Shown here one piece after another: positions 1 through 64,000 of a stretch of DNA of 64,000 nucleotides. Under the pieces are notes generated by a model that ran no database searches, was not told the origin of the DNA, and saw only the letters and a program-made list of their open reading frames with translations. How positions within the stretch are numbered: the stretch's first letter is position 1; each line of letters opens with the position of its first letter. The DNA is from Vicinamibacteraceae bacterium (GTDB lineage Bacteria; Planctomycetota; Phycisphaerae; Phycisphaerales; UBA5793): positions 64,768 to 128,767 of the forward strand of contig WYBR01000013.1 in the NCBI GenBank assembly GCA_011525805.1, in the 5' to 3' direction. Both the position numbers and the translations under genes were made by a program.

Positions 1-116
1 TCCTGTTCGGCGGTCAGCGGTCTGGGCGTGTTGTAGATGTCCGGCGGCAACTGCGCCCGGGATCCCGCCGCCGACGCCAGCAGCAGCAGCACGATAGTTG
101 TGATGATCTCGGGCAT
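1..116 (-). CDS. Partial CDS (N-terminus only, continues off the left edge); probable secreted protein
   Basis: ATG at 116-114 on the minus strand opens MPEIITTIVLLLLASAAGSRAQLPPDIYNTPRPLTAEQ..., a signal-peptide-like start. It is absent from the ORF track because the window edge truncates it. Confidence 0.35.
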   Translation of the reverse strand, partial: MPEIITTIVLLLLASAAGSRAQLPPDIYNTPRPLTAEQ

Positions 117-446
117 TCGTCGCCGTTGGACCTGCATGAATGGCCTCCCGAACGGGAAAGAAAGTAGCGTGCGAGCAAAGCGGCGAAGGCGAGCCCGCCT
201 CGCCCGGCAGGCCGGCGGAGCGCCCGCGCCCGACTCCATCCTCTCGCGGAATCGAACCTTACGCTACGATTGTCGCCCCATGTGGTCAAACCACTCATCC
301 CGGCGCTTGGATGGAATCCAGCCGTGGCGTTCGTTAGGATCGTCCCCGCCCGTGCAGGGCCAGGGCCATCGACGGACCGCGTCACTCTCTCGCTCCGAAT
401 CCGCCTCTCACGACCCCGATCTGCGACATCCGATGCAAGGAAAGAG

Positions 447-3050
447 ATGATCCGATCGCTCACTGGCGCGCTCCTCGTTTCGGTCGGCCTCGGCTTCGCC
501 GCCGGACCGGATCATCCCGGCCGCGTGTCGGCCGACGGGATCGCCAGTGTCTCCTCGTCGTGGAGCCGGCCGGAAGACCTCATCGCCCGTCGGTTGACGC
601 AGCACATCGGGCGATTCGCGCGGCCCGGCCCGGCCGAGGATCCACAGTCGGGCTACCGCGCGGCGACGGCGATTCTCCGCCGCGCCACCGCGCTCGCCCC
701 CGATGACGTCGAAGTGCATCGGCGCCTCGCAGCCGCTGCGGCGCTCGCCGGCGCGGAACCGCACGTGATCGCGCAGGCCGATCGAGACCTGCTCCGCCTC
801 GAGCCCGACCACGCCGCCGCGCAGTGGCGCATCATCCAGCGCGCCATCGAGGAACGCCAGAGCGTCGCCGAGAGGCTCGACCTCTGTCGTCGACTTCTCG
901 AATCGGACGCGGGCCGGCGCCTGGCGCGCGAAGTGCGCAGTCGCATCGCCTTCCGCGCCGCATCTCTGGCGCTGGAGCAGGACCGCACCTCGCTGGCGAC
1001 GTCGTGGCTCGAAGAGGCGCTGCGGCAGGATCCGACCAACCTCGATGCCGCCGCTTTGCTCGCGCTCGAGACCGACCGGCACACGGCGCGGCGCGAGGCG
1101 CTCGTGCGGGCCCTGATGGCGCTCGTGAAGGCCGATCCGCTCAACGAGGCGGCCCTGGCCGATCTCACCGCCGCCGTGCAGGAAGCGGGGTGCTTCGCCG
1201 GCGCGGCCGATCTCATCGAGGCGATGAGCGTGCTCGCCGCCCGCGCGGGAGCGAGCATCACCGACGACCTCTTTGCCGACTACGCCATGCTCCGCGCCGC
1301 CGAGAGCGGCCCGAGGACCGGCCTCGACCTCATCGCGCAGCGCCAGCAGGCTTTCGATCGCGCCGAGCGCCAGCGCCTTCAACGCGAGTGGTACGAGGCG
1401 CAGCAGGAGGCCCACCGTCTCGCGCTGGCCGAGAACCGCGCGGCGCCGCCCCTCGAAGAGATGCCGACCTTCGAGGATGCGCGCATCGATCTCTCGCTGC
1501 ACGTCCAGATCACCCGCGCGCTGCTCGCTCTCGCCGCCGACGATGCGGCCCAGGCCGCGGCCGCGCTCGCCGAACTCGAGCGCCGCTGGGAGCAGGCCAT
1601 CGCCGACCTCGACGCCGTGGATCGCGCCGAACTGCCCGCGACGGCGATCGCGGCGCTCGATGCGGACCGCCGCCGCGCCGTGGCGGACCGGGCGTGGATT
1701 CGACTCTGGCTCGGCCTCAACGTCGACGAAGCCGCCGCCGACCTCGCCTGGCTCGAGGCCGACGCCGCGCTCCCGGCTGCTGAACTCGAACGGCTTCGCG
1801 GCTGGCTCGCCCTGCGCCGCGCACAACCCCAGGCGGCAGTCGACGGCCTCCAGCCCCTCTCCGGCGACGACCCGCTTGCCATGCTCGGCGCGGCCCTCGC
1901 CCTCGAGCAACTCGACCGCGGAGCCGAGGCCGTGCGCCTTCTCGGCGAGATTCACCTCGCGCAGCCCGGCTCGCTGCTGGGAGTGTGGAGCCGGTGGCGC
2001 TGCGAGAGACTGACCGGTCGGCCCCTTGCTCCGCCACCTGACGCCCGCACCGTCGAGCGAGAACTCGGCCGCCTTCCGCAGACGCTCAGCGACCTCATCC
2101 TTCGGCCGCAGCGCCACTTCAGCCTCACGATCGCCCCGCGCGCCGCGCGCGTCGAGCCGCTCGACGCCATGCTGCTTGACGTCACCATCCGCAATGACAG
2201 CCCGTGGCCGGCCGCGATCGGCCCGGGGCGCATCATCCCCGGCCGCCTCGCCGTCTTCCCGATCTTTCACCTTGCCGGTCGGCGGATTCAGACCGGCACG
2301 CCGCCGCTCACCGTGGAACTCTCCCGCCGCATGATGCTCCTGCCCTCGGAGTCGATGACGACGACGATCGCCCTCGACCACACGCTCCTGGGCCTTCTCA
2401 TTCCCGGCCTGGCGCTTCGCCCCCTCTCGCTGGAGTTTCAGGCGATGCTCGACTACGTCGTTCAGTCCGACGGATCGATCCAGCCGCGGCCCTGGAGCCT
2501 CGTCCGCCAGTCCTCGGCGATGCAGGTTCAACCCTGGCGCGAATCGCTCGAACCCTCCGGCCGACTTGCCGACGCCCGCTTCGCCGCCGGCGACGTTCAC
2601 GAATCCATGCGCGCCATCTCAGAGATCGGCGCCATCCTGCACGGACGCCTGACGCGCACGCTCGATCCGCAGCGCGACGCGGCGCTCATCGCCGAGGCCG
2701 AGGCGGAACTTGGCGCCCTCATCGAACGCTGGCCGAGCCTCGATCCCTCCGTCGCCGCCTGGGCGGTGCTCACCCTGCCCTTCCAGAAAGAGGGCATCGC
2801 GCAGCGAATCGACTCCCTCGACCGCTTCGAGGACGCGGCGCGGCGATCGACCGACCCGCTCGTGCAGACGGCGTGGATCGCGGCGCGCACCAGCCGGGCC
2901 AACGACGTCGTCATCGAAAGCGCCTTGCGAAGCGACGATCCCGATCTGCGCGCACTCGCCGCCCACGCCCGGGCCTACCTCCAGCAGCCGCCGCCGGCCG
3001 ATTCGCCCGCTCTCCCCACCGAAACTCCCGCGCCCGAACCGCAGAAGTGA
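447..3050 (+). CDS. Large TPR-like / alpha-helical repeat protein with N-terminal signal or anchor
   Basis: Track ORF 270..3050. I prefer the in-frame ATG at 447 (MIRSLTGALLVSVGLGFAAG, hydrophobic signal) preceded by aaggaaagag. The body is Ala/Leu/Arg-rich with TPR-like stretches (e.g. WLEEALRQDPTNLDAAALLA). No catalytic motif recognised. Confidence 0.6.
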   Translation: MIRSLTGALLVSVGLGFAAGPDHPGRVSADGIASVSSSWSRPEDLIARRLTQHIGRFARPGPAEDPQSGYRAATAILRRATALAPDDVEVHRRLAAAAALAGAEPHVIAQADRDLLRLEPDHAAAQWRIIQRAIEERQSVAERLDLCRRLLESDAGRRLAREVRSRIAFRAASLALEQDRTSLATSWLEEALRQDPTNLDAAALLALETDRHTARREALVRALMALVKADPLNEAALADLTAAVQEAGCFAGAADLIEAMSVLAARAGASITDDLFADYAMLRAAESGPRTGLDLIAQRQQAFDRAERQRLQREWYEAQQEAHRLALAENRAAPPLEEMPTFEDARIDLSLHVQITRALLALAADDAAQAAAALAELERRWEQAIADLDAVDRAELPATAIAALDADRRRAVADRAWIRLWLGLNVDEAAADLAWLEADAALPAAELERLRGWLALRRAQPQAAVDGLQPLSGDDPLAMLGAALALEQLDRGAEAVRLLGEIHLAQPGSLLGVWSRWRCERLTGRPLAPPPDARTVERELGRLPQTLSDLILRPQRHFSLTIAPRAARVEPLDAMLLDVTIRNDSPWPAAIGPGRIIPGRLAVFPIFHLAGRRIQTGTPPLTVELSRRMMLLPSESMTTTIALDHTLLGLLIPGLALRPLSLEFQAMLDYVVQSDGSIQPRPWSLVRQSSAMQVQPWRESLEPSGRLADARFAAGDVHESMRAISEIGAILHGRLTRTLDPQRDAALIAEAEAELGALIERWPSLDPSVAAWAVLTLPFQKEGIAQRIDSLDRFEDAARRSTDPLVQTAWIAARTSRANDVVIESALRSDDPDLRALAAHARAYLQQPPPADSPALPTETPAPEPQK

Positions 3051-3062
3051 ACCTCCGCCGTT

Positions 3063-3659
3063 TCATCGTTCAAGCAGGTCGATCGTCGGCGCCGCTCCCA
3101 GGCCCCACTTCTCCCAGATGATCTCGCTGATGCGCCACGCGCGGTCGGCGCCACGAACCCACCGGAACCGCCATTCGTTGGGGGTCGGCGTGCCGAGATG
3201 GGTCGTGGTGGTCTGCGCCAGGATCGACTCGCCCCGGTCCGGCCCCGTCTTCGCCCCCGCCGCTTGGCGCACGTGGTTGGACCGGATGAGTTCCGGGAGG
3301 ACGGACACGCGCTCGACCAGGTCGCCCTTGTCGAGGCGCGAGCGGCTGCTCCCCACGATCACGACCAGATCATCGTCGAGCACTCGTGCGACGTGCTCGG
3401 CGTTTCCTGCGGCCGCCGCCTCGACGAGCGATCGCGTCTCGCGCGTCAGCCTCTCGCCCGTGGTCTCGACGAGAGCGGCGAGGGCCAGCAGGGCCGCCGC
3501 AGCCCCGAGCAGCCCCGCCGCCGCCAGGATCGACTGCTTCGGAAAACGGTAACGGAGCGCAAACCACGTGATGATCGCCGCGAGAACCAGCAGCGCCACG
3601 GGAAACCGCGGCGTCTCCAGCGTGAAGACCACAAACGGCGACGCGGCGGGCAGGTCCAC
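3063..3659 (-). CDS. Hypothetical membrane-anchored protein
   Basis: 198-aa ORF. It has two N-terminal hydrophobic helices (FPVALLVLAAIITWFAL; AAAGLLGAAAALLALAAL) followed by a soluble domain. It is divergent from the Maf-like gene. No family recognised. Confidence 0.5.
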   Translation of the reverse strand: MDLPAASPFVVFTLETPRFPVALLVLAAIITWFALRYRFPKQSILAAAGLLGAAAALLALAALVETTGERLTRETRSLVEAAAAGNAEHVARVLDDDLVVIVGSSRSRLDKGDLVERVSVLPELIRSNHVRQAAGAKTGPDRGESILAQTTTTHLGTPTPNEWRFRWVRGADRAWRISEIIWEKWGLGAAPTIDLLER

Positions 3660-3749
3660 TGTTCAAGTCCCCCTTTGCGTGCTTCCGATAATACCCAAGT
3701 CGGTTCCATCCTGTTCCATTGACAGCACGCGAGCGGAGCGGGCAGCGGC

Positions 3750-6700
3750 GTGAGCACATCGATCCTCGAAGCCAACCTCCGCGCCCTCGGCCCGCACAAC
3801 ACTCGCCTTGCCCAGCGCCTTCGCTCGGCCCGCCCCCGCCCCGATTGTGCCTTCGCACCGACGCCGCAGGAGGTTCCCTCTCTCTCGCTCGCCGGCTCGC
3901 AGTTGTGCAGCCGGCACAAGCCCCTCGACGAGGCCGACCGATTCGTCGCCGGCATTGATGTCATCGAGCACGCCGCGATCGTCATCCTCGGCTTCGCCGC
4001 CGGATATCACGTTCAGCGCCTCGCCCAGCGCCTGCGCAAGTCGAGCCTCATCATCGTCTACGAGCCCGACCTCGCCCTCCTCCGCGCCGTCTTCGAGCGC
4101 ATCGACCACTCGAAGTGGATGGCCGAGACGAATCTCGTCATCGTCGATGAGGCCGAGGACACCGCAGAGATGTCCGTGCAACTCGCCGGCGCCGAGGGCA
4201 TCGTCGCGCAGGGCACCACCATCGCCGTCCACCTCCCTAGCCGCGCCCGCCTCGGCGAGGGCGCGGCCCGTTTCGCCACCGCCTTCGCCAACCTCGTCAA
4301 GTCGATGCGCACGACGATGCTCACCACGCTCGTCCACGCCGGCACGACCTGCCGCAACCTCTGCCTCAACCTCGATCATTACGCCGCCGGCGAAGGCATC
4401 GAGCCCCTGCGCAATCTCGCGCGGGGCCGCACAGCCCTGCTCATCGCCGCCGGCCCCAGCCTCGCCCGCCACTACGACCTCCTCACCGAGCCGTCGCTGC
4501 GCGAGCGCCTCGTCCTCATCGCCGTCCAGACTTGCCTGCGGCCGCTGCTGAGGCGAGGCATCCGGCCCCACTTCGTCACCGCGCTCGACTACCACGAGAT
4601 CAGCCGCAACTTCTACGACGATCTCGACCCCCAGGACCTGCGCGACATCACTCTCGTGTGCGAGCCGAAGGTCAATCGCGCCGTCGTCGAGGCCTATCCC
4701 GGCCCGGTGCGCTGCGTCGGCAGTTCCTTCCTTGATCGCCTCCTCGGCCCGCTGCGGCGCGACATGGGAACCGTGCCCGCAGGCTCGACCGTTGCCCACC
4801 TCAGTTTCTATCTCGCTCAGTTCCTCGGCTGCGACCCCATTGTCCTCGTCGGGCAGGACCTCGGCTTCACCGACGGCCTCTACTACGGCCCCGGCGCCGC
4901 CATTCACGACCAGTGGGCCGCCGAACTCAACGCCTTCAACACCATCGACATGATGGAGTGGTCGCGCGTCGCGCGCATGAAGCGCCACCTCCGGCACGCC
5001 GCGGCCCAGGACGGCTCGCCAATGCTCGTCGATGAGCAGATGGCGACCTATCTCAGTCAGTTTGAGCGCGACTTCTCCACCGCCCCTCAGACGATCATCG
5101 ACGCTCAGGGCGGAGGCGTCGCCAAGCGCCACACTACGGTCCGACCGCTCGAGGCGGTCATCGCCGACGCCCTCGCCGACCCCGCCCCCCTCCCCCGCTT
5201 CCCGACGAACCGCGCGCGCCTCGACCAGCGCCGCCTCACCGCCGCCATGCGCCAGATCGCGTCCGTCCGCGACGAGATTGAGCGGCTCCGCGCGGCGAGC
5301 GAGGCCACCACCGCCGTCATCGCGGCGATGCTCGAACAACAGCACAACGCCGCCGCCATGGACCGCCACTTCCGGCAGATCCACGAGAAGCAGCGCGAGG
5401 TCGCCCGCCTTGGCCGCGCCCAGGAGATCGTCAACCTCGTCAACCAACTCGGCGTCTTCAAACGCATCAAGGCCGATCGCCGACTCGAACTGCTCGACTC
5501 CCTCACCCCTTTGGAACGCCAGCGCGAAGAACTCCTCCGCGACCGCACGAACCTCGATTGGCTCGCCCAGGCCTGCGCCGAGACGACGGAGATCCTCACC
5601 GAGTCGATGTCGGTGCTGCGCGGCGAGGCGGTCAATCCGCGCATCACCCACGCCCGACCCTCCGCCGCGATCGAGGCCGGTCTTGATGGGCCGTGCGATC
5701 AGCCGCCGCGCTCCCGCCGCGTCGCCGCCCTCGTCGCCTGCGATCCGCTGCGCGGCGGCCTCCTTCAGCGGCGCGACCTCGCGGCCGACCTCGCTGGCCG
5801 CACGCTCCTGCAGCGCACCCTCGAACGCCTCGGCCGCTGCCGGAAGATCGACACGATCATCCTCCTCGCGCCCGACGGATTCGATGCTGCCTCGCTCCTG
5901 GACGTGGCCCGCATCGATCGACCCGTTGTCGTTCATCACGTCGCCGAGCCGATCTTCGACGCCGCGCACAAGCCCATCGCCGCCGCGCGAATGTGGAGCG
6001 ACTGGTGCTGGCGCGGCGGCATCGGCGGCATGACCGTCTTCGACGAGATCGTCGCGCCGCGCCACATGGCCGCCGCCATGGACCGGTTCAACCTCGACGC
6101 CGCGCTGATCGTCGGTCCCGACTGGCCCCTGCTCGACTTCACCGACGCCACCGGTTGCGACGCGCTCATCGCGCGCTACCTCGAGCAGCCGAACTCGCAT
6201 CGCCTCGTCTTCTCCCAGGCCCCGCCCGGCCTGTGCGGAGTCGTCATCGAGCGCAGCCTCATGCGCGAGATGGCCTCGCGGGCGCGCCAGTTCACCCTCG
6301 GCTCCATGCTCTCTTACATTCCCAGCCTGCCGCAACTCGATCCGACGAGTAAAGACGCCTGTATTAAGTTGCCCACGGCCATCCGCAGCACTCTGGGCCG
6401 CTTCATCGCTGACAGCCCGTCCCGCCTTGCTGCCCTGCGCTCGATGTTCTCCGAATCCGGCGAGGCGCTCTTCGACCTCGCGGGAGAATCGCTGGTCGCG
6501 ACGGCCGCCCGGCACTTCAATCGGTCCGACGCCGCCGACCTCCTGCCGCGACAGATCGAGATTGAACTGACCACGCGCCGCACGACCCGGCCCTTCTGGC
6601 GGCAGCCGCCCATGGACGCCTTCGACCTGCCGCTCGACGCCGCGCAGAGCGTCATCGATCAGTGCGCGTCGCGGAGCGACATCGCCCTGACCTTCGGCGG

Positions 6701-7370
6701 CCGCGGCGATCCCCTTCTTCATCCACATTTCGCCGCCATCGCCCGACATGCGAGCGAACAAGGCTGTACCGCAATTCACGTCCGCACCGATCTGCCAGAG
6801 TCCTTTGGACCGGCTGCTGACCTTCTCGACCTGCCGCTCGATGTAATCTCAATCGAACTGCACGGAGAATGCGCCGACTCTTATCGAGACATCATGGGGG
6901 TTGATGGCTTCGACTCCCTTCGCGGACAGGTCGACGCCCTCCTCAACGCCCGCACTCAGCGCGCCGGCGACCCCAATGCCCTCGCCCTGCCCTGGATCGT
7001 TCCGCGACTCTGCCGCTGCCGCGCCTCGCTCGATGACCTTCGGAACTTCTGCGACCGCTGGCTCCATTATGCCGGCGCCGTAATGATCGATTCGATTCCC
7101 GCGACCTGTGAATGTAACGAAGACGTTATCCGCGTCGCGCCGCCGCTTGCGGCTTCGCGATTCCAGGCCCGCCAGACGCTCCAAGTTCACGCCGACGGCG
7201 TCGCCTTCGCCGCCGCCACCACCTGGGACCGGGATCGTGCTCCCCGCGTCGAGAGCCTTGCCGACTCGCCCCTCTCTCAACTCTGGCCTTTGCTCCGCGA
7301 ATCTTATAACGAGGCGACCGACTCGCTCGGTGAGCAACCAACGTTACTCCTGCAACTCGACCCCGCCTGA
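3750..7370 (+). CDS. Maf/DUF115 (MptE-like) protein fused to a nucleotidyltransferase-like domain and a cysteine-less radical-SAM-like domain
   Basis: GTG start. aa ~200-400 carry DUF115 / motility-accessory-factor signatures (LLIAAGPSL, HFVTALDYH, GSTVAHLSFYLAQFLGCDPIVLVGQDLGF). aa ~650-880 resemble an SpsF/NeuA-type nucleotidyltransferase (VAALVACDP...LAGRTLLQRTLERLGRCRKIDTIILLAPDG). aa ~960-1130 resemble a radical-SAM core (IEIELTTRRTTRP...LTFGGRGDPLLHPHF) but lack the CxxxCxxC motif. Confidence 0.75.
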   Translation: MSTSILEANLRALGPHNTRLAQRLRSARPRPDCAFAPTPQEVPSLSLAGSQLCSRHKPLDEADRFVAGIDVIEHAAIVILGFAAGYHVQRLAQRLRKSSLIIVYEPDLALLRAVFERIDHSKWMAETNLVIVDEAEDTAEMSVQLAGAEGIVAQGTTIAVHLPSRARLGEGAARFATAFANLVKSMRTTMLTTLVHAGTTCRNLCLNLDHYAAGEGIEPLRNLARGRTALLIAAGPSLARHYDLLTEPSLRERLVLIAVQTCLRPLLRRGIRPHFVTALDYHEISRNFYDDLDPQDLRDITLVCEPKVNRAVVEAYPGPVRCVGSSFLDRLLGPLRRDMGTVPAGSTVAHLSFYLAQFLGCDPIVLVGQDLGFTDGLYYGPGAAIHDQWAAELNAFNTIDMMEWSRVARMKRHLRHAAAQDGSPMLVDEQMATYLSQFERDFSTAPQTIIDAQGGGVAKRHTTVRPLEAVIADALADPAPLPRFPTNRARLDQRRLTAAMRQIASVRDEIERLRAASEATTAVIAAMLEQQHNAAAMDRHFRQIHEKQREVARLGRAQEIVNLVNQLGVFKRIKADRRLELLDSLTPLERQREELLRDRTNLDWLAQACAETTEILTESMSVLRGEAVNPRITHARPSAAIEAGLDGPCDQPPRSRRVAALVACDPLRGGLLQRRDLAADLAGRTLLQRTLERLGRCRKIDTIILLAPDGFDAASLLDVARIDRPVVVHHVAEPIFDAAHKPIAAARMWSDWCWRGGIGGMTVFDEIVAPRHMAAAMDRFNLDAALIVGPDWPLLDFTDATGCDALIARYLEQPNSHRLVFSQAPPGLCGVVIERSLMREMASRARQFTLGSMLSYIPSLPQLDPTSKDACIKLPTAIRSTLGRFIADSPSRLAALRSMFSESGEALFDLAGESLVATAARHFNRSDAADLLPRQIEIELTTRRTTRPFWRQPPMDAFDLPLDAAQSVIDQCASRSDIALTFGGRGDPLLHPHFAAIARHASEQGCTAIHVRTDLPESFGPAADLLDLPLDVISIELHGECADSYRDIMGVDGFDSLRGQVDALLNARTQRAGDPNALALPWIVPRLCRCRASLDDLRNFCDRWLHYAGAVMIDSIPATCECNEDVIRVAPPLAASRFQARQTLQVHADGVAFAAATTWDRDRAPRVESLADSPLSQLWPLLRESYNEATDSLGEQPTLLLQLDPA

Positions 7371-7385
7371 GATCTCTTCCCCACC

Positions 7386-8135
7386 GTGACCCGCTCTCTT
7401 TCCCATTCTCCTCCGCACGCCACGGCCGTGATCCTTGCTCGCGCCGGCAGCAAGGGCCTGCCCGGCAAGAATGCAATGCTCCTCGCCGGCCGGCCCATGG
7501 TGGCGCACACCATCGCCCACGCGCGTCATGCCTCACTCATTACCCGAGTTCTGGTCTCAACCGACTGCCCCTGCGTTCGCCGCGCCGCCGAGGACGAAGG
7601 CGTCGAAGTAATAGACCGCCCTTCCGAACTTGCCGGCGACACTGCGACCGTTGACGCAGCCGCCCGCCACGCCCTGACCGACGACGCCGCGCCTATCGCC
7701 GTCCTGCTCTACGCCAACGCCCCCATTCGTCCGCCCGGCCTCATCGACCGCGCCGTGCGCACACTCATCGAGACCGGCGCGGACTCGGTGCAAAGTTATG
7801 CGCCCGTCGGCAAGTATCACCCCTTCTGGGAAGTTACCATCGACGGCGCTGGCCGCGTCGCTCCCTTCGTTCCCAACACCATCTATCGCCGCCAGGACCT
7901 TCCGCCCGTTTATGTTCCGGATGGCGGCGTCATCGCCGTGCGACGTGAGTCGCTCTACGATGTTGTTGAAGGTCAGCCGCACGCCTTTCTCGGGCGCGAT
8001 CGTCGAGGTATTCTCAACGAAGCCGGAGCCGTTGTCGATATTGATACACGCCAAGACTTCCTGATGGCTCAACTCATCCTGTCTGAAGGCGCCGGAGCCC
8101 TTTCCGCGATGGCGGATTCCCATGCGCGTCGGTAA
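7386..8135 (+). CDS. neuA: Acylneuraminate (nonulosonate) cytidylyltransferase
   Basis: GTG start. Carries the AVILARAGSKGLPGKN nucleotide-binding motif typical of CMP-NeuAc/CMP-KDO synthetase-type enzymes. 249 aa. Overlaps neuB by 14 nt. Confidence 0.85.
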   Translation: MTRSLSHSPPHATAVILARAGSKGLPGKNAMLLAGRPMVAHTIAHARHASLITRVLVSTDCPCVRRAAEDEGVEVIDRPSELAGDTATVDAAARHALTDDAAPIAVLLYANAPIRPPGLIDRAVRTLIETGADSVQSYAPVGKYHPFWEVTIDGAGRVAPFVPNTIYRRQDLPPVYVPDGGVIAVRRESLYDVVEGQPHAFLGRDRRGILNEAGAVVDIDTRQDFLMAQLILSEGAGALSAMADSHARR

Positions 8136-9168
8136 CCGCTTCATCGGACCGGAGCACCCACCTTACATCATCGCCGAGATCGGCGTGAACCACGACGGCT
8201 CCACCCAGCGGGCGCTGGAACTCGTGGAGGCGGCGAAGCACTCCGGCGCAAACGCCGTGAAAGTGCAGTACTTCGAGGCCACGGACCTCATGAGTCGCGC
8301 CTGCCGCCTTGCCGCCTACCAGGCCGCCGCGGGCGAAACCGACCCCGTTGAGATGCTCGCCGGCCTGCAACTCAACCGCGACGCCATGGCTGAAGTTGTC
8401 CGCTACGCGCACTCTCTCGATCTGCACGCCATTGTAACCATCTTCTCCATCGAGCACGCGTCCCTTGCGATCGATCTGGACTGGGATGCGCTCAAAGTCG
8501 CCTCCCCCGATATTATCAACACTCCGCTGCTGAACTTCCTCGCCGCCGCCGGCAAGCCGATGATTCTCAGCACGGGCGCCGCCGACGCCGGCGAAATCGC
8601 CCGCGCCCTGCGCCTTTGCGGCGATGTCGCGCTCCATTGCGTGAGCGCCTATCCGACGCCCGAGGACTGCGCTCAGATTGCCGGCATTCCCGCCCTTGCG
8701 GACCTGATAGGCACCTTGCACCTCAATCGCTCCGTCCTCGTCGGCTACTCCGACCACACATCTTCGCACGACACCGGCGCCCTTGCGGTCGTCGCCGGCG
8801 CGTGCGTTTTCGAGAAGCACCTGACCTGGAGCCGCAGCGCCAAGGGCCCGGATCACGCCGCGTCCCTCGATCCCGCACTCTTTGCGCGCTACGTCCAGCA
8901 GGCGCATCGGGCGTGGTCGATGCTCGGCCCGCGCCGCGTGATCGTGCAGGAAATTGAACAGGACGTGCGCACCGTCAGCCGCCAGAGCATCACATCGACC
9001 CGCGACCTGGCCACCGGTGAGACGCTCACGCGCGAAGACCTCACGATCAAACGCCCAGGTACTGGATTGCTGCCCGCCTTACTCGACGCCCTGCCCGGTC
9101 GCAGACTCGCCCGCGACGTGCCTGCCGACACACCCCTCACTTCTGCCGACGTCGAAGGCGGCGCGTAA
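8122..9168 (+). CDS. neuB: N-acetylneuraminate (nonulosonate) synthase with C-terminal SAF domain
   Basis: Carries the IIAEIGVNHDGS...ALELVEAAKHSGANAVKVQ motif of NeuB/PseI/LegI synthases. The C-terminal SAF-like segment reads ITSTRDLATGETLTREDLTIKRPGTG. The stop overlaps the neuC ATG (TAATG). Confidence 0.9.
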   Translation: MRVGNRFIGPEHPPYIIAEIGVNHDGSTQRALELVEAAKHSGANAVKVQYFEATDLMSRACRLAAYQAAAGETDPVEMLAGLQLNRDAMAEVVRYAHSLDLHAIVTIFSIEHASLAIDLDWDALKVASPDIINTPLLNFLAAAGKPMILSTGAADAGEIARALRLCGDVALHCVSAYPTPEDCAQIAGIPALADLIGTLHLNRSVLVGYSDHTSSHDTGALAVVAGACVFEKHLTWSRSAKGPDHAASLDPALFARYVQQAHRAWSMLGPRRVIVQEIEQDVRTVSRQSITSTRDLATGETLTREDLTIKRPGTGLLPALLDALPGRRLARDVPADTPLTSADVEGGA

Positions 9169-10298
9169 TGTCCAATACCTCCCCCTGGACTATCGCCCTC
9201 ATCACCGGCACCCGCGCCGACTACGGCTTGCTCCGCTCCATCATGCGCGCCATCAACGCATCGCCCGACCTCCATCTCCAGACCGTCGTCACCGGCGCGC
9301 ACCTGCTGCCCGATGTGAATACGCGCGCTGAAGTCGCCGCCGAGTTTAGCATCGCTGCCGACGTTCCCATGCAGCAGCCCGGCGCCATCGGTCGCATCGC
9401 CGACGTCATCGCGCTCGGCCGCGGCATCTCCGGCATGGCGGAGGCCTTCACCAGGCTCAAGCCCGACGTCGTCCTCGTCCTCGGCGATCGCATCGAGGCC
9501 TTCGCCGCCGCGTCCGCCGCCAGCGTGGCCGGCCTCCTCCTCGCCCACGTCCACGGCGGCGACCGCGCTGAGGGCGTCGCGGACGAGGCCATGCGCCACG
9601 CCATCACCAAACTCGCGCACGTCCATTTCCCCGCGACCGCGCAGAGCGCCGCGCGCATCGCTCGCATGGGGGAGCGTGAAGATTCGATCCACCTCGTCGG
9701 CTCGCCCGCGATCGATGATCTCGCATCGTTCGCGCCATTCGCCGATGCCCGACTCTCCGCCCTTAGTCTCGACCCCGCGAGGCCTATCGCCGTCGTGCTC
9801 CATCACCCCTCTGGGCTGCCCGATGCGATCGAATACGCCACGATGTCCGCCATCATTGCCGCCATCGACGGCTCCGCCTTTCGCTCGAATGTAATATACC
9901 TCGCTCCGAATCACGACCCCGGCCGCGCGGCGGTCCTCCGCGCTCTCGGCGACCGGCCCTGGACCTCCCATCTTCCCCGAGCCGAGTTCATCGGCCTGCT
10001 TCGCCGCGCGGCCGTGCTCATCGGCAACTCCTCGGCCGGCCTCATCGAGGCTGCTGCGCTGGGCCTGCCGGCGATCAACATCGGCCCGCGACAGGCCGGC
10101 CGCGAGAGAGCGGACAACGTAATAGACGTCGCTGACGCTGCGCCCGAGTCAATCGCCGCCGCGATCGAGCAGGCCGCCCGCCATCCCCGCTCCAGCACCC
10201 ACCCCTACGGCGACGGCCGCGCCGGTGAGCGCATTGCGGAAGTCCTTACTTCCCTTCGCGTCAATCCGCCCGCCATTCGCAAGCACAACGCCTATTAG
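9168..10298 (+). CDS. neuC: UDP-N-acetylglucosamine 2-epimerase (hydrolysing type)
   Basis: N-terminus IALITGTRADYGLLRSIMRAI...VVTGAHLL and the later HVHGGDR and GNSSAGLIEA motifs are typical of NeuC/WecB-family epimerases. Translationally coupled to neuB. Confidence 0.85.
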   Translation: MSNTSPWTIALITGTRADYGLLRSIMRAINASPDLHLQTVVTGAHLLPDVNTRAEVAAEFSIAADVPMQQPGAIGRIADVIALGRGISGMAEAFTRLKPDVVLVLGDRIEAFAAASAASVAGLLLAHVHGGDRAEGVADEAMRHAITKLAHVHFPATAQSAARIARMGEREDSIHLVGSPAIDDLASFAPFADARLSALSLDPARPIAVVLHHPSGLPDAIEYATMSAIIAAIDGSAFRSNVIYLAPNHDPGRAAVLRALGDRPWTSHLPRAEFIGLLRRAAVLIGNSSAGLIEAAALGLPAINIGPRQAGRERADNVIDVADAAPESIAAAIEQAARHPRSSTHPYGDGRAGERIAEVLTSLRVNPPAIRKHNAY

Positions 10299-10493
10299 TA
10301 GGCGGAGCATGGGCGTCTCGCCCGTGCGAACATGGCAACACACGCTGAGCCAGCGTGAAGCGTCAGCAAGGCATCTGCCGTGCGGGGGCGCAACACCGTT
10401 CGTCGTCGCTCGCGCTTCCGCCTGGTTTCGAGCGTCGCCGGCGGATCGTTCCGCGCTCGCGGTCAGCCCGGCGACTTCTACGGCCTGCGACGA

Positions 10494-11066
10494 TCAGCAC
10501 TCCATCCCCACGCGCGGCGTCACGCGTTCCGCTTCGCTGTCCAACTCGAAATACTCCCCCGCCCTGAAACTGAACATCCCGGCCACAAGGCTCGACGGAA
10601 TGGTCTCACAGAGTTGGCGCATCTCGCGAGTGTTGGCGTTGTAGAAGCGGCGGGCGGCGGCGATGCGGTCCTCCGTCAGGGCCAGTTCGCGCTGCAACTC
10701 GAGAAAGTGGGCATCAGCCTTGATCTGCGGGTAGCGCTCGACGAGCGCGAACAACTGCTTGACGCCGAGCATCAGGGCCGTCTCATCGCGCCCCTGTGAT
10801 GAGGCGCCGCCGCGGCTGGCCTCCGCCGCGTTGCGCAGCGCAATGACCTTCTCGAGCACCTCCCTCTCGTGCGCGGCGTAGCCCTTCACCGTGGCCACGA
10901 GGTTGGGGATCAACTCGTAGCGCCGCTTGAGTTCAACGTCGATGCCCGACCACGACTCCGCCACGTGCTGACGCAGCGACACAAGTCGGTTGTAGATGAC
11001 CAGCACGTAAATGAGCGGCACGAGGAGAATCAGCGCGGCGACGCCGAGGGGGATGAGCCACTGCAT
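10494..11066 (-). CDS. lemA: LemA family protein
   Basis: Track ORF 10494..11285 trimmed to the ATG at 11066 (MQWLIPLGVAALILLVPLIYVLVIYNRLV...). The TM helix plus NRLV...ELKRRYELIPNLV...YPQIKADAHFLELQRELALTEDRIAAARRFYN match the LemA signature. Confidence 0.85.
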   Translation of the reverse strand: MQWLIPLGVAALILLVPLIYVLVIYNRLVSLRQHVAESWSGIDVELKRRYELIPNLVATVKGYAAHEREVLEKVIALRNAAEASRGGASSQGRDETALMLGVKQLFALVERYPQIKADAHFLELQRELALTEDRIAAARRFYNANTREMRQLCETIPSSLVAGMFSFRAGEYFELDSEAERVTPRVGMEC

Positions 11067-11067
11067 G

Positions 11068-11289
11068 TCAGCATCCTCCTTCGGACTCGCCACGCGGGCC
11101 CCACACCGCCGCGTAGAAGACCGATCCGAGCAGGAAGACCACACCCAGGCACAGAAGAAACGCGACGGAATCGACAATCGACATGCCCAAAGCCCAGGCG
11201 ACGACCGCGCCGGCGCCGAACCACAGCATCGCGGCGACGGCGAGGCGAGCGAGGATCTGCCGCGTGTTGAGCCGGACGCGTTCACTCAT
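11068..11289 (-). CDS. Small two-TM hypothetical protein
   Basis: 73 codons starting MSERVRLNTRQILARLAVAAMLWFGAGAVVAWAL...LLCLGVVFLLGSVFYAAVW. Its stop (11070-11068) lies 1 nt before the lemA ATG, and its start overlaps the upstream small ORF by 8 nt. Supported only by packing and hydrophobicity. Confidence 0.45.
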   Translation of the reverse strand: MSERVRLNTRQILARLAVAAMLWFGAGAVVAWALGMSIVDSVAFLLCLGVVFLLGSVFYAAVWGPRGESEGGC

Positions 11290-11503
11290 CGTTGCGGAAC
11301 TCGACTTCACGAATGCGCGTCTCGCGGACGATGACATCGCCGCGCCGCTCCTCGCGCCGGGAGGCTTCGATGACTTGTCGGTCGGAATCCTCCGAGGCGC
11401 CGCCGCGCCCGCTGGTGGAAACGTCCTGCCGCACGGCCCTGATGATGTGGCCGAAGAACTCGCCAATGCAGCGCATAAGCGGCTTTTTGTCCTGCGGCGT
11501 CAT
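11282..11503 (-). CDS. Small hypothetical soluble protein
   Basis: 73 codons (MTPQDKKPLMRCIGEFFGHIIRAVRQDV...VIVRETRIREVEFRNDE). The ATG at 11503 lies 1 nt after the nuoE stop (TGAgATG). No family recognised. An alternative start is the ATG at 11473. Confidence 0.4.
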   Translation of the reverse strand: MTPQDKKPLMRCIGEFFGHIIRAVRQDVSTSGRGGASEDSDRQVIEASRREERRGDVIVRETRIREVEFRNDE

Positions 11504-11504
11504 C

Positions 11505-12050
11505 TCACTCCTGCCCGCGCTCCCGCCGGCGGATCTCATCAATGAGCCGGTCGATCTGCTCAATCGTAAGCAGGTCGTGTCGCTCGTCGTTAACGAGCGC
11601 GCAGGGGGCGGTGTCGCACGCGCCGAGGCACTCCATGCAGCGCAGCGTGAAGAGGCCGTCGGGCGTCGTCTCATGCGGTTCGATGCCGAGTTTGCCCCGC
11701 AGGTGATCGACGATCTTCTCATGCCCGCACGCTTCGCACGCGATCGACTGACACACGCCGATGATGTACTTGCCGACGGGGTGGAAGAAAAACTCCTCAT
11801 AGAACGAGGCCGTGTCGAGCACCTGCGCCGGCGCCAGGCCGAGGAATTCGGCCACTTCGTGCAGCGCCTGGTGCGGCAGAAACCCGACGTGATGCTGCAC
11901 CTCGTGCAGCACCGGCAGCAGCGCCGCCATCTTCGTCTCGTAGCGCGGCAGGATGCGCTGGCTGAGGTCCTCGCGCATCGCCTCCGTCAGGTACGGCTCA
12001 TCGCGCCGCTCGATCTCCATCGTCGCCGAATTCTTGGTGATCCACGCCAT
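11505..12050 (-). CDS. nuoE: NADH-quinone oxidoreductase subunit E (2Fe-2S)
   Basis: 181 aa. Carries LLPVLHEVQHHVGFLP...ASFYEEFFFHPVGKYIIGVCQSIACEACG...CMECLGACDTAPCALVN, the classic NuoE / 24-kDa subunit Cys pattern. Confidence 0.9.
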   Translation of the reverse strand: MAWITKNSATMEIERRDEPYLTEAMREDLSQRILPRYETKMAALLPVLHEVQHHVGFLPHQALHEVAEFLGLAPAQVLDTASFYEEFFFHPVGKYIIGVCQSIACEACGHEKIVDHLRGKLGIEPHETTPDGLFTLRCMECLGACDTAPCALVNDERHDLLTIEQIDRLIDEIRRRERGQE

Positions 12051-12064
12051 GAGTTGACCCTGCT

Positions 12065-13354
12065 TCAGCGATCCAGTTCCGCCGCGATGATGTTGAGGCT
12101 GCCGAGGATGGCAACCGCGTCGGAGAGGAGGTGCCCCTCGAGCATCTTCGGGAAGGACTGATAGTTAATGAAGGATGGCGGCCTCGTCCGCGCCCGCCAC
12201 GAGCGCGGCCCGCCGTCGGAGACGATGTAATATCCTAGTTCGCCGTTGGCCGTCTCCTGGCAGGCGTAGACCTCGGCGACGGGCGCCTTCCAGCCGCGAT
12301 TGGTCATGATGATCTCGAAGTGCTGGATGAGCCCTTCGATCGAGCCGTAGACCTGGCTCTTGTCGGGCTTGACGAACTTGCCGTCGGCATACGTGTCCAC
12401 CGGCCCGCCGGGAATGTCATCAATGAGTTGGCGGATGATCTCGACCGACTGGCGGATCTCAAAGAGGCGCACGTAGTACCGGCTGAAGACGTCCCCCTCG
12501 TTCATCACCGCGACCTTGAACTTCACGGCGGCGCTCCCCTGACCGTCCCAGTTGTCGGCGAAGCAGAGGTACGGCTCATCCTTGCGCACGTCGCGCCGCA
12601 CGCCCGAGGCCCGCGCCACCGGGCCGGAGAGGCTCCACGCGATCGCCTCTTGGGCGCTGATCACGCCGATGCCCTGGGTGCGGTCGAGAAAGATGCGGTT
12701 GCGGTTGAGCAGCGTTTCGAGGTCGTCCAGCGCCGGCGGCATCTCCTCGTCAATGAAGCGCTTGACGAGCGTGCGGAACGTCGCCTCGTCGGGCAGGTCG
12801 CGCATCAGACCGCCGACGCGCGTCCAGTCGGGATGGAAGCGCTGGCCGGAGATGTAGTCGCACAGGTCGTTGATGCGCTCGCGCTGGTTGAATCCGTAGA
12901 GGAAGCCGGTGAAGGCGCCAAGGTCGAGCGCCGCCGTGCCGACGCACAGGAGATGGTCCTGGATGCGACCGATCTCGTGCATGATCGTTCGCAGCACCTT
13001 GCAGCGCGGCGTGATCTCGATTCCAAAGAGCCTCTCCACCGCGTGGTGCCAGGCGATGTCGTTGGCGATCGGCGAGATGTAGTTCATCCGGCTCACCGTG
13101 CAGACGTACTGGTTGTAGTCGTGGTGCTCGGCGAGTTTCTCAAAGCCCGAGTGCAAGTAGCCGATGTGCGGCGTCACGCGCACGACGCGCTCGCCGTCCA
13201 GTTCCATGACCAGGCGCAGCGTCGTGTGCGTGGCGGGGTGCTGCGGGCCGAAGTTCAACACCCATCGCTCGCCCGAGTCCGCGTGATCGCTCAGGTAATC
13301 GAGCCGTTCATCGTCGAGGTCGATGGCGTCGATCGGCTTGATCGTGTAGGGCAT
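12065..13354 (-). CDS. nuoD: NADH-quinone oxidoreductase subunit D
   Basis: 429 aa. Carries NFGPQHPATHTTLRLVMELDGERV, IGYLHSGFEKL and a C-terminal SLNIIAAELDR, all hallmark NuoD / 49-kDa motifs. Confidence 0.93.
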   Translation of the reverse strand: MPYTIKPIDAIDLDDERLDYLSDHADSGERWVLNFGPQHPATHTTLRLVMELDGERVVRVTPHIGYLHSGFEKLAEHHDYNQYVCTVSRMNYISPIANDIAWHHAVERLFGIEITPRCKVLRTIMHEIGRIQDHLLCVGTAALDLGAFTGFLYGFNQRERINDLCDYISGQRFHPDWTRVGGLMRDLPDEATFRTLVKRFIDEEMPPALDDLETLLNRNRIFLDRTQGIGVISAQEAIAWSLSGPVARASGVRRDVRKDEPYLCFADNWDGQGSAAVKFKVAVMNEGDVFSRYYVRLFEIRQSVEIIRQLIDDIPGGPVDTYADGKFVKPDKSQVYGSIEGLIQHFEIIMTNRGWKAPVAEVYACQETANGELGYYIVSDGGPRSWRARTRPPSFINYQSFPKMLEGHLLSDAVAILGSLNIIAAELDR

Positions 13355-13456
13355 GGTTCGCTCGAATCCCGTGAGGCTGGTGGAGCGGCATCATAGGGTC
13401 GATCGCGCCGCGCCGACGCCCCTTCTCGTCGGGCGACGACCGGCGGCCGCGGCGGC

Positions 13457-13720
13457 TCAGAACCCCGCCATCTGCCCGGCATAGCGGCGATAGAGCCGGC
13501 CGAGGTAGACGCCCAGAATCACGGCCCCGGCCAGCATGGCGATCCCCGTGATCAGGCCGGAAACATCGGCGCTGGACGAGGCGTCGAGCACCTCCAGGTC
13601 GCCCCCCGGCGCCGCCGCCGGCGCTGCGAACCAGTAGTCGTACAACTCCCATCCCCCGTAGCCGAGCATGAAGACGATCGCGGAGGCAATGAGCAACTGG
13701 TGAAAGACGATGAGTTTCAT
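13457..13720 (-). CDS. Small two-TM hypothetical protein
   Basis: Track ORF 13457..13828 trimmed to the ATG at 13720 (MKLIVFHQLLIASAIVFMLGYGGWELY...GLITGIAMLAGAVILGVYLG). Lies upstream of nuoD on the same strand. Confidence 0.45.
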   Translation of the reverse strand: MKLIVFHQLLIASAIVFMLGYGGWELYDYWFAAPAAAPGGDLEVLDASSSADVSGLITGIAMLAGAVILGVYLGRLYRRYAGQMAGF

Positions 13721-13869
13721 GGCGTCAATTGATTGTAGGGAGGCCGGATTGGAAGTGGCTTTGCGGGTTTGCCCCACCTCCGCAGGTGTGACGGGGAGTC
13801 TAGAATCGACCGTCCCGCGACCCTTCACGCCAGCTCGACACCCGAAGAGAGGACAGAGGCTTGTCCACC

Positions 13870-15528
13870 ATGAGCGCGATCCGCAAGGAACCCGGCACCA
13901 CCACCGACGCGGTCAGGCCCTCCGTTGACCCCCACGCGCTGAGCCTCTCGGGATACGTCGTCGATCGCGTCTACCGCCCCGACTCCGTCGCCGGCCGCGA
14001 CTACGCGTCGCACGTGGCCGATCCCGGGCAGTTCCCCTTCACGCGCGGCATCCATCCCGGCATGTACCGCGACCGCCTCTGGACGATGCGGCAGTTCGCC
14101 GGCTTTGGAAGCGCCGACGACACGAACCGCCGATTCAAGTATCTCCTCGAACAGGCCAAGGGCACGCACGCCAACACCGGCCTTTCGACCGCCTTCGACC
14201 TCCCCACGCTCATGGGGCGCGACAGCGATGATCCGCTCTCGACCGGCGAAGTCGGCCGCTGCGGCGTGGCGATCGACACCATCGAGGACATGCATCGCCT
14301 TTACGCCGACATCCCCATCGACCACGTGACCGTCAGCCAGACGATCAACGGCCCCGCCGCGATCATCTGGGCGATGTACCTCGCGATGGCGCGGCAGCGC
14401 GGCTTTGACTGGACCACCCTCGGCGGCACGCTTCAGAACGACATCCTCAAAGAGTTCCACGCCCAGAACGAGTTCATCTTCCCGCCGGAAGCCTCCACCA
14501 AACTCGTCATCGACACCATCGAGTTTCAGTCGATGCACGTCCCGCGCTGGAACAGCGTCTCGATCTCCGGCTACCACATCCGCGAGGCGGGCTCGACGGC
14601 GACGCAGGAACTCGCCTTCACCCTGCGCGACGGCATGGAGTACGTCGAGTGGAGCATTCGCCGCGGGCTGGATGTCGACGAGTTCGCGCCGCGCCTCTCC
14701 TTCTTCTTCAACAGCCACAACGAGTTCTTCGAGGAGATCTGCAAACTCCGCGCCGCCCGCCGCATCTGGGCCCGCATGATGCGCGACCGCTACAAGGCAA
14801 AGAACCCGCGCTCCTGGCTCATGCGCACCCACGTCCAGACCGCCGGTTGCTCGCTCACCGAGCAGCAGCCCTACAACAACATCATCCGCGTCGCCTACCA
14901 GGCGATGGCGGGCGTCCTCGGCGGATGCCAGAGCCTTCACACCGACAGCATGGACGAGACACTCGGCCTGCCCACCGAACAGGCCGTCACCATCGCCCTG
15001 CGCACTCAGCAGATCCTCGCGCACGAGACCGGCGTGACGCGCGCGGCCGACCCGCTCGGCGGCTCGTACTACGTCGAGTCCCTCACCGACAAGATGGAGC
15101 GCGACGCCCTCGAAATCATCCACGAGATCGACGACATGGGCGGCGTGATCGGGGGCATCACCCGCGGCTACTTCCGACGCGCCATCGCCGAGGCGTCGTA
15201 TCGCTTCGGACAGGAAATGGAGCGCGGCGACCGGATCATCGTCGGCGTCAACGCCTACGTGGACGAGAACGAGAAGCGCAACGTCGAAATCCTGCAGATC
15301 AGCCACCAGGTCGAGACCGAACAGATCCGGCGCCTCAACGAGTTCAAGAGCCGCCGCGACATGCGCAAGGTCGCGGCCGCGCTCGAGCGCATCCGCGAGT
15401 CCGCCCGCGACGACCAGAACGTCATGCCCAGCCTCGTGGACGGCGCCGAGGCGAACTGCACCCTCGGCGAAATGGTCCAGGCCCTCGCCGACGTCTACGG
15501 CCGCTACAGCGGCGGCCCGGAGTGGTGA
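13870..15528 (+). CDS. Methylmalonyl-CoA / acyl-CoA mutase, catalytic (substrate-binding) chain without a B12-binding domain
   Basis: About 550 aa. Carries [44 protein letters not shown] and TQELAFTL, typical of the MCM large-subunit N-terminal barrel. No C-terminal DxHxxG cobalamin domain. ATG at 13870 preferred over the TTG at 13861. Confidence 0.9.
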
Positions 15529-15576
15529 GCCGCTCGCGGCTTCGGGAGACCTCGGTGTCGCAAAGCACGGGAGTCT

Positions 15577-15831
15577 GTGATGCACGCCAACGAACTTCGT
15601 CGCCGCCTCAAGGCCGAGCCCTTCATGCCCTTCACCATCAACATGTCGGACGGGCGCAAGTTTCCCGTTCGCCACCCCGAACTGCTTCATATCTTTCCGG
15701 GCATGGAGCGCATCGCCGTGCTCGGCCTGCCGGAAGAAGAAGCCACGGAAGTCCTCTCCCTGATTCACATCGCGTCGATCACCGTGAACGAGAAGAACGG
15801 CCGCTCCCGAGGTCGAAAGAAGGCCGGCTGA
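15577..15831 (+). CDS. Small hypothetical protein
   Basis: 84-aa ORF with balanced composition (MMHANELRRRLKAEPFMPFTINMSDGRKFPVRHPELL...), located in an otherwise gene-free gap. No family recognised. Confidence 0.4.
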   Translation: MMHANELRRRLKAEPFMPFTINMSDGRKFPVRHPELLHIFPGMERIAVLGLPEEEATEVLSLIHIASITVNEKNGRSRGRKKAG

Positions 15832-16015
15832 TCCGCTTGCGTCTTCGCCTCCCCGTTCACACTTCTGTAATCTTCCGAAAAACGGGACAATCGCGACGCC
15901 CCTCCTGCATCCCGGCGGTACGATCGGTCACAACGACGGGATGAGACGCGACCGCCGTGGTCGCGTCGTTCCCCGTCCCGTCGATCACGGACACCCGACT
16001 GCAAGGAGCCAGAGA

Positions 16016-16504
16016 ATGAGCAACGTCAATCCCATCCCCGAGGGCTGCGCCGGCCTGATCCCTCATCTCGTCGTGCAGGGCTGCGACAAGGCCCTCGACT
16101 TCTATAAGAAGGCCTTCGGCGCCGAGGAAATCTGCCGCATGCCCGCGCCCGATGGCCGCGTGATGCACGCCGAGGTCCGCATCGGCGCGACGATGATCTT
16201 CCTCGCCGACGACTTCCCCGAGTACTGCGGCGGCAAAGCCCGCAATCCCAAGGCGCTGGGCAACACGCCCGTCACCCTCCACCAGTACGTCAAGAACTGC
16301 GATGCGGCCATCGACCGCGCCGCCAAGGCCGGCGCGGCCGTCACCATGCCCGCCGCCGACATGTTCTGGGGCGACCGCTACGGCGTCATCACCGATCCGT
16401 TTGGTCACTCGTGGGCCTTCGCCACCCACATCAAGGACATGACTCCCGAGGAAATGTCCCAGGCCGCCGAGGCCGCCTTCGCCGGCACCGGCAGCGGAAA
16501 CTGA
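16016..16504 (+). CDS. VOC / glyoxalase-family protein (PhnB-like)
   Basis: Track ORF trimmed to the ATG at 16016 (MSNVNPIPEG...). IPHLVV...A.DFYKKAFGAEE...HAEVRIGATMIFLADDFPE...FWGDRYGVITDPFGHSWAFATH matches the PhnB-like VOC pattern. Confidence 0.8.
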   Translation: MSNVNPIPEGCAGLIPHLVVQGCDKALDFYKKAFGAEEICRMPAPDGRVMHAEVRIGATMIFLADDFPEYCGGKARNPKALGNTPVTLHQYVKNCDAAIDRAAKAGAAVTMPAADMFWGDRYGVITDPFGHSWAFATHIKDMTPEEMSQAAEAAFAGTGSGN

Positions 16505-16527
16505 CTCATCCCGCTTCCTCCTGCGAC

Positions 16528-16563
16528 GTTTCGGGCCGCCGCACCAGCGCGGCGGCCCGAAAC
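16528..16563 (+). terminator. GC-rich hairpin downstream of the VOC gene (candidate terminator, no U-tract)
   Basis: GTTTCGGGCCGCCGC-accagc-GCGGCGGCCCGAAAC forms a 15-bp perfect stem 24 nt after the stop at 16504. Confidence 0.45.
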
Positions 16564-16787
16564 GACCGCACCCAACCCGCTCCGCCGTGCCGGCGCCGAG
16601 CGCTCGACTCAACGCACGCCTTCCGACCGACAACCCAACCACGCGCAGCAGCCGCCCCGCCTCAGCAGAGTTCGGGGCGGTTTTCTCGTGGCGACTGATC
16701 CCTCTGACGTTCAGGATTGAACGGAGCAGTCCGCGACGAATGCCGCGGCGCTGCATGGCGTTTCGCACGACGCCGGGAGGATCGGAC

Positions 16788-18344
16788 ATGAGACGCTCGC
16801 CCGCAACATGCTTGGCCCACGCCGCCGTGATCGCCGTCGTCATTCTCCCCCTCGGCGTACGCACGACGCCATCCGCGCTGGCGCAGCGCTGCGAAGCCGA
16901 CGAAGTCGCGCAACTCGTTCCCTCCGGCGGCGGAGAGTTGTTCTTCGGCCGCTCCATCTCCATCTCGGGCGACCGCGTGGTCGCGGGGACCTTCCGCGAT
17001 CGGGCGTTCGTCTTCCGCCAGGAAGCCGAGCGATACGTCGAAGAGGCGATGCTCGTGCCTCCGGACGGCGGGATTCTCGATACGTTCAGCACGGCGGTGG
17101 CGATCTCCGGCGACTGGATCGCCATCGGCTCGCCCCAGCACGACCACCTCGCCTACGACGCCGGCGCCGTCTATCTCTACAGGCGCGATGGCGGCGGGCC
17201 GTGGACCTTCCACTCGGAGTTGTTCGCGCCCGACGGCTCCGAAACTCACTTCTTCGGATGCTCCGTCTCGATGCAAGGCGATGACCTGCTCGTCGGCGCC
17301 TACGGGCACGATGCGCTCGGCCCGACCGCAGGCGCGGCCTACGTCTTCACGCGCGCCGGCGACGAGTGGCCCTGTCGCGCGACGCTGCTGGCGTCGGACG
17401 GCTCTGAGGGTGATCAGTTCGGCTGCTCCGTGAGCCTCTTCGGCGACGCCGCGATCATCGGCGCCTGGCGGGATTCGGACCGCTTCGACGCCGCCGGTTC
17501 CGCCTACATCTTCCGCCGCAACGCCGGCGGCCTCTGGGCGCAGGAAGCCAAACTGATCGCCGCCAACGGAGCCGCAACCGACTGGTTCGGCAGCCAGGTC
17601 GCCATTGCCGGCAACCTGGCGATCGTCGCCGCGCCGCGAGGCTACTACTCCATCTCACACATCGGATCCGCCTACGTCTTCCTCCGCGACGGCGCCCGCT
17701 GGACGCAGGAGGCCGAACTCATCGCGTCCGACGCCCGGGACTACGACGGCTTCGCCGCGGGCGTCGGCATCACCGGAGGTGTCGCGATCGTCGGCGCCAC
17801 ACGCCAGCACAACCAGGGTGTTCAGACCGGCGCAGCGTATCTCTTCCAGCGGATGAGCGACGGCACATGGCTTGAGCGTCTCAAGATGTTCGCCTCCGAC
17901 GGCGCGGCAGGAGACGGTTTCGGTGCTGCGCTCGCAGCCGACGGCGACACGGTCGCCATCAGCGCAACGTATCGCTCGGAGCGAATCGGCGCGGCCTATG
18001 TCTTCGACCTCGACTGCCCCGCCGGACCGCAACTGCACGTCGAGGCGACGTGCCCGCAGGGAGGACCGGTCGCGATCGAGTGGATGAACGCCACGCCCAA
18101 CCACGTCGTCTCTCTGCTCTTCGCCCGGGTGTCGGGCACGGTCCGCATCCCGAATGGCCTTCCCTGCGCCGGCGTCCCGCTCGGCCTCGGGCCGAACCGG
18201 TTGCAGGTCGTGTACCGCGGCCCCTCGGGCGCCAATGGCTCGCGCCGGATCACGGCGGCCGCCGGCCCGCAGGCGTGCGGTGCAAGCGTGCAGTTGCTCG
18301 ACGCCGCCACCTGCCTGCCCGGCAACGTCGTCGTCATCCGATGA
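16788..18344 (+). CDS. Secreted FG-GAP-like beta-propeller repeat protein with a Cys-rich C-terminal domain
   Basis: Track ORF trimmed to the ATG at 16788 (MRRSPATCLAHAAVIAVVILPL, signal-like). About 8 repeats of FG.SVS..GD..IVGA....GAAY.F.R.G..W. The last ~110 aa form a separate 4-Cys domain (see findings). Confidence 0.75.
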   Translation: MRRSPATCLAHAAVIAVVILPLGVRTTPSALAQRCEADEVAQLVPSGGGELFFGRSISISGDRVVAGTFRDRAFVFRQEAERYVEEAMLVPPDGGILDTFSTAVAISGDWIAIGSPQHDHLAYDAGAVYLYRRDGGGPWTFHSELFAPDGSETHFFGCSVSMQGDDLLVGAYGHDALGPTAGAAYVFTRAGDEWPCRATLLASDGSEGDQFGCSVSLFGDAAIIGAWRDSDRFDAAGSAYIFRRNAGGLWAQEAKLIAANGAATDWFGSQVAIAGNLAIVAAPRGYYSISHIGSAYVFLRDGARWTQEAELIASDARDYDGFAAGVGITGGVAIVGATRQHNQGVQTGAAYLFQRMSDGTWLERLKMFASDGAAGDGFGAALAADGDTVAISATYRSERIGAAYVFDLDCPAGPQLHVEATCPQGGPVAIEWMNATPNHVVSLLFARVSGTVRIPNGLPCAGVPLGLGPNRLQVVYRGPSGANGSRRITAAAGPQACGASVQLLDAATCLPGNVVVIR

Positions 18345-18397
18345 TCTCCAGCGCCACCACATGGACCTGCGGCGGCCCGCCCGTCCGGAGCGACAAC

Positions 18398-18423
18398 GCG
18401 ATCAGGGTCGAATGCCTGATCGC
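18398..18423 (+). terminator. Hairpin downstream of the FG-GAP gene
   Basis: GCGATCAGG-gtcgaatg-CCTGATCGC forms a 9-bp stem 54 nt after the stop. No U-tract. Confidence 0.3.
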
Positions 18424-18506
18424 AAGTCGGCGATCTCAATGTAGACTCTTTCAGATGATCGATCGGCAGCCCGTCCGCTCGTCTCTCGTTCTCAGGGGGT
18501 ACTCCC

Positions 18507-18980
18507 ATGGTTACGGCACCGCCGCGTCGCGTTACGCCATTCTCCTGCGCCGTCGTCGCGAACCAGCGCAGCGCCCGACTTTTCGCCATCAAGCATCCGC
18601 ATGAGGCCGACGACATCCGTCTTGAACTCCTCGCCACCCGCGACAACGCCCTTCGGGCGCACGATCGCGGAGGCCGCCCCGCCGGCACCGGCGTGACGGG
18701 AATCTCCTACGCCGACGCCGACCGCGACCGCGACGTCATGCGCGAGCAGTTCGCGGCCGAGGTCGTGCAGTGGCTGGCTGACGAGATGCGCCGCCGGCCG
18801 ACGGACGGAACGCTTCGCCTCATCGCGCCGCCCGAGTTCCTCGGCGCCCTGCGCCGCGCCCTCGTCACCCGGCCGCTGGCGGCGAAGATCACCGAGTGCC
18901 CGACGGACCTCGCAAACCTCTCGGTCGCGCGGCTCGAGCACCATCCGACGATGATCGATCAGTGCCGCACGGCGGGTTAG
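18507..18980 (+). CDS. Host-attachment-protein family (PF10116-like) protein
   Basis: 157 aa. AVVANQRSARLF...L.LIAPPEFLGALRRAL...KI..CPTDLANL resembles the Host_attach family. Assignment is from memory of the family pattern only. Confidence 0.55.
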   Translation: MVTAPPRRVTPFSCAVVANQRSARLFAIKHPHEADDIRLELLATRDNALRAHDRGGRPAGTGVTGISYADADRDRDVMREQFAAEVVQWLADEMRRRPTDGTLRLIAPPEFLGALRRALVTRPLAAKITECPTDLANLSVARLEHHPTMIDQCRTAG

Positions 18981-18983
18981 AGA

Positions 18984-19074
18984 CTGTTTCACAAGGGTGG
19001 GGCGGGCGTCCCGCCCGTCCAAGTCGAACGGGCCAGAGGCCCGTTCCACCACTTCGACGTCAGTTGTGAAGCAG
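18984..19074. terminator. Nested hairpin cluster between convergent genes (candidate bidirectional terminator)
   Basis: The outer stem CTGTTTCACAA / TTGTGAAGCAG (10/11 bp) encloses GGCGGG-cgt-CCCGCC and GAACGGGCC-aga-GGCCCGTTC. It fills the gap between stops at 18980 (+) and 19079 (-). Confidence 0.4.
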
Positions 19075-19078
19075 ATTC

Positions 19079-19774
19079 TTAGCGCCGCGCCATCGTCCAC
19101 GGCGCCGCCAGCAGCGTCAGCGCCGCAACCTGCAGCGCGAATATCACCAGCGCCCGCCACGGCCAGGGGCCGAGCACATCCGCCATCGACGCGCCGGGGC
19201 CGACATAGCCGTAGTACGTCCCCAGCGCGACGTTCACCGGCACGACAAGCGCGAAGTACGCCGCGAGCAGCGCCGTCGCGACCCGCCAGTCGCGCCACGT
19301 CGGGCGAAAGCCCATCACGACCACGAGGTATGCCGCCGATCCGACAATCTGGAGGTGCGTCAGCCAGAAGAAATAGAACTGCAGGTGCGCCGGCCCATCG
19401 GTGAGCACTGGGGTGATGAAGGCGACGAGGCTCAGGCCGATGCCCCAGAAGTAGACGACCGACCAGACCCAGCGCCGCCGCGTGACCATCGCCGCCGCCG
19501 CGAGCACGGCCGTCACATCGCAGATGTGCAGCGGCAGACTGACACGCCAACTGAAGTTCGCCGGGAGAAGCCACCACACAATCACGACGAACTGCGTCGC
19601 GAGCGTGAAGATCGCCCACGCCCGGCGCAGGCGCTGCTCCGCGCCGGATTGCCGATCGCGCCATCGACGACCGAGCAGGCACGCCCCCGCCGCGGCCGAA
19701 AGGCACGCCGCCACTGCAAGCAGGTGCATGGCGGAGCCGCGCTCGAAGGTGTGAAGTTCCACGTGCAGCATCAT
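19079..19774 (-). CDS. YwaF/TIGR02206-like integral membrane protein
   Basis: 231 aa with ~6 TM helices. LPLHICDV...FWGIGLSLVAFITP...FFWLTHLQIV resembles the TIGR02206 family. Confidence 0.6.
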   Translation of the reverse strand: MMLHVELHTFERGSAMHLLAVAACLSAAAGACLLGRRWRDRQSGAEQRLRRAWAIFTLATQFVVIVWWLLPANFSWRVSLPLHICDVTAVLAAAAMVTRRRWVWSVVYFWGIGLSLVAFITPVLTDGPAHLQFYFFWLTHLQIVGSAAYLVVVMGFRPTWRDWRVATALLAAYFALVVPVNVALGTYYGYVGPGASMADVLGPWPWRALVIFALQVAALTLLAAPWTMARR

Positions 19775-19834
19775 CGGCGGAGCACCGCCTCCAGCATTGA
19801 TCGCAAGACTGGCGCGTGCAAGTTTCGGCCTGCG

Positions 19835-20740
19835 TCAATCCCGCCCTTCAAGTTCCTCAATCGTCTTCGGCCAGTCGTCGCGCAGGAGGCGGGAGAGGGA
19901 TCGGTCGGCGAGGATGCGGCCGCCGGTCTGGCAGCGGGCGCAGTAGTTCATTTCGTTCTCGGCGTAGACGATGCGCTGAACCGGCGCCTCGCAACGCGGG
20001 CAGGGCTTGCCGAACCGGCCGTGGACCGCGAAGCCGTCGCGAAATGCCGTCATCTCGCCGCGGCCGGGGAACCGCCGGCCGCCGTCGAACTGCTCGCGCA
20101 GACGCCGCGCCCAGTGCGTGAGTACATCCAGCGATGCGGAATGCAGAGCGCTGATCTGATCATCACTCATCTCTGCCGTTCGGATGAAGGGAGAGAGTTG
20201 CGCGGCGTGGAGGATCTCGTCGGAGTAGGCGTTGCCGACGCCGTCGATGAGGCGCGGGTCGGTCAAGGCCCGCTTGAGGGTGCGATTCTCACTTCGAAAC
20301 CTCTTGATCAGTTCCTGGCGCGAACAGGTGAGCAGGTCGATGCCGCCGCGATTGAGGCGTTGCAGGTCGTCGGCACTGCCCACGGCGGTAAGAGTCGCGC
20401 GATGCTTCGTTCCCGCCTCGGTGAGCATGAGCGTACCGTTCTCGAAGCGGAAGGCGGCCAGGTCGCTGCGACCTGTCGGCCGGACTCTTCCTTCACTCCA
20501 GAGCAGTCGTCCCGCGATCATCAGATGAATCACCAGCGCCGCGCCGGAATCGAAGTGAAGGACGATCCGCTTGCCAAGGCGAGTCGTCCGTGTTAATACG
20601 CATCCCTCGAAGGCGTCGACGGGTGGATCGACGGATCTTAATAGAGACGGTCCGCGAATGATAATATCGTTCAGCCTCCGGCCTTCAACGTGATGTTCGA
20701 GCGCGTCGAGATAGGCGAGAATGTCGGGCAGTTCGGGCAT
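19835..20740 (-). CDS. Fpg/Nei-family DNA glycosylase (formamidopyrimidine-DNA glycosylase-like)
   Basis: Starts MPELPD (catalytic Pro2/Glu3). Has an H2TH segment (LTDPRLIDGVGNAYSDEILHAAQL) and a C-terminal zinc finger CPRCEAPV...YCARCQ. Confidence 0.85.
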   Translation of the reverse strand: MPELPDILAYLDALEHHVEGRRLNDIIIRGPSLLRSVDPPVDAFEGCVLTRTTRLGKRIVLHFDSGAALVIHLMIAGRLLWSEGRVRPTGRSDLAAFRFENGTLMLTEAGTKHRATLTAVGSADDLQRLNRGGIDLLTCSRQELIKRFRSENRTLKRALTDPRLIDGVGNAYSDEILHAAQLSPFIRTAEMSDDQISALHSASLDVLTHWARRLREQFDGGRRFPGRGEMTAFRDGFAVHGRFGKPCPRCEAPVQRIVYAENEMNYCARCQTGGRILADRSLSRLLRDDWPKTIEELEGRD

Positions 20741-20758
20741 GCGCGGGGGCGGGGCGAC

Positions 20759-22018
20759 TCAGTCGGAGAGCCCGGCCGGCTCGACCGCCGTCCGCCCCGC
20801 AGGGCGCTTCGCCGGCGCGGCCGATTTCACCGAACCGCCGCCCAGCAGGTCGAGCATGCGGTTGAGCGCGACGAGCGCCCACTTTCGCGCCTCCGGATGC
20901 ACTTTGATCTGGTTTACCACCTTGCCCTCGGCAAGGTTGTCCAGCGCCCACAGTAGGTGCTGCTGATCGATGCGGTACATCGTGGTGCAAAGGCACTGGC
21001 AGCCGCTGAGCATCTCGACGTGGACGCCGCGCTCCTTCGCCGCCCGCGCCACGCGGTTGACGAGGTGCGTCTCCGTGGCGACGGCCCAGCGGCTGCCTCG
21101 CGGCGCCGCTTCGATCGTCTTGATGATGTACTCCGTTGAGCCGGAGAGGTCGGCGAGATCGACGACCTCCTGGCAGACCTCGGGATGTACGAGCACGGTG
21201 ATGTTGCGGTGCTTGCGGCGCATTTCGGCGACGTGCTCGGGTCGATAGAGCATGTGGACGCTGCAGTGGCCCTTCCAGAGCAGGACCTTCGCGTCGCGGA
21301 TCTGTTGTGCCGTCAGGCCGCCGGACTCCTGCTTCGGATCCCACAGCGCCGTCTGCGGCTTCTTGCCGGACCTCGCCGCATCGACTTCGGTGATGAAGCC
21401 GGCGGCCTTGGCGGTGTTGCGGCCGAGGTGCTGGTCGGGGAGGAAGAGGATCTTGATCTCTTCGCTCTTGCGGCGCGGTTTCTCGCCGCCGGCCAGGGCC
21501 CACTCGAAGACGCGGGCCGCGTTGGAACTGGTGCACACCGCGCCGCCGTGCTTGCCGACGAAGGCCTTGATCGCGGCGCTGCTGTTCATGTAGGTGATGG
21601 GGATGACGCGCGTCGCCGGGCCTTTCGTCTCGTCGAGGGCCTCGTGGATCTCCTCCCACGCCTGGACCATCTGGTCGTAGTCGGCCATGTCCGCCATCGA
21701 GCAGCCGGCGGAGAGATCGGGGAGGATCACGGCCACGTTTTCGGGGGTGAGGATGTCAGCGCTCTCGGCCATGAAGTGAACGCCGCAGAAGACGACGTAC
21801 TGGGCTCCGACCTGCCGGACCTTCTCCGCCGCCAGTTGTGAGAGTTTGAACGAATCGCCGGTGAAGTCGGCGTGCTGAATGACGTCGTCCTGCTGGTAGT
21901 GATGGCCGAGAATGACGAGGCGGTCGCCGAGTTCCGCCCGCCGGGCGCGGATGGCCGCGGTGAGGTCATCGTCGGACATTTCGAGGTACTTCAGAGGCAG
22001 GGCAGGTTGCCAGAGCAT
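20759..22018 (-). CDS. nadA: Quinolinate synthase
   Basis: Track ORF trimmed to the ATG at 22018 (MLWQPALPLKY...), with GAGGA 9 nt upstream. ILGHHYQ...VVFCGVHFMAESADIL and the later conserved Cys and SGST motifs are typical of long-form NadA. Confidence 0.9.
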   Translation of the reverse strand: MLWQPALPLKYLEMSDDDLTAAIRARRAELGDRLVILGHHYQQDDVIQHADFTGDSFKLSQLAAEKVRQVGAQYVVFCGVHFMAESADILTPENVAVILPDLSAGCSMADMADYDQMVQAWEEIHEALDETKGPATRVIPITYMNSSAAIKAFVGKHGGAVCTSSNAARVFEWALAGGEKPRRKSEEIKILFLPDQHLGRNTAKAAGFITEVDAARSGKKPQTALWDPKQESGGLTAQQIRDAKVLLWKGHCSVHMLYRPEHVAEMRRKHRNITVLVHPEVCQEVVDLADLSGSTEYIIKTIEAAPRGSRWAVATETHLVNRVARAAKERGVHVEMLSGCQCLCTTMYRIDQQHLLWALDNLAEGKVVNQIKVHPEARKWALVALNRMLDLLGGGSVKSAAPAKRPAGRTAVEPAGLSD

Positions 22019-22579
22019 GAGTGATCCTCGCTGAATGCGGACTCCCGGGTCCGCTGGGGAATGATACGCGGGGCGGGCGCGTGTCCGGGTAGACGCTTGA
22101 CCCGAATCGCCGGGCGGCATTTCCAGGGCGGCGGGAGGTGCGCGGCTGTGCGGCGGGAGCGGAGGGTGTGAAGATTCGCGGCCGGGCAACCGGCGTGCCG
22201 AGCGGCGTGGCGAACCAGAATCGCGGAAAAGAAAGTGCGCGGCAATGCGCGTGCCACGCGCCGGCGCACCGCGCGCGGGGCGCCTGGCGCGCGCCGAGGC
22301 GCTCAGAGCGGTCCAAAGCGAGCGCGGCTGATCGCGCAGCGGCGCTCATCGGAGAAAGTCGCAAAAGCGCAGAAGCAGATAGACACGTTTTCAGGAATTT
22401 TCGACTTTTTTGCATCGACGAACCGGGGGTGTCCGCGCGTTTTTCTGCGTTTTTGAGAGCCCTCGCACAACGCGCGCCGCGGTTGTGGCGCGCGCGGGCG
22501 CACGGTGCGGAGACGTTGGCGCGAGGGGACTTTCGGGGGGGCGGCATCGGCGCGTCGGGTGCGGGGCGGGCCGGCCGGC

Positions 22580-23785
22580 TCAGCGGGCGGAAGCGGAGGC
22601 GACGGACTGCTCGCGGAGGGCCTGCTCGATGATGGTCGCGGCGGCGTGCTCGGGGCGGAGTCCCTCGTAGAGCGAGGCGATGCGATCAAAGGCAGCGCGC
22701 TGGCGGTCCTGCGCGGCGGCGTCGGTGAGGACTTCGTCGAGGGCGGCGGCGATGGGCTCATCGGAGCGGAGATGCGGAATGAACTCGGGCACGACGCGAT
22801 CGGCGGCGATGATGTTGGGCAGCGCACGATGAGGCGAGCGGATCACCCACCGGCCGACGAGCCACCACGGCAGAGCGCCGGTGCGGAACATGACGACCAT
22901 GGGCACGCGATGGCGAACGACGTTGAGCGTCGCGGTGCCGGAGCAGACGAGGGCCGCATCGGCCCATCGAAGCACGTCGTGAAGTCGATCGACCTCGATG
23001 CGGACGAATCCGGGAAGTGCGGCCATGCTGGCGCGGGCGAGTGAGGCGGCGCTTTCGTCGGCGCTGATGACGACGGCGCTGAGTTGCGGGTAGTTCGCGC
23101 GGCGCAGGCCGTCGACGATGGCGATCATGGACGGGAGATTCCGCGCGATCTCCGCGGGCCGCGAGCCGGGCAGGAGGGCGATTCGCGGCAGGCCGTCGGG
23201 CAGCGCGTCCTCATCTTCTTCACCTTCAGCGGGCGGAGGCACGGCCGCGGGAAGCGGCTCGTTCATCACGGGGTGTCCGATGAAGGTGGCGGGTACGCCG
23301 CGGCTCCTGAAGTAGCCTTCTTCAAACGGGAGCAGGCAGAGGACGTGATCGGTGAAGCGACGGAGTTTGCCGATGCGCCACGGCCCCCAGGCCCAGACCT
23401 GCGGGGCGACGAGGTGGATGATGCGGCAGCCGGCGCGGCGGGTGAGTTTGCAGATCGGGAAGTTGGCGGCGGGCGAATCAACGGGGACATGGACCGCGAC
23501 GGGATGCTCGGCCAGCCAGCGGCTCAGGCGGCGATTGAGCCGCGCGTGGTCGAGCACCTTGCCCAGCGATCCGGCGCCCATGACGGCGTCGGCGCCGGTC
23601 GGCTCGACGATGACGGCGCCGGCGGCGCGCATCTTCGGTCCGCCCCAGGCGTAGATGGGCGCATCGGGCCGGCGACGGCGCAATTCGGCGATGACGGGCG
23701 CGGCGTGCGCATCGCCGCTGGGCTCGAAGGCGGTGAAGAGGATGGACGCCCGGCCGCCGATCGGAGTGTGCTGCGCCTGTGTCAT
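22580..23785 (-). CDS. lpxB: Lipid-A-disaccharide synthase
   Basis: 401 aa. ILFTAFEPSGDAHAAPVIAEL...WGGPKM...VDSPAANF...LLPGSRPAEI match LpxB. Confidence 0.9.
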   Translation of the reverse strand: MTQAQHTPIGGRASILFTAFEPSGDAHAAPVIAELRRRRPDAPIYAWGGPKMRAAGAVIVEPTGADAVMGAGSLGKVLDHARLNRRLSRWLAEHPVAVHVPVDSPAANFPICKLTRRAGCRIIHLVAPQVWAWGPWRIGKLRRFTDHVLCLLPFEEGYFRSRGVPATFIGHPVMNEPLPAAVPPPAEGEEDEDALPDGLPRIALLPGSRPAEIARNLPSMIAIVDGLRRANYPQLSAVVISADESAASLARASMAALPGFVRIEVDRLHDVLRWADAALVCSGTATLNVVRHRVPMVVMFRTGALPWWLVGRWVIRSPHRALPNIIAADRVVPEFIPHLRSDEPIAAALDEVLTDAAAQDRQRAAFDRIASLYEGLRPEHAAATIIEQALREQSVASASAR

Positions 23786-23834
23786 GGTTCTCGACTCGCC
23801 CAGGGGCCAATGGCAGACCGGCGGGCGGCGGAAG

Positions 23835-26800
23835 TCAACTGGCGGCGGCGGGCGAACCGGGGCTCCAGGCGGTCAGGGCGTCGGCGACGCCCTGGGGACT
23901 GACCTCGACGGAAACGGTCTGTTCGGCTTCATCGAGGGCCTCGCGCGAGATGTGGCCGTCGGCGCCGACCTGGTCGAATCGGACGGCGACGCGCTTGGAG
24001 ACGCCGCGCTCCTGCATGGTGACGCCGTACAACTGGTCGGCGGCCTGCATGGTGCGCTTGTTGTGGGTGATGATGACGAAGTGGCTGCGGTCGAGGAAGG
24101 TGTGGAGGACGCCGCAGAACCGCTCGACGTTGGCGTCGTCGAGTGCGGCGTCGACTTCGTCGAGGAGGCAGAAGGGGCTGGGCTTGCTCTGGAAGATGGC
24201 CATGACGAGGGCGACGGAGGTCATGGTCTTTTCGCCGCCGCTGAGGAGTTTGATGGAGCGAGGCTCCTTGCCGGGTGGCTTGGCGACGATGTCGATGCCG
24301 GACTCGAGCCAGTCCACCTCACCGGTCTCCTCGGAGGGGAGCAGGTGCATGTCGGCCTTGCCGCCGCCGAAGACGCGGCGGAACATGCCGCCGGCGCCGG
24401 CGAAGTTCTCACGAATGACCTCGAAGGTTTCGCGGAAGCGCTCGCGGCTGAGGTCGTTGAGTTCTTCGATCAGGCCGATGAGTTGCTCGCGTGCGGCGTC
24501 GAGGTCGGCGACCTGTCGGACGAGGTCTTCGTTGCGGCCGACGAGTTCCTTCTCTTCCTCGATGGCGTCGAGGTTGACGTTGCCGAGGCGCTTGATGGCG
24601 GCGCGGAGTTCTTCGATGCGGGCGGCGGCGGCCTCGCGCTCGACGGGCTGCACGCCGCCGTCGGCGATGATCTCGCGGTACTGGGGATACTCGGCGCGCA
24701 GATCGATGGCGAGGTCGTCGGAGGCGGACTGTTCGAGGTGCTCGCGCTTGACTTCGTTCTCGCGCTTGCTGAGTTCGACGGCGTGGTAGTTGCGTTCGAC
24801 GATGGCGAGGCGCTGCCGCGCGGCGTTGAGTTCCTCGCCGAGTTGGAGGACGCGGGCCTGGCAGTGCTGATGCTCGGCCGCGGCGACTTCGATCTCGCCC
24901 TGCGAGCGATCCAGCGAGGCGGCGCACTCCTCGGCCTCGAAGACGGCTTCGTCGATGACTCGCTCGAAGTCGATGAGGCGGGCGGAGCGCTGGCGGAGGG
25001 CGGCGTCGAGGGCGGCGTGATGGCGCTGCTGCTCCTGAACGGCGGATTCGAGTTCGCGCCGCTCGCGGTCGGAGGCGGCGAGGCGCTCGGCGGCCTGGCT
25101 GGCGTGAACGCGGGCGCCGGTGACGGCCTCGGCGGCCTCGGCGGCGGCGGCTTCGGCGCCGCGGAGTTGGTCGGCGAGGTCGGCCTGGGCGGCGGCCTGC
25201 TCATCGCGGAGGCGTTCGAGCGAGTCCATGCGCGACTGTTTCTGGGCGCGTTCGGCGACGAGTTCGCCGCGGCGCGCCTGCACGGCGTCGCGCTCCTCGT
25301 CGAGGCGCTGGCCGTCGCGGGCGGCGCGCTGCTGCTCGGCGTCGACGCGTTCGACCTCGTGCGTCGCCTTGTCGCGCTGCTGGCGCTGCTCAAAGAGGGC
25401 CTGGGCGAGTTCGGCTCGCTGCTGATCGAGGACCGCGGCCTGATCGTCGAGGGCCTTGAGTTCATCGCGCAGGGACTGGATCTGCGCGGTGAGGGCTTCG
25501 ACCTGGCCGGCGAGGCTGTTCATCTCGACGCGGTGGACAATCAGCCCTGCCCCGGTTCCCTCGGCGGAGTTTGGTCCGGCGATGATGCGGCCGTCGGCCT
25601 CAAGGACGGCGCCGCCGGGGGTGACGAACCGCCATCCGCTCGGCAGCGCCGCTCCGAGGAGGAGGGCGGCGTCGAGCGATTCGACGAGAAGGGTGCGGCC
25701 GAAGAGCCGATCGGCGAGTTCGCGCCACTCGTCGGGCACTCGGACAACGGAGAGCAGCGGCCGCGCGCCGGCCGGGCAGGCGGGAACTTCGGCGGGCGCC
25801 TCGGCGGCCTCTCCGCGCGGCGCGCGCAGCGGCAGGAACGTAATGCGTCCGGTGAGCGAGTCGAGGTCGGCGCGGGCGTCAATGACATCGGCGAGGCTCT
25901 CGACGACCATGGCCTGGAGGAGCGGCCCGAGCGCGGCCTCAACGGCGGCGGCATGGGAGACGTCGGTCTCGATGCCCTCGGCAAGCAGGCCGCGAACGAA
26001 CGCGAAACGCGCGCCTTCGTGGCGTTCGCGGAGGACGTTTCGCACGGCCTCGCCGAGTTCGGTTCCGCTGTCGAGCATCTCGCGGAGGGTGGCGCGGCGT
26101 GCGTCGAGGCCGGCTCGCTGCTGTTCGAGGGAGCCGAGCGTTTCGGTGAGGATGCGCTGGCGGCCGCTGAGTTGGCGCGCCTGATGTTCGTGCTCGGCTC
26201 GAAGCAAGTCGAGACGCTCGATCTGCTGCCCGGCGTCGAGGACTTGCTGCGCGGCGGCGGCGCCCTGCCGTTCGAGCGTGGACAGCCTTGATTCGATCTC
26301 CCGGCGTCGCGACTCAATCCGGCCTGACTCGTCGTCGAGTTCACCGAGACGATGGTCGATGGCGTCGATCGAGGCGGACTGGGAGACGATCTCGCGCTCG
26401 ATTCCGGAGAGGGTTCGCTGGAGTTCTCCGGCGCGACGGGCGAGTTCGTTGAGCGCGGCGTCGGCGGCGGCGCGGCGGGCAAGGGCGGCCTCGACGGCGC
26501 GGTCGGCGTCGGCGCGGAGCGAGGCCTGCGCCTCGTGGGATCGCTCGTGATCGACGACGCGCTGGCGCAGGGCCTCGATGCGGGCGTCGAGTTCGCCGAG
26601 ACGGGCCTGCTCGGCCGTGATCTCGCGGCGCGCCTCGTCGCGGCTGGCGATGGTCATGAGGCGGCGCTGTTCGGCCTGGTCGCGGCGGGCCTGAAGGTGG
26701 AGGCGGTCCTGCTCGATCTCGGTGCAGCGCTTCTGGAGGCGGTCGCGCTCGATGTTGGCGTCCTGCCGCGCTTCTTCGAGTTCGTGGACGCGGTCCATGC

Positions 26801-27593
26801 CGGCGGTGCGGTCGGCCTCGAGGCGGGAGAGTTCGGAGGTGAGGCCGTCGATCGTTTCGTGCAGTTCGTGGTAGTGGTCAAGGAGGGAGGCGGCGCGGAG
26901 GGCGCGCAACTCGTCGTCGAGGCCCCTGAAGGTGCGCGCCTTGGCCGCCTGCCCCTTGACGATGCGCAGTCGGCGCTCGGCGTTGTCGAGTTGCTCGCGG
27001 CAGCGCGTGAGATTGACCTCGGTGCGCTCGAGGCGGCGCATGGCTTCGACGCGGCGGACCTTGAACTTGGCGACGCCCGCGGCCTCTTCGAAGATGGCGC
27101 GGCGCTCGATCGGGTTGCTCGTGAGCATCGCGTCAACCTTGCCCTGCTCGATGATGGAGTAGGCGTCGGCGCCGATGCCGGTGTCGAGAAAGAGGTCGCG
27201 CACGTCCTTGAGCCGGGCCCGGGCGCCGTTGATGAGGTATTCGCTCGTGCCGTCGCGGTAGAGGCGGCGTCCGACGTCGACGAGTTCGCTTTCGACGGGG
27301 AGTTCGCGGCGGCCGGCCGCGGGATCGAGGAGCGGGTTCTCGAAGGTGAGGACGACCTCGGCCATGTTCATGGCGGGCCGGGTGGTGGTTCCGGCGAAGA
27401 TGACGTCGAGCATCTGTTCGCCGCGCAGGCTCTTGGCGGAGCGTTCGCCGAGCACCCACTTGATGGCGTCGACGACGTTGCTTTTTCCGCAGCCGTTGGG
27501 CCCGACGATGCAGGTGATGGGGTCGTCGAAGCGGAACTCGGCCGCGTCGGCGAAGGACTTGAAGCCGTGGAGTTTGAGTCGGGCCAGTCGCAT
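23835..27593 (-). CDS. smc: Chromosome segregation protein SMC
   Basis: Track ORF trimmed to the ATG at 27593 ([16 protein letters not shown]...[20 protein letters not shown], Walker A). Has long coiled coils, a hinge, and a C-terminal [18 protein letters not shown]...[13 protein letters not shown]. Confidence 0.93.
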
Positions 27594-27886
27594 GATTCGG
27601 GCAAGACCTCCATGTCCAACCGTCGGCCGTTCAGGCGTTTGCGGGCCGGGCGGCGCGAGCCCGTGGCGGCGGCCCTCACCGTTCCGGTGCGCGTGGGCGT
27701 CGCCGATCCCTCGACGACGACCCGCGAGTCGGGATTCCCCGTCCCGCAGCATATGGTATCGGCCCGCCGCAGTTCCACAACGCAAAACTCGTTTGTGTCT
27801 CGAAGTCGGTCCAATGGCTTCGTCGGTGGGGCCGGGGGATCGAGCCTTGCGGCGGTCCAAGGGAGATCGTACTCGCCTGTCTGTTC

Positions 27887-27921
27887 GCCGTGCTTCGCTC
27901 AAAGCCGCGAAGCATGGCGCT
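27887..27921. repeat. Solitary hairpin module of the same family as the 44357-45076 array (stem class S4)
   Basis: gCCGTGCTTCGC-tcaaagc-CGCGAAGCATGGcgct matches 44970-45004 (tCCATGCTTCGC-ccagagc-CGCGAAGCATGGcgcc) at 30/35 positions in the same orientation. Lies between the smc start and the DUF1559 gene stop. Confidence 0.7.
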
Positions 27922-27961
27922 GGGCAACGCGTCCTCACCGGAACATCGAGGTGGATGGCGG

Positions 27962-28768
27962 TCAGTCGACGCTGTAGGTCTTCGCCGAGCCGCCGGGATG
28001 CCAGCGGTCGATGGGCTTGTACATCTCGACGGCTTCCTGGCTCGTTTGGAACTGGACATGTCCGTCGACGAAGAAGAAGTTGCCGCCGAAGTAAGCGTGA
28101 TTGTCGCCGGGAAGGAACCCGACGCCGTTGACGACGAAGAAGGGCAGGCGATAGTCAAGGCGGTTGGTTTCGTCGGCGAGCAGGAAGACCTGCGAGGCGC
28201 CTTCGACGTCGGGGCGAAGGCCGGCGACGTAGAGGAAACTGATGTTGTGGAAACTGACGCCCTCGAGGTCCGTGCCGGAGGGATCACTGTCGGTCTTGAG
28301 GAGGCGGTTCTGTGCGGAATCGACGTTGGGCGGGCTGCCGTGCTGGGCGTCGCTGTTGTCCGTCTTGTCGGAGGGGCAATAGAGGGCGCCGCCGTCGCTG
28401 AGGTAGCGGGCGAGGATCGGGGTAGTCGAGCCGTTGGCGTAGCGGCCCTGCGAGGACTCGCGGTTCCACAGGTTGAAGAAGCCGGCAAGGCCGCCGTAAG
28501 CGCTCTGGCCTTCCAGGCGATCGCGGCCTACGGAGACGGGAACCATGGGCCAGCGCTGCCGGTTGTCACCGGCGTAGACAGTCATGGCGAGGCCACACTG
28601 TTTCAGATGAACCTGGCACGCGGCCACGCGGGCCTGGTTCCTGATGCGGCGCAGGGCCGGAAGAAGCAGACCGATCAGCAGCGAAATGATGGAGATCACG
28701 ACGAGCAGTTCGATGAGGGTAAAGCCGAACTGCGCAGTGCGGCGGGATTTCCGGGCGCCACTTCTCAT
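27962..28768 (-). CDS. Prepilin-type N-terminal cleavage/methylation domain protein, DUF1559 / H-X9-DG type
   Basis: Track ORF trimmed to the ATG at 28768 ([39 protein letters not shown]). The C-terminus carries the H-X9-DG-like segment [18 protein letters not shown]. This family is massively expanded in Planctomycetota. Confidence 0.85.
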
Positions 28769-29284
28769 GGAAGGCTCGTCGCGCGACGGGCGGGTCGCCC
28801 CGTCGGGACGGTCCATTCTCTCAAATCGTCCGGGGTTTGTCAAGGGAGAAACCGTTCTTTCGCGGTTGCGCGGTGGCGCAGAGCGGGTCGGCCGCGGGAG
28901 TGCGGCGGAGGCGGACGATGCGGTTTCTGCTGAGGCGGGGATCATGGTTCTTTCCTTCCGACGGTGTGTAAGGCATTGCGGGCGTGAGGCTTGCGTACGG
29001 AGTTGCGATCGCGGGCACTCTCGCACTCACCTCGGGTATCTGCCTGAGAATGCGCCGTCCCTTGCATGATTCCGCAACGGCGCCCCTGCAATGTCTCCCC
29101 CGCGAAGGGTGCTGCGGCAAGGCGGGGGGAGGCGGGGTTTCAGGCCGGGCGAACCTCCCGGCACACGCGCTTGCCCCGCGGGAATGGGAATACGGCGTAC
29201 ACTGCTGCGGCAAAATCGCCCGGAGAGCCGGCCCAGGTCCGGCCGGGCCGGAGCCCGCTCCTTGCGGGTCGGAGGACGGCACTC

Positions 29285-29857
29285 GTGGAGGACTCTCGGC
29301 CATCGGCGGAGCGGAGAGGATCGCCCCCCGCGGCCGGCGCCGGCCGCGGGGCCGATTCGCTCTTTGACGATCTATACGCCGAACTGCGCGCGATTGCGGC
29401 GGCGCTGCTGCGCGCGGAGTGGCGCCGCGGGCACACGCTCCAATCGGTCGATCTCGTCAACGAGGCGTATCTGCGCATCGACCGCGCGGCCGGACGGGCG
29501 TGGACGAGCGAGGCGGAGTTTCGCGCGGCGGCCGCGGGAGTGATGCGCCGCGTGCTGTGCGACCACGCGAGGAAGCGCAATCGACTCAAGCGCGGCGGCG
29601 GGCGAGGGCGGCTTACGCTCGTCGATGCGCTCGTCGGCGAGCGCCGCGAGGCCATCGACGTCGTCGTGCTCGATGACCTGCTCGACCGGCTCGCGGCGGA
29701 GGATGCACGCGCGGCGCGCGTCGTTGAAATGCGCTTCTTCGGAGGGATGAACATGGACGAGGTTGCGCAGGCGCTGGGCGTCTCCAAGCGCACGATCGAA
29801 GGGGACTGGACCTTTGCGCGATCGTGGCTGCGCAGCCAACTCACGGGCGGCGCCTGA
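29285..29857 (+). CDS. ECF-type RNA polymerase sigma factor (TIGR02999-like)
   Basis: LFDDLYAELRAIAAALLRAEWRRGHTLQSVDLVNEAYLRI... plus a C-terminal HTH (MDEVAQALGVSKRTIEGDWTFARSWL). No ATG lies near the domain start, so the in-frame GTG at 29285 is proposed. The start is uncertain. Confidence 0.75.
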   Translation: MEDSRPSAERRGSPPAAGAGRGADSLFDDLYAELRAIAAALLRAEWRRGHTLQSVDLVNEAYLRIDRAAGRAWTSEAEFRAAAAGVMRRVLCDHARKRNRLKRGGGRGRLTLVDALVGERREAIDVVVLDDLLDRLAAEDARAARVVEMRFFGGMNMDEVAQALGVSKRTIEGDWTFARSWLRSQLTGGA

Positions 29858-29910
29858 CCGGTGGCGCCATGCTTCGACCGGCGTTGGGGCCGAAGCATGG
29901 GGGCGGGCTT

Positions 29911-30216
29911 TCAATCGTGTCGGATGCGCACGAGGCGGATGCCCTGGGCGACAGGCATGAGGGTGTCGCACCACGCGGCTCCGTCGTAGCGGTAGCGGAT
30001 CTGCACGCCGCGCACCATCCGCTGCGCCAGCATCGCGTGCGCTTCTTCGAGGCGCTGCGGCCGGGCGGTGTCGTCGGCGCGGCCGCGGCCGGCCTTGATG
30101 ACGATGCCGTCGATCCGCACGAGGCGACGGAGGTCGTCGAAGAGCGCGGCGAGTTGCTCATCATCGAGCAGGGCTTCGCTCATCGGGGGCAGCGGCTGGT
30201 CATCACTCTGGTTCAT
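29911..30216 (-). CDS. Hypothetical protein downstream of napG
   Basis: ORF 29911..30255. Candidate starts are at 30255, 30216 (MNQSDD...) and 30183 (MSEALLDDEQL...). Acidic N-terminus, no Cys clusters, no TM helix. No family recognised. Confidence 0.35.
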   Translation of the reverse strand: MNQSDDQPLPPMSEALLDDEQLAALFDDLRRLVRIDGIVIKAGRGRADDTARPQRLEEAHAMLAQRMVRGVQIRYRYDGAAWCDTLMPVAQGIRLVRIRHD

Positions 30217-30913
30217 CGGCGTTGCACTCGGAAGCCGGAGTCGCGCCGCGGCCATCGGCGGGCGGTGCGGGCGGCCGCTGCGCCATCGGCATGAGAATGA
30301 CCGCGTTGCCGGGGGCGGGGCAGACGTGCTGGCACACGCCGCAGCCGGTGCACGTCTCCTCGATGATGCGCGGCCGGCCGGCGCGCACCTCGATCGCGCC
30401 CGGCACGGGGCACTGTTCGGAGCAGACGGTGCAGGTCGTCCCCATCCAGGGGAGGCAGGTTGTCTCGTCGATGCGCGCGACTCCCATCTTCATGGGCAGA
30501 TCGAAGCGCAGCACGCCCGGCTCGCACGACGCGATGCAGGGCGCATCAGCGCACATCCAGCACGGCTGGCCGACGGGGTTGATCATCGGCGTGCCGGCGG
30601 CGCGGCGGAAACGGACCGGGGCGTGGATGATCGAGTCGTAGGGGCACGCCTCGACGCAGGCGTTGCACTTCGTGCAGCCGGCGAGAAAGGCCTCTTCCTC
30701 CACCGCGCCCGGAGGGCGCAGAATGGGAAAGGACTTCGCATAGCGGGAGGTCGCCTCCGCGCGCGCGGCGTCGGGCGGCGCGCCTGAAGGCGCCGGCTCG
30801 GGGGCGAGCGGCTTGAGGCGGCTCGCCGCGGCATCGCGCAGACCGCCGAGCAGCGGGCCGAGGACGCGCCCCCGGAGCATGTCGCGGCGTGAGATGGGAG
30901 AGTCCTCGCTCAT
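30203..30913 (-). CDS. napG: Tat-exported 4Fe-4S ferredoxin, NapG/MauM-like
   Basis: Twin-arginine signal (SRRDMLRG). Four Cys clusters: CTKCNACVEACP, CWMCADAPCIASCEP, CTVCSEQCP and CTGCGVCQHVCP. Overlaps the napB-like stop by 4 nt. Confidence 0.8.
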   Translation of the reverse strand: MSEDSPISRRDMLRGRVLGPLLGGLRDAAASRLKPLAPEPAPSGAPPDAARAEATSRYAKSFPILRPPGAVEEEAFLAGCTKCNACVEACPYDSIIHAPVRFRRAAGTPMINPVGQPCWMCADAPCIASCEPGVLRFDLPMKMGVARIDETTCLPWMGTTCTVCSEQCPVPGAIEVRAGRPRIIEETCTGCGVCQHVCPAPGNAVILMPMAQRPPAPPADGRGATPASECNADEPE

Positions 30914-31704
30914 GGCCAGGTCGCCGACATGAAATCATCGCGCACGTCCACGCCGCGCCACCACGGATCGAGCGCGGCCGAGGGCGCGTGGCACTGGAGG
31001 CAGTTGACGCGCAGAGGATGCGCCGTGCGGATGGCCTCCGGCGCCGTCGGCCCATGGCAGGCGAGACAGTTGTTGCGCATGAAGAGGGTATGCGGAACGG
31101 TCGGCGGCGCGCCCTCCCAGGCCCGCGACCCCCCCATCGGCGCCGCCAGGCCGACGAAGGAGTTGGCCGGAGGGAGCAGCGGCTCGAACTCCGTCGGCTC
31201 CGCGGGCACGTGGCACTGCGTGCAACTGGGCAGATGCGGATGGGACATCATCGGCGCCCAGACCTCCTGCCCGATCCAGCGCCCCTCGGCATGGCAGGCG
31301 ACGCAACTGCTCGCGCTCATCTGGTCGATGGGATGGGGAACGGTCGGCGGAGCGCCGTCAAAAGCCCGGCGCGCAGCGCGGGCCGCGAGCACGGCGCGGC
31401 GGCCTTCCTCGGTGCGGACCGGCTCGGCTTCCCAGTCCAGCGCCGGCTGCTGCATCTCAGCGAGGGAGGGAGGCCAGTCGCGGTTGGGCCCATCTTCGCG
31501 CCGATCGAACTCGGCCCACGACGTGGCGGGGATGGCGGTGGGATGGGGCCGGGCGTGGACGACGGCCGGCGCCTCCGCCTCGCGCGCCGGCCGCCCCTGC
31601 CGCAGACCGACGACGTAGCCGACGAGCGCCAGCGCCATCACCCCCAGCAGGAGAAGGTGAATGACGCGCTGCGTCGGCGATTCCGTGCGGAAGGCGGGGC
31701 TCAT
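30910..31704 (-). CDS. napB: Membrane-anchored tetrahaem cytochrome c made of two tandem NapB-like dihaem units
   Basis: ATG at 31704 overlaps the napA stop (ATGA). TM helix VIHLLLLGVMALALVGYVV. Two repeats each carry the NapB signature: GAPPTVPHPIDQM...CVACH...SHPHLPSCTQCHVP and GAPPTVPHTLFMRNNCLACH...AHPLRVNCLQCHAP. Confidence 0.75.
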   Translation of the reverse strand: MSPAFRTESPTQRVIHLLLLGVMALALVGYVVGLRQGRPAREAEAPAVVHARPHPTAIPATSWAEFDRREDGPNRDWPPSLAEMQQPALDWEAEPVRTEEGRRAVLAARAARRAFDGAPPTVPHPIDQMSASSCVACHAEGRWIGQEVWAPMMSHPHLPSCTQCHVPAEPTEFEPLLPPANSFVGLAAPMGGSRAWEGAPPTVPHTLFMRNNCLACHGPTAPEAIRTAHPLRVNCLQCHAPSAALDPWWRGVDVRDDFMSATWP

Positions 31705-34160
31705 CGCGTCTGCCCGTCCGGCGGCACGCGCTTGACGCGCACGGCGCACTTTTTGTAGTCCGGCTGGCGGGAGAAGGGATCATGGGCGTCGAGCGTGACT
31801 TCGTTGATGAGCCGGGTCTCGTCGAAGAACGGCACGAAGACCTGGCCGCGCGCCGGACTTCCCCGCCCGTTGATCCACACGGGGAGGTCGATGTGCCCGC
31901 GGCGGGACTCGATGCGGACCACGTCGCCCCGCTGCACGCCCAGGTCGCGCGCATCATCGGGATGGAGTTCGACGTAGGCGCGCGGCATGGCGCGGCGCAA
32001 CTCGGAGATCCGTCCCGTCATCGTTCCCGTGTGCCAGTGCTCGAGCACCCGACCGGTGTCGAGCCAGAAGGGATACTCTGCATCAGGCATCTCCGGCGGA
32101 TCTTCGTAGGGACGGAACCAGACGAGGGCGCGATCGTCCTTCGTGACGGAGTGGTAGAACTGAATCTCCGCGCCGCCAGTGACGTAGGGATCGTCAAAGC
32201 CGGCGAAGCGGAAGCGGGTCTCTCGCCACGTCCCGCCGGGCTGCTCGACGACGGGCCAGCGCAGGCCGCGCGCCCTGACGTATTCGTCGTAAGGCGCGAG
32301 GTCCTTGTTCTTGTAGCGGGTGAAGCGGCGGTACTCCTCGAAGAGATGCCGATCGACGTTGACGTCGTAGTAGCGCTCCCATTGCCAGATGGGGACGATC
32401 TGCCCGCGTTCGTCGCGGATGGTGAAGATGAACTCGCCGTCGTTGCCCTTCATGCCTTCGTGGCCGAGTTCGTGGAGCCGGTGGGCGACGGCGATCGTCT
32501 GCCAGCAGTCGTCGCGCGCCTCGCCGGGCGGCTGAACCATCTTGAACCACTGCTGGGTGCGCCGCTCCGAGTTGCCGTACATCCCGTTCTTCTCGACCCA
32601 CATGGCGCTGGGGAGGATGAGATCGGCCAGGCGCGTCGTCGCGGTCGGGTAGACCTCGGAGACGATGAGGAACTTGCCCTCGAGGTCCGCCTTGCGGTTG
32701 AAGAGTTTGTGCAGGTTGGGCAGGGTCTGTCCGGGATTGGTGACCTGCACCCAGAGGGTGTCGATGTCTCCGCCCGCATCGGAGGGGGTGCAGAACTTCT
32801 CGAACATGAGCACGGTGTGGTAGCCGGGGGCGGCCTTGATGCGGCCCTGCGGCACGTTCCAGAGATCCTCGCAGTCGCGGCGGTGCGCCTCGTTGGCGAC
32901 CGTGCGCCCGCCGGGAAGGAGGTGCGAGAGCGTGCCGACTTCGCGGACCGTTCCGCACGCGGACGGCTGGCCGGTGAGCGACGTGGGGGCATCGCCGGGC
33001 CGGCCGAAGTGCCCGCTGAGCAGGTGGATCGAATGGACGAGGCAGTTGATCGCCGTGCCCCGCGTGTGCTGGTTCATCCCCATGCACCAGAGCGAGGTGA
33101 TGCGCCGGCTGCGATCGCCGAAGAGATCGCCGAGCATCCTGATCTTCTCCGCCGGCACGCCCGAGAGGCTCTGCACGTACTCGGGGGTATAGGGCTCGAG
33201 CGCCGCGGCGTACTCATCGAAGGTCATCGGCTTGCCGTACATGTTCGCCGGCTGCTCGGGGTCCAACTGGCGGAAGTTGCAGTGCTTTGAGACGAAGTCT
33301 GTGTCCCAGGATCCGTTCTTCAAGAGTTGGTGCGCGATGCCGTTGGCGATGGCGAGGTCGGTCTGCGGGCGGAACTCGAGATACTCCTGGCAGTGGTCGG
33401 TGGTGCGGGTGCGCCGCGTGCCGATGTCGATGAGGAGAATCTCCTCGCCGCGGGCGCGGCGGTCGATGACGCGCGAGAAGAGCACGGGGTGCATCTCGGC
33501 GGGGTTGTTGCCCCACATGATCAGGACGTTGCAGGCGTCAAGGTCGTCGTAGCAGCCGGCCGGCTCATCGACGCCGTAGCAGGAGAGGAAGCCGGTCACG
33601 GCGGAGGACATGCACAGCCGCGGGTTGCCGTCGATGTGGTTCGAGCCGAGCCCGGCCTTCATGAACTTGTTGGCGGCGCACCCCTCGCCGATGGTCCACT
33701 GGCCGCTGCCGTACATCGCAAATCGATCCGGGGCGGCGTGAATCCGGCGGGCGATGAGGTCGATCGCCTCGTCCCAGGTGATGGGCACGTGCCCGTCGCC
33801 GCGGCGGAGCATCGGCGTCGTCAGGCGATCAGCGCCGTAGAGGATCTTGCCGACGTGATACCCCTTGACGCACAGCAGGCCGCGATTGACTTCGGCGAGG
33901 GGGTCGCCCGCGATGGCGACGACGCGCCCGTCCTGCACGCCGACCTGCACGTGGCAGCCGGTGCCGCAGAAACGGCATGGCGCCTTGTCCCACACGACCT
34001 CATCCCCGCCGCTGCCCTGAAGAAGCGGAAGGGAGACCGCCCCGACCGACTCGCCGCGCGCGGCGATGACCGCCCCGGCCGCGGTCAGGGCGCTGCGCCG
34101 TATGAACTCACGACGGTCCAGTGCTCTGGCGTTCATGCGTGGCCACCTCCTGGTCGTCAA
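31701..34160 (-). CDS. napA: Periplasmic nitrate reductase catalytic subunit
   Basis: Tat signal (LDRREFIRRSALTAAGAV). N-terminal 4Fe-4S motif CRFCGTGCHV...LCVKG. A ~800-aa molybdopterin oxidoreductase body typical of NapA. An alternative start is the ATG at 34136. Confidence 0.93.
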   Translation of the reverse strand: MTTRRWPRMNARALDRREFIRRSALTAAGAVIAARGESVGAVSLPLLQGSGGDEVVWDKAPCRFCGTGCHVQVGVQDGRVVAIAGDPLAEVNRGLLCVKGYHVGKILYGADRLTTPMLRRGDGHVPITWDEAIDLIARRIHAAPDRFAMYGSGQWTIGEGCAANKFMKAGLGSNHIDGNPRLCMSSAVTGFLSCYGVDEPAGCYDDLDACNVLIMWGNNPAEMHPVLFSRVIDRRARGEEILLIDIGTRRTRTTDHCQEYLEFRPQTDLAIANGIAHQLLKNGSWDTDFVSKHCNFRQLDPEQPANMYGKPMTFDEYAAALEPYTPEYVQSLSGVPAEKIRMLGDLFGDRSRRITSLWCMGMNQHTRGTAINCLVHSIHLLSGHFGRPGDAPTSLTGQPSACGTVREVGTLSHLLPGGRTVANEAHRRDCEDLWNVPQGRIKAAPGYHTVLMFEKFCTPSDAGGDIDTLWVQVTNPGQTLPNLHKLFNRKADLEGKFLIVSEVYPTATTRLADLILPSAMWVEKNGMYGNSERRTQQWFKMVQPPGEARDDCWQTIAVAHRLHELGHEGMKGNDGEFIFTIRDERGQIVPIWQWERYYDVNVDRHLFEEYRRFTRYKNKDLAPYDEYVRARGLRWPVVEQPGGTWRETRFRFAGFDDPYVTGGAEIQFYHSVTKDDRALVWFRPYEDPPEMPDAEYPFWLDTGRVLEHWHTGTMTGRISELRRAMPRAYVELHPDDARDLGVQRGDVVRIESRRGHIDLPVWINGRGSPARGQVFVPFFDETRLINEVTLDAHDPFSRQPDYKKCAVRVKRVPPDGQTR

Positions 34161-34383
34161 AGTGCACGAAGACGAGATCGATGTGCTTCACGCCCGGCTG
34201 CGCTTCGAGCCAGCGCCACAGCGCCCGGTCCGAGTCCTCGTCGGCGGTGTCCGTCGCGACGGCGAGGCGCTGCGCTTCGCAGCGGCCGAGGGAAATCTCC
34301 CGCCGCGCGCTAAGTGCCGCGAGCAGCGACTCGCGCATGCGAGCGTCGGGCGAGATGGTGAGCACGAGGCCGCTGATGGGCAT
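34108..34383 (-). CDS. napD: NapD-like Tat-proofreading chaperone
   Basis: 91 aa. MPISGLVLTISPD...L..L...PGVKHIDLVFVHFDD follows the NapD pattern (IxSLVV...GV...V). Sits immediately upstream of napA and overlaps it. Confidence 0.7.
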   Translation of the reverse strand: MPISGLVLTISPDARMRESLLAALSARREISLGRCEAQRLAVATDTADEDSDRALWRWLEAQPGVKHIDLVFVHFDDQEVATHERQSTGPS

Positions 34384-34548
34384 GCGATCCTCCGATCAAT
34401 GCTATGGCCTCGGCGCGGTCCCGCAAGGCGAGCGGCGCGCGCCGGCGCTGATTTCGGACTTTTGCCGGTGCGGTGGAAAGCGGGCCGCGGGCTGATAGAT
34501 TTGAGCACGCCCGCAGCGTGCGGCGGGCCGGTCCCCGCGGCCTTGAGC

Positions 34549-35244
34549 ATGAGCGATCCCATCCGGCGAATCATGGTCGTGCTTCTCGTCGGCGTTCTCG
34601 CCGCGGCGGGCGCCCTGCTGGTCAGCGCGACTCCACATGCGGGGACGATCGATCCCGCGATCATCGACACGCGCGCCGCCGCGCCGATCGCGCCGCTCGC
34701 TTCGGCTTCCCGGCCGGACCGCGAGGCCGCGCTCGCCGCCGCCCGCGCCGCCTTCGACCGCTCTCCCGCCTCCGCGCCGCGCATTGAGACGAATCTCGTC
34801 GATGATCTCGGCCGGGCCGTCACCGTCTCCTGCGCCTCGTGCCACGCCAACCTCGAACCCGACGCAAACACGAATCACGCCGCGGACCTCATCGACTTCC
34901 ACGAAGGCCTCGAGTATGAGCACGGCTCGCTCTCGTGCCTCTCGTGCCACCACGCGGAGGACTACAACGCGCTGCGGCTGACCGACGGGCTGGCGATCGA
35001 CTTCGCCTCGGTCCAGCGGCTCTGCGCGCAGTGCCACGCGCCGCAGGCGCGCGACTACGAGCGCAGCGCGCACGGCGGCATGATGGGCTTCTGGGACGCG
35101 CGGCGCGGCGAGGCGGTGCGCAAGTCCTGCATTGACTGCCACGATCCCCACGCCCCGGCCATGCCGGCGATGGTGCCGACCTTCAGACCGCACGACCGCT
35201 TCCTCGCCGCGCCATCGGAATCGGAGCACGGCGACGATGAGTGA
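34549..35244 (+). CDS. Membrane-anchored tetrahaem cytochrome c
   Basis: Track ORF 34066..35244 trimmed to the ATG at 34549 (MSDPIRRIMVVLLVGVLAAAGALLV, TM anchor). Four CxxCH motifs: CASCH, CLSCH, CAQCH and CIDCH. Whether it is NrfB/c3-like or NapC/NrfH-like cannot be decided by eye. Confidence 0.8.
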   Translation: MSDPIRRIMVVLLVGVLAAAGALLVSATPHAGTIDPAIIDTRAAAPIAPLASASRPDREAALAAARAAFDRSPASAPRIETNLVDDLGRAVTVSCASCHANLEPDANTNHAADLIDFHEGLEYEHGSLSCLSCHHAEDYNALRLTDGLAIDFASVQRLCAQCHAPQARDYERSAHGGMMGFWDARRGEAVRKSCIDCHDPHAPAMPAMVPTFRPHDRFLAAPSESEHGDDE

Positions 35245-36178
35245 CGCCCGCGACGAACGCCGCATCCCCCTGCCCGTGCTCGGCGGCGTCTCGCGCCGCA
35301 CCGCGCTCAAGGGCGCCGGCGCCGCGCTGGGTCTGGCCGCCTTCGGCGCCGCGATCTCCCCTCTCGCTCACTTCGCCGAGAACACCTCCCTCGACGAGTT
35401 CCTTCAGAAGCACTACAAGGAACTCAACGAGGAGGACAAGCGCGCCATCTTCGCCCGCCTCGAAGCGGAGACGAAGGAGCGCTACGGCGCCGACGTCCGC
35501 GTCCGCGATCCGCAGCCTATCCCCGGCGTGCGCTTCGGCTACGCGATCAACCTCAGCCTGTGCAACGGCAACGGGCGCTGCGTCGAGGCCTGCCACCGCG
35601 AGAACAACCACGACCGCGACGCGAACCAGTCCTACATCCGCGTCTTCGAGATGCCCAAGGGCACGACGGACCTGGCGCACGGCAACGCCTCCTACGAGCA
35701 CGACGTGCCGCAGGAGGGCAAGTACTACCTGCCGGTGCAGTGCTTCCAGTGCGAGAATCCGCCGTGCGTGGACGTGTGCCCCGTCGAGGCGACGTGGCAG
35801 GAGGAGGACGGCATCGTTGTCGTCGACTACAACTGGTGCATCGGCTGCCGCTACTGCCAGGCCGCGTGCCCCTACCACGCGAGGCGGTTCAACTGGAAAG
35901 AACCGGAAATCCCCGCCGAGGAGATCAACCCCGACCAGGGCTACCTCTCGAACCGCATCCGCCCCGCGGGCGTCGTCGAGAAGTGCCACTTCTGCCTGCA
36001 CCGCACGCGCGAAGGGCGGATGCCCGCGTGCCTCGAGGCGTGCCCGACGGGGGCGCGCCTCTTCGGCAACCTGCTCGATCCCGATTCCGACATCCGTTGG
36101 GTGCTCGCGAACAAGCGCTGCTTCGTTCTCAAGGAAGAACTCGGCGCCCGTCCCACGCTCTTCTACTTCTTCGACTGA
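35237..36178 (+). CDS. Tat-exported 4Fe-4S cluster subunit, NrfC/HybA/PsrB-like
   Basis: ATG at 35237 overlaps the cytochrome stop (ATGAGTGA). Tat signal SRRTALKGAGAALGLAAFGA. Ferredoxin motifs CFQCENPPCVDVCP, CIGCRYCQAACPY and CHFC...CLEACP. Confidence 0.85.
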   Translation: MSDARDERRIPLPVLGGVSRRTALKGAGAALGLAAFGAAISPLAHFAENTSLDEFLQKHYKELNEEDKRAIFARLEAETKERYGADVRVRDPQPIPGVRFGYAINLSLCNGNGRCVEACHRENNHDRDANQSYIRVFEMPKGTTDLAHGNASYEHDVPQEGKYYLPVQCFQCENPPCVDVCPVEATWQEEDGIVVVDYNWCIGCRYCQAACPYHARRFNWKEPEIPAEEINPDQGYLSNRIRPAGVVEKCHFCLHRTREGRMPACLEACPTGARLFGNLLDPDSDIRWVLANKRCFVLKEELGARPTLFYFFD

Positions 36179-36191
36179 CGTTCTTTGACCG

Positions 36192-37514
36192 ATGCCATTG
36201 ACCGGAGCGTCGATGTCCGCCGCCTCTCACCATCCCGCCGCCGCCCGCGCCGCAGAGCCGGTGAGCCACTGGGTGAGTTACCGCCGCTTCGTCTGGCGCT
36301 CGCTGCTGATGGCGACGGACGGTCCGCTGAAGTTCTACGCGTGGATGACGCTGCTGACAGCCGTCGCACTCGTCGGCGCCAACGCCTGGGCGCACCAGGT
36401 GGCCGACGGAATGATCATCACCCACATGACCGACCACGTCAGTTGGGGCCTCTACATCGCCAACTTCACCTTCATCGTCGGCGTCGCGGCCGGCGGCGTC
36501 ATGATGGTCATCCCCGCCTACCTCTACCGCGACAAGTCGATGCATGACGTCGTGATCCTCGGCGAACTCCTCGCCGTCGCCGCCATCGTCATGTGCCTGT
36601 TCTTCGTAACCGTCGATCTCGGCCGGCCGGACCGCTTCTGGCACCTCATCCCGCCCATGGGGCGGTTCAACTTCCCCGTCTCCATGCTCACCTGGGACGT
36701 GATCGTCCTGTGGGGCTATCTCCTGCTCAACCTGCACATCTGCGGCTACCTGCTCTACACGAAGTACCTCGGCCGTTCGCCGACGACGCGCTGGTACCTG
36801 CCCTTCGTCTTCGTCTCCATCGTCTGGGCGATCTCCATTCACACCGTGACCGCGTTTCTCTACCAGGGCCTCGGAGGGCGGCCGTTCTGGAACTCGGCCC
36901 TGCTGGCGCCGCGATTCCTCGCCTCGGCCTTCGTGGCCGGCCCGGCGTTCCTCATCGTCACCATGTTCATCCTCCGGCGCATCGCCGGCGTCGCCATCCC
37001 CGACCGGCCCATCCAGGTGCTCGTGCAGATCGTCCGCGTCACCGTGCTCATCAACCTGCTGATGGTCGCGTCCGAGGTGTTCACGGAGTTCTACACCGGC
37101 TCGGCCCACTCGACGCACGCGCGATACCTCTACTTCGGCCTGCACGGCCACACGGCGCTGGTGCCGTGGATCTGGACCGCGATTGCGCTCAACATCACCT
37201 CGGCCGTCCTGTTCCTTCATCCCGCGGCGATGCGCAACATGTGGCTCGTCATCGCGGCCTGCGCCGCGGCGTTCATCGGCGTGTGGATCGAAAAGGGCAT
37301 GGGGCTGATCATCCCCGGCTTCGTGCCCAGCACGCTGCACCAGATGGTCGAGTATCGCCCGTCGCTCGCCGAGTGGCAGATCACCGCCGGCATCTGGGCC
37401 TTCGGCCTGATGATCTACACGATCGCGCTGAAGATCGCCGTCCCGATCTTCCGCGGCAACGTGAACTTCGCGCAGGAGTCGCGCTCTGGCGCATCATCGC
37501 CAAGTCGCCCGTGA
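36192..37514 (+). CDS. NrfD/PsrC-family polytopic membrane (quinol-interacting) subunit
   Basis: 440 aa with ~10 predicted TM helices. Follows the NrfC-like gene after a 13-nt gap. Composition and length are typical of the NrfD / polysulfide-reductase membrane subunit family. Confidence 0.8.
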   Translation: MPLTGASMSAASHHPAAARAAEPVSHWVSYRRFVWRSLLMATDGPLKFYAWMTLLTAVALVGANAWAHQVADGMIITHMTDHVSWGLYIANFTFIVGVAAGGVMMVIPAYLYRDKSMHDVVILGELLAVAAIVMCLFFVTVDLGRPDRFWHLIPPMGRFNFPVSMLTWDVIVLWGYLLLNLHICGYLLYTKYLGRSPTTRWYLPFVFVSIVWAISIHTVTAFLYQGLGGRPFWNSALLAPRFLASAFVAGPAFLIVTMFILRRIAGVAIPDRPIQVLVQIVRVTVLINLLMVASEVFTEFYTGSAHSTHARYLYFGLHGHTALVPWIWTAIALNITSAVLFLHPAAMRNMWLVIAACAAAFIGVWIEKGMGLIIPGFVPSTLHQMVEYRPSLAEWQITAGIWAFGLMIYTIALKIAVPIFRGNVNFAQESRSGASSPSRP

Positions 37515-37604
37515 GCGACGCTGAGAAGGAAACAAGGAGCAAGGCGATTCACGAGCCGACCCGACCCGCGGCCGCAACACTTTCTCCACCCGAACCTGCG
37601 CGCA

Positions 37605-37678
37605 GCCGCTGTAATGGGCGATACTGGACTCGAACCAGTGACCTCACGGGTGTGATCCGTGCGTTCTAGCCAACTGAA
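37605..37678 (-). tRNA. tRNA-Val (anticodon CAC)
   Basis: The reverse complement folds as a cloverleaf. Acceptor GGGCGAT/ATCGCCC, D stem GTTC/GAAC, anticodon stem CACGG/CCGTG with loop ATCACAC, T arm ACTGG-TTCGAGT-CCAGT, discriminator A. 74 nt; CCA not encoded. Confidence 0.9.
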
Positions 37679-37849
37679 CTAATCGCCCGGTGGACGATGG
37701 TAGGGCGGGGGGTGCGGGGGTCAAACTCCGAGTCGGGCCCGTTGGGCGTTGTCCGGGCGGCGGGATGATCGTCGCGGCCGGGCCGTAGAATGCAGCGACG
37801 GCGGCGGCCCGGGCCGCCTCCTGACGGTCATCTTCGGAGCACCGCGCGC

Positions 37850-39487
37850 ATGCCAGAGTCGATCACGCATTTTCCACCGCCGGTCAATGAGCCGGTTCAC
37901 TCGTATGCGCCGGGCACGCCGCAGCGCGATTCGCTTGCCGCGGAACTGGAGTCGCAGCAGCGCGCCACGATCGAGATCCCGCTGATCATCGGGGGGCGCG
38001 AGGTGCATACGGGGCGCTTCGCCGAGGCGCTGGTCCCCCACCGCCGCGGGCAGGTGCTGGCGCGGGTTCACCAGGCCGGGGAGGCGGAGACGCTCGCGGC
38101 CGTGGAGGCGGCGCGGCGCGCGAAGGCCGAGTGGATGAACATGCCGGCGGCGGATCGCGGGGCGATTTTTCTCCGGGCGGCCGATCTGCTCGCCGGGCCG
38201 TGGCGGGATCGGATCAACGCGGCGACGATGCTCAATCAGTCCAAGACGTGCCACCAGGCGGAGATCGACGCGGCGTGCGAACTCATCGACTTTTTCCGCT
38301 TCAACGTGAGTTACATGGTGCGGATCGAGTCGCAGGTGCAGCCGGACGCCTCGCCGCGAGGGACGTGGAACCGGGTTGAGTGTCGTCCGCTCGAGGGATT
38401 CGTCTATGCGGTGACGCCGTTCAACTTCACGAGCATCGCGGGGAACCTGCCGCATGCGCCGGCATTGATGGGCAACACGGTGGTGTGGAAGCCTTCGCCG
38501 CACGCGTTGCACAGCAACTGGCTGGTGATGAAGTTGTTCGAGGCCGCGGGCCTGCCGCCGGGGGTGATCAACTTCGTGCCCGGCGAGGCGGAGGTGGTGA
38601 CGCGGGCGGTGCTCTCGCAGCGCGACTTCGCGGGGCTGCACTTCACGGGCTCGACGGCGGTGTTCCGCGGGCTGTGGCGGCAGGCGGCCGAGCGGCTCGA
38701 AACGTACCGCGAGTATCCGCGGCTCGTCGGCGAGACGGGCGGCAAGGATTTTCTTATCGCGCACGCCTCGGCGGACGCCGACGCGGTCGTCGCGGCGATG
38801 ATCCGCGGCGCGTACGAGTTTCAGGGGCAAAAGTGCTCGGCGCTCTCGCGGGCCTACCTGCCGCGGTCGATGTGGAGCGCGATGCGCGAGCGGCTCATCG
38901 CGGAGATCCGCTCGATCCCGATGGGCGACGTGGCCGACCTGAGCAACTTCATGGGCGCGGTGATCCACCGCGGCGCGTTCGAGCGCTGCGCGCGGCACAT
39001 CGAGCAGGCCCGGGGCGACGCCTCCTGTGCGATTCTCGCGGGGGGCGGGTGCGACGATTCGCACGGGTGGTTCGTCGAACCGACGCTCATCGAGGCGGTC
39101 CACCCGCAGGCGCCGAGCATGTGCGAAGAGATCTTCGGCCCGATTCTGACGGTGTTCATCTATGAAGATGCGGCGTTCGAGGAGACGCTGGGCGTGTGCG
39201 ATTCGACGTCGCCGTATGCGTTGACGGGCGCCGTGTTCGCGCGCGATCAGCGCGCCATCGCGCTGGCGACGCGTCGGCTGCGCTTCGCGGCGGGGAACTT
39301 CTACGTCAACGACAAGCCGACGGGCGCGGTCGTGGGCCAGCAGCCCTTCGGCGGCGCGCGGGCGAGCGGGACGAACGACAAGGCCGGGTCCGCGCTCAAC
39401 CTGCTGCGCTGGATGTCGCCGCGGACGATCAAGGAGAACTTCGATCCGCCGCGCGACTACCGGATGCCGTACATGGGGCCGGCGTGA
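37850..39487 (+). CDS. pruA: L-glutamate gamma-semialdehyde (1-pyrroline-5-carboxylate) dehydrogenase
   Basis: Track ORF trimmed to the ATG at 37850 (MPESITHFPPPVNEPVHSYAPG...). Aldehyde dehydrogenase motifs: FNFTSIAGN, VVWKPSP, ETGGKDF and EFQGQKCSALSR (catalytic Cys). Confidence 0.9.
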   Translation: MPESITHFPPPVNEPVHSYAPGTPQRDSLAAELESQQRATIEIPLIIGGREVHTGRFAEALVPHRRGQVLARVHQAGEAETLAAVEAARRAKAEWMNMPAADRGAIFLRAADLLAGPWRDRINAATMLNQSKTCHQAEIDAACELIDFFRFNVSYMVRIESQVQPDASPRGTWNRVECRPLEGFVYAVTPFNFTSIAGNLPHAPALMGNTVVWKPSPHALHSNWLVMKLFEAAGLPPGVINFVPGEAEVVTRAVLSQRDFAGLHFTGSTAVFRGLWRQAAERLETYREYPRLVGETGGKDFLIAHASADADAVVAAMIRGAYEFQGQKCSALSRAYLPRSMWSAMRERLIAEIRSIPMGDVADLSNFMGAVIHRGAFERCARHIEQARGDASCAILAGGGCDDSHGWFVEPTLIEAVHPQAPSMCEEIFGPILTVFIYEDAAFEETLGVCDSTSPYALTGAVFARDQRAIALATRRLRFAAGNFYVNDKPTGAVVGQQPFGGARASGTNDKAGSALNLLRWMSPRTIKENFDPPRDYRMPYMGPA

Positions 39488-39584
39488 GCGCACGATGACG
39501 CGGCGGCCGGGCGATGCGGGGCGACATCATGCGCCTCGCCGACGCTTCGGGCTCGCTTGAGGCGACCTGGCACGTTCGGCGGCG

Positions 39585-40628
39585 CTAGGCGAAGTCGCGA
39601 GCGAGGCGCTCGTTCTCTTCGCGGTATCGGCCGGAGAGGATGCTGCGCCACCACGGCTCGTGCTCGCAATACCACTGCACCGTCGCTTCAAGCGCCTGGG
39701 GCCAGCGCGATCGCTTTGCCTCCCAGCCAAGCGTGCGGCGCGCGTGGGCTGAGTCGATGGCGTACCGGCGGTCGTGGCCGAGGCGGTCGGTGACGTACTC
39801 GATGAAGGACTCGTCGCGGCCGGTGAGTCGAAGGAGCAGGTGAGTGAGTTCGACGTTGGGATGCTCGTTGGCGGCGCCGACGTTGTAGACCTCGCCCGGT
39901 CGACCGCGCTGAAGGGCGGCGATGATCGCCTCGCAATGATCGTCGACGTGGATCCAGTCGCGGACGTTGAGCCCGTCGCCGTAGAGCGGCACGCGCTTGC
40001 CCTGCATGAGGTTGATGGTGAACAGGGGGATGACTTTCTCGGGGAACTGGCGCGGCCCGAAGTTGTTGGAGCAGCGCGTGATGATTCCCGGAAAGCCGAA
40101 GGTGTGGCCATAGGCGAGCACGAGGAGGTCGGCGGCGGCCTTGCTCGCGGCGTAGGGTGAACTGGGGTTGAGCGGCGTGCGCTCGGTGAAGGCGGCCTGA
40201 GCGGGATCGAGTGAGAGCGAGCCGTACACCTCGTCCGTGCTCACCTGGAGGAATCGCCGGACGTTGAGTTCGCGCGCGGTGTCGAGGAGGGTCTGCGTGC
40301 CGAGGACGTTGGTGCGGACGAAGGGGCCCGAGTCGATGATGGAGCGGTCGACGTGCGACTCGGCGGCGACGTTGATGACGGCGTCGCAGCCATCCATGGC
40401 GCGCCGGACGGCGTCGCGGTCGGCAATGTCGCCGCGAACGAAGCGGTGCCGCGGGTGCGCGAGGACATCTTCCAGGCCGTCGAGGCTGGCGGCGTAGGTG
40501 AGGGCGTCAAAGTTGACGACGGCGGCGCCGGCAAGGCGCTCGAGGACCAGGCGCACGAGGGCGGAGCCGATGAACCCCGCGCCTCCGGTGATGAGAATGC
40601 GCCGCGGCTCGAAGAGTGGATCGGGCAT
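39585..40628 (-). CDS. rfbB: dTDP-glucose 4,6-dehydratase
   Basis: ILITGGAGFIGSALV Rossmann motif, YAASKAAAD (YxxxK), STDEVYG. 347 aa. Confidence 0.9.
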   Translation of the reverse strand: MPDPLFEPRRILITGGAGFIGSALVRLVLERLAGAAVVNFDALTYAASLDGLEDVLAHPRHRFVRGDIADRDAVRRAMDGCDAVINVAAESHVDRSIIDSGPFVRTNVLGTQTLLDTARELNVRRFLQVSTDEVYGSLSLDPAQAAFTERTPLNPSSPYAASKAAADLLVLAYGHTFGFPGIITRCSNNFGPRQFPEKVIPLFTINLMQGKRVPLYGDGLNVRDWIHVDDHCEAIIAALQRGRPGEVYNVGAANEHPNVELTHLLLRLTGRDESFIEYVTDRLGHDRRYAIDSAHARRTLGWEAKRSRWPQALEATVQWYCEHEPWWRSILSGRYREENERLARDFA

Positions 40629-40631
40629 GGC

Positions 40632-41438
40632 TCAGGCGTCGTCCTCGTCTGAGGAGGCGGGGCGCGCCGGCCCCTTGCCGTTGGCGCCGCGCGTGGCGAC
40701 GAGTTGGGAGGCGTGGTGGAGGCTCTCGATGGTTCCGGCGTCGGACCACCAGCCTTCGAGCATGGAGTATTCGAGTTCGCCGCGCTGAAGGTAGGCGTTG
40801 TTGACGTCGGTGATCTCGAGTTCGTTGCGGGCGGAGGGCTTGAGGCTGCGGATGATCTCGAAGACGGAAGCGTCGTAGAGATAGAGGCCGACGACGGCGT
40901 AGCGGCTGGGAGGGTCCTTGGGCTTCTCGATGATCTCAAGGACGCGGCCGGAGGGCGCGCCGTGGCCGTCGAGCCGCTCGAAGCGCGGCACGCCGAAGCG
41001 CTGCGGCGAGCGGACCTCCTTGAGGGCGATGCGCGCGCCGCGGCCGCGGTTGCGGGCAAGTTGGGCCTCGTAGGCGGCGGCGACGTCGGCGACGCTGTTC
41101 TCGAAAAGGTTGTCGCCGAGGATCACGGCGATGGGTTGGCCGTCGGCGAAGTCCTCGGCGAGCCCGAGGGCTTCGGCGATGCCGCCCGCGCCGCGCTGGT
41201 AGGTGTAGGAGAGTTCCTTGAGGCCGAACTCGCGCCCGTTGCCGAGCAGTTCGAGGAAAGCGCCGGGGCTGTTTCCTCCGGTGACGAGGAGGACCTCGGA
41301 GATTCCCGCCGTCTGCAGCGACTCGATGGGGTAGTAGACCATCGGCCGGTCGTAGACGGGCAGAAGGTGCTTGTTGGTGACGCGGGTCATGGGCATGAGC
41401 CGCGTGCCGTAACCGCCTGCGAGTATGACGCCTTTCAT
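40632..41438 (-). CDS. Glucose-1-phosphate thymidylyltransferase-like sugar nucleotidyltransferase (short form)
   Basis: MKGVILAGGYGTRLMPMTRVTNKHLLPVYDRPMVYYPI is the G-x-G-T-R-L signature. Stop lies 3 nt upstream of the rfbB start. The exact sugar-1-P specificity is not determinable. Confidence 0.8.
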   Translation of the reverse strand: MKGVILAGGYGTRLMPMTRVTNKHLLPVYDRPMVYYPIESLQTAGISEVLLVTGGNSPGAFLELLGNGREFGLKELSYTYQRGAGGIAEALGLAEDFADGQPIAVILGDNLFENSVADVAAAYEAQLARNRGRGARIALKEVRSPQRFGVPRFERLDGHGAPSGRVLEIIEKPKDPPSRYAVVGLYLYDASVFEIIRSLKPSARNELEITDVNNAYLQRGELEYSMLEGWWSDAGTIESLHHASQLVATRGANGKGPARPASSDEDDA

Positions 41439-41750
41439 GCGGTTGCGATGGTAGAGTGCGAGGCCGAGTCGATCAAACGGGATACTCGGTCAAGAAACCG
41501 GCATCGCCCGGAGATTCATCGCCGCCCCGGCGGGGGGGCGGGCAGGCGAATCAGGGTGGATTCCCGATGCCGCCGGACTGGATCCGTGAGACAATCGGTG
41601 CTTGCGGAGTCCGCCCCCCTGCGGCGGCGCCGGAGAGCGGGCGAGGTCCGGCGGCCATTGCCGGAGCCGCCGGGACGGCTCGAAGGAGATGCACACGCGC
41701 GCATCGCGGCGCAGGCGCGGACCATCTGCAAAACCCGATCGGAGGCCGAC

Positions 41751-42452
41751 ATGAAGACCGGAGCACGACGAACGCAACTGCGGCGACTCATCGCGGGCAT
41801 CGCGGGCATTGCGGTGTATCTGATGGCGACCGGCCCGGCGCCGGGCCAGATCTCCGGTAGCGCGCACGACTTTTCAAGCGCGGGATGGTCGCGGCACCAG
41901 ATCTGCCTGCCCTGCCACACTCCGCACAACGCGATGGAGGTGGAGGTGAACGGCTACGGCGCGGGCCGGCTGTGGAACCACGCGCTGCCGTCGCAGGGGC
42001 AGGTGTATGGCATGCGCTCGGGCGAACTGATGCGCGATGATGCGCTCGACGCCTACAGCCTGCTGTGCCTGGGCTGCCACGACGGGACGGTGGCGCTGGA
42101 CAGTTTCGGTGGACGGAGCGGCAGCGTGTACATCTCCGCGGCGAGGGTGCGTCCGTCGGCGCGGGCTTCGACGCTGCTCGGCGTGGACCTGACGGACGAT
42201 CATCCCGTCGGCGCGGACGCGGTGTGGCCGGAGATCGAGCCGGAAGGGCTCAACCCGCGCGGCGCGTGGGAGAACCAGGTCTTCGGCGGCTCGCGCATGG
42301 GCCGCCTGCGTCCGATGCGCATTGACGGTCAGGAGCAGTGGGTAGTGAGTTGCGCGACGTGCCACGAGCCGCACCGCCGCGGCGGACACGACGGCCTGCT
42401 GCGCATCGACAACTCGGCGAGCCAGATGTGCCTGGCGTGCCACAGCAAGTGA
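41751..42452 (+). CDS. Multihaem cytochrome c (paired-CXXCH type), signal-anchored
   Basis: Only the last 233 codons of track ORF 40704..42452 are credible. ATG at 41751 (MKTGARRTQLRRLIAGIAGIAVYLMA). Four motifs: CLPCH, CLGCH, CATCH and CLACH. SAHDFS...CLPCHTPHN is typical of doubled-CXXCH proteins. Confidence 0.75.
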   Translation: MKTGARRTQLRRLIAGIAGIAVYLMATGPAPGQISGSAHDFSSAGWSRHQICLPCHTPHNAMEVEVNGYGAGRLWNHALPSQGQVYGMRSGELMRDDALDAYSLLCLGCHDGTVALDSFGGRSGSVYISAARVRPSARASTLLGVDLTDDHPVGADAVWPEIEPEGLNPRGAWENQVFGGSRMGRLRPMRIDGQEQWVVSCATCHEPHRRGGHDGLLRIDNSASQMCLACHSK

Positions 42453-42468
42453 AGCGCCCGACCGGGCG

Positions 42469-42924
42469 CTACCACTCTCCGATCAGGTCTGCGATCTTCT
42501 GGTCGATCCAGTCGCAGACCACGCCGCGGAAGCCCTCGCGCTCGCGCTTTTCGATCGCCGCGGCGCGGGAGGTTCGCGCTTCGCGGATCGCATGGAACTG
42601 GCCGCGTTCGAGCCAGACGCCGAAGCACTCGGGACAGATGTCGATGCACTGGTCGGTGTGGGGGTAGATCATCGTGCTCATGGGTCCGTGGCCTTCGGGA
42701 CACGTTCGCCCCCCCGCCAGCGACGCCTTCGGATCGTCGAAGGTCCACTCGGCGTGCTCGAACGAGCGTTCAAGTTCTCCGCCGTCGAACCAGATGCCGC
42801 CGCACCTCGGACACCAATCGACGACGATTCCCCTTCCCTTGACGGGGCGTCGCCTGAGGCCGCACGCGCCGCGCGGGTGACCTTCGGACTTGCATCGCGG
42901 GCATTCGAGGTCGTGATCGCTCAC
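42469..42924 (-). CDS. Double zinc-ribbon protein (zf-TFIIB/PF13453-like)
   Basis: GTG at 42924 with GGAGA 8 nt upstream. Two CPxC...CPxCxG[IV]W[FL] modules: CPRC...CPRCGGIWFDGGELE and CPEGHG...CPECFGVWLERGQF. Confidence 0.65.
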   Translation of the reverse strand: MSDHDLECPRCKSEGHPRGACGLRRRPVKGRGIVVDWCPRCGGIWFDGGELERSFEHAEWTFDDPKASLAGGRTCPEGHGPMSTMIYPHTDQCIDICPECFGVWLERGQFHAIREARTSRAAAIEKREREGFRGVVCDWIDQKIADLIGEW

Positions 42925-42935
42925 GGTGCAATCTC

Positions 42936-43802
42936 CTACCAACTGCCGCTGGCGCCGCCGCCGCCGGAGGAGCCGCCGCCAAAGCCGCCGCCGAAGCCGC
43001 CCGACGATCCGCCGTCGGACGAATAGTCCTCCATGAACTGGGAGGTCGCGCGCAGCGTCTTGACGACATAAAGAAGCAGGATGACGCCCAGACCGATCAG
43101 CACCCACCCCCAGCCGCGCTTGCCATTGCGATAGAGGCTGATTCCCACCGGGATCGCGAGGACGCCGAGCGCGCCGGCGACGATCACGGCCCAGTTCGTG
43201 CCATAGCGGACCGAGGCGAACTCGCGGCCGAGCGCGCGAATGCCTGCGGAGACGCCGCCGGAGTAGTCGCCGCGCTTGAAGTGGGGAATGATGGCGCCGT
43301 CCATGATGCGCTGGGCGTCGCCGTCGCGCAGCGTGCCGTACCCGGCGCCGAGTTCGATGCGGGCGCGGCGGTCGTTGATGGCGACGAGCAGGAGCACGCC
43401 GTCGTTGGCGGGGAGATTGCCGACGCCCCAGGCGTTGAAGACGCCGCGCGCGAAGTCCTCGATGGCTCCGGCGCCGGCGTCGGGGTAGTCGCCCATCGAG
43501 TTGATGATGAGCACGGCGATCTCGACGCCGCTGCTTGCCTCGGCGAACCAGAGGTACTGCTCGAATCCCTCCTCCTGCATCGGGGTGAGAACGCCGGCGA
43601 GATCGGTGATGTAGCCGTTGTCGGGCTGCGGCCACGGGGCGTAGGTGCGCTTCGTCTCGTCGCCGACGCCGCGCTGCGCCGGATCCGCTTCGCCGGCGCC
43701 GGTCGGAGGCTCTTGCGCGCCGAGCGGGGCGGCGGCGAGCAGCACGCCCAGCAGCGCCGCCAAACCGCGCCGCCAATCAGGAATCGTGAACGATCGCATC
43801 AT
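42936..43802 (-). CDS. TPM-domain protein (YgcG-like) with C-terminal TM segment and Gly-rich tail
   Basis: Track ORF trimmed to MMRSFTIPDW...signal. YITDLAGVL...GVEIAVLIINSMG...NDGVLLLVAINDRRARIELGAGYG is the TPM phosphatase-fold signature. The tail reads SSGGFGGGFGGGSSGGGGASGSW. Confidence 0.8.
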   Translation of the reverse strand: MMRSFTIPDWRRGLAALLGVLLAAAPLGAQEPPTGAGEADPAQRGVGDETKRTYAPWPQPDNGYITDLAGVLTPMQEEGFEQYLWFAEASSGVEIAVLIINSMGDYPDAGAGAIEDFARGVFNAWGVGNLPANDGVLLLVAINDRRARIELGAGYGTLRDGDAQRIMDGAIIPHFKRGDYSGGVSAGIRALGREFASVRYGTNWAVIVAGALGVLAIPVGISLYRNGKRGWGWVLIGLGVILLLYVVKTLRATSQFMEDYSSDGGSSGGFGGGFGGGSSGGGGASGSW

Positions 43803-44313
43803 CAATCTCGTTGGGGTTGTCGGCGCCGGCGGGGTAGTGCTCGGCGAGGCGCGAGCCAATCAGCGCGATCGCTTCGCAAAGCCCCTGCGCCATGCGGCCG
43901 GCGCGGAAGTGCTCCGCCATGACATCGCGCAGGTCATACCAGTAGTCGAACCCGACTCTCGCCGTGATGCCGCGATCGCCGTAGATGAAGAACTCACGGT
44001 TGGCGCGGACGACGAGAATCAGGACGCAGTTGTGCTCGCGCGTGCGATGGAGGCCCAGGCGGCGAAAGACCTCGACGGCCTTGGTTGCGAGGTCGATCCA
44101 GCACCAGCGCAGGACGACAACCTTGATCTCCGCCGTCGTGCCGCGCTCGGCCTGCGCGATCGCGTCCTCGACGCGCTTCTCTTCTTCAGCAGTGAGTATG
44201 CCGGCGCTGTCCAACGGCGTGCTCCCGGACAGAATGAGCGGCCGGCCGCGCACCAAACGGAATTCGGCCGACCGATCAGTGTACGCTTCTCCCACCCGCC
44301 GGCCCGTGGGCAT
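43777..44313 (-). CDS. TPM-domain (DUF477-like) protein
   Basis: LTAEEEKRVEDAIAQAERGTTAEIKVVV...NCVLILVVRANREFFIYGDRGI matches the TPM pattern. Start taken as the ATG at 44313; the alternative is 44370. Overlaps the next TPM gene by ~26 nt. Confidence 0.7.
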   Translation of the reverse strand: MPTGRRVGEAYTDRSAEFRLVRGRPLILSGSTPLDSAGILTAEEEKRVEDAIAQAERGTTAEIKVVVLRWCWIDLATKAVEVFRRLGLHRTREHNCVLILVVRANREFFIYGDRGITARVGFDYWYDLRDVMAEHFRAGRMAQGLCEAIALIGSRLAEHYPAGADNPNEIDDAIVHDS

Positions 44314-44356
44314 CGGCCTACGGCCGCGACACGCGAGGCGGCCGCGAGTGCGATTG

Positions 44357-45076
44357 GTGGCGCCCTGCATTGACCCGCTCTGGGGTCAATGCATGGCGAG
44401 CGGGCAAGGGCGCCCGTCGGGTGCCACACATCGACCTGCTTCGGGCGATGTGTGCCGAGCGAGCGAAGGCGATCGTTCGCGCCTGCACGTTCGCCATCGA
44501 TCTCCGCCCAGAGCGGCGGCGATCGATGCCACCCCGCGAGAAGAAGGGTGCCACTGCACCCTCGCGGCTCTGAGCGAGAGTGCAGTGCGTCGGGCAGGGG
44601 CCGTCGATTGATGGTGCCATGCATTGACCCGCTCTGGGGTCAATGCATGCCGTGCGGGCAAGGGTGATCGTCGGGTGCCACTGCACCCTCGCGGCTCTGG
44701 GCGAGAGTGCAGTGCGGCGGGCAGGGGCATTCGTTCGCGCTTGCACGTTCGCCATCGATCTCCGCCCAGAGCGGCGGCGATCGATGCCACCCCGCGAGAA
44801 GAAGGGTGCCACTGCACGCTCGCGCGCGGGGTGCCACTGCACGCTCGCGGCTCTGAGCGAGAGTGCAGTGCGGCGGGCAAGGGCGGACGCTTGCTCTTGC
44901 CCGTTCGCACACAGCACGCTGGCGCGATGCTGTGTGGCACCCTTTGCGATGCTCGCGCGCCTGCCCGCTCTCCATGCTTCGCCCAGAGCCGCGAAGCATG
45001 GCGCCGGGCGAGCGGATTCTAATCGTCGGTGCCATGCATTGACCCGCTCCGGTATCAATGCATGGCGAGGGGCAAG
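44357..45076. repeat. Mosaic array of ~12 hairpin modules (~50 nt each, both orientations); REP/BIME-like but with a conserved loop, conserved flanks and variable stems
   Basis: Module consensus: GGTGCCA - stem - SGCTCTGR - stem' - TG[GC]CG.GCGGGCA[AG]GG. Forward copies start near 44357, 44419, 44547, 44613, 44673, 44806 (truncated), 44830 and 45028. Reverse copies lie at 44471-44533, 44740-44792, 44889-44941 and 44957-45004. Overlapping ORFs on both strands only mirror the DNA repeats. Confidence 0.85.
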
Positions 45077-45131
45077 GCCGATCGTCCTCGCTGGCGCTTC
45101 GGCCTGTTGGCGAGACGCGGTGCTCCCGCCT

Positions 45132-45836
45132 TCACTGGTCCAACCTCTTGAGACGCTCGCGCACCAGCGCCATCTCGGCGACGCCGGCGCGGTGGGCGGC
45201 GCTCACGTCGGGCATGGCTTCGCCTTCGCGCGGCCGCAACAGCACGATCGACAGCACCGCCTCTCTCAGAAAGACGCCGGCCGGCTCGCGCACCGGCTCG
45301 GGCTTGAGCGAATCAACGATGCGCACGTCGCCGTCCGCCGCATCATCGGTGACTACCCAGTGCAGTCCGCCCGTCTCCGCGCGGCGAATGAGCAGCAGCG
45401 CCGCCTGCCGCCCGTTGACGTGATCGCGGAGCCGATCGGCCGCGCCCGCGGCCGCGGGATCGACCAACCCGTAATCGAAGCCGTCCTGAACGATCACTCG
45501 AAGCAAGTCAGGATGGAGCGTGCCGGTGGAAGTCGAGTCGACTGGAATGGCAGCGCGATCGACGCCGAGGCGGAAGCGCAGGTTCTTGTTCCCGGGCGAG
45601 AGGCCGTAGGCGGCGTAGGCGGAGGAGAGGCTGAGCAGGCCGCAAGTGTGCGACTCGGTCTGCTCAAGCGGCTCGGCCGGCGCGATCGTTCTTGACTCAG
45701 GCACGTCAGGAGAGCGCCAGGCGTCGGACTTGCCGCTGATGCGCCCGGCGATGAAGAGCGCCCCGGCGAGAACGACCAGCAGGAGCAGCCCGAGACCGCC
45801 GCCCGCGAGCAGGAGAATGAGACGCCAACGCTTCAT
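45132..45836 (-). CDS. Membrane-anchored papain-fold (peptidase C39-like) protein
   Basis: Track ORF trimmed to the ATG at 45836 (MKRWRLILLLAGGGLGLLLLVVLAGALFIAG, TM). Candidate catalytic Cys in ESHTCGLLSLSSAYAAYG and His in GLHWVVT, as in C39-like domains. Assigned by motif only. Confidence 0.5.
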   Translation of the reverse strand: MKRWRLILLLAGGGLGLLLLVVLAGALFIAGRISGKSDAWRSPDVPESRTIAPAEPLEQTESHTCGLLSLSSAYAAYGLSPGNKNLRFRLGVDRAAIPVDSTSTGTLHPDLLRVIVQDGFDYGLVDPAAAGAADRLRDHVNGRQAALLLIRRAETGGLHWVVTDDAADGDVRIVDSLKPEPVREPAGVFLREAVLSIVLLRPREGEAMPDVSAAHRAGVAEMALVRERLKRLDQ

Positions 45837-45915
45837 GAAGGAAAACCATAGGGCTCTGATCCAGAACGGAGTGCCCTTCGCCAGATCGCTCGCTTGAAGT
45901 CCCGCCAGGTGAGGA

Positions 45916-46662
45916 TCACCGTCGCCCCGCGCCGCACTCGGGACAGCCGGCATCTGGATTGCCTCGAAGGTCGTATCCGCAGGCCCGGCAGCGGCCACGG
46001 GCAGTGCGGAAGCGAGCACTGGCGCACTTCACGGCCTCGCAAGAGAGGATGACCAAGACACACGCCCCGAGTAGCAGCGCCTGCCCAGCCCAGATCGGTC
46101 GAAGCGGGATCACTCGACCGAATTCGCTCAGGTACTGGGATGACCGGCTGCTGCGGCCATCCGGCAGTTGAACACCCGTGGATGCGCTGACGCGCCACGC
46201 CTGACTCTTCCTGATCGAAGCGCACCAGAGCAGGCGAACGGGCCAACCGACTGTGTGAACCGCGCACCGGTGAGTTGGATCGTCGGTTGCTCCGCGGAAT
46301 CGCCCGTCATATACGCGCTTCACGGTCCCCGGGACCGCCTGCTCGATCCCATTCACACTTCCGCGCGACGACGCGATCCACCGGTGCAACTGTGCATCCC
46401 CACCGACTTCAACGTCCTGCATGAGATAGACGCTCGCCACGTCCCCCTCGTGCGCGTAGACCAACGTCGCGCGCGAGCCGATCTCCTCCACCATCGAGAT
46501 GTCCGTCACATCGTGGAGCGCGGCGCCCATCGCACCGCTGGCATCGTACCCGATGGCAAACCACGCCGCCCAACCTGCGTCAATGAGAAGCGCGAGGACC
46601 GACGCTCGCATCAGTGTGCGCCGGATAACCACTCGTCGCGGCGGAGTGCTCTGTTGCGTCAT
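45916..46662 (-). CDS. Hypothetical two-TM protein with C-terminal CxxCGYDLRG...CPECG zinc ribbon
   Basis: 248 aa. N-terminal TM (ASVLALLIDAGWAAWFAIG), second TM (ALLLGACVLVILS), then RCRACGYDLRGNPDAGCPECGAGRR. This tail motif recurs in many planctomycete hypothetical proteins. Confidence 0.55.
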   Translation of the reverse strand: MTQQSTPPRRVVIRRTLMRASVLALLIDAGWAAWFAIGYDASGAMGAALHDVTDISMVEEIGSRATLVYAHEGDVASVYLMQDVEVGGDAQLHRWIASSRGSVNGIEQAVPGTVKRVYDGRFRGATDDPTHRCAVHTVGWPVRLLWCASIRKSQAWRVSASTGVQLPDGRSSRSSQYLSEFGRVIPLRPIWAGQALLLGACVLVILSCEAVKCASARFRTARGRCRACGYDLRGNPDAGCPECGAGRR

Positions 46663-46742
46663 CGCGGGTGCCCCGAAGTTAGCTCAAGCCGGCCGACAAC
46701 CTCCGTCTCGCGCGTCAGAACTCCCCTCCCCGAGCGAGCAAG

Positions 46743-49133
46743 TCACGGCCCGGCGAGGCGATTGTCGCGCGCCGCGTCGAGCGCGTCAACCACCTGCTGC
46801 GACGTGTAGGCGTTGGAGAGCCACGGCTCGTCCTTGCCGGGGGTGTAGATCGCCAGCAGCGGTACGCCCGGCTGACCCAATTCGCTGAGGAGATCCCACC
46901 CCGGCGCTTTGGTGCTCGTGACGTCGACGTGAAACCGCGCGACATCAGCGCCGCTGATCTCACTCATTACCGGGTCGGCATTGAAGAACTCCCGCAGAAG
47001 CCTATTCGATATGTCCCATTCACCGCTGAAGTAGAGCACGACGATCTTGCCTTGCGCGCGCGCGGCCTGCACCGCTTCGGGCGTCCAGTCATCCCAGGCC
47101 AGTTCACGGTCCTTGCGGGCGGCGGCGATGGCGTCGATGACCTGCTGGGAGGTGTACCAGTTGGAAAGCCAAGGTTGATCGACCCCGGGGGTGTAGATCG
47201 CCAGAAGGGGAATGCCGGTCTGGCCGAGTTCGGCGAGGAAGGCGTTGCCGGGGGCGGTCGTGCTCGTGAGGTCGACGATGAACTTCACCACGTCGTCGCT
47301 GTTCAGTTCGCTCTTCACGGGGTCCTTGTTGAGGACGGTGGCCTTGATGACTTTGCAGTTGAGGCACCAGTCGGCGGTGAAGTCGAGCGCGACGATCTTC
47401 CCGTCGGCGCGGGCCTTGTCGAACGCCTCGGGGGTCCATTCGTTCCACACGCCGTGGATGTAGGCGGCCTCGCCGCGGGCAAGCGCGTTCTGGCGGGTTT
47501 GCCAGTCTTCGCGCGCGCTGGCGGTGGAGTCCATTGCGTAGAGCAGGGCGAGCCCGCCGATGAAGATCCCGGTCAGCGTGAAGGCGAGCCGCGGGCCCGG
47601 GCGGCGGGTGATCTGGAAGGTGCGGACGATCAGCCAGATTCCGGCCAGGCCGCAGAAGAGGGCGATGGCCCAGTTGCGCAGTTCGTGGCCGAGATAGGGC
47701 TTCTCATGCACGAGGGCGTTGAGCCCGGCGCCGATGAAGAACGCCGCGGCCGCGAGCAGCAGCAGCCCCATGACCTGCTTGACGAGTTCGCTCGCCGGGC
47801 CGGTGCGGGGCAGGCGTTCGAGCAGCCTCGGGTTGGCCGAGAGCACGATGTAAGGCAGGGCCATGCCGAGGCCCAGGAACGAGAAGATCGTCATGATGGT
47901 GGCGGGCGGCATCGCGGCCACGCCGACGAGCAGCGCGCCCGCCACAAAGCCGAAGCACGGCAGGCCGAGCACGCCCGTCATCACGCCGAACACGAACGAA
48001 CCCCATGCGGAGTCGGCGCGCGGGTTGACGGCATAGACCGACTGCGGCAACTGGATCGTGAACAGACCCATGATGCCCACGCCCATCAGCGCGATGACCA
48101 GCCCGATGCCCAGCGTGAGCCACCAGATGCCGAAGAGGCGCGACGGGTCGGTTACACCGCTGAAGAACGCCACCGGAACGCCCAGGGCGGACCAGAAGGC
48201 CACGACGCCCAGCGCCATCCAGATGCCCAGCACGAGGCTGCGCCCCGGATGATTCGCGTGCTGCATGATCGTCATGATCTTGATGGGGATGACCGGCAGC
48301 ACGCAGGGAGTGAGATTGAGGATAAAGCCGCCGAGCGCGGAGAGACTCGCAAGAACCAGGAGGTTCAGCAGGCCGCCGCTCTCTTCGGGCAGCGGAATGC
48401 CGAGGAAGGTGCGCCGCGCTGCGGGGGCAGCGGCGCCGCTCGCCGGCGCTATGGGGCCGGGCTCGCCGCCGGCATCGGGCTCAGCGCCCTCGCCGCCCGC
48501 GTCGGGAGAACCTCCCGCGCCGTCGCCGGGAGGTGTCGGACTCTCGCCCGTCCAGTCGGCCGCGGTCATGGCCGCTTCGAAGGCCGCCGCGAGCGAGGCG
48601 CTCGCGTTCGCTTCCACGGGCGCCCCGGGCTCGACGATGCGCACCGAGACGGAGAGGGTCTCATCGCGCGGCAGGTCGCAGGTCATGTCATCGCACGCCT
48701 GGTAGCCCACGATCAATGTCGCCGAATGCTCGCCGGGCGCGGCGTCGGGGGCGGCGGTGAAGGGGATGAAGACCAGCGCGCGGCCTTCGTAGACATCGAG
48801 CATCTCCTGCGCGCCGGGGGGGCCGAAGAGAACCTTGTGCGCCTTGGGCCACTGCTTGGCTCCCTGCGTCCAGCCGGCGGGGAGGACGACGTCCACCGTC
48901 GTGGGGATGTAGGTCTGCGGCTCCTCGGGCGAGCCTTTGCCGGGGTAGATGTGCCAGCGAGGCTCAATGTCGAGGACGACGGCCAGCGCGCCGCGGCCGC
49001 CCGGCTCGTAACCGCTGTGCGACCACTCGACCGAGACGCTGACCTTGCCGGGCCCCATCGGCGGCTGGGCGAGGGCGGCGGCCCCGGCGAGGGCGATGGT
49101 CACGACGAGCGTCACGAGGCGCCATGCAGTCAT
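46743..49133 (-). CDS. DsbD-like thiol:disulfide interchange protein with two C-terminal thioredoxin-like domains
   Basis: Only the last 796 codons of track ORF 46743..51302 are credible. ATG at 49133 (MTAWRLVTLVVTIALAGAAALA, signal). DsbD-N-like domain (YQACDDMTCDLP). TM core with LTPCVLPVIP and LGLPCFGF. Trx domain 1 has WCLNC; Trx domain 2 has WDIS instead. Confidence 0.85.
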   Translation of the reverse strand: MTAWRLVTLVVTIALAGAAALAQPPMGPGKVSVSVEWSHSGYEPGGRGALAVVLDIEPRWHIYPGKGSPEEPQTYIPTTVDVVLPAGWTQGAKQWPKAHKVLFGPPGAQEMLDVYEGRALVFIPFTAAPDAAPGEHSATLIVGYQACDDMTCDLPRDETLSVSVRIVEPGAPVEANASASLAAAFEAAMTAADWTGESPTPPGDGAGGSPDAGGEGAEPDAGGEPGPIAPASGAAAPAARRTFLGIPLPEESGGLLNLLVLASLSALGGFILNLTPCVLPVIPIKIMTIMQHANHPGRSLVLGIWMALGVVAFWSALGVPVAFFSGVTDPSRLFGIWWLTLGIGLVIALMGVGIMGLFTIQLPQSVYAVNPRADSAWGSFVFGVMTGVLGLPCFGFVAGALLVGVAAMPPATIMTIFSFLGLGMALPYIVLSANPRLLERLPRTGPASELVKQVMGLLLLAAAAFFIGAGLNALVHEKPYLGHELRNWAIALFCGLAGIWLIVRTFQITRRPGPRLAFTLTGIFIGGLALLYAMDSTASAREDWQTRQNALARGEAAYIHGVWNEWTPEAFDKARADGKIVALDFTADWCLNCKVIKATVLNKDPVKSELNSDDVVKFIVDLTSTTAPGNAFLAELGQTGIPLLAIYTPGVDQPWLSNWYTSQQVIDAIAAARKDRELAWDDWTPEAVQAARAQGKIVVLYFSGEWDISNRLLREFFNADPVMSEISGADVARFHVDVTSTKAPGWDLLSELGQPGVPLLAIYTPGKDEPWLSNAYTSQQVVDALDAARDNRLAGP

Positions 49134-49301
49134 TGCCGTGATTCTCCCGGAGGATAAGGATGCGGATGCGCCGCAGCAGCAGTATAGGAAGAAGGCAGGT
49201 CTGCTACGAGCGGCCGGGGCGGGGGGTTCAAGTGGACCCTTGAAGGTGTCCGATAAACGCCTTGCAACCGCGCGCTGATTCCGCGCGCCGGCCGGCCCGC
49301 C

Positions 49302-50318
49302 ATGAACGACGTCCTCGATCAATCCGACATTGACGCCCTCCTCGCCGCGGTGGACTCGGGAGACATCGAGGAGGAGACCACGGCCGGGCAACTCTTCTCG
49401 CGCCACCGCCGCGACCTCGATCAGGTCGAAATCCGCCCCTACGACTTCAAGCGCCCCGAGCGCGTCTCGAAGGAGCAGATGCGCTCCCTTGAGACCCTGC
49501 ACGAGTCCTTCGGGCGCATCTTCGGCGCGGCGATCTCCGGCTTCATCCGCACCATCGTCGAGGTGAAGGTCGCCACGGCCGAGCAGATGACCTACTCCGA
49601 GTTCATCTCCAGCCTGCCCAACCCGACGGCCTTCAACCTGATCCGCGCCGAGCAACTCGAAGGCATGATCTGCCTCGAACTCAGCCCCCTCATCGTCTAC
49701 CCGCTGGTGGACCGCATGCTCGGCGGGGCGAGCAACGAACTGTTCATCCCCCAGCGTGCTCTGACCGTCATCGAAATCCGCCTGCTCGGCGTCGTGCTGT
49801 CCCGCGCTCTCAAAGGGCTGAGCGAGGCGTGGGAGGGCATCCGCAAACTCGACTTCACCCTCGTCGAGACGGAGAGCAATCCGCACCTCGTGCAGATCGT
49901 CCCGCCCAACGAGGTCGTCGTCGTGATCGGCTTTGAAATCAAGATGGGCGCGCGGGCGGGGACGATGAATCTGTGCATCCCCTTCAACGTCATTGAGCCG
50001 CTCATGCCCGAACTCAGCGCGCAGTCGTGGTTCAACGTGCAGCGCGACGCGGATGATGTCGAGTTCGCCAAGCGGATCGCCGAGTCGCTTTCGGGGGCGG
50101 TGCTGTCGGTGGGCGGGACGCTGGCGGAGACGACGCTGACGCTCGACGACCTGATGAACCTGTCGGTGGGCGATCTGGTCGTGACCGACAAGCCGGCGGT
50201 GCAGCCGGTGGTGCTGACGGTCGAGGGCGAAAAGAAGATGCTCGCCCACATCGGCCAGCACCGGGGAAACCGGGCGCTGAAGATCACGCGCCCGATCCGG
50301 GCCGATGACCGCGTGTAG
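49302..50318 (+). CDS. fliM: Flagellar motor switch protein FliM
   Basis: MNDVLDQSDIDALL (CheY-P-binding-type N-terminus), IRPYDFKRPERVSKEQMRSLETLHESF, CIPFNVIEPL, and a C-terminal SpoA-like LSVGDLVVTDK. 338 aa. Confidence 0.88.
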   Translation: MNDVLDQSDIDALLAAVDSGDIEEETTAGQLFSRHRRDLDQVEIRPYDFKRPERVSKEQMRSLETLHESFGRIFGAAISGFIRTIVEVKVATAEQMTYSEFISSLPNPTAFNLIRAEQLEGMICLELSPLIVYPLVDRMLGGASNELFIPQRALTVIEIRLLGVVLSRALKGLSEAWEGIRKLDFTLVETESNPHLVQIVPPNEVVVVIGFEIKMGARAGTMNLCIPFNVIEPLMPELSAQSWFNVQRDADDVEFAKRIAESLSGAVLSVGGTLAETTLTLDDLMNLSVGDLVVTDKPAVQPVVLTVEGEKKMLAHIGQHRGNRALKITRPIRADDRV

Positions 50319-50432
50319 GCACGCATGCGCAGTGAAGAGAACCTGACGTCCGCGATGAGCGGGTCTTTGTGCGAACCGCGGCGTGCGTTCGCGCCATTGA
50401 CGTTGCCCGCCACGCGGCGATGATCCTCTGAC

Positions 50433-51224
50433 ATGGATGCGACCTACGACCCGGCGGCGCTGAGCGTGGCGATCATCGCCTGCGACAACGAGGCCACCAT
50501 CGCGCGCACCATCGAGAGCGTGCGCGGCCTCGCCGGGCGCATCGTCGTCGTCGATTCCGGCTCGACCGACCGCACGCGGGAGATCAGCCGCGACCTCGGC
50601 GCGGAGGTCATTGAGCACGAGTGGGAAGGGCACGTGCGGCAGAAGCAGTTCGCCCTCGACCAGTGCGACACGCCCTGGGTGCTCAGCCTCGACAGCGACG
50701 AGTCGGTGAGCGAGGAACTCGCCGGCGAGATCCGCCGCGTGGTGATGAGCGATGATCCGCACGTGGCAGGGTGCGAAGTGAACCGGCGGGTGTGGTTCGC
50801 GGGTCGCGAGTTGCGCTACACCTGGCAGCCGGAGTGGCGCACCCGGCTGGTGCGGCCGCAGTGCGCCAAGTGGGCGGGCTACGACCCGCACGACCGGCTG
50901 GATGTTTCGGGGCCGACGAAGAAGTTGCGCGGCGTGCTGCGGCACGACGCCTTTGCCGACGTGCGCGAACTTCTTCGCAAGCAGATCAACCACGGGCTGC
51001 ACGCGGGGGAGAGTTATCACGCGATGGGTCGGCGGGGGTCGGTGCTGAAACTCGCCTGCTCGCCGACCGCCGCGATTCTCAAGCAACTGGTGCTCAAGTT
51101 CGCCTGGCTGGACGGCTGGCCGGGCTGGGCGTGCGCGATCGGCGCGGGGATGAGCACGGCGGCGAAGCAGATGCGCCTGCTCGAACTGGCCAGCCAGTCC
51201 CGGCGCACGGGCGGGCGGCCGTGA
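50433..51224 (+). CDS. Family 2 glycosyltransferase (LPS-core type)
   Basis: LSVAIIACDNEATIARTIESV...VVVDSGSTDRTREI...VLSLDSDE shows the GT-A fold with DxD. Confidence 0.8.
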   Translation: MDATYDPAALSVAIIACDNEATIARTIESVRGLAGRIVVVDSGSTDRTREISRDLGAEVIEHEWEGHVRQKQFALDQCDTPWVLSLDSDESVSEELAGEIRRVVMSDDPHVAGCEVNRRVWFAGRELRYTWQPEWRTRLVRPQCAKWAGYDPHDRLDVSGPTKKLRGVLRHDAFADVRELLRKQINHGLHAGESYHAMGRRGSVLKLACSPTAAILKQLVLKFAWLDGWPGWACAIGAGMSTAAKQMRLLELASQSRRTGGRP

Positions 51225-52669
51225 GCGAACCTGAACAGAGCGGAGCGCTCCGTCGCCCCGCGCCGGATGATGCGCGCGGGCTGATCGAGTGGGGCCGGAC
51301 ACGCGATCCGCGCGGCGACCGGGCGCACGTGGCGCTGACCGCGCTGGCGCTGTTCGCGCTTCCGCTGGGCACGACGACGTTCGCCATCGCGTTCGGCGTC
51401 GCGCTGGGATACTCGCTGCTGCGCCTGTGGGCGACGGGGCCGGCGGTCGGCTACCTGCTGTTCCGCGTGCCGCTCGTGTGGGTGTTGATGGCGATGATCG
51501 CGTGGACGGGTCTTTCGGTCCTCTGGTCCGTCGATCGATCGCAGGCGTGGGATGAGTTCGCCATTCTGCGATTCCAGGTTCCCGCGCTCATTCTCCTCTG
51601 GCCGGTGATCGATCGCTGGCGGTCGCTGGTGCTGGCGCTCGCGGCGGGCGCGGCGCTGGCGGCGGTGATTCAGGTCGGCCAGTTCGCGTTGGGCGAGTCC
51701 TGGCCGCTGGCGCTGTGGTGGCACGGCGAGCGAATCGCGGGACGATACCCGGGCCTGCTTCACCCAAACCTGACGGCGGTGCTCGCCCTCGCCGCGCTGT
51801 TCATGCTGCCGCGGCTGGCGATCGAACCGCCGTCGCGGTGGCGGCGGGTCTTCCCGCTGTGGCCCGCGGCGCTGCTGAGCCTGATCCTCACGGGCAGCCG
51901 CGGCTGCTGGATCGCCGCGCTCGCGGGAACCATCGTCGCCATCCCGCAGATCGGGCTGTGCGCCCGCGCGATTACAAGATCGCGGGCGACGGGACGCCAC
52001 AAGGGTCCGCCGCGCGACGCGTATTCGATGAGGCTCAGGCGTGTGCTCGGCCTGGTGCTGGCCATTGCGGCCATCGGGCTGGGGTTGCTGCTCGCTCCGC
52101 TCGTGACGACTCGCCTCCGCGACGGCGTCGGCCAGATGCGTGCGGCGATCGAGCAGGGCGACTACTCCGGCGACGTCGCCGCGCGCTGGCGGCAGGTCGA
52201 GATCAGCATGGCGCTCTGTCGGGAGAGGCCGCTCACCGGAGTCGGCGCCGGCGGCTATCACTTCGCCGCTCGGGAGTACGTCGCGAGACTCGCCGAACCG
52301 GAATCGACAGCGCCCCAAGGGACACTCCCCGCCGCGAGAGGGACCACCGGCCTGCTGACGCATCCGCACAGCGCGCTGCTCTATTACGCCGCGGTGCTGG
52401 GCCTTCCGGGGCTGGCCCTGATGCTGGGGTTCTGGATCCTGTTGTTCGTCAGTGACCGAACGGGCAGCAGACGACAAGGCACGCGCCTGACCCACGCGCC
52501 GGCCCTCGCGGCCCTCTTCGCGGCCTTCACGCTCGATTGCCAGAACCTCTCGGCGCCGGGTACGATCGCGGTGATGCTGCTTACATCCATCATTCTGTAC
52601 CGCCGCTGCGCCGGGGAACCATCCGGTGCGGCGGGCGGGCGCGACGCTGCGAGCGAGCCATGCGCCTGA
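51221..52669 (+). CDS. O-antigen ligase (Wzy_C)-family polytopic membrane protein
   Basis: GTG at 51221 overlaps the GT2 stop (GTGA). About 10 TM helices. LTGSRGCWIAALAG and HPHSALLYYAAVLGLPGL resemble O-antigen ligase/polymerase loop motifs. The start is uncertain. Confidence 0.65.
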   Translation: MSEPEQSGALRRPAPDDARGLIEWGRTRDPRGDRAHVALTALALFALPLGTTTFAIAFGVALGYSLLRLWATGPAVGYLLFRVPLVWVLMAMIAWTGLSVLWSVDRSQAWDEFAILRFQVPALILLWPVIDRWRSLVLALAAGAALAAVIQVGQFALGESWPLALWWHGERIAGRYPGLLHPNLTAVLALAALFMLPRLAIEPPSRWRRVFPLWPAALLSLILTGSRGCWIAALAGTIVAIPQIGLCARAITRSRATGRHKGPPRDAYSMRLRRVLGLVLAIAAIGLGLLLAPLVTTRLRDGVGQMRAAIEQGDYSGDVAARWRQVEISMALCRERPLTGVGAGGYHFAAREYVARLAEPESTAPQGTLPAARGTTGLLTHPHSALLYYAAVLGLPGLALMLGFWILLFVSDRTGSRRQGTRLTHAPALAALFAAFTLDCQNLSAPGTIAVMLLTSIILYRRCAGEPSGAAGGRDAASEPCA

Positions 52670-53808
52670 TCCTCGCCTTTGAGCACGTTCGGCGCTTCGT
52701 CGGCGCGCACGCGCAGGTGGTGACGGAACTGGCGCAGCGCCTCGGGCGGCGCGGGCACGAGGTGACGATCCTCTGCGACACGGTGACGGACCCGGCGCTG
52801 TACCCGGACCTGCACTTCATCGCGCGGCGGCCGTTTCACGTCGGCGGATCGCACCGGCCAGCCATGCTCCATTTCTGGGCGCGGCGTGTTCTCGCCTCGC
52901 GGCCTCACGATCTCGTGCTGTCCTTCCATCCGGCGATCGCAGGGGAGGTGATGGTTCCGCTGTTCGGATTCGACTTCGGGCCGGACCGCGTGCGTCGCGG
53001 CGGATGGCGGAGCCTGGCGCAGTGGTTCGACCCGCGCCGGATGGAATCGCGATGGATCGGCCGTCGCTCGCGGCGCGATGGGCGGGTACGTTGCGTGGCG
53101 GCGCTGAGCGAGGGGATGCGCGAGTCGCTGCTCGACGCGGCGCCGGAGATCGAGGGGCTGTTGCGGCTCGTGCCGGGGGCGTCGCCGATCGAGCCGCCGG
53201 CCGAGGACGCCGCCCGCCGCGCCCTGGGCGAGGAGACCCGGGCGATCCTGCGCCTTGAGCCGACGGACATCGTCTTTCTGTGGGCGGCCAAGGCGCCGCA
53301 CCAGAAGGGAGGCGCGGCGGTGCTCCGCGCGTTCTCCGAAGTCGCGGCGCTGGGGCATCCTTCCGCGCGGCTCATCATGGCGTGCGAAGACCCCTGGCCG
53401 ATGCACGACCTCGCCGTCGATCTCGACTGCGACGAACGCCTGCGCCTCGTCTCGCGCACGCGGGAGATGGAGCGGCTGCTGGCGGCGGCGGACATCGGCG
53501 TGATGCCGGCGGAGCGGTCGATGCTGGGGCGCTTTGTCTGGGAATGCCTGGCGTTCGGCGTGCCGGTGATCGCCAACACGAAGACCGCGGGCACGGAGCG
53601 GATGCGCGATCCGCAGGAGCGCGTCGCGGGTCGCGTCGTCTCCTCGACGAGGCCGGAGGCGCTGCGCGAGGCGATGATCGGCCTGCTCAACGCGGCGCAT
53701 CTCGATGCCGCCCGGCGCTCGGCCCAGGCGATCGCCCCTTCGATGCGCTTTGATCTCTTTGTGGATCGGATCGAGGCGCTGGCGCGGGAGTTCGCACGGC
53801 GGCGGTGA
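52660..53808 (+). CDS. Family 4 glycosyltransferase (GT-B, RfaG-like)
   Basis: Track ORF trimmed to the ATG at 52660 (MRLILAFEHVRRFVGAHAQVVTELAQRLGRRGHEVTIL). C-terminal E-x7-E-like region (PAERSMLGRFVWECLAFGVPVI). Overlaps the ligase gene by 10 nt. Confidence 0.8.
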   Translation: MRLILAFEHVRRFVGAHAQVVTELAQRLGRRGHEVTILCDTVTDPALYPDLHFIARRPFHVGGSHRPAMLHFWARRVLASRPHDLVLSFHPAIAGEVMVPLFGFDFGPDRVRRGGWRSLAQWFDPRRMESRWIGRRSRRDGRVRCVAALSEGMRESLLDAAPEIEGLLRLVPGASPIEPPAEDAARRALGEETRAILRLEPTDIVFLWAAKAPHQKGGAAVLRAFSEVAALGHPSARLIMACEDPWPMHDLAVDLDCDERLRLVSRTREMERLLAAADIGVMPAERSMLGRFVWECLAFGVPVIANTKTAGTERMRDPQERVAGRVVSSTRPEALREAMIGLLNAAHLDAARRSAQAIAPSMRFDLFVDRIEALAREFARRR

Positions 53809-53896
53809 TGGTCCCGCGGCCGGCGGGGATGGATAATGTCACGGCCGCGGGGCGCGGCGACGCCGCGCCGGCCTCCTCGAAGGAAAGGATTGTCCC

Positions 53897-54877
53897 ATGA
53901 AACTCGGCGTGATGGCAGCGCTCTTCACCGGAATGAAGTTCGAGCAGGCGCTGGACTATTGCGCTGAGATGGGTCTCGACGCCATCGAACTGCCTGTGGG
54001 CGGCTACCCGGGCAAGCCCTTCTTCGACCCCGACAAGGTCAACTCCAGCGCCAAACTCGTGGACGAGATCAAGGGTCAACTCAAGGAGCGCGGCCTCGAA
54101 GTCTCCGGCCTGGCGGTGCACGGCAATCCCGTCTCGCCCGTCAAGGCCGCCGCGAAGAAGGACCACGCCGACTTCCTCACCGCCTGCGAACTTGCCGGAA
54201 AGCTCGGCACGGACACCATCATCACCTTCTCCGGATGCCCCGGCGGGAGCAACCGCGACACGATGCCCAACTGGGTGACGTGCGCCTGGCCGCCGGAGTT
54301 CGGCGCGATTCTCAAGTATCAGTGGGAGGAGGTGCTCATTCCCTACTGGAGCGAGCAGTCGAAACTCTGCCGCAAACTCGGCGTGAAGGTGGCGTGGGAG
54401 GCGCATCCCGGTTTCAGCGTTTACAACCCCGACACGCTGATGCGCCTGAGCGAGGCGTGCTGCGGCAAGGGCAAGGCGAACCTCGGCGCCAACCTCGACC
54501 CCTCCCACTTCTTCTGGCAGGGCATCGATCCCGTCGAGGCCGCCCGCGTCCTCGGCGAGGCGGGATTGCTCTTCTACTGCCACGCCAAGGACACCGCCAT
54601 CGACCCCCACCAGACGCGACTCAACGGCACGCTCGACACGCGCTCCTACGGCGATCTGCACCGGCGCTCCTGGGTCTTTCGCACGTGCGGCTACGGGCAC
54701 GGCGACGAGTTCTGGAAGCCCTTCATCTCCATGCTCCGCCGCCAGGGCTACGACGGCGTGCTCTCCATCGAGCACGAAGACTCCTACATGTCGGTCAACG
54801 AGGGATTCGAGAAGGCGGTCGAGTATCTCTCGGGCGTGATGATGTCCGAACCGGTCGGGAAGGCGTGGTGGTACTGA
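53897..54877 (+). CDS. Sugar phosphate isomerase/epimerase (xylose-isomerase-like TIM barrel)
   Basis: 326 aa. MKLGVMAALF...ALDYCAEMGLDAIEL...WEAHPG...HAKD...SIEHED follows the AP_endonuc_2/TIM pattern. Confidence 0.8.
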   Translation: MKLGVMAALFTGMKFEQALDYCAEMGLDAIELPVGGYPGKPFFDPDKVNSSAKLVDEIKGQLKERGLEVSGLAVHGNPVSPVKAAAKKDHADFLTACELAGKLGTDTIITFSGCPGGSNRDTMPNWVTCAWPPEFGAILKYQWEEVLIPYWSEQSKLCRKLGVKVAWEAHPGFSVYNPDTLMRLSEACCGKGKANLGANLDPSHFFWQGIDPVEAARVLGEAGLLFYCHAKDTAIDPHQTRLNGTLDTRSYGDLHRRSWVFRTCGYGHGDEFWKPFISMLRRQGYDGVLSIEHEDSYMSVNEGFEKAVEYLSGVMMSEPVGKAWWY

Positions 54878-54928
54878 GGCAGAGGCATCCAGGGATCGGG
54901 GAATTTGGGTAGCCGCGACGCGGAGGCT

Positions 54929-54957
54929 TTGCGCAGCGGAGCGCTCCGTCTGCGAAG
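54929..54957 (+). terminator. Imperfect hairpin downstream of the isomerase gene
   Basis: TTGCGCAGCGG-agcgct-CCGTCTGCGAA with one bulge, ~50 nt after the stop at 54877. No U-tract. Confidence 0.3.
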
Positions 54958-54993
54958 GGATCCCCGAACCGCCACACCGTGCGTGAGTTTCAC

Positions 54994-55455
54994 ATGACCC
55001 TGACCATCCGCCCTATCCGCGACGGTGAAGATGCGACCTGCGAGGCGATTCTCCGCGCCCTGCCCGAGTGGTTCGGCATCGAAAGCGCCCTGCTCGACTA
55101 CGTGCGCGACACGCGGACGATGCCGACGTGGCTCGCCGAGCGCGAGGGTGAAGCGATCGGGTTCATCACGACGCGCATTCACTTTCCGCGCGCGGCGGAG
55201 ATTCACTGCATGGCGGTGCGGCCGGCGCACCACCGCGCCGGCGCCGGCCGCGCACTGATCGAGTTCGTCGAGCGCGATCTCGCGCGGCAAGGCGTGCGGC
55301 TCTTGCAGGTCAAGACGCTCGGCCCTTCGCGCCCCTGCGCGCACTACGAGCGGACGCGGCGGTTCTACGAGGCGATGGGTTTCGTGCCGCTCGAGGAGTT
55401 CCCGACTCTCTGGCCGGGCAATCCGTGCCTGCTGCTGGTGAAGTCGATCGGCTGA
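54994..55455 (+). CDS. GNAT-family N-acetyltransferase
   Basis: IHCMAVRPAHHRAGAGRALIEFVE (motif A, R-x-x-G-x-G/A) and YERTRRFYEAMGF. Start at ATG 54994 (MTLTIRPIR...) preferred over 54979. Confidence 0.8.
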   Translation: MTLTIRPIRDGEDATCEAILRALPEWFGIESALLDYVRDTRTMPTWLAEREGEAIGFITTRIHFPRAAEIHCMAVRPAHHRAGAGRALIEFVERDLARQGVRLLQVKTLGPSRPCAHYERTRRFYEAMGFVPLEEFPTLWPGNPCLLLVKSIG

Positions 55456-55507
55456 AGGGCCGGCGCGCGACCGGGCTTCGGGCCGCGCGCCGGGTGGTTG
55501 GTCCGCC

Positions 55508-57181
55508 TCACGGAACCTGCACGACATTGCTCAGGTTGCAGGAGCCGCCCTGGATGAGTTGCAGGAACCCTCCGCAGGCGCCGGAAGAGGCCTGGCCGTT
55601 GAAGGAGCCGCTGCCGCTATTGCCGGTGCTGAAGAAGCCGGGCGGATCAACGAGCCTCAACTGGTTGCCGTTGAGTCCGAGGACGGTTCCCTCGCAGGGG
55701 TTGCCGGGCGGGATGACCTGGTTGCCCGTGCCGCGGGCGAAGAGCAGGCCCTGCTGCTGGCGCGGCGGAGCCCCGCTCCACTCGATGGTGACGCGGCCGG
55801 GGCAGACGCCGCTGATGGAGAGCGTGTAGCCGCCGCCGGGGGCGAACTTGTAAACCGCGGCGGGTCCGACGCCGGAAGTTCGCGGATCGCCGCCGCCGAT
55901 GTACAGCCCGCCGTCGCCATCCACCGTGCAGGAACTGATGGACCAGATGGTCGGGAGCATGGTCCCGTTGAGGTCGGTTTCGAGGAGTTTGGTGACCGTG
56001 CTGCCATCGTCGCGCAGGACGATGAGCACGCCGCGCATCGGATTGAGCGAGAGCCCCTGCTTGACGGCGTAGATGTAGGTCTTGTTGTCCGGGGCCCGGA
56101 CGGCGGAGATGCAGGTGTGCTCGTCGGCGAGGTCGCGGTACTCCCAGAGGAGCGTGGCGCTGGAGACGTCGTCGCGGTAGCAGGCGACGACGCCGTTGGC
56201 CCCGCCGCAGTAGATGCGGTTGCCGACGACGGAGGGACGGGCGAAGAAGTTCATCTCGCGGCTGGGGTCTCCGCGGAAGCCTGGGACGCGCCAGAGGATG
56301 GCGCCGGTGTTGACGTCGATGGCCCAGAGGGGGGCGACGTCGCTGTCGTTGAAGGTGGTGACGTAGATGCGCTGGCCGTCGGCGCTGAGGGCGCCGCTGC
56401 CCCACCAGTTGAAACTGTCAGGCCCGCCGACCCACAACTCGGTCGAGGTGTTGTCGCCGTTGTCGCGGATGGCGCTGCCGCCGAAGAAGGGCGCGTTGCC
56501 GAAATGAGCGATGACCTGCCGCCCGTTGCCATCCTCCCACATCGGGCCGACGGCGCCGAGTGGACCAGGCGCCGGCAGACTTCGTGACCACATCAGGTCG
56601 CCCGTGACCGAGTCGACGGCGTGCAGTTGGACCGCGCCGTAGTCGGCGACGTAGAGATTGCGGTGACCCGCGTCATTGAGAGCGGTGCCGAGGAGCGGCG
56701 TGCCGAGCAGACTCTGGAACGCTGGATTCGTAATCGTCGCCATCACTGCGAGAGTGGACTTGTTGAGCACCTTGATGGAGGTGTTGCCGGTGGAAGTAAA
56801 GATGGTCGTGTAAAGTCGGTCGACCCCCACCGCAACGCCGGAGTAACTGCCGTTGACGCCGCCAAGGTTGGCGCTCTGCATGAGGATGCTGCCATCGGCG
56901 GGGTTGAGGCGGTAGACGTAGCAGCCGTCGTCATCCATACTCTTGTAGTAGATGTCGCCGTTGGCGGCGACGGTGAAGCCGCCGGGCGCGGGAATGCCGA
57001 CGTTGGTGATCGTCCAGGCGTGGTTCAGCGCGGGCGCGGCGGCTGCGACGGCGCCGGTCTTCTCGTCGTTGGCACGGAACTGCGGCCAGACGCTGTTGTC
57101 GAGTTGGGCGCGGGCTGGGGCGGCGACGGACATCGCGGCCGCGACGGCGATGAGGGTTTGACACGGTTGCTTGACTTTCAT
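55508..57181 (-). CDS. Secreted PQQ-like / BamB-like beta-propeller repeat protein with a Cys-rich C-terminal domain
   Basis: Track ORF trimmed to the ATG at 57181 ([26 protein letters not shown], signal). [12 protein letters not shown] is the opening typical of PQQ-like repeat proteins. The last ~115 aa form the shared 4-Cys domain. Confidence 0.75.
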
Positions 57182-57573
57182 TTCCTCACTCCTTGCCAGA
57201 AGAGTTGAACAGCGGACCGGACTGGAGAGCAAGGCCGGGTCACGGTCGGCGCGGCGGCGGCGCTTCCTCCCCACGGCCTATTAGACCGGAACGTGGCCGC
57301 GCGTGCAACCCCGAATCGCAGAATCAGGGCATTTTTCGCCGTGCCATGCCCGGCGCCAGAGCGGACTCGGCCGCCATCGAAGAAGATCGCGGCGAGCAAC
57401 CCCTGCCAGAATGCGATCAGACGCCGGGCGGGAGGAAAAATTACCCCGATCCGCGGCGTCGGGCGGTTTGGCGGACCCGGTGGAGGCGAACAAGGGTAAA
57501 ATGCGCTATCGACGTGCATGAGCACCGTTTCGCGGCCGCTGCGTCCCCGCGGCGCGGCCGAAGGAGAACGAGC

Positions 57574-58383
57574 ATGACCGCGCGATTCCCAGACAGGAGG
57601 GCGGGTCGGCCGGGCGCCTCGGGCCGGCCGGCATTCACTCTCATCGAACTGCTGGTGGTGATCTCGATCATCACGCTGCTGATCGCGCTGCTGCTGCCGG
57701 GGCTGGCGCAGGCGCGGGAGGCGTCGAAGAAGACGGCGTGCCTCTCGAACCAGCGGCAACTCGCGCTGGCGTTCACGCTCTACGCGCTCGACTTCGGGCA
57801 GATACCGGGCTGTACGGACCATGGCCCGCGCGACAATCTGGACTGGTCGGGCTACCGGAATCGCCACCCGCTCAACGAAAAGGCGTTTCCGTATGGGCGC
57901 ATCTACCCATACGTCAGCCGTGCTGCGGTCGCGGTCGAGTGCCCGAAGGCCAAGCGGCAGGCGAACAAGGAGTATGACTACACGTTCGTCGCGGGGATGG
58001 CCGGCGCGAGACTGGACATTCCGTGGCGAACGCTCTACCCCGTCGATCCGAGGTCGCCCGGTCGCGACATGGTCGCCTTCCAAGCGATGCCGGTTTTGAT
58101 CGAGGAGGATGAGGTGTGGTACAACTACTCCGTGCCGGATGGGACATGGGCATGGTACGACCAGTTCTCGGATCGCCACGGAGGCACCTGCAACCTGGCC
58201 TACCTCGACGGCTCCGGCGGGTCGTTCGAGAGTCCCAAGGGACCAGATCCCGCCCGCGAGGAGGCGCAGGATCTCAAGGCGATCCACCTGCTTGTGGAAA
58301 CCAATGCCAGGACGCGGGTGACCGGACTTTACAAGTCACTGTTCGACAAGTTCGGCTGGATCAACCGACCGCGGAGTTGGTGA
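57574..58383 (+). CDS. Prepilin-type N-terminal cleavage/methylation domain protein, DUF1559 / H-X9-DG type
   Basis: ATG at 57574 with AAGGAGA 7 nt upstream. [33 protein letters not shown]-terminal [16 protein letters not shown] (H-X9-DG). Confidence 0.85.
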
Positions 58384-58404
58384 GGTGGATCGAGGCGGAA
58401 GATT

Positions 58405-58878
58405 GGGTGTAGTCCAAGTTTGTGGTACTGCGACGTCCAAGGCGGCAGACGAGTTGCAGCCTTCATGCATTCCGCTTCGCGCACGGTTTCGCCCCGGCGG
58501 GGCGCGCGAGTGTAGCCACGGGTGCAGCGAGACAAGGCGCAGCCTGGCGAGCGGAACCCGTGGTCAGCGGGGCGTATGAATTTCACCGCCCCGACGGGGC
58601 GGGCGAGGCGTGCGATGTTCTCCAGCGCACGATCTTCGAGCCAATCGCGCACTTGTTCATCGCACGCCTCCATCGCCCCTCCCGGGGCGAAAGACAGAAT
58701 CGGGGCGCTCTCTGCCACGGGTTCCGCTCGCTGCGCTTCGCTCGACCCGCGGCTACATTCGCTGGCCCCGCTGGGGCCCGAGACGCAACCTGCTGTCGCC
58801 GGCTGCTCGCCGACCATGATCCCGAATGACGCGCCGTCAAACCGTGCATCGCAAGTGCCACAATCTTGGACTACACCC
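58405..58878. repeat. 474-bp non-coding foldback element with 24-bp imperfect terminal inverted repeats (MITE-like)
   Basis: Left end GGGTGTAGTCCAAGTTTGTGGTAC versus the reverse complement of the right end GGGTGTAGTCCAAGATTGTGGCAC (22/24). Inner inverted blocks are 58547-58563 / 58715-58731 (17/17) and GAGGCGTGCGATG (58605-58617) / CATCGCACGCCTC (58658-58670) (13/13). Confidence 0.75.
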
Positions 58879-58978
58879 TCGGCGCGGACGATGCACGCGT
58901 CCGCCCGCCGCGGTTGGGCAACCTATGATGCCGCCCTGTTGACGGTTCGACTCTCCGGCTCAAGGACAGGACGGCGAC

Positions 58979-59479
58979 ATGCAGAGCATTGACTGGGTGG
59001 CGGTTCTCTTTCGCTGGCTGCACATCATTCCCGCGATCGTGCTTCTCGGCGGAACGATCTTCATGCGCTCGGTGGCGCTGCCGGCGATGGCTGGTCAGGG
59101 CCACGCGGCGACGTGGCTCGGGGCGGTCCGTGCCAAGTGGGCGATGATCTCCGGCGTGTGCATCGCGCTGCTGCTTGTCAGCGGCCTGTGGAACTTCTTC
59201 ATGTACCGCATGGAGGAGGTGCGCGACACCGGGCCGCTCTACCATGCGCTCTTCGGCGTCAAGGCCCTGCTCGCGCTGGGCGTGTTTTTCATCGTCTCGG
59301 CGCTGACGGGTCGCAGCGCGATGTTCGAGCCGATGCGCGCCAAGCCGGGGAAGATGCTCTCCCTCGCCGCCGCGATGGGACTGACGATCGTGCTCATCTC
59401 CGGCGTGCTGCGCAAGGTCGAGCGCGCGGCCCCGGCGCCGGCCGACCTGCCGGGCGCGGGCTCGATCGAGCAGCCGTAG
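58979..59479 (+). CDS. Hypothetical four-TM membrane protein
   Basis: 166 aa. WVAVLFRWLHIIPAIVLLGGTIFM plus three further hydrophobic helices. The topology recalls CopD/HemJ-type proteins, but no diagnostic motif was confirmed. Confidence 0.55.
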   Translation: MQSIDWVAVLFRWLHIIPAIVLLGGTIFMRSVALPAMAGQGHAATWLGAVRAKWAMISGVCIALLLVSGLWNFFMYRMEEVRDTGPLYHALFGVKALLALGVFFIVSALTGRSAMFEPMRAKPGKMLSLAAAMGLTIVLISGVLRKVERAAPAPADLPGAGSIEQP

Positions 59480-59527
59480 GAGCGCTGGAGGCGACGGGCT
59501 AGAGTTGTTCCCGCCGGAGTGGTTTCG

Positions 59528-59935
59528 ATGCCGCACGCCGATCCGCCGACATCTTCGCTCATTCTCACGACCTACTGGCCGATCCTGCTGCTCCTTGGGC
59601 TGGCGGCCTCGTTCGCGGTGGTGGTGCTGATCGTGACGCACCTGCTCGGCCCGGCGCGGGCGGGAAGCGTGAAGGGCGGCCCGTATGAGTCGGGGATGAA
59701 TCCGATCAACACGGCGCGCAAGCGATTCAACGTCCGATACTACCTCCTGGCCATGACCTTCCTCGTTTTTGACGTGGAGATCATCTTCCTGTACCCGTGG
59801 GCGACGACGTTCCGGCAGGTCGAGCCGGGCAGCGAGATGAGCGGCCTGTTCCTCGGCCGCATCCTCTTCTTCCTCCTGACGTCGGTGGCGGCGTACGTCT
59901 ACGCGTGGCGCAAGGGCGTTTTCCGCTTTGACTGA
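59528..59935 (+). CDS. nuoA: NADH-quinone oxidoreductase subunit A
   Basis: ATG at 59528 with GGAG 8 nt upstream. GPYESGMNPI...RFNVRYYLLAMTFLVFDVEIIFLYPWA is the NuoA/ND3 signature. Confidence 0.88.
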   Translation: MPHADPPTSSLILTTYWPILLLLGLAASFAVVVLIVTHLLGPARAGSVKGGPYESGMNPINTARKRFNVRYYLLAMTFLVFDVEIIFLYPWATTFRQVEPGSEMSGLFLGRILFFLLTSVAAYVYAWRKGVFRFD

Positions 59936-60092
59936 AACAGCGGCCGCGCGGGTCCGGTGGGGCTTATCAGCGGGCAGTTCGTGCAAACGCGTCCGGGCGC
60001 GGGGCGGAGCGCGAAGTGCTGGCCACTATTGGCCGATACCCCTGAACAAGCGCTCTGAAGCGGGGGTACGGAGCGCCCGTGCGAGGTCTGCC

Positions 60093-61904
60093 ATGACGCG
60101 GGACGCTGAGAGTATCCTCGCGGCTGAGGGGGGCGAGATTCGCCGCGAACTGCGGCGGGTCATCGCCGGCGGTCTGCTCCGGGTCGTCTTCCAACCGATC
60201 ATCGAGTTCCGCACGGGGCGGATCACGGCGCGCGAGGGACTGATCCGTCCGCCGGCGGACAGCCCGTTCCGGCACGCGGGCGAACTCTTCGAGGCGGCGG
60301 AGCGCGTCGAGATGCTCTGGGACTTCGAGCGCGCCTGCCGGGAGGCGACATTCGCCGCGGCCGAGACGCTGCCGCACGGCGAGTTTCTCTTCACGAACGT
60401 GACGCCCGCGGTCTTTTCCGATCCGCGCCTCCTCGACGAACTTCACTCGATGTGCCGCAGCAGCGGGCGATTCGACCCGGCGCACGTGACCGTCGAACTC
60501 ACGGAGCGCAACGAGACGTCGAGCATGGAAGTGCTCGCGGCCCAGGCCGACGCGCTGCGCGAGCGCGGCTTCCAGTTCGCCATCGACGACGTTGGCGCGG
60601 GCACGAGCGGGTTGAATCGCATCATGCGCCTGCGGCCGAACTGGCTCAAACTCGACCGCGAACTGGTCTCGAACCTCCACACCGATCCCTTCCGGCGCAA
60701 CCTGATCCAGTTCTTCGTTCACTTCGCGCGCCTCAGCAGCATGCTTCTCCTGGCCGAAGGCATCGAGCGTGAGGAAGAGTTGCGAACCGCGATCGAACTG
60801 GGCGTGGCGTACGGGCAGGGGTTTCTGATGGCGCGGCCGGCGGGGGTCAAGCAGTCGATCGACCCGCTCTGGTACGAGGTCATCCCCAACATCCGCGATC
60901 GGATGGAGGCTCGGCGCTTCGAGGATCCCCGGCTGGCGCCGATCGGCGAACTCACGCAGCCGCTGATCACCTGCCCCGCCTCGACGACGCTCGCCGAGGC
61001 GATCGCGACCATCGGACAGATGCGCGAGGCGCAGGCGCTGGCGATCGTGGACGGGCCGCGCGTCCTCGGCTGGACGACCGTGAACGCGCTGCGCGAGCGG
61101 GCGCAGACGAAGCCGGAGGACCCGCTGGCGCGGCTGTGCCGGCCGGGAGTCATCGTCGCCCGCCCCGACATGACCGTTTCGGAGACGATCGACTGGGCGG
61201 TGCTGCGCCCCGATCACGAGATCATGGAGCCGATCCTCGTCGCCAGCGAGGACGTCGTCGGCCTGGTATCGATGCGCACGCTGCTCGTGGCGGCGGGGAA
61301 GATGAGGCCGGAAGGCTCGCCGCACACCTCTTCGCTCACGGGCCTGCCCGACCGCGTGCAGATGGACGCGCAGATGGAGCGACGGCTGGGGCGTGGCGAA
61401 GCCTCGGCCGCGGCCATGATCGACCTGCGGGTGTTTCACGCCTACAACCGCGCCTACGGCTTCGAGATGGGTGATGCGATGCTCCGCCAACTCGCCGCGC
61501 TGCTCATGCTCGAGTTCGGCGAGCGCGACTCGGATGAGTTCATCGCCCACCACGCCGACGATCACTTCTTCGTGCTCTCGAACCGGCGCGACCTGAAAGT
61601 GAGACTGAAACTCGTCGCGGCCGAGTTTGACCGGTCGCGCGGCGAGTTCTTCAGCGCCGATGACCTGAAGAAAGGCAGTTTCAGCATCGCGGGAGCGTGC
61701 GACGAGGGAGCCCGGCCGCTGTGCAGCCTGCGCATCTTCATCGTGCCGGAGATCACCGGCGTGGCGCGCTCGACGGGCGATCTGCTCGAACTGGCGCGGC
61801 GGGCGAGGCGGATCGAGAGACGCAGCGACTGCACGGCGACAAGCACGCTGCGCGTCATCCGCCTGCGGAACCGCACCGGGCGGGGCAAGCGCCGCGCGGC
61901 GTGA
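60093..61904 (+). CDS. EAL - CBS pair - degenerate GGDEF signalling protein
   Basis: Track ORF trimmed to the ATG at 60093. EAL domain (FQPIIEF, ELTE, FAIDDVGAGTSGLNRI, LKLDR, AEGIE, QGF). CBS-like middle region. The C-terminal GGDEF fold has HHADDHFFVLS in place of GGDEF. Confidence 0.85.
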   Translation: MTRDAESILAAEGGEIRRELRRVIAGGLLRVVFQPIIEFRTGRITAREGLIRPPADSPFRHAGELFEAAERVEMLWDFERACREATFAAAETLPHGEFLFTNVTPAVFSDPRLLDELHSMCRSSGRFDPAHVTVELTERNETSSMEVLAAQADALRERGFQFAIDDVGAGTSGLNRIMRLRPNWLKLDRELVSNLHTDPFRRNLIQFFVHFARLSSMLLLAEGIEREEELRTAIELGVAYGQGFLMARPAGVKQSIDPLWYEVIPNIRDRMEARRFEDPRLAPIGELTQPLITCPASTTLAEAIATIGQMREAQALAIVDGPRVLGWTTVNALRERAQTKPEDPLARLCRPGVIVARPDMTVSETIDWAVLRPDHEIMEPILVASEDVVGLVSMRTLLVAAGKMRPEGSPHTSSLTGLPDRVQMDAQMERRLGRGEASAAAMIDLRVFHAYNRAYGFEMGDAMLRQLAALLMLEFGERDSDEFIAHHADDHFFVLSNRRDLKVRLKLVAAEFDRSRGEFFSADDLKKGSFSIAGACDEGARPLCSLRIFIVPEITGVARSTGDLLELARRARRIERRSDCTATSTLRVIRLRNRTGRGKRRAA

Positions 61905-62061
61905 AGGGGCGGCGATCCCCGCGAAGCGCCGGGCCGCCCGCGCCGGACCCGATTTCTTCCACATTCCGCGCCGCGAATGCCGATGCGCGGTGGAAAGGCT
62001 TGCGGCAGGTCGCTCGACGCGCCGCGGCGCGATATCCTCTGGAACGCCTCCCGCCCCCCCG

Positions 62062-63621
62062 ATGCCCGACACCGCCGCCATCCCCGCCGCCGCAGCCTCT
62101 TCCACGTCCTCGCGCGACTCGCGCCGCCGCGAACGCCGGAGCCTGGAACTCGGCGCGCTCTTCGACCGCCTGCCGCCGCACTCGCTTGAGACCGAGATGG
62201 CGCTGCTGGGCTCGATGATCCTCGATCCGAAGGTGATCGGGGAGGTGATTCTGCTCGTCAAGTCGGCGGAGTCCTTTTACCGCCCCGCGCACGGGGCGAT
62301 CTTTACGGCCCTGGTCGAGTTGTACGACCGCCATGCCTCCGGCGACATCGCCCTGCTGCACCAGCGCCTCGAGGAAAAGGGGCTGCTGGGAGACATCGGC
62401 GGGGTGGAGTACCTCGTGCAGTTGGCCGAGAGCGTTCCCGCGGCGGTGAACGCCCCCTACTACGCGCGCGTCGTGGCGGAAAAAGCGATGGTGCGGCGGC
62501 TCATCGGGGCTGCGGGCGAGATTCTCCACGCCGCCTACACCGAGGGCGGGGAGGTGCGCGACGTCCTCGACGCCGCCCAGAAGGCCATCTTCGACGTCGT
62601 CCTCCAGTTCGACCACGAGGGCACGCGCTCGCTCAGTTCGCTCCTCGAGGAGACGCTCAAGGCAATCGAGTCGCGCGAGCAGGGGCACATCACGGGCCTG
62701 GCGACGCACTTCCGCGAACTCGACGAGATGACCTCGGGCCTCCAGCCGGGGGAGATGCTCATCGTCGCCGCCCGGCCGTCGATGGGCAAGACGTCGTTCG
62801 CGCTGAACGTGGCCGAGAACGTGGCGCTGATGGGCACGCCGGTGGGCGTGTTCAGCCTGGAAATGGGCAAGCAGCAACTCGCCGAGCGCCTCCTGTGCTC
62901 GCGCAGCGAGGTGGACTCGCACAAGTTGCGGCGGAACATGATCAACAAGCACGACTACCACCGCATCGCCACGGCGGTCGGCCAGTTGAGCGAAGCGCCG
63001 ATCTTCATCGACGACTCGCCAGGACTGAGCGTCCTGGAACTTCGCGCCAAGGCGCGGCGGATGGTGGCGCGGCATGAGGTCAAACTCATCGTCGTGGACT
63101 ACCTGCAACTGATGATGGGCCTGTCGCGCGAGTCGCGCCAGCAGGAGGTGGCGGAGATCAGCCGCGGCGTGAAGTCGCTGGCGCGCGAACTGAACATCCC
63201 CGTCATCTGCCTGAGCCAGTTGAATCGCGCCGCCGAGACGCGCGAAGACCACCGGCCGCGCATGGCCGACCTGCGCGAATCCGGCTCGATCGAACAAGAT
63301 GCGGACGTGGTGATGATGCTCCACCGCGAGGACTACTACAACCAGAACAAGCCCGACTTCGAGCCGACCAACATCGCCGAACTCATCATCGCTAAGCAGC
63401 GCAACGGCCCGACGGGGACGGTGAAACTCACGTGGGTGGGTTCGAGCATGAAGTTCAAGGACTTCACGTCGATGGCGCCGCCGGTCGAGATGGCGCGGCC
63501 GGCCGGCGGCGGGTACGCGGCCCCGCGCTCCGCAACCGCACCTTCGGCGACGGGAAGCGCCGCGTCTTTGACTCCCCGCACGCCCATCCGAAGCGAATTC
63601 GACGATGATATTCCAATCTGA
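62062..63621 (+). CDS. dnaB: Replicative DNA helicase
   Basis: PPHSLETEMALLGSMILDP (DnaB N-domain), ARPSMGKTSFALN (Walker A), IVVDYLQLM, SRGVKSLARELNIPVICLSQLNR and IIAKQRNGPTG. Start at ATG 62062 preferred. Confidence 0.93.
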   Translation: MPDTAAIPAAAASSTSSRDSRRRERRSLELGALFDRLPPHSLETEMALLGSMILDPKVIGEVILLVKSAESFYRPAHGAIFTALVELYDRHASGDIALLHQRLEEKGLLGDIGGVEYLVQLAESVPAAVNAPYYARVVAEKAMVRRLIGAAGEILHAAYTEGGEVRDVLDAAQKAIFDVVLQFDHEGTRSLSSLLEETLKAIESREQGHITGLATHFRELDEMTSGLQPGEMLIVAARPSMGKTSFALNVAENVALMGTPVGVFSLEMGKQQLAERLLCSRSEVDSHKLRRNMINKHDYHRIATAVGQLSEAPIFIDDSPGLSVLELRAKARRMVARHEVKLIVVDYLQLMMGLSRESRQQEVAEISRGVKSLARELNIPVICLSQLNRAAETREDHRPRMADLRESGSIEQDADVVMMLHREDYYNQNKPDFEPTNIAELIIAKQRNGPTGTVKLTWVGSSMKFKDFTSMAPPVEMARPAGGGYAAPRSATAPSATGSAASLTPRTPIRSEFDDDIPI

Positions 63622-63653
63622 TCGGGCTCGTTCATTCCGCCCGGATCGAAAGG

Positions 63654-64000
63654 TCAGATCGGGCCGACGACGATGCTCGTGACACATGGCGAGTCAACGT
63701 AGACAGCCTGAACGGTCTTGCCGCAAACGCCCTCAGAGACCTTTCCTCGAACGGAGCCGGCCCCGTCCCGGGTGTCGATGATCGCGTAGATCGTCGGTGC
63801 TCCTTCGATGTCGAGAGTCGTTCCCGCGCAGGCCCCCACGTCGATGACCGTTCGGCCGATGCGATCGGCAAAGAGAATGGCCTGCCTGCGGCCCGGCGCG
63901 GTGCCGCGCCAGTGAAACTCCATGATCCCCGGGCAGGTCCCGATGACGTCGATCCAGTAGCGCCCGCCGGTGTAAGAGAGTTTGAACGGGTAGTCCCACT
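63654..64000 (-). CDS. Partial CDS (C-terminus only; continues off the right edge) ending in the shared Cys-rich C-terminal domain
   Basis: The frame of track ORF 63654..63923 stays open to position 64000 (WDYPFKLSYTGGRYWIDVIGTCPGIMEFHWRGTAPGRRQAILFAD...). It aligns with the C-termini of the 16788 and 55508 proteins. Confidence 0.6.
   Translation of the reverse strand, partial: WDYPFKLSYTGGRYWIDVIGTCPGIMEFHWRGTAPGRRQAILFADRIGRTVIDVGACAGTTLDIEGAPTIYAIIDTRDGAGSVRGKVSEGVCGKTVQAVYVDSPCVTSIVVGPI

Follow-up and report, generated by a model that had tools for sequence, protein, structure and literature searches.

A dense hairpin array in an uncultured member of the Phycisphaerae: very probably one locus of a lineage-specific REP family

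What kind of element fills the gap between two genes with hairpins that point in both directions, share their unpaired parts and differ in their stems? The question is raised by a locus in a 64,000-nt stretch of Phycisphaerae DNA, analyzed here as a whole and called the window, in which the original prediction saw an unusual family of structured elements. We argue below that the hairpin array belongs to a kind already known, of which it is a new example, and does not represent a novel type of system: very probably, it is one locus of a lineage-specific REP family that forms BIME-like mosaics in an uncultured Phycisphaerae clade.

The genes that border the array are as follows.

45132-45953, minus strand: the gene that flanks the array upstream, 273 aa long and assigned to no Pfam family, with 48 nt between its stop codon and the array
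43777-44214, minus strand: downstream flanking gene, a TPM-domain protein of 145 aa with a TTG start at 44214, set by orthology

The TPM start had been placed at 44313, which left a gap of ~770 bp. Because homology to the orthologue in the related genome Bin_17 begins exactly at the TTG at 44214 (81% identity over 145 aa), we take that codon as the start, and the gene-free gap therefore runs from 44215 to 45131, a length of 917 nt. The array begins ~140 nt upstream of the TPM gene and is probably transcribed together with its two co-directional flanking genes. A promoter and terminator scan found no promoter-like or terminator-like sites within the array; an intrinsic terminator was rejected, since neither a terminator-like site nor a U tract occurs there. 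An Rfam scan of the window gave a tRNA at 37615-37688 as its sole match and none to the modules. Spurious ORFs of 131-350 aa run across the array, and such arrays can therefore mislead gene calling.

Sequence reading, a repeat search and a hairpin scan together resolve the array, at 44355-45083, into 11 complete hairpin modules and one truncated module, arranged in both orientations in the order + + - + + + - (+) + - - +. The modules belong to six stem classes (S1-S6) and are listed here with their two stem arms, where these are given, and with scores and supporting searches in brackets.

44355-44415, plus strand: M1, class S1, TGCATTGACC / GGTCAATGCA, with the tag variant GGTGGCGCC (26.6 bits; -22.7 kcal/mol)
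44419-44474, plus strand: M2, class S5, CACACATCGACC / GGGCGATGTGTG, loop TGCTTC (17.5 bits; hairpin scan)
44475-44534, minus strand: M3, class S3, CATCGATCGCCGCC / GGCGGAGATCGATG, with a G.A mismatch at position 9 from the stem base (34.5 bits; hairpin scan; fold)
44546-44605, plus strand: M4, class S2, CACTGCACCCTCGC / GCGAGAGTGCAGTG, with a C.A mismatch (79.4 bits; pattern; hairpin scan)
44612-44669, plus strand: M5, class S1 (27.8 bits; pattern; hairpin scan)
44673-44732, plus strand: M6, class S2 (79.7 bits; pattern; hairpin scan)
44733-44792, minus strand: M7, class S3 (35.8 bits; hairpin scan)
44805-44828, plus strand: M8, a truncated S2 with only the tag and 5' arm, which forms no hairpin (sequence reading; z +1.0)
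44829-44888, plus strand: M9, class S2, with a G.A mismatch (84.7 bits; pattern; hairpin scan)
44874-44903, strand unassigned: an extra hairpin at the junction of the M9 and M10 tails, CGGGCAAGGGC / GCTCTTGCCCG (hairpin scan)
44889-44942, minus strand: M10, class S6, CACACAGCA, with an atypical loop (22.1 bits; repeat search; fold)
44955-45006, minus strand: M11, class S4, CCATGCTTCGC / GCGAAGCATGG (21.5 bits; hairpin scan)
45027-45083, plus strand: M12, a degenerate S1 whose loop is GCTCCG and whose 3' arm carries two substitutions (17.5 bits; pattern; fold)
44459-44566 and 44717-44824, strand unassigned: a higher-order duplication of an S3-S2 head-to-head dimer, 93% identical (repeat search, 108 nt)

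This layout agrees closely with the original prediction, which had placed ~12 hairpin modules in both orientations at these sites and had counted three copies of S1, three full copies and one truncated copy of S2, two inverted copies of S3, one inverted copy of S4 and the relatives CACATCG and CACAGCA; the higher-order repeat that it described is the dimer duplication just listed. The modules are separated by 3-66 nt that hold no ORFs. Two of the rarer classes recur elsewhere, S4 at the Bin_17 locus L086 and S5 at L030, L112 and L126.

Within the window the modules are almost confined to this one gap. The exact tag-loop-tail pattern has 5 matches, all within the array, against 0.01 expected by chance. 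A covariance model built from S2 only and run over the 64 kb with its filters off found all 11 complete modules in the orientations listed above (E from 5.5e-21 to 0.024), and the rest of the 64 kb gave no match with E<0.2. Two degenerate relics surfaced only with a scan that combined hairpin and class.

27886-27919, minus strand: a solitary degenerate S4-like hairpin, intergenic (14.1 bits, E 0.21; hairpin-plus-class scan)
29867-29900, plus strand: a solitary degenerate S4-like hairpin that begins 10 nt past a stop codon (hairpin-plus-class scan)

Sites at 19996 and 26475 were considered as further modules and rejected as chance matches to the exact tail motif.

The unit of the family is ~55 nt long. 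It opens with the unpaired 5' tag GGGTG[C/G], continues into an 11-15-bp stem with a GCYYNG loop, and ends in a ~15-nt tail, CGnnGGGCARGG. When folded as DNA, the complete modules reach -12.9 to -22.7 kcal/mol, with z-scores of -1.7 to -4.6, and the predicted hairpin is the minimum-energy fold in 10 of the 11; the S2 copy at 44673 marginally favors an alternative fold. Two tails that meet can yield a third small hairpin, as at 44874-44903. Among 132 distinct modules, the four bases just 5' of the stem read GTGG in 54, chiefly S3, and GTGC in the remaining 78, chiefly S2. Measured as information per column, conservation is highest in the tag (1.79 bits) and the loop (1.71), falls to 1.42-1.47 in the arms and is least in the tail (0.98), so that the most conserved positions are the single-stranded ones of tag and loop. 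The loop had been called conserved, and its columns are indeed among the most conserved; its middle, however, varies across the larger family (GCTCTG, GCTCGG, GCTCCG, GCTTTG, GCCCTG), at two central positions that are C/T and T/C/G. To judge from sequence, this pattern of conservation fits recognition of the folded hairpin by a protein.

Are the stems themselves held together by pairing? For pair statistics we used a model-guided structural alignment of 150 modules (137 distinct), with a model seeded on S2 only; a MAFFT alignment of all classes shifted the 3' side of S3 by one base and was left out of the pair counts. Standard pairs occupy 87.2% of cells in the 137 distinct modules, against 17-42% when the 3' partners are slid, and 15 of the 16 pairs have changed on both sides. 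For covariation the alignment scores 0.303 and shuffles 0.118, with 0 of 500 shuffles as high as the real value; the counts are of cells and not of events, and they come from an alignment fitted to the structure and from a small number of classes. Single-sided changes of the G.U type number only 0-3 per pair, against 266 cells with double changes, so a strand-specific RNA signature is lacking. The covariation is formally strong, and the hairpins are under structural constraint; together with the conservation of the single-stranded positions, this bears out the earlier proposal that structure rather than sequence is selected.

The same comparison shows how the classes are related. Four compensated pair swaps, at positions 3, 4, 6 and 7 counted from the base, and the deletion of one pair separate S2 from S3; by inspection, S1, S4 and S5 differ from one another by one or two swaps and one pair deletion. 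Compensated variants also occur inside classes, as in CTGAAC/GTTCAG and ATCGAAC/GTTCGAT at L015 and L058. Since the stems are linked by such compensated steps, they form one diversified family, and the earlier description of them as unrelated was too strong. An internal mismatch had been assigned to S2; it is present there, but not in S2 alone, as S3 has the same unpaired G.A at one common position, replaced by C.A in two copies of the window. Of the 137 distinct modules, 128 are unpaired at this column.

If the modules belong to a family, where else is it found? A scan with the tag-loop-tail pattern covered 185,579 genomes, one per species. Among the matches listed, loci with multiple matches occurred in one genome only, the metagenome-assembled genome Phycisphaerae bacterium Bin_17 (JBDIVQ01), which has at least 13 such loci. 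True single matches came from Phycisphaerales UBA5793 and from a 3-kb contig that is binned as Saccharibacteria and is probably mis-binned; the remaining matches listed were without any hairpin and are the chance matches expected of such a pattern. Classes S1-S5 fill intergenic gaps at 13 Bin_17 loci, in arrays of 120 to 1,990 bp. The covariance model counts ~145 full-length modules in 163 kb made up of these loci and the window, and a separate module caller finds ~125 in the 85 kb taken from Bin_17. Of the window's own genome, the analysis covered the 64 kb and metagenome fragments. For its lineage, a metagenome scan with the S2 core returned 24 contigs, representing about 20 distinct loci that are mosaics of S1-S5 and include the window-specific S1 variant ATGCATTGACC; one of these contigs, L112, is the window's own locus at 98.7% identity. 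All arrays are intergenic, lie 11-155 nt from genes and almost fill their gaps, and they sit between convergent as well as co-directional (tandem) genes. Their neighbors are unrelated housekeeping genes, for sulfatase, M28 peptidase, PCMT, CDP-alcohol transferase and similar proteins. Two marks of a REP, a stem-loop unit and many dispersed extragenic copies, are both present.

The arrays of Bin_17 are more orderly than that of the window. S2 alternates with S3 in the opposite orientation, head-to-head and then tail-to-tail, and S1-type modules alternate with S4 likewise. Tandem Repeats Finder gives the S2/S3 dimer a period of 139-141 nt in 3-10 tandem copies, with higher-order periods in addition, and the S1/S4 dimer a period of 162 nt. 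Among 92 inverted neighbor pairs in Bin_17, 85 are S2-S3, 7 are S1-S4 and none joins two modules of the same class. The regularly spaced, alternating REP sub-types with conserved linkers that characterize a BIME are therefore found in Bin_17, and the window array is a more scrambled, less regular mosaic of the same parts.

Several other kinds of repeat were considered in turn. A REPIN was rejected, in that inverted neighbors are heterodimers in 92 of 92 Bin_17 cases and only their tails can cross-pair. In a CRISPR array the units would not stand in both orientations, and the would-be spacers here are conserved linkers. The GTTRRRY motif of integron attC sites is absent from 44357-45131, and no ORFs lie between the modules. 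Neither terminal inverted repeats nor target-site duplications, as expected of MITEs, are visible.

Comparisons between species and between strains reveal how quickly these arrays turn over. The genes of the orthologous Bin_17 locus (L101) still follow the order DsbD / 273-aa homologue (77% identity) / TPM / TPM / Zn-ribbon / cytochrome, and the locus has no module, even though Bin_17 is rich in modules elsewhere; modules are likewise absent in the more distant relatives L103 and L105. Array positions are not conserved between species. At the other extreme of relatedness, L112 has a flank identical to that of the window in the 84 aligned columns, and it carries two extra S1 units (121 nt) between M1 and M2 and a 35-nt indel in the next spacer as well. 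Even between very close relatives, then, arrays gain or lose whole units, growing and shrinking through local tandem amplification and unequal recombination. The earlier statement that the pattern was not that of simple tandem duplication was overstated, as local tandem amplification clearly contributes. The idea of an unusual structured family fares less well, and to set the array apart from REP/BIME elements was a mistake. The modules are dispersed in at least two related genomes, are of the BIME type, are missing at the orthologous locus and vary between strains, which is largely what the original prediction had said would speak against it. It had also named dispersed copies with an accompanying RAYT as the signature of an ordinary REP/BIME family; the dispersal was found, but no RAYT flanked by S modules was, in the genome fragments searched.

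How do the S modules compare with known repeats? BIMEs are REPs regularly spaced in alternating orientation (PMC2817692). Binding of IHF, gyrase or Pol I is another trait ascribed to them. Like E. coli BIMEs (Y, Z1/Z2) and Xanthomonas REP clusters, the S arrays have two related sub-types that alternate HH/TT with conserved linkers (PMC2817692, PMC8266576), a variable number of tandem dimers, a strictly extragenic location, compensated stem changes between sub-types and a common stem irregularity. Unlike those elements, they have the tag GTGC or GTGG in place of GTAG, a longer unit (~55 nt), a semi-conserved loop (GCYYNG) that is unusual beside enterobacterial REPs, and at least six stem classes; it is the conserved 3' tail that lengthens the unit beyond a classical REP. 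A further difference is that no REPtron, that is, a RAYT flanked by S units, was found in the genome fragments searched.

The GTAG super-family of Di Nocera et al. (2013, PMC3733652) offers other parallels. It documents REP sub-families with alternative complementary stem residues, long REP stems with a fixed unpaired G.A, and HH/TT heterodimers of elements with different stems, the dimer clusters being reiterated in tandem. The S modules resemble the super-family, especially the long-stem GTAG-24 and GTAG-20, the latter with a GTGG tag, in the unpaired 5' tetranucleotide before the stem, in stems of up to 12-13 bp with a fixed unpaired G.A, in sub-families with alternative stems, and in HH/TT heterodimers and clusters. 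They differ from it in that the fourth base of the tag is often C and in the extra conserved tail. The degenerate forms of the GTAG tag are listed there as GYAG, GYRG, GTRG, GTMG and GTGG, with GTGC not among them, and the super-family is reported in Planctomycetes, with a GTGG-tagged member (GTAG-20) in Opitutus terrae of the PVC superphylum. The S sequences are unrelated to those GTAG families with which they could be compared.

Two other systems share some of these features. The REPINs and RAYTs of Pseudomonas (Bertels and Rainey, PMC3116915) are likewise short intergenic palindromes in inverted pairs that evolve as populations within genomes, whereas inverted S neighbors are always of different classes and no RAYT flanked by S units was seen in the fragments searched. 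The subterminal hairpins of IS200/IS605 elements and the repeats of class 3 TnpA-Y1 enzymes are also folded single-stranded hairpins with a 5' foot, read there by HUH/Y1 proteins (PMC6006769); the class 3 foot, however, is CnGA, and that of the S modules GGTG. Class 3 TnpA-Y1 enzymes occur mainly in Planctomycetes according to Quentin et al., atypical flanking repeats are described from Planctomycetes and Acidobacteria, and class 3 repeats can reach ~600 copies in Solibacter usitatus (PMC6006769). A literature search gave no description of such repeats in Phycisphaerae. Each feature of the array that had seemed striking is already described for REP families; what sets this one apart from the classical cases is the GTGC form of the tag, the conserved 15-nt tail, the number of stem classes and, in the fragments searched, the lack of a REPtron.

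The family has diversified into S1-S6 by compensated stem changes, with the tag, the ends of the loop and the S2/S3 G.A mismatch kept. How it spread can be proposed: new loci would be seeded when a trans-acting enzyme recognizes and moves the folded single-stranded hairpin, most plausibly an HUH/Y1 nuclease of the RAYT type. TnpA-REP, for comparison, binds folded single-stranded REP DNA through the tetranucleotide tag, stem irregularities and the loop (PMC8266576). An enzyme of this sort would read the tag, the mismatch and the loop and ignore the sequence of the stem, and this would account for the freedom of the stems to covary. Any effect on the host would be secondary, whether on the stability of transcript 3' ends, on termination or through bound gyrase or a nucleoid protein.

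Is such an enzyme encoded nearby? We searched with a motif regular expression, with two Y1 proteins as tblastn queries, and with an HMM that was built from 100 homologues and run on six-frame ORFs, covering the window and the Phycisphaerae-lineage loci L001-L131, which are genome fragments. As the original prediction had stated for RAYTs, the 64-kb window has no Y1 transposase or RAYT by motif search, tblastn or the clade HMM. The sole match outside it among L001-L131 was the Bin_17 locus L056, which holds two genes of interest. One (1485-2276, 263 aa) is RAYT-like, with 51.8 bits to Pfam Y1_Tnp and a best NCBIfam match to REP_Tyr_transpos of 66 bits, under the model cut-off of 80. The other (524-1036, 170 aa) also matches Y1_Tnp and has a Y----Q motif like class 3 enzymes. 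Inverted copies of AAACGTACCTGTCCCGTTT flank the RAYT-like gene and its orthologues L133-L135 (found in UBA5793 and on two metagenome contigs), and the class-3-like gene is flanked by yet another hairpin repeat; no S modules flank the L056 Y1 genes or the RAYT-like orthologues in these fragments. The RAYT-like gene, its flanking palindrome being a different one, does not identify the enzyme of the S modules, and a class 3 TnpA-Y1 was rejected because the CnGA foot matches neither module strand. The genes next to arrays are unrelated housekeeping genes and give no clue to the enzyme. In these genomes, RAYT-type and class-3 Y1 genes alike stand between palindromes of their own, which differ from one another.

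Perhaps, then, the S modules are a REP-like family that is independent of a flanking cognate RAYT. They would be propagated or maintained by some other protein that reads the tag, the mismatch, the loop and the unusually conserved 3' tail. Classes that do not pair with one another, with inverted neighbors always of different class, would be selected so that hairpins fold singly and dense arrays avoid long cruciforms. We consider this unlikely. A less likely proposal is that the modules are immobile protein-binding sites maintained by the host, for gyrase or a nucleoid protein as in E. coli BIMEs, which spread in ancient times and have since been reshaped by local recombination. It draws on the failure of the search in the window and L001-L131 to find a cognate transposase, on the conservation of tag, loop and tail across classes, and on the way arrays almost fill their intergenic gaps. 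The data name no binding protein, however, and selfish dynamics better fit elements whose positions differ between related species and whose content differs between strains.

More improbable again is a structured RNA family, either cis-regulatory elements or small RNAs in the 273-aa/TPM transcript, in which the covariation would reflect selection for RNA folding. The covariation is certainly strong, the array lies between two co-directional genes with which it is probably co-transcribed, and REPs are known to affect mRNA 3' ends in other bacteria. Yet it is difficult to see how an RNA element could have its modules in both orientations inside one array, adjoin unrelated genes at other loci, including convergent ones, and be missing at the orthologous Bin_17 locus and variable between strains. 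Moreover, single-sided G.U-type changes are almost lacking, leaving no strand-specific signature, and there is neither an Rfam match nor a terminator-like U tract. Finally, purely local tandem duplication and inversion, with no family and no recognition, would account for the 108-nt duplication at 93% identity, the strain difference in S1 unit number and the tandemly reiterated dimers of Bin_17, but it is already refuted by dozens of unlinked loci with different flanks in several genomes, among which the stem classes recur, and we give it practically no weight.

The reading that we prefer, a lineage-specific REP family, extends REP/BIME-type elements to an uncultured Phycisphaerae clade; it involves no new principle and opens no new biological question. 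Its use lies in the common tag, loop and tail that run through six stem classes and, with the S2/S3 mismatch, mark the positions that a recognizing protein would read. Stems that are free to vary provided that they pair amount to a natural experiment on recognition.

There are also practical consequences for anyone who works with genomes of this lineage. Arrays can mislead binning (L030), and they break short-read assemblies: all 6 of the 6 metagenome contigs fetched for the gene that adjoins the array end 150-390 nt into it.

The number of units in the array differs from strain to strain. Alignment of positions 1-460 of L112, a contig that carries the window's own locus in a near-identical strain, with window 44300-44620 showed that L112 has two additional S1 units (121 nt), and the spacer between modules M2 and M3 differs by a 35-nt indel between the two. 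The orthologous locus in the related MAG Phycisphaerae bacterium Bin_17 was also compared (L101 6656-7621 versus window 44215-45131 and 45916-46662). There, an Exo_endo_phos gene lies between the homologue of the 273-aa gene and the TPM gene, in the place that the array occupies in the window; the window also has an extra 248-aa gene, with no such gene at that position in Bin_17.

Another Bin_17 locus, L056, encodes two Y1_Tnp proteins, one of them RAYT-like with orthologues in UBA5793 and metagenome contigs:

L056 1485-2276, minus strand, RAYT-like Y1_Tnp gene
L133 2713-3396, orthologue
L134 4187-4870, orthologue
L135 151-828, orthologue
L056 524-1036, plus strand, second Y1_Tnp gene (170-aa protein)

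The RAYT-like gene is 76-80% identical to its orthologues. In Bin_17 and the orthologues alike, the palindrome AAACGTACCTGTCCCGTTT borders the gene on either side, its copies being inverted. Among the loci examined, this palindrome is confined to those of the RAYT-like gene, and the window contains no copy of it. A 15-nt tandem repeat, GCGAGCGTGCGGTGT, is present five times upstream of the gene (L056 2700-2775). The 170-aa protein has a Y----Q motif resembling that of class 3 TnpA-Y1 of Planctomycetes (PMC6006769), and its gene has a separate flanking hairpin repeat, ~70 nt long (CGTGCTGACGCGTGGGGCTC...), with copies at about 437, 1105 and 1282.

Short-read assemblies end inside arrays, as in contigs L001-L006 of the array-adjoining gene and at many Bin_17 contig ends. 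MAGs of the window's lineage are fragmented by these repeats. At both ends, contig L030 (CAZYUH010000004.1, 3174 nt), binned as Candidatus Saccharibacteria, has modules of classes S2, S3 and S5, the modules themselves having a G+C of 64-75%; the contig probably belongs to Phycisphaerae and was mis-binned. In several frames, spurious ORFs 131-350 aa long cross the array (for example, window 44318-45058, minus strand, and 44643-45695, plus strand) and could be reported as proteins by a gene caller.

Outside the array, the window contains:

27886-27919, minus strand, solitary degenerate S4-like hairpin (CCATGCTTCG...), intergenic
29867-29900, plus strand, solitary degenerate S4-like hairpin (CCATGCTTCG...), intergenic
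37615-37688, minus strand, tRNA gene

The tRNA gene is the sole Rfam match in the window. The stop codon of ORF 29066-29857 is followed, after 10 nt, by the start of the second hairpin.
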